Positions 1-64,000 of a stretch of 64,000 nt of DNA are shown piece after piece. The stretch is taken from contig NC_043001.1 of NCBI RefSeq assembly GCF_006345805.1, positions 130,448,001 through 130,512,000 of the forward strand, given 5' to 3'. The stretch is from Octopus sinensis. Lineage: Eukaryota. Within the stretch, counting starts at the first letter, position 1; each line of letters begins with the position of its first letter. The notes under the pieces are model-generated. The model saw only the letters and a list, made by a program, of their open reading frames with translations, searched no databases and was not told the origin of the DNA. The translations under genes were made by a program, and so were the position numbers.

Positions 1-39
1 TTGGTAAGCAAACTAGTTACCACACAGCCTATATATATA

Positions 40-480
40 GTAGTTGTCTACTCCTTATGCAGAGTCTGATCACTACTTGTACCTACACCTTAGAACCATC
101 ATGGCATCTGATGTGTTTCTTTTTTAAACCAGACATTTTGAAAAGACACCCACATAGATTGCGTATCCAATTTGAAGCACCAAGTTCTGTTAAGTCCTGA
201 TCTTTGAGGATCTTAAAATGTTTTTGAAGCCTCCATTAGATTTGCAGAACCTCTTGCACACATTGCATTGAAAGGTGGAAAGGTGTGCACAGACATATAG
301 GTAGAATAGTTGCTGTAAGTTCATTTTCCTTGGGCTCACAAATGAGATTTGAAAGGCATGGTCTGTCACAAATTGTGCACACAAAAAGGGTCATTGCGAT
401 TGAGCTTCTTGATAATAACATTCTTCTTTAAATCTCTCGAGTCTTGCATGTGTTATTCTGGCTGCTTCAAATGCTTCCAC
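40..480 (-). mobile_element. Degenerate 3' end of an RTE-clade LINE with C-terminal C2H2-like zinc fingers
   Basis: Minus strand reads FQCNVCKRFCKSNGGFK... with frameshifts; sequence and 3' UTR are homologous to 26198-26447. Confidence 0.7.
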
Positions 481-496
481 TCCACTAAACACTGGG

Positions 497-620
497 CTTC
501 TTTTAGATTTCTGTCTACCAAATCCACTCAGGACTTTGCCCAGCCTTGTTCAGTGGGACTGAACCCAGAACAATATGGTTGGGAAGCAAGCTTCTTACCA
601 CTCAGTCACGCCCGCGCCTA
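497..620 (-). mobile_element. SINE family 1 fragment, internally deleted
   Basis: Matches reverse complement of family-1 head (gggactgaacccagaac, ctaccaaatccactca). Confidence 0.75.
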
Positions 621-1537
621 TGCTTTAGAAGCATATTTTAAGAAAACTTGTAACAGTAAATAATAGTAGTTTTTATCTTGACTGAGATCATTTAATGTCA
701 TCCAAAGAATTATACTGAAACTTAAGAATTTAATAGCTTTGATAGTTTGACAGTTCTTGGACACTTGCAATTATTCCCAGACATATAACAAGTATTATTC
801 ATGAGATGGAGAGGGAGTTGCATCTTAATTTTAACCCCCTCACAATAAAACAGAAAATGAAAAAGCTAAAGAAGGAATTTTTATTGTTTCCCATACGTCG
901 CAGGACATGTTTATGTGTATGTACACTAAGGAAAATAGAAACAAATAAACTCATAGACACATAATCACATACGTAAACACACACACACGTGTTTATATAC
1001 ATATATTAATATATATATATATAATATATTATATATAATTATATACAACATAAATACATACTACATATCAATATATACATAGACACACATATGTATATAT
1101 ATATATGTGTGTGTGTGTACAATAGTATATATGCATATATTCATAACCATACAGATGTATAAACAAAATCTTTACCCAAAATTTATATATATAGATATAG
1201 GAGGAGAGAGAAAGAAGGAGGGAGAAAGAGAGTGTGAGGAAAAGTAAGAAAGAAAGGAGAGAGAAAAATGCATGGATATAGACTTACATACAAACACATA
1301 TACACACACGAACACGTATCTATATATGCATACAACTTCTTCAGTGTTGCATTTTATAGGTCTCTTTTGACTTAAAAATTTAATATAAAGTGGTCCAGGC
1401 AAATTTAATAGAATGATGTCCAAAATGTAACAACAGCAATACATATACATATATATACACCACACACATACATGAAGATATATGTAATGTGTGTCTGTGT
1501 GTGATATATATATGTAAAAGATATATATACATACATA

Positions 1538-1581
<44 letters not shown>

Positions 1582-1597
1582 GATTATATATACATAC

Positions 1598-1644
<47 letters not shown>

Positions 1645-1875
1645 ATATATAAAAGATATATATACATACATATATATGTATATATATGTGTATAATTATA
1701 TATATATATATATATCTATATATATAATAATACACACACTGAAGTATTTCATGATTACCCTTTATTTTTTGCTAAATTTCATTTATTTTTTCACTTTAAT
1801 TTTTTTTACATATTTTGCATAGCGTAATGTAGGAGTTATTTTTATTAGTAATAAATAAAATATTATTACTGTTAC

Positions 1876-1932
<57 letters not shown>

Positions 1933-2099
1933 TGTCATCATCATCTGCAGCAGCAGCAGCAGTAGTAGTAGTAGCACATATTCTTCTTGATATAAAAGTT
2001 TATTTCATTTTCACATATTGCAATTTGTATGTGGATTTGATTGAGTGCATTTCATGCGTTTTTAGTTCTCTATATGTGGGTAAGTGTATGCATGTGTGT

Positions 2100-2161
2100 G
2101 TCTGCATGCACATACAAATATGTTTATGTGTGTGTGTATGTGTGTGTATATATGTGTAGAC

Positions 2162-2193
<32 letters not shown>

Positions 2194-2506
2194 GTATCTA
2201 TGTATGTATGTATGTATGTATGTATGTATATATGTATGTATGTATGTATGTATATATGTATGTATATATGTATGTATGTATGTATGTATATATGTATGTA
2301 TGTATGTATGTATATATGTATGTATATATGTATGTATGTATGTATATATGTATGTATATATGTATGTATGTATGTATGTATATATGTATGTATATATGTA
2401 TGTATGTATGTATGTATATATGTATGTATATATGTATACATGCATGTATGTATGTATGTATATATGTATGTATATATGTATGTATGTATGTATGTATATA
2501 TGTATG

Positions 2507-2540
<34 letters not shown>

Positions 2541-2574
2541 TATATGTATGTATATATGTATGTATGTATGTATG

Positions 2575-2608
<34 letters not shown>

Positions 2609-2690
2609 TGTATGTATGTATGTATGTATATATGTATGTATGTATGTATGTATATATGTATGTATGTATGTATATGTTTGTGCATGTGCG
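2100..2690. repeat. (TATG)n/(TA)n compound microsatellite
   Basis: About 500 bp of TATG/TATA units; explains the long YVCM/HTYI ORFs. Confidence 0.97.
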
Positions 2691-3398
2691 TGTATGCCTA
2701 CATGCGGAATATAGGTGTGTATGTTTGGAAGTTAGTGGGGAAGGGAATGCAAATGAGAAGAGAAGGAAACGGACAGCTCTTGATGTTAAGGAACCTTCAC
2801 TGGGATTCTTCCTTAAAAAAAAACACACACACAAAAAAACATAGACAAATATATATAATAAACGCAATAAAATAAAATACATTGACAACTGCAATATATA
2901 TGTAACCATAGTAATTAAGTACGTTATCAGGGTAGAGAGGGTTGGAAATGCAAAAATATAAAATGGAAATATAATAAGAATATAAGAGAATAAGAACATT
3001 TTACAGTTTCAGAAAAATATTTTTAATTTTATTGCATCTAACAACATAACGTAAAATAAAACTCATCGTTCTGTTTGACTAATTTTATTTATACATCCTT
3101 TTGTTTATTATTTTTCTTTTAATTTTTACTTGGTTTTTTAAAATTTTTATTTGTTTTTTTATTTTTATTTGTTTTTGACATTTTTTTGTGAGGGTGGGTG
3201 TTGGGAGGAACCTTTGAGTCAAGTCATCAAGATTACAAACATTGAAAATTAAATCTTCTCCCCCAACTCGGGCCCTAAACAACATCAGGGACAACAGAGC
3301 AACACCAGTAATGATAACATCATCGACATAAGTTTTGTTATTGCACACAAGTTAATTGGTCCTGATCTTTATTTTTTTGTCTTGTTCCATTATCTCAC

Positions 3399-3660
3399 AT
3401 TAGCATTTTCTCCTCTTCTCTTCTTCTTCAGTATCCTCTCCTCCTCCTCATCCGGTGGTATTACCCAGAACTGTAAAGGGGTAACAATATCTGTTCAGTA
3501 CTCTGAAATTCAGGCATGTCTTTATGTTCAATTTTTTGTCATTTATCCTCACCCTTTCCTGCCCTTTAAGTAATTACAATGTCCCCTTACAAAAAGGGGT
3601 GTTGACACCCAGCTGGGTAACCACTTCACTAAATATTGAGTTAAATGAGGTATGGCATGT
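3399..3660 (-). other. Candidate pair of small coding exons (3591-3660 and 3399-3470), unverified
   Basis: tatttcag|70 nt|gtaagg, 120-nt intron, ccctttacag|72 nt|gtgaga; join in frame as HAIPHLTQYLVKWLPSWVSTPLF-FWVIPPDEEEERILKKKRRGENAN; protein not recognised. Confidence 0.22.
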
Positions 3661-4022
3661 CTGAAATAATATACGTACGAGCTACTCATATACTTGTAAA
3701 TGGTTCATAAATTACTTCCGTGTAAATGAGTCCTTTCTGAGTAAAAGCAATTGAGAGACCTCCTCTTTTTTTTCTTTGGTTAATAAACATGTTCACACTT
3801 GTGACAGAAATGTCTGTGTAACAAGTTTAACACAAAACAGGTTGTTGCTCATCACTTGTCTAGATGCAGCTCAGAATCAAACTCCGAGATTACATCCCAT
3901 ATGAAGGTGAACCCAGACTGTTCCTCACCTTTCCACAGATTGAGTAATTACTCTAATTGACTCTCAAGATGCATAGAAATGGTTCAATTCATTGCAATAT
4001 GCTAAAGACCCTCTTAATAATG

Positions 4023-4413
4023 GTTTCAAATTTTTTTGCACGAGGCCAGCAATGTTTAGGAGGGGATAATCCGATTACATCAACTATGCATATATTCATA
4101 ATCATACAGATGTATAAACAAAATCTTTACCCAAAATTTATATATATAGATATAGGAGGAGAGAGAAAGAAGGAGGGAGAAAGAGAAAGTGAGGAAAAGT
4201 AAGAAAGAAAGGAGATAGAAAAATGTCCAAAATGTAACAACAGCAATACATATACATATATATACACACACACACTGGTACTTATTTTAACTGACTCCAA
4301 AAGGACGAAATGGCAAAGTGGCCCACAGTAACATTTGAGCTCAAAATGTATAGATGGAAGAGATGCCAGTTAGCATTGCCCAGTGTGCTAACAATTGTAC
4401 CAACTCACCACCT
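4023..4413 (-). mobile_element. SINE family 2 copy with 20-bp target-site duplication and an internal templated insertion
   Basis: taaagaccctcttaataatg at 4003-4022 and 4414-4433; degenerate family-2 body interrupted at 4085-4275. Confidence 0.8.
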
Positions 4414-4469
4414 TAAAGACCCTCTTAATAATGCGTACTGGGACATGTTCTTCTTTCCCTGAGCCCCGT

Positions 4470-4860
4470 GCTAGTAGGGTGCAAAGAGCACCATCCGAGC
4501 ATGATCGTTACCAGAGCAGCTAACTGGCCTCCATGCTGGTGGAATGTAAAAGGCACCATTCGAGCATGATCGTTACCAGCATCGCCTTACTGGCACCTGT
4601 GCCGGTGGTAAGTGTAAAAAGATTCGAGCGAGGTCATTGCCAGTACTGCCTGACTGGCCCCTGTGCCGGTGGCATGTAAAAGCACCCACTATACTCTTGG
4701 AGTGGTTGGCATTAGGAAGGGCATCCAGCTGTAGAAACTCTGCAAGATCAAGATTGAAGCCTGGTGCAGCCATCTGGTTCGCCAGCCCTCAGTCAAATCG
4801 TCCAACCCATGCCAGCATGGAAAGCGGACGTTAAACGATGATGGTGATGATGATGATGAT
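4470..4860 (+). mobile_element. SINE family 3 (ggaagggcatccagctgtagaaac core, (GAT)n tail) with internal tandem units
   Basis: Core at about 4715-4738, ends ggacgttaaacgatgatg; three ~65-bp units upstream. Confidence 0.85.
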
Positions 4861-5019
4861 GTCTCTACCTTTAAAATTTAAGTACGTTGACAATGCTGCT
4901 TGGGGAAATTAAAAGGATGTGAACCTATAACCTTTTGATTGGCTTATGGGTGGTTATCTGAACTGGTAATTCATGGTTCTGAGAAAAGACAGGAGGAAAT
5001 ATATATCTTTTTAAATTCG

Positions 5020-5700
5020 AAACATGGCTGTGTGGTTAAGAAGATCACTTTGCAACCACACTGTTTCAGGTTCAGTTCTACTGTGTGGCACCTTGGGCAA
5101 ATGTCCTCTTCTGTAGCCCCAGGATGAACAGTGCTTTGTGAGTGAATTTGGTAGATGGAAATGTATAAAAAATCCATCATATGTATGTGTGTGTGTGTTT
5201 GCATCTGTATTTGTCTCTCAATCCACCACTCAACAACAGGTGTTGGTTTGTTTACATCACTGTAACATAACAAAGATAGATTTTCAGGAGTAGAAAGAAG
5301 CTTATTTCCCAACCACATGATTCTGGGCTCAGAATTCAGTCCCACTGCATGGCAACTTGGGCAAGGGTCTCCTACTATAGCCTCAGGCCAACCAAAGCCT
5401 TGTGAGTGGATTTGGTAGATGGAAACTAAAAGAAGTCCATCATATGTATGTGTGTGTGTGTGTGTGTGTGTGTCTTTCTGCAATTGTCTCTCCCCACCCA
5501 CCACTTGACCACTGGTCTTGGTTTGTTTACATCACCATAACTTAGTGGTTCTGCAAAAGAGAGCCGTAGAATAAATACCAGACTTAAAAATTAGTCTTGA
5601 AGGCAATCTATCTATTTGATGCAAACAAACTGTTCGACTAAAAGTCATCAAGGTCATGCTCCAGCATGGCTGTAGTCCAATGACTAAAGCAAGTAAATAA
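5020..5700 (+). mobile_element. Two adjacent degenerate SINE family 1 copies
   Basis: Two heads with (cc/ac)ttgggcaa core; second ends ccagcatggc...aagtaaa. Confidence 0.8.
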
Positions 5701-6094
5701 GTATTTCAATAAATTGTAGGGATACAAAATAATGTTGCTCAGTGTTAAAATCTGCTCTGTTGAACAGATTATAGATAAACACAGAGTCATTCGAACTATG
5801 AAAACCTTTTAGGGTGACCACACATACCACAGAATTAGGGTTGCATAATATAGATTTTCAGGAGTAGAATATACATTTCAAATAACATAAACAGAACTTT
5901 ACTGTAACACAACATAATATTCAAGAATCTTGACACACAAGAGGCTAGTGTTAGCACAATATAGAGAGTCCTTCCTTTACAGTAAACTAATTCTTAATTA
6001 CATTTAAATAGCAAGTCCTTTAGTATTAGCATATGCCACTGATCCATTTGCATTGATTATAGGACATTGGATTGGTTTTTTTTTTGCAACTAAT

Positions 6095-6200
6095 GCAGGC
6101 ATGGTTATATGGTAAGACGTTTGCTCCCCAACCACATGATTCTGCCTGATTAAAGCCTTGTAAGTGGATTTGAGAGATGGAAACTGAAAGAAGCCTATTG

Positions 6201-6246
<46 letters not shown>

Positions 6247-6248
6247 TT

Positions 6249-6323
<75 letters not shown>

Positions 6324-6640
6324 GGATAAGATAGATAAGATAGATAGAGAGATAGACAGATAAAGCGATAGATAGATAGAGACAGATAATACATATGTGT
6401 GTGTGTGTGTGTGTGTGTGTGTCTTTGTATCTGTGTTTGTCCCCCTACCTTCACTTGACAACCAGTGTTGGTGTGTTTACATCTCCAGAAATTTAGCAGT
6501 TCATCAAAAGAGATGGATAGAAAAAGAACTTGGCTTAAAAAGTAAGTCATGGGGTTGATCTGTCCAGCTAAAACCCATCAAGGCAGAGCCCCAGCATGGC
6601 CACAGTCAAATGACTGACACAAGTAAAAGATAAAAGGTTA
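6095..6640 (+). mobile_element. SINE family 1 with expanded internal (TA)n/(GATA)n
   Basis: Family-1 head and tail separated by about 230 bp of microsatellite. Confidence 0.8.
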
Positions 6641-6738
6641 AAGATACACAGAAGCTTTCTCTTACTACTTTGATTTTTAAGACAAAAAATATATAAGATG
6701 CCCTTCTTAGGAGTACATTTGAAAAGCCATATAAGGAT

Positions 6739-6968
6739 TTGATCCTTTAGCAGTCATGTTACTCTGTCGAGTGAAATGCTTATTGATTCACATTGTTTCT
6801 AAGCAATCATGCATTATTTGATAGTTTGGGAATTTCAATGCTGTGATTGTCTATCTTTAGAATGACATTGTGGGGTAGGTATGAGAGGCTGGATATGGCT
6901 CATTTGAGCATAAAACATGTAGAATATTCAGACAAGATCTGGTTAGTTCAAATGCTAAAATGTTTAAC
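6739..6968 (-). mobile_element. Degenerate piggyBac-like MITE
   Basis: Reverse-complement homolog of 19112-19331 and 51213-51441; decayed cctttagca/tgctaaa termini. Confidence 0.65.
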
Positions 6969-7005
6969 CATATGGTTATAAATTCTAAATCTTCATAAAC
7001 ATAAA

Positions 7006-7408
7006 GGCGCAGGAGTGGCTGTGTGGGAAGTAGCTTGCTTACCAACCACATGGTTCTGGGTTCAGTCTCACTGCGTGGCACCTTGGGCAAGTGTCTTCTA
7101 CTATAGCCTCGGGCCGACCAAAGCCTTGTGAGTGGATTTGGTAGACGGAAACTGAAAGAAGCCTGTCGTGTATATATATATGTGTGTGTGTGTGTGTTTA
7201 TGTGTCTGTGTTTGTCCCCCTAGCATTGCTTGACAACCGATGCTGGTGTGTTTACGTCCCCGTCACTTAGCGGTTCGGTAAAAGCGACCGATAGAATAAG
7301 TACTGGGCTTACAAAGAATAAGTCCCGGGGTCGATTTGTTCGATTAAAGGCGGTGCTCCAGCATGTCCGCAGTCAAATGACTGAAACAAGTAAAAGAGTA
7401 AAAGAGTA
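7006..7408 (+). mobile_element. Full-length tRNA-derived SINE family 1 (CORE-like central domain)
   Basis: A-box-like tggctgtgtgg, B-box-like ggttcagtc, accttgggcaagt core, internal microsatellite, (gtaaaaga)n tail; over 20 copies in the window. Confidence 0.92.
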
Positions 7409-7913
7409 TAAATATTATAAAGCCAAATAAGGAATTGCCTCATAAGGTTGGGATTTTATTTCCAAAGAATAGGAAATTCTTCACCAACAAAGAAGGACAA
7501 ATACTTTCTAAATGCAGAGTATTTTGATCAAGTTTCAGAGATGGAATACATATACTAACAAGAGTACAGCATCAATGGGCATCAAACTTAATTAGTTGAG
7601 CATTCCTAAAATAAGGAGTAAGTCATCAGTTATGCATATATGAATTAATGGGCAATGGAAACAACACAATGGAAAAAAAAGAAAAAGAAAGGCTTAATAA
7701 TTGAGTGAAACAAACTGTACAGCACCTTTGATAATTCTGTTCCTATTTGAGAAACTAAAGTAAAAAAAAAAAATAATAAGATGTAAAAATGTCTGTTTTG
7801 TGTTTGTTTCTAAACAAGATGTACAATGGATAATATTCTAATTTTCCAATTAGTGCAAATACACACATATAGATACAGATACAGACTCACTCACATAAGC
7901 ACATACATACATA

Positions 7914-7952
<39 letters not shown>

Positions 7953-8265
7953 TACATACAATCAATCACACATGCATAGTTACTATGGGATTAAGCATGT
8001 GCATATGTAAATATAGACGTGCATGTATATGCATGTGTGGCTGTATATATATATATATATATGTATGTATATATTCATACATATATGTATATTTATATTT
8101 ATATATGTATGTATGTATATATACATATGTATATATATATGCATGTATGTATATGTATATATATACATATATATATATATATATAGACGTATAAATATAT
8201 ATATGTATATATATATAGATGTATATATTTATGTATTAATGTATATATATATTTATGTATATATA

Positions 8266-8304
<39 letters not shown>

Positions 8305-8869
8305 AATATAATATATTCATATATATATAAAATATTTACATATTTATATATAAATATTCATGTATGAACATGCACACAAATACTTACAAACACAAACATA
8401 CCACAATCATGTAAGCTACGTACGTGCCGATATAAACAAGAAAAATTTACAGCTCATTAACCAGTTAATTAATTTATAAATATATAGATATGAATAACGC
8501 TCTCACACTCCCGCACACAAACACACGGTCACATACACACACACACATACATGCATGCAACAACAACAACTACAACAGCAACAGCAACAATTCCAAAAGC
8601 AATGGTGAAATTCCTATTAATCTAAATCAGTTACAGACATCGGCATCAGATCTTTTATCTCACTCCAGACTTCTTGTAATTACTCTGACAAACTTCATTG
8701 TTTATTATCAGATACTGTGACTTACAATATATATATACACCAGCGGATTAAATATATATATACATATGTGTGTTTGTGCATTTATGAATTTATATATATA
8801 TATATATGTATATACACATAATTACTTTATTTGATAATCTAGTTCGTAATGTTTATATGTACGCATGTA

Positions 8870-9476
8870 AGCCTCGACTGGCTTCTGTGCCAGTGGCACA
8901 TAAACAGCACCATCCGAACGTGGCCGAAGCCAGCGCCGCCTTAACTGGCTTCTGTGCTGGTGGCACATAAAAAGCACCATCCAAACATGGCTGATGCCAG
9001 CACTGCCTCGACTGGCTTCTGTGACGGTGGCACATAAAATGCACCATCCGAACGTGGCCGATGCCAGTGCCGCCTCGACTGGCTTCTGTGCCGGTGGCAC
9101 ATAAAAAGCACCATCCGAATGTGGCCGATGCCAGCGCCGCCTTAACTGGCTTCTGTGCCGGTGGCACATAAAAAGCACCATCCGAACGTGGCCGATGCCA
9201 GTGCCACCTCGACTGGCTTCTGTGCCGGTGGCACGCTAAAAGCACCAACTGATCGTGGCCGATGCAAGACCCCCCTGGTACCTGTGCTGGTGGCATGTAA
9301 AAAGCACCCACTACACTCGCGGAGTGGTAGGCGTTAGGAAGGGCATCCAGCTGTAGAAACACTGCCAGATCAGACTGGAGCCTGGTGCAGCCCCTGGCTT
9401 CCCAGACCCCGGTTGAAGCGTCCAACCCGTGCTAGCACGGAAAACGGACGTTAAACAATGATGATGATGATGATGA
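8870..9476 (+). mobile_element. SINE family 3 with 67-bp internal minisatellite (about 6 units)
   Basis: ctggcttctg recurs at 8878, 8945, 9012, 9079, 9146, 9213; followed by family-3 core and (GAT)n tail; flanked by 58-bp direct repeat. Confidence 0.9.
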
Positions 9477-9565
9477 ATATATATATATATATATATACAC
9501 ATAATTACTTTATTTGATAATCTAGTTCGTAATGTTTATATGCACGCATGTGCTTTTATTTATAA

Positions 9566-9720
9566 AGCGCAGCACTGGCATGTCTGTGTGGTAAGAAGTT
9601 TGCTACCGCACCACATGGTTCCAGATTCAGCCCCACTGCATGGCACCTTGGGTAAGTGTTTTCTATTACAGCCTTGGGCTGACGAAGTCTAGAGGACAGA
9701 AGCTGAAAGGAATCTGTCAT
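9566..9720 (+). mobile_element. SINE family 1 5' half
   Basis: Head and core homology, ends in (TA)n. Confidence 0.75.
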
Positions 9721-9749
9721 ATATATATATGAATGTATGTGTGTATATG

Positions 9750-9822
<73 letters not shown>

Positions 9823-9827
9823 GTATA

Positions 9828-9932
9828 TAATCAAAATAAGCAACAAGGATATCCAGAGGTAATGCAGTACGATCGTTTCATGCGACTCCAGTGCCTTTAC
9901 CATATTCAACTGAATCTAAATTTCACTGAACT
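9828..9932 (-). mobile_element. (TA)n-embedded fragment carrying the 3' half of a hammerhead-like core
   Basis: Minus strand GAAAC-GATC-GTA-ctgc with palindromic ACGATCGT; no CTGANGA half present. Confidence 0.4.
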
Positions 9933-9934
9933 TA

Positions 9935-9986
<52 letters not shown>

Positions 9987-10127
9987 AAGATTCAAGGTCA
10001 GATTTATCATCAGAATTGGCTCTTCACTAGCTATGTGAAATGACTTACCAAAATTGGCCTTTCATTGTTTATAATCTGTACCTGTGTTTTGGTTATGAAA
10101 TAAGCTACACAAAACAGGTTAAAGTTG

Positions 10128-10580
10128 CCCAGGTTAAAGAGAAAAAGGAAATTTAAAGACGCCGTCTAGATTACGTAGCTTTCAACTACTAGTAGCCGAG
10201 ATACCAACTTTCCACATTAATAACTCTTTATCCCATGTCAGCATGGAACATAGACGTTAAGTGAAATGTTAAAAGAAAGTTTTCAACACATATATGTATA
10301 TAAAGTGAATACACGTAATTCAAAAACATGTTTTCATCATCATCGTTTAACGTCCGCTTTAAACGATGATGATGAAAACATGTTTTTGAATTACGTGTAT
10401 TCACTTTATATACATATATGTGTTGAAAACTTTCTTTTAACATTTCACTTAACGTCTATGTTCCATGCTGACATGGGATAAAGAGTTATTAATGTGGAAA
10501 GTTGGTATCTCGGCTACTAGTAGTTGAAAGCTACGTAATCTAGACGGCGTCTTTAAATTTCTTTTTCTCTTTAACCTGGG
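10128..10580. repeat. Near-perfect palindrome, about 222-bp arms, 8-nt loop
   Basis: 10128-10350 is the reverse complement of 10359-10580 with one 1-nt indel seen; mirrored 71-aa ORFs on both strands. Confidence 0.97.
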
Positions 10581-10609
10581 AAACTCTGGGTATACCTGCA
10601 AGTAAATAC

Positions 10610-10650
<41 letters not shown>

Positions 10651-10919
10651 CATACACATATAAAAATACATATGCACACACACACAAATATACATATTTC
10701 TGCTTCTGACCTGATCATTTTCACCAAGTCTTCAAAATTGTGAGTAGCTGTGTAGCTCCTCTACATCAAGAAACTAGCTTTGCTCTGACCACTTCTCTCA
10801 GACTTTAATTCCTCTTCTCCATAGTTTAACTACACTCAGACATAGGAGATGTTAGATCTGCAAGATTGCACGGCAATGTCACAAACATTGCTGCCATCGA
10901 AACGAAAACAAAACAAAAC

Positions 10920-11080
10920 TAAGCACCCAGTACATGGTATAAAATGGTTGGCATTAGAAAGGGCATCCAACCATGGCAACCTCGCAATGCAGTCTTAAGA
11001 CCTATTGGATCAGGTCAAACCAACAAAACCATGCCACCAGGAAACATGGATGCTAAATGATAATGATGATGATGATGATG
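10920..11080 (+). mobile_element. Degenerate SINE family 3 3' part
   Basis: ttggcattagaaagggcatcc core and (GAT)n tail decaying into (GGT)n. Confidence 0.7.
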
Positions 11081-11569
11081 TTGGTGGTGGTGATGTTGGT
11101 GGTTATGGTGGTGCTGGTGGTGATGGTGGTGATGGTGGTCGTCGTGGTGGTGATGTTCATAACTGTGATGATAATTCAACACATATATACATGCTGTCTT
11201 TAAATTATATGTACACACATTAAATATAAGAACATGGACAGAGAATCTCCTCATAAATATATGTTACATATTATTGGTATTGAATTTGAATATAATTGCC
11301 TTGTTCAAAACAAGGATACAAATAGCACCAAGCAAAAACATAAACACAAGTAACAGCAGACCAGCACGATAATGTATATGACTCTATATACACAAACATA
11401 TACGAATTTATACATATAGGATGCATATCAATATATGAATACACACACAGACACTTACACACATGCACACGTGCATATATATATATATATATATATGCAT
11501 GTGTGTGTGTACATATTGCCGATTCATACATGTGTGTTTGTGTGTATATGTATATACATATGCATGTAA

Positions 11570-11603
<34 letters not shown>

Positions 11604-11734
11604 ATGTGTGTGCACAGATATTAACAATCACTGCTTGAATATAGAACTTTGAATTAATTAGTGTTAAATATTTTCACAACTGACTTTAAGAAAGAAAGAA
11701 AGAAAGAGAAAGCCAATGAATTCAAAAACAATAT

Positions 11735-11736
11735 AC

Positions 11737-11767
<31 letters not shown>

Positions 11768-11770
11768 CAC

Positions 11771-11829
<59 letters not shown>

Positions 11830-12862
11830 CATATATATATATACACATATATATATACATATATATATTATATATATATATATATATATAAATACATATA
11901 TATATATATACACATATATATAAATATAAATATATATACACACACACACATATATATGCACACACACACACACACGTGCTCACATATATATATATACATA
12001 TAATATATATATATATAAATATAAATATATAACACACACACACATATATATGCACACACACACACACATGCACACATATACATACAACACACATACAAGA
12101 ACACAAATAAATCATAATTCAATAGAATTTCTAAATTCCTGAAAGATCTTTAGAAAAATTCACATACACTTCCCATAAATAAACACCACTTAAACAAACT
12201 TCAGCTCTCCTCTGACCAGTTCCATATTACACATTGCAATTATAATAATTACACCGGACCACAATCACAACAGCCTATAAGATACTGTAAAACACAATAA
12301 CACAAAATTCACATCTTACCATACCACACCATATTGTACCATACCAGTACCAACTATTTAAGGTATCGTAAGATACCTTAAATAGTTTGTGCTATGACTT
12401 TTTAAAGAGATGCTGTCTATAAATACAAATAGGTGTAGGCATGGCTGAATGGTAAGAAGTTTGTTTCCCAAACATATGGTTCCAGGTTCACTCCCACTGC
12501 TTGGTACATTGGGAAAGTATTTTCTACTTTATCCTCTCAGAGCAACCAAAGCCTTGTGAGTGGATGTGATAGATAGAAATTAAAAGAAGCCCACTAGGTG
12601 TGTGTGTGTGAGTAGATATATATATATGTAGATATATCTAGACATATATATATGTAGATATATGTAGATATATATATATGCAAATATATGTAGATATATA
12701 TACATGCTGAAGCATGGAATAAACTGCCTGCGTCAGTTGTTGACTGCCATGACACTGCATCCTTTAAGGCCCTCATGCTTTCCGAAATCCGTCGAAACTA
12801 CACCTGATTATATATGCACTTTAGATGAGTTGTAGTGCACCTGAGCACTGTACACAATGTTT

Positions 12863-12894
<32 letters not shown>

Positions 12895-12933
12895 TTATAT
12901 ATATATATATATATAAATACACATATATATATA

Positions 12934-12987
<54 letters not shown>

Positions 12988-13975
12988 CATATATATATAT
13001 ATACACATATATATAAATATAAATATATATACACACACACACATATATATGCACCACACACACACACGTGCTCACATATATAATACATACATATATATAT
13101 ATATATAAATAAAATATTATACCACACATACACATATAATGCACACACACACACACATGCACACATATACATACAACACACATACAAGAACACAAATAAA
13201 TCATAATTCAATAGAATTTCTAAATTCCTGAAAGATCTTTAGAAAAATTCACATACACTTCCCATAAATAAACACCACTTAAACAAACTTCAGTTCTCCT
13301 CTGACCAGTTCCATATCACATATTGCAATTATAATAATTACACCGGACCACAATCACAACAGCCCATAAGATACTGTAAAACACAATAACACAAAATTCG
13401 CATCTTACCATACCACACCATATTGTACCATACCAGTACCAACTATTTAAGGTATCGTAAGATACCTTAAATAGTTTGTGCTATGACTTTTTAAAGAGAT
13501 GCTGTCTATAAATACAAATAGGTGTAGGCATGGCTGTATGGTAAGAAGTTTGCTTCTTAAAACATGGTTCCAGGTTCACTCCCACTGCTTGGTACATTGG
13601 GAAAGTATTTTCTACTTTATCCTCAGAGCAACCAAAGCCTTGTGTGAGTGGATGTGATAGATAGAAATTAAAAGAAGCCCACTAGGTGTGTGTGTGTGTG
13701 AGTAGATATATATATATGTAGATATATCTAGACATATATATATGTAGATAGATGTAGACTATATATATTTGCAAATATTTGTAGATATATATACATGCTG
13801 AAGCAGGATAAACTGCCTGCGTCAGTTGTTGGACTGCATGACACTGCATCCTTTAAGGCCCTCATGCTTCCGAAATCGTCGAAATACACCTGATCTATAT
13901 ATGCACTATATAGAGTGTGTTGTAGTGAACCTGCGCACGAAATAAACATATGTTTACTTATTATTATTATTAATA
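11735..13975. repeat. Tandem duplication of about 1.09 kb (two copies)
   Basis: 12121 aligns with 13210; each copy has a unique block, 16-bp hairpin, SINE-1 5' half and CR1 3' fragment. Confidence 0.93.
12706..12878 (+). mobile_element. CR1-like LINE extreme 3' fragment (second copy 13796-13972)
   Basis: Nearly identical to 53167-53340 including (TTA)n tail. Confidence 0.9.
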
Positions 13976-13976
13976 T

Positions 13977-14007
<31 letters not shown>

Positions 14008-14032
14008 TGAAAGGTATAATGAATATAAATAT

Positions 14033-14253
14033 ATATTTCTTTAAGGCCCACAAGGGCTAAACATAGAGAGGACAAATAAGGACAGACAAAGGGATTAAGT
14101 CGATTACATCGACCCCAGTGCGTAACTGGTGCTTTTTTTATCGACCCGAAAGGATGAAAGGCAAAGTCGACCTCGGTGGAATTTGAACTCAGAACGTAAC
14201 GACAGACGAAATACCGCTAAGCATTTCGCCCGGCGCGCTAACGTTTCTGCCAG
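14033..14253 (-). mobile_element. SINE family 2 (Nin/Deu-like domain)
   Basis: Minus strand ctggcagaaacgttagc...gagttcaaattcc...gcctttcatcctttcgggtcgataaa...gcaccag; domain name from recall. Confidence 0.88.
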
Positions 14254-14289
14254 CAGGGCACCCAATGGTAAAATCCAACAGTATAGAAT

Positions 14290-14646
14290 ATACACATATT
14301 CACGAATGCTGAGACCCCCTTCAGTCATGACTGACCATACGATTACACATAGAAAATTAACCTACTAAGCACAAGTCCGGGCAAGGATGTTTATGAAAGA
14401 CCAGCGGTTGCCTATGCATACCAGCCTCCCCTCTCCAGGCCACCAGTGTTATCCAAGGGAAAGGCAAAGGCTGATACAGCTTGGCACCTGTGATGTCGCA
14501 ACTCATTTCTACTGTTGAGTGAACTAGAGCAACGTGAAATAAAGTGTCTTGCTTAAGAACACAACACGCAACCTGATCTGGGATTTGAACTCACAACTTC
14601 ATGATCGTAAACTCAATGCTCTAACCACTATGCCATGTGCCTTCAC
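14290..14646 (-). mobile_element. SINE family 4 variant with RTE-like tail
   Basis: tRNA-like head (tagtggttagag, gagttcaaatccc) and tgtgttcttaagcaagacacttt core on minus strand. Confidence 0.75.
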
Positions 14647-15511
14647 ATATATACACGAATAAAAGGTGATAAAACCTAAAAGGTTTTTTTTCCTTTCACC
14701 TCAGGGTATCACCTGAGCACTTCCAGCTGCAGTCCTGTTTTTATTTTTATTTTTGTTCTTTGGTTTAATGAAATTGCTTTTCAGTTTAACGAAGTTATAA
14801 AATTATCCACTTATATATATATATATATATATGATTAATTCTTGTTTTTTTATATAATTTTCATCGGTCTTGCCTGCATATTGTTCTGGTGTCCGCTGAA
14901 TTTTTCTCTAGAGAACATTCTTTTCTTTGTAGTTTGATCGCAGGTGATCTACTTCTAGCATATGGCTAACCACATAGTGGTTTTTTAGCCCTTTAAATAT
15001 ATACATGTATTAGAATTTTCTATGATTCTTCAGATTTTTGTATGCTAGGCTACTGCTTTTAAATTGATATTAATTAAATTAATATTCAATTTATCTCCCT
15101 CATTATTTAAATGCTTATATATATATATTATATATACACATAAAATATAAATAATATATAAATATATGCATATATACATATACGTACATACCTACATATA
15201 TATATGTATATATACATGAATGTATGGGTACAGGACATCAAAATAAAGTAGACAAAATGAGAAACGGGAACATAAAAAACAAAAACATAGAAAACAAACT
15301 TTTTTCATACAATGAAAAAACAAACAGAGAAATGAGACAGGCAACATAAAGAACATTCCCTTCATCAGTTGTCCCCTGTTTTATCTACTCCACATTTTGA
15401 ACCTTATTTATATGTAGGTATGTACATGCATGTATATATGCATATATTTATATATTATTTATATTATTATATGATCGAACACCACGCATCCAAGTAAGCT
15501 TTATCTATCTG

Positions 15512-15559
<48 letters not shown>

Positions 15560-15563
15560 ATAA

Positions 15564-15603
<40 letters not shown>

Positions 15604-16043
15604 TGAGAAAGTTGGTGTGTGAAAGCACGTGGTTGAATATATAGAAAATAGTAAAAAGTGAAAAAACTACAGAAGGCTTGTTTTAAAAGGTTAAAAAATA
15701 TATATTTGAGTCATTATGTCAGAAGAATGTTATAAATTTTTTCATACAGTGACATATATATATATACATATGTATGTATTGTGTGTATATGTGTGTTATA
15801 TATAAATAAATAATTATAAGATCCAAAGATTGAAATGTAGGAAGAAAGTTAGCTTCAAGCAATCCATAGTAAATATAAAAACAACTTTCAGGGACAATTG
15901 GGTTTTATTGAGATGGAAGGTTGTGGGATTGCTTCATATCGAAGTATGAGAAACTGAAAAAATTTCTTTTTATATTTCATGGTAGGCAACTAAAGTTGCC
16001 GGTTATGTGAATAAAAATGCAAGAGTCAAGGAATGAAGTTGAT

Positions 16044-16146
16044 AAGATCCCAGCTATATATGTTTCATAACAAGCGAAACCTTGGAAGTGTTAAATATCT
16101 GAGTGAGGTGTGCATTGCAGGTTACTCATCAGGCCAAGGGTATCTT
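16044..16146 (-). ncRNA. Type I hammerhead-ribozyme-like motif with large stem II loop, in a (TA)n-flanked element (about 15810-16160)
   Basis: aagatacccttggc-CTGATGA-GTAAC-loop-GTTAT-GAAAC-ATAT-ATA-gctgggatctt; stem I pairs over about 11 bp with bulges; C-A mismatch in stem III. Confidence 0.65.
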
Positions 16147-16167
16147 AATTGAATGGAAGTTTATATA

Positions 16168-16343
16168 TAGGAGTGGCTGTGTGGCAAGAAACTTGCTTCC
16201 CAACAACATTGTTCCAGGTTCAGTCCTACCGTGTAACACGTCAAGCAAGTGTCTTCTACTTTAGCCTTGTGCCAACCAAAGCCATGTGAGAGGATTTGGT
16301 AGACGGAAACTGAAAGAAGCCTGTCATATTTATATATACATAT

Positions 16344-16379
<36 letters not shown>

Positions 16380-16612
16380 CAGATATACGTATGTATGTGT
16401 ATATATACATCTGTATATGTAAGTATTTGTGTGTTTGTGTTTGTTCACCTGCCATGACTTGACAATTGATATTGGTATGTCCCCATAACTTAGCGGTTTG
16501 GCAAAAGCAACCAACAGAATAAGTACTAGGCTTATAAAAATAAGTCCTGGGGGTCGATTTGTTCAACTAAAGGTGGTGTTCCAGCATGGCTGCAATAAAA
16601 CGACTGAAGCAT
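16168..16612 (+). mobile_element. SINE family 1
   Basis: Full head-core-microsatellite-tail homology. Confidence 0.88.
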
Positions 16613-17703
16613 GTTTTTGATTTTGCCATCTACACAGTATAGTAGGGTCAGTTGGGTACTGTCTGTGAGTAAAACAGCACCATGATGTAATTCACTCTTC
16701 TATAAACTTGGAAACGGCATGTACTGCTTCGCATTAGCACCGGAAACTCCAATATGAACAAATGGTGAACACACAGAACACCTGCTGGCTTGTCATGACC
16801 CCAAAACATGTACCAAGAGGGATAAAAATTAAAACGTTACATCAAATTTTCATGTGAATTTATGTTCCAAATTTCAGCTTAACAACAATGAAGTTTTTTT
16901 ACTAAATCCTTCATTATTTTAAAAATCAATTCAAATTATAAAGGTTGTGTATTTCAACAGAAATATGGTAACAAAAGTGCTAAATCTGTTTTCCATGAAT
17001 TTGGATACAGAATTATCTATGATGACTGGATGCTCATGTCGTCACCAACATTTACCTATTTTTCAAGTCAAGGGATTTCTTCACTCCACAGTTCTTCAAA
17101 ACTGCAGTGCAATCAGTCAAGATATCAACAAGGAATATAATATCACTAAAGGTTTTACTCAAGTGGGGACAAGTGTAGAATACGAACATTGCTCCATAAC
17201 ACACACCCACACACACACACGTATATATATGTGTGTGTGTATATATGCATGCAACAGTTATGTATAGTTTAGCAAGGCAGAGGGATTTGCAAATTCTAAG
17301 GAGTCAGATTAAGTCTTGGGTTAGCTTACACACACACGCACACACACACAAACACATATGCACATGCATGTGCACACAATGTACAACTGCATGTATATGC
17401 ATTCATGTACTATTACTTGGGATTATAAGCTGGCAGCAGAGAGAGGGAGGGAGGGAGGGAGAGAGACAGAGAGACAGACAGACAGGAAGGGAGAAGAAGA
17501 GAAAGATGGAGAGGGGGAGTGAGGGAGAGTCCAGGAAGGAGAGGAGAAAGAGAGGACGAGCCAGTTCTCTGCCCATGCAAAACTTTTGGATTGTTGCAAG
17601 TAGATCATGTCTGCGACATTGTACACTCCCACACACAAACACTTAAAGTACAAACACACACACACATATATATATATATGTGTGTGTGAGTATGTGAGTG
17701 TGT

Positions 17704-17756
<53 letters not shown>

Positions 17757-18062
17757 TGTGTGTCTATATATAAATGGCATAAAGGGTGGTTAGACTTGGG
17801 TTGTTTTTCCATTAAATACACACTTCAGTGCTAAAATACAGACTCACCGTTTATCTTGCAGACTGTTGCAAACATGTTTAGTGCATGCCATTATTTCCAA
17901 ACCATAATTTAACGCTGATGTCCAGTCATTTGGAGTAAGCAACTGGCAGTGTGAAACTGTACTATGGTATGGAAGCAACAGCCACCAAAACATATTACAC
18001 ATACATCTATACATACTTATATATACATACATTTATCTATAACAGATATGTGTGTGTGTCTG

Positions 18063-18103
<41 letters not shown>

Positions 18104-18217
18104 GGATAGATAGAAATATACATATCAATATATATATGTATATACATATATGTATGTTATGTATGTGTTGTATATATATATATATATATATATATATACA
18201 AATTTATATATATGAAC

Positions 18218-18319
<102 letters not shown>

Positions 18320-19111
18320 TTAAAGAGAGAGAGTGGGGGGTGAGAGTTAGATACACATAAATAAAATGTATATGTATGTGTGTGTGTGTATATATATTAT
18401 ATATATATATATATACATATATAAACACACACATATATAATTGTAAGAACAACAGCAATGCTAAAACAAAGATAATGACTTAAAAATTATACATATACTG
18501 ACAAATTCATATATAAATAAAAATAACAAACAACTCAACTAATTAGAAACTAAATAATGAATAACATCGATATAATTACAACTTATCTCAATGATTTCTC
18601 ATACGTAATTTTTTTCCTCCTTATTTTATTTACATTTGTTATTTTAGATACATTCCAAAAATACAATTTCTGTTGTTTCAATTTATTGCTTGTTTTTCTT
18701 CTAATTTCAAGCTAATTAGATTTTACATAGACCGTTAAGGATACTTCTCCCATTTAATATTTCAAAACATCTACATAAACCTATTGAAAATCATTAATGA
18801 TTAATGCTTATTAATACATGAAAATTGTTATTTTGTTATTATGTATCATAATGATAACGATAATAAGGATAATAATTATGTCGTCATCATCGTCATCATC
18901 ATTATTGTTATTAACAACGTTATCATTATTTTCATTTTATGTCTGCTTTTCGATGCTATCATGGGTTAGATGGGGTTGTCAAGAGTTCAAGTTAGTTCTT
19001 ATTCAGTATTATTGCCCACCAACCAGATGAGATAGGGATCATACCTCACTTGTACATTCCAGTTTTAGGATAGTCTCTAGAGCTAAGATGTACTTTGCAT
19101 TTTCAAACATT

Positions 19112-19331
19112 TTAACCCTTTAGCATATCCAGTCCTAATATTCTACTTGTCTTATGTTCAAACCGGCCAGATCCAGCCTCTCACACCTACCCTACAATGT
19201 CATTCTAAGAATAAACAATCACATCATTGAAACCTCAAAGCTACAAAATAAATCATGATTAATGCAAAATAATGTGGATGTACTGTATAAGGATTACATT
19301 TGACAGAGTTATAAGAATGTTAAAGGATTAA
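19112..19331 (+). mobile_element. piggyBac-like MITE
   Basis: TTAA-ccctttagca ... tgttaaagga-TTAA termini. Confidence 0.75.
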
Positions 19332-19419
19332 AGGATTAAAGGATATACGATATACTGGAAGTATCTTATATTTATGATTTGTAAACAAAGACTCAGTTCT
19401 TACAATGATGTCATATCTC

Positions 19420-19863
19420 TTAACCTTTTTGTTACTGTGTTTATTTTGAGATGCTCCATTTTTCTTTCATTTACTTTAACCCTTTAGCATTTGAACCGGC
19501 CATATCCGGCCAAAAGTATTCTGCCTGTTTTATGTTCAGATCTGGTCTCTCATACCAACCCTACAATATCGTTTTAAAAATTAACAGCTACCTCATCAAA
19601 ATCTCATAGCTACAAAATAATGCATGATTAGCTCAAAACAATGTGGATAAAGAAGCATTAATTTTAGCAGAATAATGTGAACACTAAAGGGTTAAATATA
19701 ACCAAGAATTTAGTAAAATAACTTATTTAAATTTAAGCTAGTGTTAGGAACATAAATTGTGACTCAGGTTTGGTGGAAGATTTTAATTCAAAACTTATTA
19801 AAATAAGACATTTGTACTCAGAGCCAGAGCCGGTTTCAGCCAAGTTGGTAATGAAAAGGTTAA
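19420..19863 (+). mobile_element. Nested piggyBac-like MITEs (inner element 19476-19695)
   Basis: Outer TTAAcctttttgttac...gtaatgaaaaggTTAA; inner TTAAccctttagcatt...cactaaagggTTAA. Confidence 0.8.
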
Positions 19864-20029
19864 CCTAAGCCTAAGAAATTCAAGAGCTAGCACTCAGCTC
19901 AGAATGTAAAAGTGACTGTTTTGGGAGGACAAGATTATTATTCTTTTTGATTTTCTGGAATATAAACTGGAACTCCATCAGTTACAACAAAGGGGTTCCA
20001 GCCGATCTGATCAATGGAATAGCCTCTCT

Positions 20030-20414
20030 TTCTCTCTTTTATTTGTTTCAGTCATTTGACTGTGGCCATGCTGGAGCACCATCTTTAGTCGAGCAAATCG
20101 ACCCCAGGACTTATTCTTTGGAAGCCTAGTACTTATTCTATTGGTCTCTTTTGCCGAACTGCTAAGTTACAGGGACGTAAACACACCACCATTGGTTGTC
20201 AAGCAATGTTGAGGGGACAAACAGACACACCAACACAAATACACATATATATACATATATACGATGGGCTTCTTTCAGTTTCCATCTAACAAATCCACTC
20301 ACAAGGCTTTGGTCAGCCTGAGGCTATAGTAGAAGACACTTGCCCAAGGTGCTATGCAGTGGGACTGAACCCAGAAACTTGTGGTTTGTAAGCAAGCTAC
20401 TTACCACACAGCCA
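20030..20414 (-). mobile_element. SINE family 1
   Basis: Reverse-complement full-length homology. Confidence 0.88.
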
Positions 20415-20419
20415 CGGTT

Positions 20420-20636
20420 GTTTGTGAAATTACCGTACAAGTAGGGTTCAGCATGTGACATAATGTGACAAGGCTGGCCCTTTGAAATGGCTGTACTAAT
20501 TATTTTTGCCAGCTGAGTGGACTGAAGCAACATGAAATAAAGTGCCTTGCTCAAGAACACAATGTGCTGACAGGAACTGAAATCACAGCCTTATGATCAG
20601 GAGCTAAAAGCCCTAACCACTAAGCCACGCACCTTC
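20420..20636 (-). mobile_element. SINE family 4 5' part (its tail appears at about 19970-20025, split by the family-1 copy)
   Basis: Homology to 54313-54688 and 52017-52420. Confidence 0.65.
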
Positions 20637-21110
20637 TGGAATATGGCTATGTCATAAACAGTATACTGAAATATTCAAAATGCTTAGAGAAGCATTAAGA
20701 GGAAGAAACCTAACAAGAACCTGAAATTGGATGTTCATCCTGTCACCAACCTTCACCTGCCTCCTAGCAAGGTAATATTACTTGTGGTTCTTCAAAGGCA
20801 TAGAGCACAACGACCAATCATGCAATCACTGGAAGATTCCGAATGAACAACACTGATTGTTTGATAGCAACACTCATTTATAATTAGTCTGGGGTATCAA
20901 AACAAGACAACACAAGTGCACACACAAACACACACACAAAAGGCTTCTTTCAGTTGTCATTTTCCAAATCCACTCATGAGGCTCTTTAGCTGGCCCAGGG
21001 CTATAGCAGAAGATACCTACCCAAGCCACTGAACAATGAGACTGAACCTAAAAATATTCACAAACTTCTTCACCATACAACCATATATATAATATATATA
21101 TATATATATG

Positions 21111-21305
21111 TGTGACCGCGTGTGTACCGTTGGTGATTTTTTTTCCTCTGTCTTCCCTTCTCCTATGTTTCTGACAAAGAGCTCCGCTCGAAACGTTAAA
21201 CCCTCCTTCTTTCCTTCTTTCCTGAGCATCCAATAATACTATATTGTTCCACATCTTCGGGTTGTTGTGTTTTCTCTTTGTGTTTTCATGTTTGGATTAA
21301 CTATA
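21111..21305 (+). mobile_element. Hammerhead-bearing ~200-bp element, family A, copy 1
   Basis: Flanked by (TA)n on both sides; gttt-CTGACAA-A-GAGC-tcc-GCTC-GAAAC-GTT-aaac at 21167-21201. Confidence 0.75.
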
Positions 21306-21968
21306 ATATATATATATATATATATATACATACACACACACAAAGGGATATTATTAATTAATATCCTAGAAACAGCTGTAAGGCCTTCTATCTATAAGTG
21401 CTCTAATATCTATACAGCCTTGGTTTTTTTATCTTATTACGCAAAAAATTCTTATATACACACAAATATATACAATACATATATGTGTGTGTGTGTTTGT
21501 GTATGATTTAGAAATCTGAGTGTAAGTAGTTTGTAAGCTACAAAAGCAGTAGGCAGCCAGTATAGAAAACAAAAAGTAGACTTTATATGATAAGGTACAA
21601 TAACAATTTATTAGCTCTGAGAGTTACACACTTTCCTCCATCCCCACTACCATATCGAAGTTGCAAAGAAATTTGATAAGCTGATAGTTTCTATAGCAAT
21701 CAATGCTACTAAAAATACAAATAAAATTCCCAGTTGAGGGAGTGGAACATATAAAATATAAGCTACATATGTTTCTTAACTAGCTGTAGCTTATTGCACA
21801 AGTGTTGCACAATGAGCACCTTCAAGTCTAGCTAATCATCAGGCTTCAATTGATTACCCTAAAGAAGTTTGCATTAACGCACAGAATTCCTAAGCTAGCC
21901 ACCAGACAATGGTGAGTGTAACAGAATAGAAAAGTCAATGGCAAAAAGTAAAAAAAAAGTAGACAATA

Positions 21969-22375
21969 GGCGCAGGAGTGGCTGTGTGGTAAGTAGCTTG
22001 TTTACCAACCACATGGTTCCGGGTTCAGTCCCACTGCGTGGCACTTTGGGCAAGTGTCTTCTGCTATAGCCTCGGGCCGACCAATGCCTTGTGAGTGGAT
22101 TTGGTAGACGGAAACTGAAAGAAGCCTGTCCTATATATGTATATATATATATGTATGTGTGTGTATATGTTTGTGTGTCCCCCCACCATTGCTTGACAAC
22201 CAATGGTAGTGTGTTTACGTCCCCGTAACTTAGCAGTTTGGCAAAAGAGACCGATAGAATAAGTACTGAGCTTACAAAGAATAAGTCCCGGGGTCAATTT
22301 GCTCGACTAAAGGTGGTGCTCCAGCATGGCCGCAGTCAAATGACTGAAACAAGTAAATGAGTAAATGAGTAAAAC
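21969..22375 (+). mobile_element. SINE family 1
   Basis: Full-length homology. Confidence 0.9.
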
Positions 22376-22603
22376 AAAAAATAAGGGAAGTACGTTTGGA
22401 GGACCAATGAGTGTTTCAGCACAAGGTGGTTTAGAGTCAAAGAGTAGGAAGAAAAAGAGAAAGGAAAGAAAGGAGAAAAAGATTATCATTAAATGGAATG
22501 GTGGGGTAGGTATTGAGGTAATAAAAACTTATCCAAAGGATGCTGATGACAGATTTTGACAGACTGTAAAGTATGCTGTTGTCCAAATTTATATGAGTAG
22601 ATA

Positions 22604-22833
22604 TATTTCTTTACTACCCACAAGGGACTAAACACAGAGGGGACAAACAAGGATAGACAAACGGATTAAGTCGATTACATCGACCCCAGTGTGTAACGTA
22701 CTTAATTTATCAACCCCGAAAGGATGAAAGGCAAAGTCAACCTCGGCGGGATTTGAACTCAGAACGTAATGGCAGACGAAATACGTCTATGCATTTCGCC
22801 CGGCGTGCTAACGTTTCTGCCAGCTTGCCACCC
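22604..22833 (-). mobile_element. SINE family 2 with 19-bp target-site duplication
   Basis: aaatt(t/c)atatga(g/a)tagata at 22585-22603 and 22835-22853. Confidence 0.88.
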
Positions 22834-23619
22834 TAAATTCATATGAATAGATAAGTAGTGGGGTGGGATGATTCAATCCCAAAGAATCAAGGACACATAC
22901 ATACACATATGCATCCACACAACCCTACACACATGTATACACACACACACATACACACACAAAAGCACATATACTCTAACTCACACACACACACATAAGT
23001 ATACTATAGAATATATAAATAGTGGATGTTCATAATCCCACAGGCACAAACCTACACATCAAAAAAACCAGTATGTGTTGACAAGAATATACATACTTAT
23101 ATACACACACTATCACACTTACATTTATGTAAATGCATTCACACACATATATACATATATATATATATACACACCCTTATACACACATATATATATTTGT
23201 TTGTTCATAGACACATGCACATGTTCCTCCCTCGTAAGCCCAACCCACCCCTACACATTCCACCCACCTTCCCTGTCCTTCCCCATCCCACTCCATCACT
23301 TACACCCACTCTCACATACCCCACCCCCACCTACCCACATACCCATCACTACCCCCCACCCTCAGCCTAACCCACACCCCACCCTTGCTTTCTCCAATCT
23401 TGCCTCCCCCACATCCCAACATGCTCACACTACACCACACACCACTACACCTTACTCCACCATACCACACAACACATCACAACACACACACGCACATGTT
23501 AAGATCACCAGCCCTCTTCCACACGCACATACAAACTCTCTTATACATATGCACATGCACCTTCGTTTTGGGATCACCACTACTTTATTATCTCCCCTTT
23601 TCCCTAGCTCTCCTGTATG

Positions 23620-23835
23620 ACTCTTCTGTCTGGCATTCGGCATGATAGATTGCTATTCACTACACATTCATTATTTTCTCTATTTATTTCTTTCTGTGTT
23701 CCTTTCTGTGGAAGAGCATAGGTTCAAAACGTTAAAGACTTTTTCACTTCCTGAGTGTTATACTAATACATCTGTTTGTTGTCTACACCACCTGTCTTTG
23801 TCTTTTGGAGTTTTTTTTGTGAATTCTCCCTATAT
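23620..23835 (+). mobile_element. Hammerhead-like element, family B (relative of family A), degenerate
   Basis: cttt-CTGTGGA-A-GAGC-atag-GTTC-AAAAC-GTT-aaag at 23702-23737, followed by ttcctgag as in family A. Confidence 0.55.
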
Positions 23836-24569
23836 TCATACATACATACATATAAGGGTACATACACATAAATATACAACACATACACACACACATATAT
23901 TCACTTAAACACAGACATCTATAGAAATAGATAGATATACACATACATTTACATATATAAACACACAAACACATACAAACATACACAAATGCACACACAC
24001 GTATATATATATATATATATATACACATACATATATACATACATATATACATACATGTACACATACTGGCACATACACACACATACACACACACACACAT
24101 ATACATACACACATACATATGGCTATATATGCATGAATATTCATACATGCACTCATATAAATATACACACACATGCACATATTAGGTAAACAATCACCCA
24201 CACAAATACACATATAATTATATATCTACAAACACACACACACACATACACACACACACATACACACACACTTGTGAGTGCATGTGTATGTGTACATATA
24301 TCTGTTTGCCAACAACTAACTCCTGAATATTTGCATATTGCATTCATATTCTAATATCTTCAGATTAGATATCTCGCCCGAATCAGCTGCAAAAATCTTA
24401 TCAGTCAGATCAACCAAGAGTAAAAGAATTTAAAAACATTGAAATATACATGAAAAATGTACAATAACCATAATGAATTAATTAGTATAAGGATAAAAAC
24501 TACGACATTGACAAAATACTATCATAGATGATAATAATAATAATGATAATAAAAGGAAAACAACAATAA

Positions 24570-24765
24570 GGCGCAGGAGTGGCTGTGTGGTAAGTAGCTT
24601 GCTAACCAACCACATGGTTTCGGGTTCAGTCCCACTGCATGGCATCTTGGGCAAGTGTCTTCTGCTATAGCCCCGGGCCGACCTGGTGCAGCCTCTGGCT
24701 TTGCCACTCCCCAGTCAAACCGTCCAGCCGATGCCAGCATGGAAAGCGGACATTGAACAATGATG
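24570..24765 (+). mobile_element. Chimeric SINE: family-1 head fused to family-3 tail
   Basis: Switch at about 24682: ...gggccgacc|tggtgcagcc... Confidence 0.8.
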
Positions 24766-24795
<30 letters not shown>

Positions 24796-24797
<2 letters not shown>

Positions 24798-25001
24798 CCA
24801 AACATGAAAACACAAAGAGAAAACACAACAACGCGAGGACGTGGAACAAATATAGTATTATTGGACGCTCAGGAAGGAAGGGAAGAAGGAGGGTTTAACG
24901 TTACGAGCGGAGCTCTTCGTCGGAAACATAGGAGAAGGAAAGATCCAGAGAAGGGAAGACAGAGGAAAAAAAAATCGCCAACAGTACACACGTGGTCACA
25001 T
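24796..25001 (-). mobile_element. Hammerhead-bearing element, family A, copy 2
   Basis: Minus strand gttt-CCGACGA-A-GAGC-tcc-GCTC-GTAAC-GTT-aaac at 24893-24927. Confidence 0.75.
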
Positions 25002-25090
25002 CAGGTGCAGGGGTGGCTGTGTGATAAGTAGCTTGCTTACCAACCACATGGTTGTGGGTTCAGACCCACTGCATGACACCTTAGGTATTG

Positions 25091-25474
25091 ATATAAAAGT
25101 TGGTTTAAAGCTCTCTTCAGCCACAAACATTGTTATTCCAAAGATTACATCACAATATAAAAGGTATAATAAGTACATGTAGTATTACCCATGTACATGT
25201 ACTACATGTACTTTTTATATCTTTTATATTGTGATGTAATCTTTGGAATAACAATGCTTGCGGCTGAAAAGAGCTTTAAACCATCTTTTATATAAAAAAA
25301 TACACTGATGTAATAACGGATTGTTGATAAAGCTTGAAACACGTGTACTGCGATATCATTTGTGTTCTGTTTTTAATTCATATTTGATATATACTCTCAA
25401 ACCTCTGCCACTATCAGGCATATACAGGTGCTTACACTTATCAAGTATTCACTCTAAATTTACAGTACCTACTT
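25091..25474 (+). mobile_element. Fold-back hairpin (25091-25293) followed by hammerhead-like core (25301-25352); Penelope-like terminal structure
   Basis: About 95-bp imperfect inverted arms, then taca-CTGATGT...GAAAC-ACGT-GTA-ctgcg; ends in (TA)n. Confidence 0.6.
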
Positions 25475-25492
25475 GATATATATATATATATA

Positions 25493-25802
25493 TAGCACCA
25501 TCCGAGCGTGGCCGTTCACCAGCCTCGTCTGGCACCTGTGTCGGTGGCACGTAAAAAGCACCATCCAAGCGTGGCCGTTCGCCAGCCTCGTCTGGCATCT
25601 GTGTCGGTGGCACATAAAAAGCACCCACTACACTCACGGAGTGGTTGGTGTTAGGAAGGGCATCCAGCTGTAGAAACACCGCCAGATATGACTGGCCTGG
25701 TGCAGCCTTCAGGCTTCCCAGACCCCAGTTGAACCGTCCAACCCATGCTAGCATGGAAAGCAGACGTTAAACGATGATGATGATGATGATGATGATGATG
25801 AT
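25493..25802 (+). mobile_element. SINE family 3 with two ~63-bp internal units; its 3' part recurs at 26031-26163
   Basis: Core and (GAT)n tail. Confidence 0.87.
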
Positions 25803-25808
25803 ATATAT

Positions 25809-26030
25809 AACTAAAAATAAGGGTGTCTAAGAGACATCACCATGCCGAAATAGCAGTCAAATCCCTGACTCTAAAAACCACATTAAATGTTCATATCGCA
25901 CAGTAGAGTCAGGGATATTTGACTGCTATTTTGGCATGGTGGTTTCTCTCAGACACCCTTATTTTTAGTTGTAAAAAATTATTACTTTGTATGGTATTTT
26001 TTCCCATGCTGGCCACTTGATAATAACGAT
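25809..26030. mobile_element. Fold-back element (hairpin 25809-25970); single-arm relative at 28420-28592
   Basis: aactaaaaataagggtgtct...agacacccttatttttagtt arms; cccatgctggccac shared with the reverse complement of 28460-28475. Confidence 0.7.
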
Positions 26031-26160
26031 TCCAGCTGTAGAAACACTGCCAGATCTGACTGGCCTGGTGCAGCCTTCGGGCTCCCCAGACCCCAGTTGA
26101 ACCGTCCAACCCATGCTAGCATGGAAAGCGAACGTTAAACGATGATGATGATGATGATGA

Positions 26161-26197
<37 letters not shown>

Positions 26198-26199
<2 letters not shown>

Positions 26200-26447
26200 G
26201 GTTGTCAATTCCTTATGCAGAGTCTCACAACCTCTTGAACCTACACCTTAGAACCATCATGGCATCTGATGTGGCTTTTTAAACCAGACAATGTATTGAA
26301 AAGACACCCACATAAATTGCATATCTGATTTGGACCACCAAGAGCTGCAGTTAAGTTCTGATCTTTGTGGATCTTAAAATGTCTTTTGAGACCTCTGTTA
26401 GATTTGCAGAACCTATAGCATTCACAGCACTGAAAGGTGTGCGCAGA
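26198..26447 (-). mobile_element. RTE-clade LINE 3' end encoding two C2H2-like fingers
   Basis: FQCCECYRFCKSNRGLKRHFKIH...ICNLCGCLFNTLSGLKSHIRCHDGSKV*, short 3' UTR then (TA)n; homologous to 40-480; lacks TGEKP linkers. Confidence 0.72.
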
Positions 26448-26838
26448 TATATATAAATACACACAGACATACACACGTGTACGCACGCACCCTCTGCTGA
26501 ATCACATTCCAAACTACATAGATTCTTGATGCACTAAAATAATATTTTATCTCTGCCTCTAGAGTATGTCTTCATAATTACCAACTCTTAACAGAGACCA
26601 GCTGGATGTGAGAATGAGAGATAATCTCAGGAACCAAGAATTCTCCAAAGATGCCGAGCCATAAAGGAAAAGGATGACAGACTTACTGTCTGGAGATAGA
26701 GGAGAATTGTGGACATATTTATATATATATATATATTTATTTATGAATGTGTGTGTATATATACATACATATATACATACAATATATACATATATATATA
26801 TTTACATACACACACAGATACATATAAATTTATATATA

Positions 26839-26871
<33 letters not shown>

Positions 26872-27049
26872 AGATATTTATTTATGAATGTGTGTGTATA
26901 TATACATACATATATACATACAATATATACATATTATATATTTACATACACACACAGATACATATAAATTTATATATATATTATTATATATATATATATT
27001 TATATATCTATATATCTATATAATATATATATATATATATTATATATAC

Positions 27050-27083
<34 letters not shown>

Positions 27084-28346
27084 AGATATATATATATATA
27101 TATATATAATATAATATATATATATATATGTATATTATTTACATACTCACACACATACATATAAATGTGTGAGTCTATGTGTGTGTTCATGTAATGGTAG
27201 TGTTATAGCTGTTTGCTGTTTATATTTTTAATGAGATATTTAATTTCTGTTGCTGTCTATGTTATTAGCTTCTATTTCTTTGTTTCATTGATTAACATGA
27301 GCAGTGAGTTTACAAAGGAGGCTGAAAATTGAAAAACCAAATAATAATAATAATAATAATAATAATATAATAACAATAAAAAAACATAATTACGAAAGAA
27401 AATAAAAAAAACAAACAATATAATTAAATAGAAGACAATCCAATACCCCCCTTCTCCACCATCTACACACAGTCACATCTATGAAATGTCGGGGGTCAAA
27501 AAGGAAAAGTTTCATATCTACACCTGAAGGAGCTTAAGGCTATTTTGTTAGATTTAAAATGGCAATCTAGCATGCTATGGTGTTTATCATAGCATGCCAT
27601 TTCATACCATACCATACCTTGTCATACCATGCTGTGCTCTGCAAGGAAATGCAGTACTGTATTAATTAATGCAGATTTAGATTACTTTTTGTCTTAAGAA
27701 ACATTTTAATGAGCAGCATTACAAAATATTAAGCAGGTTTGATGTTTGATCCTTTATTTGGCAAAGATTTGCAATGGCCAAATGGAATAAATGTTGATAT
27801 TTTGGCTAAAAATTTTGGTGCAGTGGTACTGAGAATCATTTCTACTTTTAATTACCTTACAGTGGAACAAATACTTTCCACTTGTCCATCACACACACAC
27901 ATAAATTTGTAGTGTAAGATATGGAGGTAGAAAATTGTGTAGCTATCACACAAAGCTCCTTTAATGGATTCGGCTAGCAGCCTACATAGAAATTCAACAC
28001 AGAGAAACGTAATGTTAGAATGTCCATGCTGCAGAAAGCCAGAATATCTGATCAATAAAACTATTTCATGAGAGTTAAATAAACCATAAGATGTCAGGAG
28101 GTATGTATTTATCACTTAACGAACTTAGGATTATGGCTGTTTATGTATTGCTACACAAAGAAGGTTTCAAAATGGCTGTAATCCTAAGGATGTCAAGCTG
28201 TTAAATAAATATATTCACTTCTCATACCTACTTATTCTATCAGTCTGTTTAGCCGAACCACTAAGTTTCAGGGACGTAAACACACCAACACTGGTTGTCA
28301 AGAAGTGCTGGGACAAATACAGACAGAAAGAAACAGACACATACAC

Positions 28347-28390
<44 letters not shown>

Positions 28391-28599
28391 GAAATAAATA
28401 CATATATATAAATTTAGATAAATAAGGATAAGTTCGACATTTAAATACTGATCTTATCAGGTGGCCAGCATGGGAATAAAAACCTTTCAGCGGTACTAAT
28501 TATTTAAAATTATAATTTAGGGTATCTAAGAGATACCACCACGCTGGAAATAGCAGTCAAAACTTAACTCTAAAACCACATTAAATGTTCATATATATA

Positions 28600-28766
28600 T
28601 ATATACGATGGGTTCCATTCAGTTTCTGTCAACCAAATCAACTCACAAGACTTGGTTAGCTTGAGGCTATAGTAGAAGACACTTGACCAAAGTAATATGC
28701 AGTGGGACTGAACTCAGAACTATGTGGTTGGAATGTAGCTTCTTCCCACACAGCCATGCTTTGCCT

Positions 28767-28798
<32 letters not shown>

Positions 28799-29040
28799 TA
28801 TATATATATATATAATATAATATTGTGTATGTATTATACTCTGTACTCTTTTACTCTTTTACTTGTTCAGTCATTTAACTGCAGCCATTCGGAGCACCAC
28901 CTTTAGTCAAGCAAATTGACTCCAGAACTTATTCTTTGTAAGCCTATCAGTCTCTTTTATCGAACTGACGCTAAGTTACAGGGACGTAAAAACACGTCAA
29001 GCAATGTTGTAAGCAATGTTGGGGGGACAAACACAGTCAA
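28600..29040 (-). mobile_element. SINE family 1 fragments (also 28215-28400)
   Basis: Reverse-complement halves separated by (TA)n. Confidence 0.75.
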
Positions 29041-29453
29041 ATAAATATGTACGCACACATAATATATATGTATATTATATATATATATTATATATTATAT
29101 ATATATATATATAAATAAGATAATAGTATAAAGGGTTGAAAAGCACTAAACGGTTATACTGACTATTTGAATAAAAGAAGTTTTATTTTTCCACGTAGGA
29201 GATAAAAATATCTATTATGTGTCTATGCTGTATGAAAGTAAAAATGCAAACTTATGTTTCACACAACTAATATTTTCCTATAAAAGCTTTACTGTAAAAA
29301 TAGGTAGTCAACTTAATAGTTAGAACATCAAACTAACTGGGATTAGTAATTTACAGTCCTGATATTGTATGCCCTCATCAGAGGATTCACCAGCAATATA
29401 TATGCTTTTTCAGGTTACACACAGTGTCAGTTTATATATCCATAAGACAATTA

Positions 29454-29875
29454 GGCGCAGAGGTAGGAGTGGCTGTGTGGTAAGTAGGCTTGCTAACCAA
29501 ACCACATGGTTTCTGGTTCAGTCTCACTGCGTGGCATTTGGGCAAGTGTCTTCTGCTATAGCCCAGGCCGACCAATGCCTTGTGAGTGGATTTGGTAGAC
29601 GGAAACTGAAAGAAGCCTGTTCGTATATATAATGTATATGTGTGTGTGTGTGCGTGTTTTGTGTCTGTGTTGTCTCCCTAGCATTGTACAAACCGATGGG
29701 TGGTTGTGTTTACATTCCCCTCACTTAGCGGTTCGGCAAAGAGACCGACAGAATAAGTACTGGCTTACAAAGACTAAGTCCCGGGGGTCGATTTGCTCGA
29801 CTAAAGGCCGTGCTCCAGCATGGCCGCAGTCAATGACTGACTGAAACAAGTAAAAGAGTAAAAGAGTAAAAGAGA
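29454..29875 (+). mobile_element. SINE family 1 (many small indels)
   Basis: Full-length homology. Confidence 0.87.
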
Positions 29876-30504
29876 ATATAAATCTAGAGCTCATAAGCCA
29901 CAGTTTGAGACAGTGAAAAGAGTAACAAGCTGATTTAATAAGATTCACACTACCAATCTACTGACTAAAATCCAGAAGCTAGAGAAACCGGTAATGGTTT
30001 AACAATAATTATTTTCCAGAGGAGTGTTCTGAGAAGTGGTGAGTTTAGTTCAACTGTCAGGAGCAGTGAGTTTGCTAATAATATTTTGGGCTATTTTCTT
30101 TCTTTTAATCTGAGAATGAAGAGGAGAAAGAGAGCAAGAGAAAGTGAGAGAGAGAGAGAGAGGGGAGATAGGGAGAGAGAGACAGAGAGAGAATGTAGTG
30201 CTCTTGCTTGAGTTTTCAGACAGATATTACAAATAAATAAATAATAAAAATATCAGGTGAAAAACACCATTTTCTCACTCCTTGTTAATTATCTATGGCT
30301 TTTCAAGTAATATAAATATTTACAATACTAAATTATCATTTACATTAAAATTGTAACCTTTTATTAATCTACATATATTATGTGGATATATGTAACATTC
30401 TCAACCTTCTCATCATCATCATCATCTTCATTTTCATCATTTTAATGTCTATTTTACCATGCTTGGGTAAACAGATAGTAGTTTTTTTTTTTTTTTTTTT
30501 TTTA

Positions 30505-30647
30505 AGGCGGCGAGCTGCCTTTCATCCTTTCGGGGTCGATAAATTAAAGTACCAGTTACGCACTGGGGTCGATGTAATCGACTTAATACCTATGTCTGTC
30601 CTTGTTTGTCCCCTCTATGTTTAGCCCCTTGTGGGTAATAAAGAAAT
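30505..30647 (+). mobile_element. SINE family 2, internally deleted, with target-site duplication
   Basis: ggcggcgagct joined to gcctttcatcc; agatagtag(t)n on both sides. Confidence 0.85.
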
Positions 30648-31058
30648 AGATAGTAGTTTTTTTTTTGTTTGTTTGTTTTTCATGGCTGGATGCCTTTCCT
30701 GTTATCAACAACACTAATTTCAAAGGGAAGTAATATTACCCCAGTCCTTCAAACAACAAACAGCCTGAGAATATTTTATACAGAGAACTAGAAACTAACA
30801 ACACCTTTTCCAGTACAAAGATTGGTGATAGGAAGTGCATCAAGCTAGAAAAACAATCCCAGAGTTGACACTGCGAATTGACGCAGCCCTGAGGCTCACC
30901 AGTTTCTGTCAAACCGTTCAATATATGCCAGCATGGAAAAAAGACATTAAATGATAATGATGACGATGATGATGATGATGATGATGAGCAACATGTCAAG
31001 ACATGTTTTTGTGGTAGACTGCAAGCAACCAACACAGTCAAGAAGCTAATGTTTAGAG

Positions 31059-31272
31059 CAGTGCTTTTCACTTTTTGCTGGAGTGGAACCCCAAGGAAAC
31101 ATTCCACTGGCTCGGGGAACCCCGTGCAATAATTTAATAGTCTTATGCACACATATCTGCACAGGAGAATTAAAAATTACTTGCCGATTTAGCAGTTTTG
31201 TACTTCTGCGGAACCCCTGGACTGTACTGGTGGAACCCTAAGGTTCCGCAGAACCCTGGTTGAAAACCACTG
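31059..31272. mobile_element. hAT (Charlie-like) MITE
   Basis: cagtgcttttca...tgaaaaccactg termini, repeated ggaaccc subterminal motifs, near 8-bp TSD gtttagag/gttagag. Confidence 0.78.
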
Positions 31273-31341
31273 GTTAGAGAATGTTAAAAGCAAGAGAAAT
31301 ACAATCTCATTCACACCCACATGAGCATGCATACATTTAAG

Positions 31342-31383
<42 letters not shown>

Positions 31384-31424
31384 TATGATATATATATAAA
31401 AACACACACACCACACACATATAT

Positions 31425-31631
31425 ATATTCTCTTACTTGTTTCGGTCATTTGACTGCAGCCATGTTGGAACACCACCTTTAGTCAAGGAGTTATTCATTG
31501 TAAGCTATTCTATTGGTCTATTTTCCCAAAAACGCAAAGTTGCGGAGATGTAAACACACCAACATCAGTTGTCAAGCAATGACAGGGTGACAAACACAGA
31601 CACACAAATACATACATACATACATACATAC

Positions 31632-31669
<38 letters not shown>

Positions 31670-31840
31670 CATATATATATATGTGATGGGCTTCTTTCAG
31701 TTTCTGTCATGAAATCCACTCACAAGGCTTTAGTTGGCCGAGGCTATAGCAGAAGACACTTACCCAAGGTGGTATGCAGTGGGACTCAACCTGGAACCAT
31801 GTGGTTGTGAAGCAAGCTTCTAATCATACAGCCACTCCTA
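31425..31840 (-). mobile_element. SINE family 1
   Basis: Reverse-complement full-length homology. Confidence 0.85.
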
Positions 31841-31900
31841 TATAGATATATATATCTATGCGCCTTGTTATTCAGTACCTTGATTTTATTGGATTCTGAA

Positions 31901-31940
<40 letters not shown>

Positions 31941-31943
<3 letters not shown>

Positions 31944-32152
31944 TAATCCAAACATGAAAAACACAAAGAGAAAACCCAACAATGCGAGGACGTGGAACAA
32001 ATATAGTATTATGGATGCTCAGGAAAGAAGGAAAGAAAGAGGGTTTAACCTTTTGAGCAGAGCTATTCGTCAGAAACATAGGAGAAGGAAAGATCCAGAG
32101 AAGGGAAGACAGAGAAAAAAAAAAATCGCCAATGGTACACACGTAGTCACAT
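31941..32152 (-). mobile_element. Hammerhead-bearing element, family A, copy 3
   Basis: Minus strand gttt-CTGACGA-A-TAGC-tct-GCTC-AAAAG-GTT-aaac at 32043-32077; (TA)n both sides. Confidence 0.72.
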
Positions 32153-33064
32153 TTTGATATATATATATATGTGGGTGCAGGAGTGGCTGTACGGTTCTGG
32201 GTTCAGTCCCACAGCATGGCACCTTAGAAAAGTGTCTACACTATTCTCAAGTTATGGCTTATTTGGTGGTGGTGGTGGTGGTGGCAGTGGGGGTGAGAAT
32301 GGTAGAAGACACTCACACAAAATGCAACTGGAAATAAAGTGGTGCTAATTAAAAAATTCTCAACACATGTTCATACTAACTGCAGTGGTTCAAATCACCA
32401 GGATGCTCAGTAATGTCCATCTTAATGCTATATTTTTATCTTTTGTCTTTGTTTTTTTTAAATAAACCAAGTATGCTTAGACAAAACGTCTAACACATAA
32501 TTTCTAAAGAGTTGTTTGGTATATTGTGTATAATAGCTTTTAAATATAATTTCTTCAAGCCTTATAAAGGTTTCATATTTACTTGTAGCCGCTTTCTACT
32601 ATAGAAACTTGAGATATTCTCAGCAGAAAAATAACATATCTTGAAGCAATAAGATAAGCCACTGAACTCAAGACAAAGAGTTAATCTCAAGAGGCGTAAG
32701 AACAAATACCACCTCCAAAATTTTCAGAATGGTTGCCTATAATCTAAGAACCAATCAAAGAAATGGTGGAATATCATATGACAAATGTTTATTAAAGATT
32801 TTAAATCCTCTATAGAGTAGCCAATTTTCCTTGAAGACAAACTTCTTGCAAACAAAAAAAAAGAAAATAATAAAAATAAGTAAATGAATATATTAAAAAA
32901 ATTTAAATTAATATTAAAATATATAATAGAATAAACTCAGAATCGTCTGTATGGATGATGTTGAATTTTTTTTTTGTTTTGGAATATAAATACATTTTAC
33001 TATCTTAGCATTGTGAATTTTCTGCTTTCTTTGCAGAAGCCATACACATCTTCTTTTTCTTCTT

Positions 33065-33106
<42 letters not shown>

Positions 33107-33599
33107 TACTGCTGCAGCTTCTGTTACTTTGACTATAGATATATAATTAAAAATTATATGCTACAACCAGGAACAGAAATTATTGCCATCGTGGTCATCC
33201 TCCTCCACCTCCTTATCATCATCATCATCACCATTACTTCCATTTTATGTTTGTCTTTTTTTTTATACCTGCATTGGTTAGATGTGTGTTCTTCAGTACA
33301 GCATCACCCTGCTTATTGCGTCTCCTTATAATTTCTTTGATGATGTTCATCTTCCTGAGATCTACTTTCATCATTTCTCCCCAAGTAATCTTTGTTCTTC
33401 CTTTTCTAGAGATACAACTGACCTGGCTTGCTTAACATGTTTTTTTTTATCCAACTAACATACTCCCAACACATTTTTTATTTTTTTATTTTATTTTATC
33501 TAGTTTCAGCTCACGAGCCGTGGCCATGCTGGGGCATCGCTATTTATATATTTGAACCAATTTAGCCTTCTCCTTTTTTTTCACACTTCATATAATTTT

Positions 33600-33999
33600 T
33601 CTTATTCTTTACTCTTTTACTCTTTTACTTGTTTCAGTCATTTGACTGCGGCCATGCTGGAGCACCGCCTTTAATCGAGCAACTCGACCCCGGGACTTAG
33701 TCTTTAGCAAGCCCAGTACTTATTCTATCGGTCTCTTTTGCCGAACTGCTAGGTAACGGGGACATAAAACACCAGCATCGGTTGTTTAGCGATGTTGGGG
33801 GGACAAACACAGACACGCATATATATACATATATACGACGGGCTTCTTTCAGTTTCCATCTACCAAATCCACTCACAAGGCTTTGGTCAGCCCGAGGCTA
33901 TAGTAGAAGACACTTGCCCAAGCTGCCATGCTGTGGGACTGAACCCAGGACCATGTGGTTGGTAAACAAGCTACTTACCACACAGCCACTCCTGTGCCT
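33600..33999 (-). mobile_element. SINE family 1
   Basis: Reverse-complement full-length homology. Confidence 0.9.
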
Positions 34000-34454
34000 A
34001 TATCCAATTTTTTCTCCCATTCATCTCACTCATTTCTGTTCCACTGTTTTAACACTATGCATCTAAAAACCATGCTTACCTCATTTTTTTTTCTCTAGCC
34101 TTCACACATCCTGAGCATTCAATAATCACACAGTGGTATCATATAGCACAGTACTATATATACATGCATCATACAAACTACTCATCACTGAGAGAGAGAA
34201 AGAAAATCCTTCTCTTTCAAGCTGAGATTAACAGCATCCTGGATATTTTTTCCACCTTTCTTCCTCTGGTTATTGTGCTGTTGAAACAGCCATTTCTTCT
34301 GCTCATTATGTTTACTCTTTCTACTCTTTACAAATACAGAGTTCAAATTCTGTTGAGGTCAATTTTGCCTCTCATCTTTTCAGGGACAATAAAGTAAATA
34401 CCAGTTGAGCATTGGGGCCAAATGTAATTGACCAGCTCCTCTCACAAAAATTTC

Positions 34455-35140
34455 AGGTCTTGTGCCCATAGTCTTGACACAAAAGACTAAGGCCAAGTGC
34501 TCCCATTTCCTTAGTCAATGAAAGAAGAGTGTTCCTTAAGCCACACAGAAACACAACAAGAATAACTACATCATCAGCAAAATTTAGGCCTGTAATCCTA
34601 GTTACATCAATGAGTGTACGACAACTTGACTGAGCAACCATTCTGCAAAGTATCCATTTCGTGTAGATATTGGTTTCAAATTTTGGCACAAGGCTAGCAG
34701 TTTTGGGGGTTGGAATAAGTCGATTACATTGACCCCCAGAGCCAACTAGTTCTTATTTTATCAACCACAAAAGAATGAAAGGCAAAGTCGACCTTGGCAG
34801 AATTTGAATGCAGACTGTAAAGACGGACAAAGCGCTGCTAAGCATTTTAATCAGTGTGCTATCGACTCTACCAGCTCACTGCCTTAGTCCCTACAGATAA
34901 TGAGAGCCAAAACACGACCTTGCTGGACCCCTATTCTAACTGAGAAAAAGTCAGATGCTGAGCCCCCAACTACTCTGGCTGCTCTGCTGTACTAGGCCTT
35001 TCTCAGTCCAATCAGTTGATGAGGTATACCTCACAGCTATAGAATCCTCCAAAGTACATCCCTGTCCACTGAGTCAAATGTCTTGCAAAGTTTGACTTAG
35101 GCTGCAAGCAGTTCTTGCTGTTCAATGAGCCAGAAGCCAG
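34455..35140 (-). pseudogene. Decayed RTE-type LINE reverse transcriptase, interrupted by a family-2 SINE (34668-34885)
   Basis: Minus strand FDSVDRDVLWRIL..GIP, DFFSVRIGVQQGRVLA and ITGLNFADDVVIL motifs with stops. Confidence 0.8.
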
Positions 35141-35354
35141 TTAGCTGTTACTTACAAGCAAGTATGATTTGATTTCATCTACTATGATTTAACTAATTGT
35201 TTCTGATATATAAGTTGTTGTGAACAGATGTATTCATCTCCTCAACCTCTCTTTGACCCAGTGGAACATTGAGGATATGGTAATGAAACATTGAAGACGT
35301 AACAACAGGAGAAGGAAAGGGCTGTACCAGCACTAGATTGGTATGTCTTTTCAG

Positions 35355-35602
35355 GGCGAGCTGGCAGAATACGGCAGCGAGCTGGCAGAATTGTTAGCAC
35401 ACGGGTGAAATGCTTAGCAGTAGTTCGTCTGCCGCTACGTTCTGAGTTCAAATTCCGCCGAGGTCAACTTTGCCTTTCATCCTTTCAGGGTCGATTAAAT
35501 AAGTACCAGTTACGCACTGGGGTCGATGTAATCGACTTAATCCGTTTGTCTGTCCTTGTTTGTTCTCTCTGTGTTTAGCCCCTTGTGGGTAGTAAAGAAA
35601 TA
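35355..35602 (+). mobile_element. SINE family 2 with duplicated head and 15-bp target-site duplication
   Basis: ggtatgtcttttcag at 35340-35354 and 35603-35617. Confidence 0.92.
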
Positions 35603-36618
35603 GGTATGTCTTTTCAGTTGAGTACATAGGAGCAATATGAAATGAAGTACCCTAGTTCAAGAACAGAATGCTCAGCACAGTCCAAGAATTAAACCTACAA
35701 ATTCATGATTATGAACTCAAGAAGACTACAATTTTATTCTGTGTAGGTGACAGTAAAAGGTTTAGATAATTCTGTGTGACGAAAAAACCAAGGCTTTCAA
35801 AAAGAAAATTTATATGTGCAAATTTAGCATCATATCAGCTTTCTGTTCCAGAAGAATTTTCCAAAGAAGAAATTTGATAACATAAAAAATTCTATACTTC
35901 TTTATTTCTCTTGCCCTTATGTATCTGAGTGTGTTTCTCTCTCTCTCTGTGTGTGTGTGTGTGTGTGTTCTTTATTTCATTGCTACTCATTCTCTGTTTC
36001 AAGAATTCTAGATTAAGCATATTAAGACAGTCTATTGAGAAAAAGCAAAGAATTTCCACTATAAATTTTGAACAAAAGTAAACATGACGAAAATGCAATG
36101 TTTTCCAGAGAAAATATTATATCTCATCTCAGACTATTCTTGAATAAATTAAAATTTTAAGCATTGATTTTTATTTTCGTGAATAAAAATTTTTAAATAA
36201 TAATAATAATAATAAAAATAAAAATAGAAAATGAAATGCATTTTCTTCTGGTCCAATCATCTTATCTGAGAATACTAAAATATTTGAAAATATTTTTCAC
36301 AAGATGTTATATTCACAAAATATTTATTCATTTTTACTTTTTTGAAGATGGGTAGGGGGTAGGACAGAGAATTCGTATCCTAGTCATTAGTAAATGCTAC
36401 AAATTTTCCAAGGAAGAGGGTAGGCTTTTGAAATGACTGCACTAAATGATTGGTAGCTATTTAATTGACCCCAGAAGGAGGAACAGTGAAGAGAACCTCA
36501 TCAGATTGAGATCCCTTTTACAAAGAGCTTTAGTAACACACATATGCATATATACATGCGTATACATGTATATGTACACATGTATGTATATGCATTCTCC
36601 ATTTTCATTTTTATAAAT

Positions 36619-36652
<34 letters not shown>

Positions 36653-36659
36653 CATACAC

Positions 36660-36873
36660 ATATTGGCTTCAAATTTTGGCACAAGGCCAGCAATTTCATG
36701 GGAGGGTATAAGTCAATTATATTAATCCCAGCGCTCAACTGATATTTATTTTATCAACCCCAAAAGGATGAAAGGCAAAGTTGACCTCAGTGTAATTTGG
36801 ACTCACATTATAAAGGCGGGTACAATGTTGCAAAGCACTTTGCCTGGCACACTAATGATTCTGCCGGCTCACC
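36660..36873 (-). mobile_element. Degenerate SINE family 2
   Basis: aaaggatgaaaggcaaagttgacctc core. Confidence 0.75.
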
Positions 36874-37032
36874 TCATATATATATATATGCAATACATGA
36901 CAGTATCCATCTACCAAATCCATTCACAGAGCTTTGGTTGGCCCAAGGCTGGAGTAGAACTGAATCTGGAACCAAACTGCTGGGAAGTAAACTTCTTACT
37001 ACTTAGTCATTCCTACACATATCTATCTATCT

Positions 37033-37062
<30 letters not shown>

Positions 37063-37065
<3 letters not shown>

Positions 37066-37480
37066 CGCAGGAGTGGCTGTGTGGTAAGTAACTTGCTAAC
37101 CAACCACATGGTTCTGGGTTCAGTCCCACTGCGTGGCACCTTGGGCAAGTGTCTTCTGCTATAGCCCTGGGCCGACCAATACCTTGTGAGTGAATTTGGT
37201 AGATGGAAACTGAAAGAAGCCTGTCGTATATATGTATATATATATATATGTATGTGTGTATTTATGTATCTGTGTTTGTCCCCCTAGCATTGCTTGACAA
37301 CCGATGCTGGTGTGTTTACGTCCCCGTCACTTAGCGGTTCGGCAAAAGGGACCGATAGAATAAGTATTAGGCTTACAAAGAATAAGTCCCGGGGTCGATT
37401 TGCTCGACTAAAGGCGGTGCTCCAGCATGGCCACAGTCAAATGACTGAAACAAGTAAAAGAGTAAAGAGAGTAAAAGAGA
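37063..37480 (+). mobile_element. SINE family 1
   Basis: Full-length, close to other young copies. Confidence 0.92.
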
Positions 37481-37519
37481 ATTTATGTATATATTTATAT
37501 TTATATATATATATATAAA

Positions 37520-37650
37520 GGAGGCAGCCAGAATGTTGGATAATTCTTTATAGGCGCTTCATTCATTTAACAAAACTCATTTATCTTGAAGAGTTCGGTT
37601 AAACAAATGAAAACACAAATAAAGTATTATCCAAAATTCTGGCTCCCTCC
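37520..37650. repeat. Short inverted-repeat element next to a (TA)n tract
   Basis: ggaggcagccagaatgttggataattcttta / taaagtattatccaaaattctggctccctcc. Confidence 0.75.
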
Positions 37651-37716
37651 CTTTTTTTTAATATACAATATCTGTACACCACTTCAAACACTCTATATAT
37701 ACATAATATATATATA

Positions 37717-37755
<39 letters not shown>

Positions 37756-37756
37756 A

Positions 37757-37794
<38 letters not shown>

Positions 37795-37992
37795 ATTATA
37801 TATATATATATACATACACATATATATATATACACACATATATATACACATATATATATACACATATATATATACACATATATATACACATATACATATA
37901 TACACATATACATATATACACATATATGTACACGTATATATATATGTGTATATATATATATAATATATATATGTATATTATATATATATGTG

Positions 37993-38049
<57 letters not shown>

Positions 38050-38159
38050 TCTTGTCTTTTAGTGGTTTCAGCCCATAGCTGAGGTCATGCTATTGAAATA
38101 TATAGAAATATTATTATTTCTAAATCTTTCTAAAGGAGATTACGGCAGTAGTACTGGGT

Positions 38160-38360
38160 ATTAATAGTTATCGCCAAGTTAACATGGCAGTCCAGAAAGA
38201 TAAGATGAATGCTGCCATTGATTAGCTACAACAGGCCATTTCTTCTAGCTAGCTCTGTGACACACAAACCTGTGTCCATTACAACCAGTTCGAGCTAATC
38301 AACGGCAGCATTCGTCCTATTTTTCTGGACTACCATGTTAGCATGGTGATAACTATTAAT
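38160..38360. repeat. Fold-back hairpin element, about 70-bp imperfect arms
   Basis: attaatagttatcgcca...ttgattagct / agctaatcaa...tggtgataactattaat. Confidence 0.85.
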
Positions 38361-38582
38361 ATGTATATATATGTTTGTATGTGTGTGTGTGTGTATACAT
38401 ATGTGTGTGTGTATGTATATATATATAACATATATATATATGTGTATGTATATGTAAGCCTACCTAAGCAGCTGTTTCTTTGTTGCTGTACTACATACAC
38501 CACCATGTCACAGTTTATGACTACTTTACAAAAACACCTCATAACCACAAAAAATATCACAACAAAACCTGGCACAACATAG

Positions 38583-39001
38583 TTACTCTTTTACTCTTTT
38601 ACTTGTTTCAGTCATTTGACTGCGGCCATGCTGGAGCACCACCTTTAATCGAGCAACTCGCCCCAGGGACTTATTCTTTTTGTAAGCCCAGTACTTATTA
38701 TTCTATCGGTCTATTTTGCCGAACCGCTAAGTAACGGGGGACGTTAAACACACCAGCATCGGTTGTCAAGCAATGCTAGAGGACAAACACAGACACACAA
38801 AATATACACACACACATACATATATATATACATATATACGACAGGCTTCTTACAGTTTCTGTCTACCAAATCCACTCACAAGGCTCTGGTCGGCCTGAGG
38901 CTATAGTAGAAGACATTTGCCCAAGATGCCATGCAGTGGAACTGAACCCGGAACCATGTGGTTTGTTAGTAAGCAACTTACCACACAGCCACTCCTGTGC
39001 C
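38583..39001 (-). mobile_element. SINE family 1
   Basis: Reverse-complement full-length homology. Confidence 0.9.
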
Positions 39002-39879
39002 TATGTTGTGCAAGTTTCAACGATTTATATAAGCAAAAGAATGTCACATCAAAACACATGTAATAATAATAAGACATATCACAGGAAAAACTATGCTACA
39101 TTCAGTTAAGAATTGTGTCACAATAAATGAACATGTCACAACAGAAAACCTGTTACATAAAAAGACATGTCCAGAACAAAGCATATCACTGTAATGTGTA
39201 CATTATAGGTTACACAACATTCAAATAGCAAAATCCACTGATGTACAAACAAGTTCCACATATGGTATGAGACATGCAAACCTTCTCCAGAACTTTATCA
39301 ACATCAAGCAGAACTGTAAACCAGCCTATAGACTCTCTTGCTCTACAAAACCCGGTAAAACCAGAATAATTCCAGATTTGATTAAATTTCTTTGTTTCTG
39401 TGGTATTTCTCTTTTTGTGCTTTCATAGAAAAAAAAAATTAGTAGATAAAATAAAATGAAATAAGCTGGTAGAAATTCATTTCAAATAAAATTCCAATTC
39501 CAAAGAAATTGATTGATGATTCATTAAAAATTGGTAATGCAGGAAGACTTACTTTGGAATAATAAAAAGAAATGAAAAATTATTATATAAAAAAAAAATT
39601 ATAATGAATCACTATTTAAATTAATAAATTTAGCTAGATTTTTAATAGTATTTGAAATTGACTACGCAAATTAGGATTCTTCTTTTTTCTTTTATTGTAA
39701 ATTCTATAATGTAATAATTTCATTATGATATATCTAAAAATATTACGAAACAATAAGGAAACCTCTATGTGGATGCTATACTCATGCTATCAATAAAAGG
39801 GTTTGTTAAACCAGAAATATCAGACGATATGTCTTTTGCTAGTTGCAACCTTTATGACGCTTGCCCCACATATTCTAGA

Positions 39880-40060
39880 TGTTCTTTGAAAATTAGGTTG
39901 TTTGAGTCCACAGTAGAGTCAGTTTTGCTATACGGTGCCAAAACTTGGATCCTCACCAAAAAGCTTGAAAAACAAAGACGGCTGCTACACAAGTATGTTA
40001 AGAATGGCTTTGAAAGTTTTGCGGAGAGCTCATTTAACCAATGAACAGCTTTATCAAGAT
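39880..40060 (+). pseudogene. RTE-like LINE ORF fragment downstream of RT
   Basis: LKIRLFESTVESVLLYGAKTWILTKKLEK matches the non-LTR LLYG.E.W motif; frameshifted. Confidence 0.75.
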
Positions 40061-40168
40061 CTCCCCAAAGAGACAGACAGGCAGACAAACCTGCCATAAG
40101 TCTTCATTTCCACACACACCAGCTAAATTCAATTTGTCCCCAGTCGAAAGACACCTGTTGTTATGTCC

Positions 40169-40208
<40 letters not shown>

Positions 40209-41047
40209 TCTATTGTATTTTGTATTTATATCTGTGTAACATCGTCTGTTTTCCCAGTCCTTGTTTTCGTATACATTTGATGCTTTCTTCCAAGGAATCT
40301 AATGCTCTTAGCTTAGTTTTTCTTTGGGGCTGGCCAGATTGGAGCAATCTCAAGGTTAATCAGCCAAAATTGCAAGGATGATCCAGTTCTTGACTGAGGA
40401 TAGAAAGTGTCGAATGACTCATCCAAGCTTGTCCTATGGCTTGCTTGGTTCTTGTAGCATGACTCTGATCCTCATATGAGCTATTGTAACTTCAAACTCA
40501 TCAAACATGAAAAGCAGTCTATTAAGAGTCTTAGTGTGGTTTACAAGTTTGCATTCATCACAGTGAACGAGGGCTGTAAGTGCACACATATGTAGTTACC
40601 ATCTCACAAACTCCACGCACAAGATATTAAGACAGTCAAAGTCATATGTAAAAAGCATTTTGCCAGTAAACCACATTGTAGGGTCAGAGTAATAATCCCA
40701 TACTTGTAATGCAAGCTGATACATATTCCATATACTAATGCAATTAATAGTATTAATTATTGGGTCATTTGGGAAAAAAAACATATATTCACCTAAAGTG
40801 ATAAAGCCTATCAATTTTGAAGTGGTAGGGAGTGGAGAACAAGGGCTGTAATGGTTGTGCTTTTTGCTAGGGCATGAGTTGTATAAGTAAAAGCAGTATA
40901 CTTGTAACAGAAAATTGAAACAGGCTTCCAGACATGAATTTTTACAAGATTAGCTTATCTAACATTTGCCATTTATGTTAACACATGCACATACATTTAC
41001 CTACACATGTACATACACATGCACTTATATTATCACATATATACCCA

Positions 41048-41098
<51 letters not shown>

Positions 41099-41223
41099 GA
41101 CATATTCACAGAAAATATGCATTTTAAAATCATGCCAGAATATAGATATGTATATTAATCACATAGATCATAGAATGTGTGTGTGTATGTATGTTCCCAC
41201 ATGCATGTACAAAAAATGCATGC

Positions 41224-41261
<38 letters not shown>

Positions 41262-41607
41262 TATTATATATATATATATATATAAATATATATACATATA
41301 TATATAATATAACATAACACGTAATTACACTCGGTAATTGAAAGATATGAACGTTTTAAAGGGGACAGCAATAAGAAATGGTAGATTGTTCTGTCAAAGG
41401 GATAATTACAACAATAGCAATTACTTAGGTGCTGTCAATAGAAATTAGATTTTTATAAAATTTTATAAATGGAAGGGACATCTTCAATTTTATATGATGA
41501 ATTGATGGGAAATTGAAAGTTAAAAGCATATTTAAGCAATTTGGGAAGGGCAATTGCTTACAGTATACTTATGTATGCTTGTGTGCATGATTGTGTGAGT
41601 GCATGTA

Positions 41608-41638
<31 letters not shown>

Positions 41639-41639
41639 A

Positions 41640-41670
<31 letters not shown>

Positions 41671-42021
41671 ATGTATATATGCATGTATACACATTTATTT
41701 AAACGCATTTTTATGCATTTATGTATGTACATTTATATGTAAGTATGTTTTAAAAAATATATATACATATATATATACGTGCACTAGAAAATGTAATTTA
41801 TCTATGTAAATATATATATATATATAAATATATATATATGCATAAATTGATACATGCTCATATATGTGTGTATATTATATGCATATATATATTTTTTTGT
41901 ATGTATATATACATATATATATATATTTGTATACATATACATATATATATATATATACTATATATATATATATATACATATTTGTATAATACATACTATA
42001 TATATATATATATATATTTGT

Positions 42022-42067
<46 letters not shown>

Positions 42068-42173
42068 TATATTTATATATAATATTATATGCATATATGC
42101 ACAAATATAGACAAGCAAAAATAAATAGGAAAAATACAGATAATCTGTCAAATGTGTATGTGTGTGTGAGTGA

Positions 42174-42210
<37 letters not shown>

Positions 42211-42846
42211 AGTATGCATTGTGTATGAACATGTGTGCTGGTATGTGTGTGCATGTGAACATGAGCTATATGTGCATGGTTCTCTTTAAAATTTTTGAGG
42301 TAATTAAGTAGTTAAAATTGAAATAGAAAAATAAATATGTCTTGTTATAAGGTAATTTATCAATTTATGGTATATAGTCATTATGGAGAAACTGAAGATA
42401 GAACCATTCTCTTTCAACAAACTAGTATATCTGTCTATCTGGAGAGTTAACTACGCTACCGACCTACGTACCTACCTCCCTTCCTACATACATACATATT
42501 ATATGTGGTGTCTGTGTGTGTGTGGAGAGAGAGAGAGAGAGAAAGGGAGTGGGGTAAATACATAGATACTTTTCTGTCACGTGTATAGCACTTAAATAAA
42601 AACTGACATATCTGTGCACACATAAATACTGACATGTATATGCACATCTGTCTGTCTGACTGCCTGTCTGTATATAATGCATTTGTCTATGTGTGTGTGT
42701 GTGGGGGGGGTGAATGGGTACAAATTTACATTTATGAATGCTACCATCATAACCACAAGCACCACAACCACCGACGTTATTTTTATGTCTGCTTTTTCCG
42801 TGCTGGTTTGTGTTGGACAAGTTTTCTAGAAACAGTATTCAGTATT

Positions 42847-43256
42847 CAGGAGTTGCTGTGTGGTAAGTAGCTTGCTAACCAACCACATGGTTCCGGGTTC
42901 AGTCCCACTGCGTGGCATTTTGGGCAAGTGTCTTCTGCTATAGCCCCGGGCCGACCAATGCCTTGTGAGTGGATTTGGCGGACGGAAACTGAAAGAAGCC
43001 TGTCGTATATATGTATATATTTATATATATGTATGTGTGTGTGTGTTTGTGTGTCTGTGTTTGTCCCCCTAGCATTGCTTGACAACCAATGCTGGTATGT
43101 TTACGTCCCTGTTACTTAGTAGTTCAACAAAAGAGACCGATAGAATAAGTACTGGGCTTACAAAGAATAAGACCCGGGGTCGATTTGCTGGACTAAAGGC
43201 GGTGCTCCAGCATGGCCGCAGTCAAATGACTGAAACAAGTAAAAGCGTAAAAGAGT
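42847..43256 (+). mobile_element. SINE family 1
   Basis: Full-length homology. Confidence 0.9.
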
Positions 43257-43481
43257 AGTCACTTTACATAACTGTATTTAACCAATCAGTCAATCATTCA
43301 ATCAATCATCAATCAATCAATCCATCCATCTTTACATATGTACAGTATCTATGTGTAATATCAAAGTTGTTCATTTTGGAAGTGTGTAGTGTAAAGCTTA
43401 CTACAGGTACAGGAAGGATTCTATCATTACCCACTTAACATATTATCTCGTATATTTTTCTTGGGGGATATCTAGTAAATA

Positions 43482-44525
43482 TACATGGTCTGATCAATAA
43501 GTATCAGGACTGTTGCTGTAGTAACGAAGCTAAAGTATACAGAGTAAAGCTGCCAGGCAAAGATTGTCCTGGAACTCTGCTGTGCTTGCGCACTAAATTT
43601 TAACATTCTAGCTCACTTCTGCTCTTTACAGCAGTGCTTGGGAGAAAGATGTGTAGCGTGTAATTGTTGCCTTGACCATGGCAGAGAAAGTCGAGCTGAA
43701 AATCATCATCATCATCATCATCACCGTTTAACGTCCGTTTTCCGCGCTAGCATGGGTTGGACGGTTCGACCGGGGTCTGGGAAGCCAGGGGCTGCACCAA
43801 GCTCCAGTCTGATCTGGCAGTGTTTCTACAGCTGAATGCCCTTCCTAACGCCAACCACTCCGCGAGTGTAGTAAATCCGCATCAAATTTTGTCAAAGGCT
43901 TGGTGATACCTGCTCAGAGGTCTATGCAAAGTTTTCAAAAAGTTTTCATCGTTCTCAACACAATCAGGGAAATCTTGTGCATCTAAAACTCAAGTCTCAT
44001 TTTGGTCAGCTGAAAGCAGTTTTGGCACAAACTTGGCAGACACATGTCTCATACCCAAATCTTCCTTGATAATGGACTAAACTGAACTATAACTAATCTG
44101 CCCAATCTCTGATAACTCACTGATTGGTGATTCAATGATTTTCCTTCACAGCTGCATGCACATCTGTGATGTTTTTTCTCAGTTCTGCTGGCTGCAGGTC
44201 TCCCAGAACATTCGTCAATATCAACGTTTTTTGGCCACTTTGGAAACGTGTGAACCACTCATACACATGTGCATCATTCATACACTCCTCTCCATACATT
44301 TTCTGCAGCTTTGCTTAGGCCTCTGAGCAGGTATCGCCATGACAACTTTCTCTCTCAAGGTCAATACAATGATCACACACTACACACCTTCCTTCAAAGC
44401 ATTGCTATAAACAGTGGAAGTGAGCTAGAACGTTAAAACTTAGTGCACACGCACAGCAGAGTTCAAGCAGAGTGAAGCTATGCCAAGCAGCTTCGTTAAT
44501 ATGGTAACAGACCTCGAATATTTAA
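43482..44525. mobile_element. Mariner-derived element with two inverted 5' ends, decayed transposase, and a family-3 SINE insert (43704-43873)
   Basis: Plus strand MAEKVELKI..IKFCQRLGDTCSEVYAK; minus strand (frameshifted) AKLQKMYGEE, DECSGRPAASRT, EDLGMRHVSAKFVPKLL; 43510-43680 is inversely homologous to 44345-44510. Confidence 0.8.
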
Positions 44526-45049
44526 ATAAAAGTATATGTTCACTGTACTCTAAGGTATGTGTCGCTTTTTTCTAACCCAAAATACTTCGTTGATGATGTT
44601 ATTCCTGTTTTCTGTCATTAACTATCAGTAACTACCATTTCTATAAGTATTTTCATAATAAATCATAACTGAGCCAATTTAATTTGTAAACATTTTCTTC
44701 ATTATATACAGATTCAAAATAAATAATAAAAAAATACACTTTTTGCATGGAAATTGAATTTAAAAATGTATGTTAAGAGGTTAAGTTCACTGCTGGACTA
44801 TTTGGTCAAGGGTTCCTTTCTAGTGTGTGAGCACTGTTGGCTGCTATCTTCTGCTAAAACTCCAGGTTTTTCTAGCAGGGTTCTTTATTTTCACACCTGG
44901 TCGTGGGGAAATACTATATTGCTTGGAAACAGGTGAAATGTTGTATTGTGGTAACTGGCTAATATCAACAGTGTATATATTTTAAGTATGTTACATAGAT
45001 AGCAATTTTAATCTAATACAGCCTTACTTACTTATACAAGATGCATCTT

Positions 45050-45400
45050 TTATCTTTTTCTTGTTTCAGTCATATGACTGTGGCCATGCTGGTGCAGTGC
45101 CGTGAAGAATTTCAATGAACTGAATCGACCCCAGTACATATTTTTCTCCCTTTTACAGCCTGGTACTCATTTTATCAGTCCCTTTTGCTGGACCACCAGG
45201 TTATGGGGATGTAAACACACCAACACCACTTATCAAGAGGTGGTGAGGAACAGACATAAACAAAAATACATACAAACACACACACACACAATCGACTTCT
45301 TTCAGTTTCCATCTACCAAATCCACTCACAAGGCTTTGGCTGACCTGTGGCTATAGTAGAAGACATGCTGAAGGTGCCATGCAACGGGACAGAACCTGAA
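45050..45400 (-). mobile_element. Degenerate SINE family 1
   Basis: Reverse-complement homology. Confidence 0.78.
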
Positions 45401-45573
45401 AAAGATCTCAAAATATGTGTAATATACCTATACTCATATTTTGAGCTCCAGTTTTTGTGTTTGCATCAACATACCTGTTCTTTGCGCCTACATCTTGACG
45501 ACCTCTATCGACAAACTCAAAAGCCAGCATGGAGAATTACTGCCACACATACACACACACACACACACACAGA

Positions 45574-45900
45574 TAAAGAAAACAGAAAATGGAGAAATAC
45601 TGATACACAGCAATTGACTTACATCAATTATTATTCATTAATTCAATACAAATAGACTGTATTGAATTAATAAATAATGATTGATGTAAGTCAATTGTTG
45701 TTCGTCAATATTTCTCCATTTTCTGTCTTCTTTAAATTTTGGTTCTTCATAAACTCATGTTTATCCTTGCCTTTACCTTTAATTTATGACCTTAATATGC
45801 TTGCATCTGTATGCCCATGGTTAAACATAGGTAATATACCAGTAATGTAATGGATACTTCTATCCCTTAGATGGTTATTTTAACCTCTAACTCAGCTAAG
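45574..45900. mobile_element. Fold-back element (hairpin 45574-45734) related to 60661-60920
   Basis: About 78-bp arms beginning aaaatggagaaatac; similar downstream block. Confidence 0.7.
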
Positions 45901-45930
45901 AGCTACACACACACACACATATATATATAT

Positions 45931-46085
45931 AGCAAGGAAAAATTGTAAAAAGGCAGAATGCTAAATTGAAAGAAAATTTAAATGAAAATGGGTGTATGGA
46001 AAAAGTTTTTGAAAAATTGATATACCCATTTCATTAAAATTTTCTTTCAATTTAGCATTCTGCCTTTTTACAATTTTTCCTTGCT
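45931..46085. repeat. Hairpin with about 65-bp near-perfect arms
   Basis: agcaaggaaaaattgtaaaaaggcagaatgctaaattgaaagaaaatt / aattttctttcaatttagcattctgcctttttacaatttttccttgct. Confidence 0.9.
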
Positions 46086-46142
46086 TATCATTTCTCCACG
46101 TGCGGTCAACACAACCACACCATTTATGGATATATATATATA

Positions 46143-46909
46143 TAGGTGCAGTAGTGGCTGTGTGGTAAGTCAGTCTTGACTGCCCTAACCAACCAAAAGA
46201 GTAAAGAGTGTATATATATATATATATATGGAATCTTGGGTCAAGTGTCTTCTGGTATAGCCCCGGGAGGACCAATGCCTTGTGAGTGGATTTGGTAGAC
46301 GGAAATTGCCCCTCAGAAAGAACATGTATTCCAATATATGTAAAATATATATATATTCTAATACTATGTTTGTGTGGTTTTTGTGACCTAGCTGACTGAC
46401 AACCGATGCTATTGTGTTTGCCCATCCCGCCACCACAAGTTCAGCAAAGCAGGACTCGAAGAATAAGAACTGACTACATACAAAGAATCGTTCCGGGTCG
46501 ATTTTCCTAGACTAAAGGCGGTACTCCAGCATGGCGCCAGTCAAATGAATAGAAACAGTAAAAGAGTAAAGAGCTGTAAATATAAAATTATATTAAAGGA
46601 AGTTAACGGGGCGCCGCTGCGTGCCATAGAGTCATATTGGTATGGCACCTTGCAAGTGCTTGGGTTTCAGAGGCAGCTCTTGTCATCCTCCCAATACTTG
46701 AGTCTGGTGAGTTTGGGTATAAACTTTAAAAGGACTTTCTTTTGGTGGGAAAACCAATGGTACCTACTATAGACTGAGCCACAAACTTTGTAATTCCTAT
46801 CAAAAATTACAGTACTGGCCTAAGCTTTAAACATGCTTTTTGTGAGGGTATATGGCCTACTGACATATAATATATATATATTACATATATATATATATTG
46901 TTTATCTAC

Positions 46910-46941
<32 letters not shown>

Positions 46942-47128
46942 ACTTTATTTGTTTCAGTCACTTGACTGCAGCCCATGCAGGAGAACAGCCTTTAGTTGAA
47001 CAAATCGACCCCAGGACTTATTCTTTGTAAACCTAGTACTTATTCTGTCAGGGTATTGGGGGTACAGACACAAGCATACAAACACACACACATACATACA
47101 TACATACATACATACATACATACATACA

Positions 47129-47206
<78 letters not shown>

Positions 47207-47358
47207 GATGGGCTCCTTTCTGTCTGCCAAATCCACTCACAAATCTTTGGTCAACCCAAGGCTATAGTAGAAGACACTTGCCCAAGGTTCTATGCAGTGG
47301 GACTGAACCCAGAACCATGTGGAATGTAAGCAAGCTACTCACCACACAGCCACTCCTG
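46143..47358. mobile_element. Scrambled plus-strand SINE-1 (46143-46575) and deleted minus-strand SINE-1 (46943-47358)
   Basis: Family-1 homology with dense indels, suggesting low consensus quality. Confidence 0.7.
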
Positions 47359-47392
47359 AGCTATATAAGTATATACATGTATAAATATTCAT

Positions 47393-47448
<56 letters not shown>

Positions 47449-47544
47449 TACTTTTCAGTTAAAATCAACAAAAAAAGAATTCTATTTAGTGAGAGTTAGT
47501 GTTTAGTGCACAACTATAAACATACATACCTACATACATATATA

Positions 47545-47770
47545 TATTTCTTCACTACCCACAAGGGGCTAAACACAGAGGGGACAAACAAGGACAGACA
47601 TAGGTATTAAGTCGATTACATCGACCCCAGTGTGTAACTGGTACTTTATTTATCGACCCCGAAAGGATGAAAGGCAAAGTCGACCTCGGCGGAATTTGAA
47701 CTCAGAACGTAGCGGCAGACGAAATACCGCTAAGCATTTCGCCCGGCGCGCTAACATTTCTGCCAGCTCA
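47545..47770 (-). mobile_element. SINE family 2
   Basis: Near-identical to 14033-14253 and 22604-22833. Confidence 0.9.
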
Positions 47771-48519
47771 TGTGTGTATATATACATACATATATATACA
47801 CACATGCATACACATGGACAAAATCAAACGTGTAGACTACACACACACACACATATCATATATAGATATAAATGAGTGTGTGTGTGTACAATAATGAAGT
47901 AATAACAGAAAGGAATGACAACTGAGCCTTTCCCTTTTTTTGACTGTTACCTCCCTCCATTCTTTATTGAATTCCCTTGTCTTCTATATCACTGTTCAAA
48001 TCATCAATACACCAATTATTTTTGTTATTTGGTTTTTATCTTTTCTATAACACTTACGCATCTAAGCTCTTCCGCGTGATTTATTATTTTTTTTCTCAAT
48101 TTGTCAATTACGAAATGGAAATTGACTTTTAGGAAGTAATAAACGATGATTCTGCAAAGTGTTTATATCTATACTGGCACCTATGAATGATAATAATACT
48201 TGCAGAATGAATGAAACTGCACTGGAACTGCAGTCGGAAGTGTAAGAATATATCTATCTGTGCATGGGAATACGAGTGTTGGTCTGTGTGTGTATGGGAG
48301 TGAATATGTGTGCAATGAGTGTTGTAAGTGTAGGTGTTGGTTTGTGTGTGAGTGAGTGCATATGAATGTATGTGAATCTGGGATGAATGTTTGTTGTGTG
48401 TAAAAGTGAGTGTGTATGAATATATGTGGGAATGAATGTGTTTGTGATTGTGTGAGTGTGTGTGTGTTGGTTTGTGGGTGTGTGTGAATGCATGTTTTGG
48501 AGTCCATGTGAGTATGTGT

Positions 48520-49830
48520 ATGTATTTATGTATGTCATTCAGTTTATTTCAAGATTTCTTGTCAATAAAGAAAGAGACAGTTTCTAAACTAGATCTAAGG
48601 TACCTTCATTGGAATCTCAACATCAACAACAGGGTATGCATGTATGTATGTATGTATGTACGTATGTATGTATGTATGTATGTATGTATGTATGTATGTA
48701 TGTATTCTCACGCATATAGTTGCATATATAGACATGCTCATATATATATTTAAATGATAAACTTCAGGAAAGTTTACAGACTTTTTTATGTATGTGTGTG
48801 TGTGTGTGTATGTATGTATGTAGGTATGTGTATATATATATGTATGCCATTATTCAGTTTTATTTCAAGATTTCTTACCAACAGAGAAAGAACTGTTTCG
48901 AACCTACTTCCAAGGCTCCTACATTCACATTTCAACATCACATCAACATGTACATCCGTATGTATGTATACATGCAGATTTGTATGTTTGTATTTATGTA
49001 TGTCTTCTCATGTATATACTTACATAGCTATACATGCTCATATATACTTAAATGATAAACTACTGTATGTATGTTATATCATCATCATCATCATCATCTC
49101 GTTTAACGTCCGTATCTCCATGCTAGCATGGGTTGGATGGTTCGACGACGGGGATCTGGGAAGCTATGAATGTAACCAGGCTCGGTCTTATCTGGCAATG
49201 TTTCTACAGCTGGATGCCCTTCCTAATGCCAACCACTCCGTGAGTGTAGTGGGAGCTTTTACGTGCCACGTGCCACGGATGCACGAGCCAGTCGAGGCGG
49301 CACTGGCTTGGCCACGATGTATGTATGTATGTATGTATGTATTTATGTATGTATGTATATATGTATGTATTTATGTATTCTCACATATAGTTGCATATCT
49401 AGACATGCTCATATTTATATTTAAATAAGAAACTTCAGGAAAGTTTTACAGACATTTTTATGTATGTGTTGTGTGTATGTATGTATGTATGTATGTATGT
49501 ATGTATGTATGTATGTATGTATGTATGTATGTATGTATGTATGTATGTATGCATGTGTGTATGTGTACATATATGTATGCCATTATTCAGTTTTATTTCA
49601 AGATTTCTTACCAACAGAGAAAGAACTGTTTCGAACCTACTTCCAAGGCTCCTACATTCACATTTCAACATGTACATCCGTATGTATGTATACATCCGTA
49701 TGTATGTATACATGCAGATTTGTATGTTCGTATTTATGTATGTCTTTCATGTATATACTTGCATATCTAGACATGCTTCATATATACTTAAATGATAAAA
49801 AGGTACTGTATGTATGTATGTATGTAGTAT
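48520..49830. repeat. Local duplicated/triplicated block around a family-3 SINE (49078-49318, minus)
   Basis: ttcagtt(t)tatttcaagatttctt at about 48538, 48853, 49586; 48700-49070 aligns with 49372-49810. Confidence 0.85.
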
Positions 49831-50440
49831 GTGTGTGGGTTGTATGGTATGAATGTATGTATGTACCGTATGTATGTATGTATGTATGTTGTATGTATGT
49901 ATATATGTAGGTATGTAGTGTATTTTGCGTGCCATGCATGTATGCCATCGATGTGCACTGGTCGGCATGTATGTATGTATGTATGTATGTATGTATGTAT
50001 GTATGTATGTATGTATGTATGTGTGTGTGTTGTATGTATGTATGTATGTATGTATGTATGTATGTATGTATGTATGTATGTATGTATGTATGTATGTATG
50101 TATGTATGTAGTATGTATGTATGTATGTATGTATTCACTTGTTTGTTTGACTGTTGTGCATCTGTGAATGCATGTGTCATTATGTGTGCAGAAGTGAACA
50201 TATATGAATGTGTGAGTGTATGTGTGTTGTTTATCTGCATGTGTGTGTGTGAGAGAGAATGTGTGTATATGAATGCATATGCATAAGTAGCTGATGCTAA
50301 GAAGGCCATCTAGTGAGAGAAAATAAGGCAAAACAAAGCTGACAAGTGAAATGTGGTCCTTCATTAGCCTAGGAGAGCAGAAACTCTGATGAACAATACA
50401 GCTTGAGTGGCTCAGGAGTGGCTCAGGAGTGGCTCGGGAG

Positions 50441-50606
50441 TGGCGTAGGAGTGGCTGTGTGGTAAGTAGCTTGCTAACCAGCCTCATGGTTCCGGGTTCA
50501 GTCCCACTGCGTGGCATCTTGGGCAAGTGTCTTCTGCTATAGCCCTGGGCCAACCAATGCCTTGTGAGTGGATTTGGTAGACGGAAACTGAAAGAAGCCT
50601 GTCGTA

Positions 50607-50651
<45 letters not shown>

Positions 50652-50870
50652 TTGTGTGTCTGTGTTTGTTCCCCTAGCATTGCTTGACAACCAATGCTGG
50701 TGTGTTTACGTCCCCGTCACTTAGCGGTTCGGCAACAAGAGACCGATAGAATAAGTACTGGGCTTACAAAAAGAATAAGTCCCGGGGTCGAGTTGCTCGA
50801 CTAAAGGCGGTGCTCCAGCATGGCCACAGTCAAATGACTGAAACAAGTAAAAGAGTAAAAGAGAGAGAGT
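50441..50870 (+). mobile_element. SINE family 1 with iterated 5' end (gagtggctcag units from 50405)
   Basis: Full-length homology. Confidence 0.92.
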
Positions 50871-51212
50871 ACTAGCATGTAAAAACGATGTATTATGATG
50901 ATGATGATGATGATAATGATGGGCGACCTGGTGAATGGACTGGCAGAATTGATAAAGTTATGAGATAAAATGTCTTGTGGTGTTTAGTTAAATCTTTTCG
51001 TGTTCTGAGTTCAAATCCTGTATAGATTAACTCAGCCTTTCTACCTTCCAGAGTTGATAAAATGAAGTACCAGTTAAGTACTGGAGTTGATTTATCAAAC
51101 TAAACTAAACCCTTGCCCGAAATTTTGTGGGTGCTGGTGCCACATAGAAAGGTGTGGGTAATGGTGCCACATGGAAAGCACACCCAGTACATTCTGTGGA
51201 GTGGTTGGCGCA

Positions 51213-51441
51213 TTAACCCTTTAGCATTTAATCCGGCCATATCCAGCCCAAATAATCCATCTGTTTTATGTTAAAACTGTCTGGATCCAACCTCTCACAC
51301 CTACCCTACAATGTCATTTTAAAAATATATAGCCACACCATTTAAATTTTGAAGCTGCAAAATAATATGTGATTAATTCAAAAACAGTATGGATAAATAA
51401 GCAATAAATTTCACAAAGAAATCTGAATGCTAAAGGGTTAA
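51213..51441 (+). mobile_element. piggyBac-like MITE inserted in a family-3 SINE (51130-51600)
   Basis: TTAAccctttagcatt...aatgctaaagggTTAA splits gagtggttggc from ggaagggcatcc. Confidence 0.85.
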
Positions 51442-51562
51442 GGAAGGGCATCCAGTTGTGGAAACCAAGCCAAAATAGATTATGGAACCGGGTGTGGCCC
51501 CTGGCCTTGCCAGTTCCTACCAAACCATCCAACCCATGCCAGCAAGGAAAGCAGACATTAAC

Positions 51563-51601
<39 letters not shown>

Positions 51602-52016
51602 CTATGTTAAACATCCTCATTATTAGAAACCTTTAGGCAAACTTTAAGTAGCCAATATAGCAAGCTACATGTCAGCCTAGTTAGCAACAATCGTCAAACG
51701 AGGCTGATGTTGCAAACTACAAATTTTCATTATGGTAATGGATTTCCTGATTTGTACTTCTGGGTTGAAGCCCTGCCAAAACTGACTTAATCTCTTAACA
51801 CTCTACAATCAATGAAATGGTAATCTACTTCTAGTATTCTTTGAGGAATAATCAAAAGTTTCATTCTAATTTTTAATCTGTGTCACACATACTTTACGTA
51901 TCAATCACAAAACCTGATGAAAACTCATCCCCAATAAATCACTTCAAGTTGTGGTAACAATGGGTATGACAACAGTCACCATGACAACAATTTTCATCAC
52001 TGTAGATAAAGAAGTG

Positions 52017-52422
52017 TGGAGGCGCGTGGCTTAGTGGTTAGGGTGTCAGCATCATGATCGTAAGATTGTGGTTTCGATTCCTGGACTGGGCGATACGTTG
52101 TGTTCTTGAGCAAAACACTTCATTTCACGTTGCTCCAGTCCACTCAGCTGGCAAAAATGAGTAATGCTGTGATGGACTGGTGTCCCGTCCAGTGGTTAGT
52201 GTGTCAGCATCATGATCGTAAGATTGTGGTTTTGATTCCTGGACCGGGTGACGCATTGTGTTCTTGAGCAAAACACTTCATATCACGTTGCTCCAGTCCA
52301 CTCAGCTGGCAAAATGAGTAACACTGTGATGGACTGGTGTCCCATCCAGTTGGGGAACACATACGCCATAGAAACCGGGAAACCAGGCCCATGAGCCTGG
52401 CTAGGCTTTAAAAGGGCGCATT
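52017..52422 (+). mobile_element. SINE family 4, head-to-tail partial dimer
   Basis: tggcttagtggttag A box, gtttcgattcc B box, tgtgttcttgagcaaaacactt core, present twice. Confidence 0.85.
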
Positions 52423-52510
52423 TATCATATTTTATTAAATAAAGAAGTATATATAAATGTGTGTGTGTTCCTACACACACACATACACACACACATATGT
52501 ATGTATTTAT

Positions 52511-52716
52511 GTCGCGTGTGTATCGTTGGCGATTTTTTTCCTCCGTCTTCCCTTCCTTGGATCTTTCCTTTTCCTATGTTTCTGACAAAGAGCTCTGCTC
52601 GAAACGTTGAATCCTCTTTCTTTCTTTCCTTTCCTGAGCGTCCAATATTACTATACTTGTTCCATGTCCTCGCGTTGTTGTGTTTTCTCTCTGTGTTTTC
52701 ATGTTTGGATTAACTA
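52511..52716 (+). mobile_element. Hammerhead-bearing element, family A, copy 4
   Basis: gttt-CTGACAA-A-GAGC-tct-GCTC-GAAAC-GTT-gaat at 52578-52612. Confidence 0.75.
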
Positions 52717-52836
52717 TATATATATAGTAAGAGGAGGGATATGAATATCCAGGCAGATAATAAAGCCGGTCTCTTCTGATGGTCTGCTTTAAAATATATT
52801 TCTTAAAAACTACCATCTGATGTTAAGGTTAACTTC

Positions 52837-53343
52837 TTGGAATTCACATCATCAGTTTGGAACCCCTATCTTGCTCAGAACATTGACCTCCTGGAATCGG
52901 TTCAGAGACGTGCAACCAAACGCATACCCTCCATCAGACACCTACCATATTCTGAGCGCCTTGTTTCCCTGGGCATGGATTCACTGAAGCTCCGGCGTCT
53001 GGCGACGGACTTGGTAAACGCCCACAAAGTTGTCAACCACCTCACCAATAACAACACTGAACACCTTTTTGATCTCCATGTGTCTAACACACGTGGACAT
53101 GCCTACAAAGTCAGAAAACAACACAGCTCCCATGACTTTCGGAAACATTTCTTCACGCTCAGAGTTGCTGAAGCATGGAATAAACTGCCTGCATCAGTTG
53201 TTGACTGCCATGACACTGCATCCTTTAAGGCCCTCATGCTTTCCGAAATCCGTCGAAACTACACCTGATTATATATGCACTTTGGATGAGTTGTAGTGCA
53301 CCTGAGCACTGTACACAATGTTTATTATTATTATATTATTATT
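52837..53343 (+). mobile_element. 5'-truncated CR1-like LINE 3' end with open ORF2 C-terminus
   Basis: SSVWNPYLAQNIDLLESVQRRATK...YSERL...TRGHAYK...FFTLRVAEAWNKLP; short 3' UTR and (TTA)n tail. Confidence 0.9.
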
Positions 53344-53854
53344 AGAGAGTAAAATCACAATACTGATAATAAGGAAAATGAAGAATTTGAACATTTAGGC
53401 TTTCTGCTTGGTTTATTCATAGTAATTGTCTGACACATGTTTCAATTATATCAACTGCAAATTGCTGCATATTTATATGAGTGAATAAATATGTCCTTGT
53501 TCAAGGAGTGATTTTTTCATCTGTAGCTCTGAGGGGCCCGCACTCTACATGTTAACTCTCTTTGATATCAATGCTAAGAGGCCCGGTGAACAGTTATGCC
53601 CAATGGACCTTAATACTCTCAGTGCGCCCCTGCACACACACACACACACATATATCATCATCATCATTGTTCGACCATGGTCGAGACAATGGAATTTACC
53701 ATGCTACGCCAGACTTCCCGGTCCATCATGGCATTGCGGAGGTCCTGTTGCTGGATGCCATATAAATATATATGTATGTAGGTATAATAATTAACATCAC
53801 AGTTTTAATGTCCTCGTTATCATGCTTGCATAGAGCCTATTTTCTGGTATGCTG

Positions 53855-54045
53855 TTCTTTCAAATTTTGTCACAAGGCCTGTAATATCAGGGAAGTGGGC
53901 AAGTTGATTACATTGGCTCCAATGCTTAACTGGTACTTATTTTATCGACTTCAGAAGGATGAAAGGCAAAGTCAACCTTGGTGGAATTTGAACTCATAAC
54001 ATAAAGACGAACTAATTGGCACCAAGCATTTTGCCCAGCATGCTA
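53855..54045 (-). mobile_element. Degenerate SINE family 2 (others at 50925-51130, 57275-57425, 63150-63365, 63615-63830)
   Basis: aaggatgaaaggcaaagtcaacc core. Confidence 0.72.
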
Positions 54046-54059
54046 CATATAATAATAAC

Positions 54060-54102
<43 letters not shown>

Positions 54103-54312
54103 CAATGTCACATCGATTGTTATTCCCTAATATCAATTGTGGAAGATGATTGACTAAACCTTTCTCCATCATGTACTTCTAATCATGGTCTTCCCTGGAT
54201 CTTGGACAATGAAAATACATATGAAGGTTAAAATCAACAGTCAAAAATCAATTCTAATTGATAATAAATGTCTTCTGGGAAAGAATCTATCGTGTTTCAC
54301 ATCAAATGTTAT

Positions 54313-54688
54313 GGATGGAAGCACTCCGTCAGTTACGACGATGAGAGTTCCGGTTGATCAGAATCAATGGAACAGCCTGCTCGTGAAATTAACGTGTAAG
54401 TGGCTGAACACTCCACAGACACGTGTACCCTTAACGTAGTTCTCGGGGATATTCAGCGTGACACAGAGAGTGACAAGGCCGGCCCTTTGAAATACAGGTA
54501 CAACAGAAACAGGAAGTAAGAGTGAGAGAAAGAGTACAGCAGGGATCACCACCATCCCTGCCGGAGCCTCGTGGAGCTTTAGGTGTTTTTGCTCAATAAA
54601 CACTCACAACGCCCGGTCTGGGAATCGAAACCGCGATCCTATGACCGCGAGTCCGCTGCCCTAACCACTGGGCCATTGCGCCACCACG
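54313..54688 (-). mobile_element. tRNA-derived SINE (family 4 relative) with 13-bp target-site duplication
   Basis: catcaaatgttat at 54300-54312 and 54689-54701; tggcccagtggttagg and gtttcgattccc boxes. Confidence 0.88.
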
Positions 54689-54779
54689 CATCAAATGTTA
54701 TAGTCAATGCTGAATGCATGCCTGTTTGTATTTAGTGTTTATTTTAAATGCCATGTCTAATTGACAGTTTACTATTCAG

Positions 54780-55555
54780 ATTTTGTGAATTCATTGTAAA
54801 TTTGGTATTGACTTTAAATGTCAAATCGCTATCTCACTAGTCTTTTATTGTGGAATGTCCTCACGTACTTGATGTGACATTTTTAGCGTCAAGTTACTAT
54901 TTAGTCAATCAATCACCATCATTTACTGTTAAATATCTAATATATTTGCCATTTATATTAAATGTCAAATCAGCATTTCAACAATCTCTCAATATAATTT
55001 ATTTCTTTATGTCTTAAAATATACATTGACTTTAAAATGTCAAGTTTCTCTTTGACCAGACAACCACTGCTATTTACTGCTGAATGTCTAATAAATTTGC
55101 TGCTGATTTTATACATCAAATCACCATTTCATCCATATTTCATCATAATTCATTTCTGTTTGTCCTAAAATATATATTGACATTACATGTCAAGTTACTA
55201 TTTCACAAATCAATCATCACTATTTATGGTCAAATGTCTTATAAATTTGCTACCAACTTTAAATCTTAAATCGCTATTTCATTCATCTCTTGCCATAGTT
55301 TACTTTTGTATGTCCTAATATATACCAACTTTAAATGTTAATTCACTATTTCATCAGTTTTGTTTCATCATCAATCATGGCTGAATATCTAATGTAAGTG
55401 GTACTGACTGACTTTAAATGTCAGTCCATTATTTGACCAATTTCTCACTATCAATCAGTGTTGAATTTTTCATATATTTGGATTTAACTTTAAATGTCAA
55501 ATTACCATTTAACCAACCTCTCCATCACCAATTATTGCTGAATGCCTTATGTATC
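54780..55555. repeat. Diverged tandem repeat, about 75-bp period with ~150-bp dimer structure
   Basis: actttaaatgtcaa-like anchor at about 54819, 54888, 54963, 55038, 55115, 55188, 55264, 55335, 55419, 55495. Confidence 0.8.
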
Positions 55556-58191
55556 TTATAAGCTGCTGTAGTCATTTTAATATTTTCTTACTTTGGCACA
55601 AAGCAACAAAATTATAGGAGAGAATTACCTGCACTACAGGGCAGAAAAATAGAGTCACTTCCAGATAGGTTTGAACACAAGGCACAAAGATTACACGTGA
55701 ACATGACAGGGCATTTATCCTGCCACTTTATCATCTCTGATGAACCATCATCATTTTTGCTTGTAAATGATATAACAACAATTGTTATATTTCAGAAAGG
55801 CTACTTATTTTTACTTGCCAAATAAACACTTTGCACTATACATTTGTTCTTTACATGTTCCTTATTGTTCTTATTTTATTTTACGTCCAACTTTTCTAAA
55901 GTTGCTGAAAGATCACAGATGTTTGACAAAAAATTTCCAGACAATGGCATACAATAAAATAAGAACAATAATAAACAAGTGAAAAACGAATATATAGTGC
56001 ATGTGTTTATTTAGCAAAAAATAACAGCCATCCTGAAATATAACAATATCTCTTTTAAGACAGGGTTTCACATCAGGAATCTTGCAAACAAATTCATAAA
56101 TGTAACAATAAAACAACTATTTCACTTTAAAATTGGTTCAAAACAAGACAGAACATAGCAGAAGAGAATTCAACACAATGGCCAATAATGGTCCCTCTAA
56201 CCATTTTTTGTCTAAAGACTCCTTTGACACCTATTTTACTTGGATGGATCCCTATGGTCATTTGAAGTTTTTTAAAATCCTATCACATCTTTATACTAAA
56301 ACAAAGAATTGTATAAAAAGACAATTGTTAAACTATTTTATGTATTGTAAAAGTATAATAAATTTATTGCACATAAATTCTACCAACAAAGTCTTATATG
56401 GATCCCCAATAGCCAAATGGACCCTGATTGAGAGCTACAGCTTCACTAGAAATAGCAGCCAAATCTTCTTTTATATTATACCTTACATCTTAAAAAAATA
56501 GAAAGAACACATCAGACAATGTCATCCTACATATACAAAATCTAAAGAACATAAAATGATGGTCTAATCAAAACAAGAATGCTTTTGATCATAGAACTGT
56601 TGGATCAGGTTCAACCAATAGCTGAACAACAGTATCAACAGAAACATGGCATGGATCAACCCATCAAATAATTAACATCAACACTGTCTTTCTATATGGT
56701 GAGTTCAGTAAGACTATGCTCTCTTCAGAATTAAGTACCACCCATGGTGTCAATCAGTAAACTCTTGAAATTTTCATTTTAAAAATTTGTTTTGTGCAGT
56801 AATTTTGCAATTAGAAATAATAAGTTCAAAATTAGCAGTGATTTCCTTCTATCTCCGTTTATCAATGACCATCTAATTCTGTAATGTTCATAAACAAGAG
56901 CAAATTGGTTATTAATTAATCTGTATATGTAAAATTTTTACTTTAGCATTCAGTGTATCACTTACCAATGGTAAGCCTTCAGTGTGTCAGAGAATTAATC
57001 TAGGGTTTTGTCACCAAAGGCCTGAGTATTTCTAATAAGGTGGTAGAGGCATTAACCTTAAGGAGACAACAGGACTAATCTATCAACCAAAAAGTCAAAC
57101 GATGAAAAAGGTTGCATTAGTTCATTCAATTTTCTACAAGAATATACTTTTATATATGTAAATTAGTTAATTTTTTAATGATTTAAAAAAAAACTAAGTG
57201 CATGCCCTCTGTAGGTTTGTGATAAGGGTTCCAGCTTTTTGACATTGAAACTCCAAATGAGGCTCAGTCTCCAAAAGGTTAATGAGTTGAACAAAATGCT
57301 TAGTGGCATTTCGACAATGTTTACATTTTTTAGTTTTAAAAATTGAGCTTTGGATGACTTGGCCTTTTATTCTTTTGCAGTTGATAGAATATGTACTAGT
57401 TGAGAACTGGGGTTGATATAATTGAGGAATAATTAATATTATTGTTATTTATTGTCTATTGTTATAGTTAATTTAATTGATTTATTTAATATAAATACCT
57501 CATTTTTCCTTTTTGGTTTTGCACCTTTGTGGTTTAACCTTGTGGTTTAACCTTGTATTTTCCTCAACACCCTCTTCTGGCCAAGAAAATAAACCCATGT
57601 TGTTGCTGTTGTTGCTATTATTGTTGTTGTTATTATTGTTGATATTGTTGTTGTTGATAATGATGATAATGTTATCACTGTTAAATTATTATTTTTCTAC
57701 TGCAAATGCTGTTACTACGACTACTACCACACCAACTGCAACAACTAATCATTATTAGTGAGACTGTAATCATCATCACTATCATCATCATCATATGTTT
57801 TCCCTCTTAGATAGCAGGAAAATCCGTTAATTTCACCGACCTTTCAAAGACCTCAGCTGTGAATTGTAAATTAGATAATTATCTCTTGATTAGTGGATAA
57901 AACCAATTGCAACTGTTAGGTGTCTGGTTTAAGCCACAGTAATAGCAACTGTTACTAAAAGTAATTACAACAAACAAACTCTTAGAGCAAGAATTTACAA
58001 TAAACTTCAAGCAGTCTAGATTTTGTTACCATTTTCTTTTGTCTGCTGAGTACTTTTTTTCTATTTAATCTTCAACTTTAAATAGTGATATTTTATTTAT
58101 TTTGTATATGGAATGTAAGGGAATGTGACAGTTTTCACAATCAATATCTTTGCATTCTGGCATTTTAAATAAATAAATAAATAAATAAATA

Positions 58192-58530
58192 GGCGCAGGA
58201 GTGGCTGTATGGTAAGTAGCTTGCTTACCAACCACATGGTTCCGGGTTCCATCCTATTGGGTGGCACCTTGGGTAAGTGTCTTCTACTATAGCCTTGGGA
58301 TGACCAAGGCCTTGTGAGTGGATTTGGTAGGCAGAAACTGAAAGAAGTCCATTATACAAATGTGTGTGTGTGTGTTTATCCCCCCCCACCATTGCTTGAC
58401 AACCAATGCCAGTGTGTTTACATCCCCATAACTTAGCAGTTCAGCAAAAGAGACCTATAGAATAAGTACTAGGCTTACAAGGAATAGGTCCTGGGGTCGA
58501 TATTTTCGACTAAAGGTGATGCTCCAGCAG
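58192..58530 (+). mobile_element. SINE family 1
   Basis: Near full-length homology. Confidence 0.88.
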
Positions 58531-59959
58531 ACAGACAGACAGACAGAACGGATTTTATATAATAGATATATGTGTGTGTGTGTGTGTGTGTGTGACGAGC
58601 TTCTTTTAAGATTTTAAGAACATTGTCCCCGAAATACCAAATAAGGCAGAAAGGGTTCTACTGTATAGATCCTAACAAGGCCTGACAACATTTTTAAATA
58701 TATTACATTCATGAGGATTTAAGATGAAGATTATAATGATACTAGTTACATATTTCTTTATTTTATTTTATTTTATTTTATTAATTTATCTATTTATTAG
58801 CATCTTTGTTTTAGTCATTTGAAATTCTAAATTTACATCACATAAAAAAATTAATTTTTACATTGAAAATTTCAACACAGAACTAAGAAACAAAACATAT
58901 TCATAGAATAAAATATTTGAAACTACATTTTAAAAAAAAGTATATATATAGAAAAAATTAGAAAGATGAATATATTTAATAAAAATTTAATTTTCCATAT
59001 TAACAAACAGACCTAAAAAAAATTCCCTTAAAATATATGGAACAAAAACTACTGTAAAACAACAATAAAAAAGAGAGCTCATTTTAACACACCTGAATTT
59101 ACCTTTTCACAAGTTGTGTTTAAATGTTTATAGTAAAATAATAAAAATTTGTTTCATATCAGCTTTAGTAAACACACTTTAACACAGCATTAAATTTGGA
59201 AGGTGATGTATATTATGTGTTGAAATTTGTGTAAGTGTGAGTGACTGTGATGAGGGTATGCAATGGTCTGTAGTTTATGTGGCCCATGTGGTGGTGTGTG
59301 CTTATGCATTTGGTTGGTTGGTTTGTTGGTTTGTTGGTTGGTTGGGTGTGTGGGTGGATAGAAGGATGGTGGAGGAAATGTTTGCGATTAATAATTAAAC
59401 CTTTCCCAGCCCCACTTTCACCGTATCCATTCTCTAGTTTCTGCTTTGCTCTTTTATATGGTATTTCGATAAATTAAGTTTTAAATTATTTTGAATTAAA
59501 TTTAACATCTGCTCTTAAGACATTTGAGTTTATTTTCTAAATGAAATAAATAAATAAATATAAAACACTAAAGTAAGAAAAAAAAATGCAGATTAAACAA
59601 AGCAAAAAAAGAAGCTACCAGAAAGCCCCACTGAAAACAACAGCTAAAAGGAAAAAACAGTCAAATACAGCAAGTAACTAAGCACCAGAAGGACAATAAG
59701 AGCAGTGAAAACTAATATACAACAATAACAACAGAAATAACTATTAAAATAAACAACTACAACAGTATATGTTGTTATATGTAAGGTGAAGACGTTTGTA
59801 GTGCTGAATGTGTTTGGTTTGAACCTCATGGTTCCGAGTGCAGTCCAACTTTATGCAAGCGTCTTCAGCCACAATCTTGGGTTCGCCAATATTTTCTCTA
59901 AGTGAAAGTTAGTAAACAGAGGTAGTGTGGCAGCCCATATGTGTTTGCGTGTAGGTTAG

Positions 59960-60135
59960 TTCCATGTAAAAACCACCCTGTACACTCTGTAAAGTGGTAG
60001 GCATCAACAAGGGTATCCATCTGTAGAAATCATGCCAAAACAGACAACTGGAGACTGGGCAGCTCTCCAGCTGGCCAGCTCTCCAGCTGGCCAGCTTCCT
60101 GTCAAACCTGTGCCAGCATGAAAAACAGCCCTAAA

Positions 60136-60170
<35 letters not shown>
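59960..60170 (+). mobile_element. Degenerate SINE family 3
   Basis: aagggtatccatctgtagaaa core and (GAT)n tail. Confidence 0.72.
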
Positions 60171-60172
<2 letters not shown>

Positions 60173-60622
60173 AGATTAATATGATCCAAAGATCCTGTTG
60201 TAGGAAGATTGTAAACTTCATTCATGTATGCATCCTTTATAGATAACAAAAAGTAGACAACATACTTTAAAAAGAGATTATTAACCATCATATGTTACAC
60301 ACTTCATCCTATATTGAAATCAGTCAAAACTTCAATAAGCCGAGAGTCACCACACAACTCAGTTTATCAGCTAAAGTTGCTGAAAATACGAACAGAAATT
60401 GAGAATGTATGGAATGGAAAGGGTAATGGAGAAAGACTACACATGTTTCATAGCTAAAAACAATGGTTGTTACATAACTTGTAATGCACATAAAACCTGC
60501 TTAGCTTATCTTCAGATCCTATTACCTTCAACACACACACACAGATATATGATTATATATGACAGGTTTCTTAAGTACCATATTCATCTGAATTTAAATT
60601 TTGCTGAACTCATCTACCATAC

Positions 60623-60660
<38 letters not shown>

Positions 60661-60664
<4 letters not shown>

Positions 60665-60753
60665 AATAAGAAAATGGAGAAATACATCTAAATCAAATCA
60701 TCATTGATGATGACTGAAGATTTAGATGTATTTCTCCATTTTCTTATCTTGTA
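60661..60753. repeat. 93-nt hairpin heading a (TA)n-flanked element (to about 60925)
   Basis: ataagaaaatggagaaatacatctaaatc / gatttagatgtatttctccattttcttat perfect stem. Confidence 0.88.
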
Positions 60754-62250
60754 TTAGTAATTTGTGGTAAATCATTTTACCTTTGCCCATATAATACAGT
60801 AAATGAATTGATTGCATCGCAATCATTAACATTTATGTATTAACTTTGTTGGGTACTTCACTAGCAGTATATTGGATATATGTTATCCTATGGAGGGTTG
60901 TATTTACAACCCCTATCTCAATTTGTATATATATTATATATATTATATATATATATATATATAGGGATGGTATTATTAAAATACCATCACAAGTGGTAAG
61001 TGAATTATTAGCTGTACAGGCAAATTAATAAAATATATACATACAATATTAGATATGTACATATATACATAAGGGCACTAAATGAGTACCTATATCGCTC
61101 ATGATTGAAGTCAAAAAATACTTCTGTACCACCGAAAAGTCACAAATCTATTACAGACAAGATAGGAAAAAATATCAGATATAAATATAAGAAAACTATA
61201 ACACTATGGAAAATTCAAGGCCTTAATAGCAAATCACAGAATTCCTTTCTGCTTTGGGCAACAGCTTCAAGTCGCTGAATTTACATTTATATATGATTGT
61301 ATAAGATTATTCTTTACAATAACTCTATGATGAATCATTTTTCAGCAACAGATCTGCATAGGTGTTTCCTCAGGTTGAATATGATCAAATGCTGTTGGAT
61401 TTGTTTTTGAACTTCAACAAATACACCATGTCTATTACTCTCTGCCAATTACTTCATTACCTTCCAGGTGACACAAAAACAAATACAAAACTAATATCAC
61501 AGTAACAGTACCAACAAGAATAGCAATAAGAGAATATATATTTTGCATGAAGTTAAATATATGTCCGGTCATAGAGAGACCAATGGTTTCACATCCATGA
61601 AGCACTTAGCCTTATAGATGACTTGTCAGACTCCAATGGCCGTGGGCATATAATGTCTCTTGAAACTGGTGGTAGAAAACCGCTATGGTCAGTTAGATTG
61701 TGAGCAATAGAATAATATACACTGTATAATATTATTCTTTTATTCTTTTGTTTACAAATTAACTGACCATAATGGTTTTCTACTTCCATTTTGAACAGAG
61801 GTTATATGCCCATGGTCATTGGCACCACAGAGTCATCTATAGAGCTAAGTGTTTTATGGAAGCGAAACCACTGGTCACTTTATGACCAGACATATAGTTA
61901 ATTTCATGTGAATACATTACTGCTCTAGCTTTTAGAGTGCGCTTCTTTTTTGGAGATATGATCCACTGATAAGATATATGTGTGTGTGTGTGTGTGCATG
62001 CATGAAAATGTTAGCAAAGCTAGATATCTGATATGTATATAGATCTACACACATATGCATATATGCATTTCTAAATATCAATACAATCATGCATTCAGAT
62101 TTCTTTTTTCCTTTGACTGCAATTAGATTTCTGCTATTTTTTGAAATAGTTGAAATTTTTGAATAGTTTGGATAAATACCTATGTGTAATATGTGTGTAT
62201 GGCCATATATATATATACATAAACACATGAATGTATGTGTGTGTGTATAA

Positions 62251-62284
<34 letters not shown>

Positions 62285-62929
62285 GTATGTATCTATCTAT
62301 CTATAAATTTGTTAGTATGTGGGATGGTATTTCTAATATGATATCCTACTGTTTTGATGCTAATATGCTTCACAATCTAAAATATCTTTTAGAAATGCCA
62401 AAAATACCAAGTTGTAGAATTAACCTTATAAAACAGAATGGATGCTATCCAATATACACACCTAAATGCAGAACTGCATATGCATTGATGATGACTGAAG
62501 ACAAGCATGAAAATGTCAATAAAAAAATAAACAAAATCAAAGAAGAAAAAAAAACTGAATTTGAAGGAGAAAATCTAACACAGAAATTTATAATATAAAT
62601 AGATAATTTAAATAAAAAGGGTAGGAGGAAAAAATCCCAAAGAGAAAAATGGTAAATCTAAAAGACTTTTGAAAATTCATCCATTTTAATTGCCAATTCA
62701 AATTCAAATAAAGACTTTTCTATCTTCTTTTTCATGGTATAATCAAGATAGGTTTTGATGCAGTTTCAACAACCATGCTTAGGAAGCAGTTGTATTCTAT
62801 AAAAAAAATTTCAAAAAAGTGTGTTTCTTTTTCGCTGTAGAATTTTATTTCCCAGAGCTTAACAGGAGTAAAAAGAAAAAGAGGATAATAAAAAACTGAA
62901 ACTCTTTCGTTTCTTATTCTCCATTTGTA

Positions 62930-63150
62930 TAATCAGTCTAGTGTCCTCATCTTGATTGTTATAGTTCCAATATTTCAACCATTATAGCCTCTAGCATTTT
63001 TTTTGGTGCTTGTTCTATTCAATTTGTTTGTGAATATTTACCGAATATGGCAGATACCTGAAGAAGGCTGGAAAATACAACAACTGAAACATTATGAGTA
63101 TAACAACCAAGATGGCAACACTACTCTTAGTAATATCTCAAAGTATAATA
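62930..63150 (+). mobile_element. Inverted pair of Penelope-like terminal fragments with degenerate hammerhead core (63055-63096)
   Basis: tac-CTGAAGA-AGGCTG..CAACT-GAAAC-ATT-atg followed by tataacaaccaagatg, inversely repeated as catcttgattgttata at about 62948-62963. Confidence 0.55.
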
Positions 63151-63399
63151 AGAGAGTGAGTTCTCAAAATCATTAGCATGCAGAGAAAAATGCTCAGTGG
63201 CATGTCATCCATCTCCAAATTCTGAGTTCAAATTCTACTGAGGTCAGCTTGGCATTTCATCCTTTCAGGGTCAATAAAATAAATCCCAGTTGAACACAGG
63301 GTTTGATATAATTGACTTACCCCCTACCCTAATTTACAGGCCTAATGCTAAAATTTGAAACCAATATATCAATGTATAATAATTCATAATAATGTATAA

Positions 63400-63616
63400 T
63401 ATGAGGGGGTGCTGAAAATCTCCTGGCATTAAGGGTATCACAAAAAACCTGGCTGGAGGTTCAACCTTCCAAGTTCTTTTACAGGCTTAGAAAAACTGAA
63501 GGACCACTGCAATAAGTGCATGAATCTGAGAGGGAAATATGTTGAAAGAAATCATTAACTGATCCTCCTATATTTTCTTTTACCCAAATCCAGGAACTTT
63601 TCAACACCGACTCATA
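63400..63616 (+). mobile_element. Mariner-type MITE retaining transposase C-terminus
   Basis: TA-tgagggggtgctgaaaatctcctgg / ccaggaacttttcaacaccgactca-TA; GLEKLKDHCNKCMNLRGKYVE. Confidence 0.82.
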
Positions 63617-64000
63617 ATGTTTCTAATTTAGGTACGAGATCAGCAATTCTGAGGAAAGGGGGTTAGTTGATTACATCAACTTCAGTATTTAACAGGTATT
63701 TTTTTTTATATATTTGTAAACCCCAGAAGTGTGAAAGGTATAATTGACCATGGCAGAATCAAAATTCAGAAAGTAATACTGTAAGGCATTTTTCTGACGC
63801 TCTATCACGTCTGCTAATCCACTACCCAAATATATGTGTATAATGATGGTAATTCCTTATATTAGAAATTCTGGGTTCCTTTTATTTTATTTAACATTTT
63901 TGTTGTTATTGTTTAATCATAAAATCTATTGCCACACTACAAGCTAATATTCTATGTGGTTGCCCAACCTATTATTTTTTATTGCTTTCACTCTTAACGT

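What the first reader, a model, noticed from the sequence alone, without database searches (positions are those of the whole stretch)
21111..21305. Abundant ~200-bp non-coding retroelement carrying a minimal hammerhead ribozyme (family A)
Seen: four copies in 64 kb (21111+, 24796-, 31941-, 52511+) with shared ends, abutting (TA)n, with no Pol III boxes or TIRs that I can see. The combined consensus GTTT-CTGACGA-A-GAGC-tcc-GCTC-GAAAC-GTT-AAAC is a complete type I core. Each copy is broken, two of them by the same CpG-type G-to-A change. Known: Penelope-like elements and retrozymes carry minimal hammerheads whose palindromic, loop-less stem III (ACGT here) allows cleavage as dimers. Inference: a non-autonomous, self-cleaving retroelement system at high density that could also cut host pre-mRNA. 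Whether it is already described in this taxon needs a database check.
Basis: partly seen in the sequence, partly recalled or inferred. Interest (0 to 1): 0.8.

Follow-up and report, generated by a model that had tools for sequence, protein, structure and literature searches.

The report
Penelope retroelement end with variant hammerhead
The 200-base repeat is the tail end of a Penelope-like jumping gene and carries the small "hammerhead" RNA motif already described for such genes; all four copies here are broken, and the commonest form in the genome has a core change that likely weakens cutting yet has been kept across the element's younger lineages.

Summary
Observation confirmed; interpretation partly corrected. 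There are four copies in the window, each with a broken hammerhead core. The repeat is the terminal ~210 nt (pseudo-LTR end) of a Penelope-like element (PLE) encoding RT plus GIY-YIG, Neptune-type by linker motif. It lies 1.1-3.2 kb downstream of the ORF in 17 of 20 ORF loci. About 14,000 exact 3' ends exist, so the window is roughly tenfold denser than average. U4 marks older lineages; C4 is fixed in younger ones. Across six C4 lineages 0 of 26 core columns vary against 72 of 163 flank columns. Most copies span the predicted cut site, and 45 of 68 start about 100 nt upstream of it. It is not a tandem retrozyme: only 14 head-to-tail junctions. Host pre-mRNA cutting has no support. PLE minimal hammerheads are in print since 2014, and the scan found this kind in eight other windows. 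The retained variant core is the only new angle; cleavage is untested.

The parts
21111..21305 (+). Copy 1 (the finding): solo pLTR end of the PLE, with a ~15-nt internal deletion, flanked by (TA)n; young-lineage markers
21167..21201 (+). Minimal type I hammerhead of copy 1: stem I 21167-21170/21198-21201, core 21171-21177 (G8A at 21176, broken), extra A at 21178, stem II 21179-21189, GAAA 21190-21193, palindromic ACGT 21193-21196, predicted cut after 21197
24796..25000 (-). Copy 2: transitional lineage, 3' end a few nt short; hammerhead 24927-24893 with C4 (24922) and A13U (24903), broken
31938..32151 (-). Copy 3: young-lineage markers; hammerhead 32077-32043 broken at G10.1, G12 and C15.2
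52513..52718 (+). Copy 4: older U4 lineage; hammerhead 52578-52612 with G8A and a weakened stem I
23675..23854 (+).

Best explanation
The repeat is the last ~210 nt of a Penelope-like retroelement (RT + GIY-YIG endonuclease, Neptune-type linker), carries that element's minimal hammerhead motif, and was likely copied into (TA)n microsatellites by the element's own enzyme from RNA that the ribozyme had not cut. Shown: full elements run pLTR - 5'UTR - ATG ORF - CA-rich 3'UTR - pLTR end - (TA)n; dispersed copies share the fixed 3' end; most begin 186-225 nt upstream of it; the four window copies have broken cores. Inferred: the endonuclease nicks (TA)n, and reverse transcription is primed at the TA-rich junction where the pLTR meets the 5'UTR. 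Inferred with less confidence (about 55%): the 5' pile-up marks the pLTR's internal transcription start, since the sharpest peak falls on an initiator-like TCATTC (consensus recalled). The ribozyme would cut only as a dimer or with the element's protein. The younger lineages fixed U4C, which likely lowers activity, yet kept every other core position, so the motif is likely attenuated but still under selection rather than dead.
For: Linkage: end copy downstream of the ORF on the same strand in 17 of 20 ORF loci, upstream joined to the 5'UTR in 5 of 20, at least one in 19 of 20; background 2 in 50 unselected stretches. 39 exact pLTR-5'UTR junctions genome-wide, 74 with one mismatch, control 0; of 30 read, several U4-type copies also continue into the 5'UTR and 7 reach ORF sequence. 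Protein: RVT_1 E 0.0018 and GIY-YIG E 0.0018, both below Pfam cut-off; 60 homologues, best 54% identity at E 4e-137, mostly annotated RVT_1 + PF26215 with or without GIY-YIG; DKG motif, C-x4-C-x2-C linker and conserved C/H residues of the endonuclease. Ribozyme features match those listed in PMC4209133 (extra nt between 9 and 10.1, G10.1-C11.1, palindromic 15.2-16.2, short helix I). Other families in the genome keep the same core with different stems. Position 4 follows lineage markers outside the core: 22 T and 0 C in old (one more has A), 2 T and 33 C in young, Fisher p 8e-14; 47 of 49 rows of a clade with SH-aLRT 96 carry C; mirror CpG-decay form 138 against U4 717, so U4 is a real lineage. 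Constraint: 0 of 26 against 72 of 163 columns. 5' ends: 3.06 per 100 nt at risk at 186-225 nt, 0.16 around the cut site. PMC11167929 reports internal RT initiation and that ribozyme mutants do not affect insertion in vitro.
Against: No cleavage, transcript or 5'-end data: runs were contigs only and RNA was a guess. No uninterrupted ORF was seen in the 10 loci translated (output partly cut), so current activity is unshown. The ORF search was seeded with a C4-lineage ORF, so 'all ORF-linked 3' copies carry C4' is biased. Upstream pLTRs do not all start at the putative start site: about 7 of 28 do, 13 are shorter, 8 longer. The constraint test used hand-picked tree groups, counts gaps as a state and includes low-complexity flanks, so its p value (1e-6) is inflated. 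The age difference is modest (nearest-neighbour distance 0.074 against 0.059, p 0.005). The tree is a quick search with many open forks and an outgroup that is not fully one clade. Stem I is only 4 bp (pair probabilities 0.09-0.40), and two isolated cores co-fold into a non-hammerhead duplex (-22.5 kcal/mol, against -10.9 for stems II plus the shared helix III, scored without stem I). Neptune is assigned by motif only; Nematis shares the linker.
Confidence: 0.88

Rival explanations
1. The ~210-nt unit has become a self-propagating non-autonomous element: solo copies are transcribed from their own internal promoter and retroposed by the PLE protein.
For: 45 of 68 copies share a narrow 5' end; solo ends outnumber pLTR-5'UTR junctions about 14,000 to 74; a 2026 preprint argues that animal retrozymes derive from pLTRs.
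Against: Every lineage examined has members that extend upstream into the 3'UTR or downstream into the 5'UTR; short copies interleave with ORF-linked copies on the tree; no short-only subfamily was seen. This route can coexist with the best explanation.
Confidence: 0.25
2. The C4 form is a catalytically dead relic; the 26-nt core is conserved for another reason, such as a protein-binding hairpin or promoter element, or through low statistical power.
For: U4C 'considerably decreases activity in vitro' (PMC3088659); a sister family fixed A6U (13,218 exact); one lineage has a stem I mismatch; copies span the cut site; cleavage is dispensable in vitro for another PLE.
Against: All other catalytic positions, stem II and the helix III palindrome are invariant among six C4 lineages; some lineages changed the cleavage triplet from GUU to GUC; natural U4C keeps enough activity in a viroid.
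Confidence: 0.3
3. Classical non-LTR retrozyme: tandem arrays cut into monomers, circularised and re-inserted.
For: Size (~210 nt) and type I topology fit; one three-copy run exists on contig C4207.
Against: Only 14 head-to-tail junctions genome-wide, each with a variable TA-rich spacer; copy ends do not coincide with the cut site; six close pairs inspected were duplications with shared flanks, inversions or neighbours with unrelated flanks.
Confidence: 0.04
4. Inserted copies cut host pre-mRNA and regulate genes.
For: At least 717 exact canonical cores and 11,924 canonical-pattern motifs of several families exist in the genome.
Against: All four window copies are broken; minimal hammerheads showed no monomer activity and low dimer activity; no host exon was found in the window; a per-copy core-versus-flank count showed no clear retention in young copies (4.4% against 6.1%) and a modest one in old copies (3.9% against 7.6%), not tested further.
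Confidence: 0.06

Closest known systems
Minimal hammerheads (min-HHR) in pLTRs of metazoan Penelope-like elements (Cervera and de la Pena 2014, PMC4209133; read parts 1-2 of 4 and passages of supplement file 2; file 1 not searchable)
   Same: Type I topology, extra nucleotide between 9 and 10.1, G10.1-C11.1, palindromic loop-less helix III, 4-bp helix I, U-rich flank, located in pLTRs, mostly found as solo motifs from truncated PLEs; mollusc examples (Lottia, Crassostrea) listed.
   Different: Helix II is 4 bp rather than the 7-8 bp of the Schistosoma motifs; the commonest core is C4 where their consensus is CUGANGAH; no octopus entry in the searched supplement file.
Neptune/Nematis-clade PLEs (as described in Craig et al. 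2021, 10.1101/2021.04.23.441226; passages only)
   Same: RT then C-terminal GIY-YIG, CX2-5CxxC linker, DKG motif, microsatellite (TA)n targeting, partial tandems and adjacent inverted 5'-truncated copies.
   Different: Clade not tested with named references; long CA-rich 3'UTR (1.1-3.2 kb) and a sharp 5'-end pile-up about 100 nt upstream of the ribozyme.
Poseidon PLE of Anolis, PAc (Frangieh et al. 2024, PMC11167929; read parts 1-2 of 4)
   Same: Internal initiation of reverse transcription, AT-rich targets, optional tail, insertion from unprocessed RNA.
   Different: There the ORF starts inside the hammerhead and the RT start is not homologous to the target; here the ATG lies about 300 nt beyond the pLTR end, and the 3' end is TA-rich like its target.
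Non-LTR retrozymes (Li, Clavereau and Pollet 2026, 10.64898/2026.07.22.740005; read parts 1-2 of 5)
   Same: Short, non-coding, type I hammerhead, related to pLTRs.
   Different: Defined by tandem arrays; here copies are dispersed monomers (14 junctions) contiguous with PLE sequence.
Natural U4C hammerhead of a viroid (as cited in Perreault et al. 2011, PMC3088659; passages and section 8)
   Same: Same core substitution, reported as much slower in vitro but sufficient in vivo.
   Different: There a viroid variant; here the commonest exact form of a high-copy genomic family.

Membership tests
Penelope-like element (EN+) | Single ORF with RT followed by GIY-YIG endonuclease | tested here: met
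   (both Pfam hits below cut-off); the copies read carry frameshifts or stops
Penelope-like element (EN+) | pLTR repeated on both sides of the ORF (partial tandem) | tested here: met
   both sides in 3 of 20 ORF loci (L150, L159, L160), upstream only in 2, downstream in 17; 39 exact junctions
Penelope-like element (EN+) | Intron in the pLTR/5'UTR | tested here: inconclusive
   no GT-AG joint among the rows shown in contigs of uncertain RNA origin
Neptune clade | CX2-5CxxC linker and microsatellite targeting | tested here: met
   the linker is shared with Nematis
Neptune clade | RT phylogeny with named references | not testable with these tools
   no Repbase or Dfam reference set; homologues unnamed
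PLE minimal hammerhead | Extra nt 9/10.1, G10.1-C11.1, GAAA, palindromic 15.2-16.2, NUH, short helix I | tested here: met
   against PMC4209133
PLE minimal hammerhead | Canonical CUGANGA core | tested here: inconclusive
   met in older lineages (717 exact); not met in the commonest form (3,409 with C4) nor in any of the four window copies
PLE minimal hammerhead | Self-cleavage as a dimer or with protein | not testable with these tools
   needs a bench assay
Non-LTR retrozyme | Head-to-tail tandem arrays of ribozyme-bearing units | tested here: not met
   14 junctions against about 14,000 ends
Non-LTR retrozyme | Circular monomer RNAs | not testable with these tools
   only contigs available
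Rfam hammerhead families | Covariance-model match | tested here: not met

The most novel reading that the evidence does not exclude
Two of this genome's most successful (TA)n-targeting repeat lineages independently fixed different uridine-turn changes in their hammerheads (U4C in this PLE, A6U in a sister family with 13,218 exact copies) while keeping the rest of the ribozyme. Their inserted copies begin at the pLTR promoter and span the cut site. The PLE hammerhead would then be selected for a tuned-down, protein- or dimer-gated rate, and the U4-to-C4 series in one genome would be a natural experiment on what PLE ribozymes are for.
Probability: 0.3. Interest if true: 0.55.

Novelty: new variant of a known kind. 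Interest (0 to 1): 0.33.

Why it matters
The kind is known, and the four window copies are inert relics. The residual value is evolutionary. The role of hammerheads in PLE transposition is open: PMC11167929 found cleavage dispensable in vitro. This genome offers dated lineages with canonical, U4C and A6U cores and thousands of insertions whose ends can be mapped against the cut site, which makes 'attenuated but needed' versus 'vestigial' testable. A practical point is that descriptors demanding CUGANGA, and Rfam, miss the commonest form of this family.

Tried and rejected
Rfam on the window (150 of 208 rows shown, nearly all microsatellite-driven miRNA hits) and on an intact copy: no hammerhead. 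Repeat finder swamped by microsatellites. Expression: no RNA holder listed; 4 of 20 runs laid, contigs only, RNA a guess, so no evidence either way. PLE protein in the window: none by tblastn. Host exons: none above cut-off in 110 of 167 candidate ORFs; short exons could be missed. 'U4 is only CpG decay of C4': rejected (138 against 717; lineage markers). 'Ribozyme cut defines the 5' end': rejected, 2 of 68 near the cut at background rate. Retrozyme arrays rejected. Lunse et al. 2017 on PLE hammerhead variants (PMC5785218) is not held; I saw only its reference line, and it may already describe U4C or A6U. Literature searches: hammerhead ribozyme + octopus; hammerhead + Penelope-like + dimers (15); hammerhead + U4C (36, one paper); Neptune + Penelope-like + octopus (54); cephalopod + Penelope + ribozyme (69); octopus genome + Penelope + SINE (70); Penelope-like / solo pLTR / hammerhead (81). 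None of the listings or passages read described this family's ribozyme. Dfam and Repbase could not be searched.

Full report
Setting. The window is G000:C5:130448001-130512000 of a 2.72-Gb genome. It is 27-42% GC and rich in microsatellites. Its abundant ~400-nt SINE-like repeat resembles octopus SINEs; that resemblance is recalled, not from a call, so the host taxon is a guess.

Observation. Four copies are present, each beside (TA)n, and none has an intact core. Copies 1 and 4 share G8A as stated. The motif reads as a minimal type I hammerhead: 4-bp stem I, seven-nucleotide core, one extra A, 4-bp stem II closed by G10.1-C11.1, GAAA, palindromic ACGT and a GUU triplet. These are the features listed by Cervera and de la Pena (PMC4209133, parts 1-2 of 4 read). 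A general pattern for this architecture hits 11,924 times against 22 for the reversed control and collects at least three families with different stems. Rfam does not detect it.

Abundance. A 17-nt 3'-end pattern occurs 14,046 times, control 1; three of the four window copies match it exactly. Fifty unselected 10-kb stretches held 2 clear copies, one older relative and two sister-family hits, plus a short fragment at a looser cut-off. I estimate 15,000-25,000 copies, so the window is about tenfold enriched.

What it belongs to. Some copies extend upstream. Following one led through a CA-rich UTR to an RT + GIY-YIG ORF. Searching with that ORF gave 2,274 candidates, 40 scored. In 20 of these loci the end lies 1.1-3.2 kb downstream on the same strand in 17, upstream and joined to the 5'UTR in 5, and is absent in 1. 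The pLTR-5'UTR junction occurs 39 times exactly. Of 30 read, 27 matched the reference 5'UTR over 100 nt or more, 2 only briefly and 1 not at all; 7 reach ORF sequence, including one U4-type and one older copy. Pfam hits are weak, but 60 homologues up to 54% identical carry RT, PF26215 and often GIY-YIG annotations, and the alignment shows the DKG motif and a C-x4-C-x2-C linker. By Craig et al. (passages) that linker marks Neptune and Nematis. No uninterrupted ORF was seen in 10 loci translated (output partly cut). PLEs are reported in an Octopus repeat annotation that has no mention of ribozyme or hammerhead (PMC13282606, passages); a squid genome paper counts 235 Rfam hammerheads (PMC6962438, passages).

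The core variant. Exact 35-nt counts are 3,409 for C4, 717 for U4 and 138 for the mirror CpG-decay form; exact matching favours young copies. For an end-anchored sample I read 70 of the first 78 listed 3'-end hits on contig C1. The 8 skipped were already held, all with exact cores (6 C4, 2 U4), which biases the sample against intact copies. Twelve short or internally deleted rows were dropped, leaving 58. Position 4 follows four lineage markers outside the core: 22 T, 0 C and 1 A in old copies, 2 T and 33 C in young. Eight of 58 are intact with U4 and 20 of 58 if C4 is allowed. A tree built without that column needs 4 changes against 26 for shuffles and places 47 C rows and window copies 1 and 3 in one clade (SH-aLRT 96, quick search). 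More diverged relatives and the other families carry U4, so C4 is derived. All 15 ORF-linked 3' copies aligned carry C4, though the ORF query came from a C4 lineage. Among six C4 lineages 0 of 26 core columns differ against 72 of 163 flank columns (groups hand-picked, flanks partly low-complexity). Perreault et al. state that U4C considerably lowers activity in vitro but suffices in a viroid (PMC3088659, passages and section 8). A sister family has U at position 6 in 13,218 exact copies, with position 7 free, and the fourth stem I pair swapped from G-C to C-G; its ORF partner was not sought.

Ends and mechanism. In 68 of the 70 sampled copies (one without alignment and one with an internal deletion left out; two lengths raised by hand), 45 have 5' ends 186-225 nt from the 3' end, a rate of 3.06 per 100 nt at risk. 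Around the predicted cut it is 0.16, like its neighbourhood, and 63 of 68 span the cut site. Seven copies begin at the same one or two bases of an initiator-like TCATTC (consensus recalled). Penelope has an internal TATA-less promoter in its pLTR region (PMC2377424, abstract and section 14), so I read the pile-up as the transcription start, at about 55%. Microhomology with (TA)n/(TG)n targets or an RT stall are alternatives, and only about 7 of 28 upstream pLTRs start there. In the full element the fixed 3' end runs on into a TA-rich junction, which suggests internal priming on (TA)n. Frangieh et al. showed internal RT initiation for another PLE, ribozyme cleavage only with protein, and no effect of ribozyme mutations on insertion (PMC11167929, parts 1-2 of 4). 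Folding gives stem II at probability 0.47-0.86 and stem I at 0.09-0.40 in three natural copies, and does not favour the catalytic dimer for isolated cores.

Rivals. Retrozyme arrays are nearly absent. A self-propagating short element remains possible but no short-only lineage was seen. Host pre-mRNA cutting has no support in this window. Expression could not be assessed.

Verdict. This is a known kind: a PLE pseudo-LTR with a minimal hammerhead, found by this scan in eight other windows (none by sequence). The window copies are dead. The retained U4C core, its A6U parallel and the mapped ends are the only additions. They are not in the papers I could read, but Lunse et al. 2017, supplement file 1 of PMC4209133, the preprint supplements, Dfam and Repbase were not seen and may cover them. 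Other papers touched: PMC6765202 and PMC10886601 (passages only); 10.64898/2026.07.22.740005 (parts 1-2 of 5).

Noticed in passing
window 23675-23854 (+); genome-wide: Sister repeat family with an A6U hammerhead core, 13,218 exact copies; the copies seen also begin about 90-100 nt upstream of the motif and end in (TA)n. ORF partner not sought.
   Followed up: partly
window 63052-63114 (+); L232, L234, L238: Decayed piece of a third family with a canonical core and longer stem II; genomic copies sit after (AAT)n runs on the 5' side and have variable 3' ends.
   Followed up: partly
L263, L266, L270, L271, L275, L277, L285, L287, L290: Upstream-type pLTR copies whose match to the 5'UTR stops after about 100-150 nt, others after 220-320 nt, like PLE 'tails'; several abut an inverted copy.
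   Followed up: partly
window 10143-10566: Perfect inverted repeat, 208-nt arms, 8-nt spacer; the source of sub-threshold miRNA hits. Smaller ones at 25088-25296 and 25806-25973.
   Followed up: no
window 11786-14036: About 1.1-kb tandem duplication, 93.5% identical.
   Followed up: no
window 6995-7411, 20024-20415, 21953-22384, 37053-37476 and others: Abundant ~400-nt SINE-like family, more than ten copies in the window; resemblance to octopus SINEs recalled.
   Followed up: no
window 26244-26501 (-) and 30-277: Weak C2H2 zinc-finger hits below Pfam cut-off, inside a stretch (26186-26439) 83% identical to 30-277; possibly a decayed finger array or a repeat.
   Followed up: no
L153, L156-L160, L224, L228: Younger C4 lineages changed the cleavage triplet from GUU to GUC, and some then acquired a mismatch in stem I.
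   Followed up: partly
G000 contig C4207, 3082-3352: Two head-to-tail junctions 219 nt apart, a three-copy run; the only array-like case among 14 junctions.
   Followed up: no
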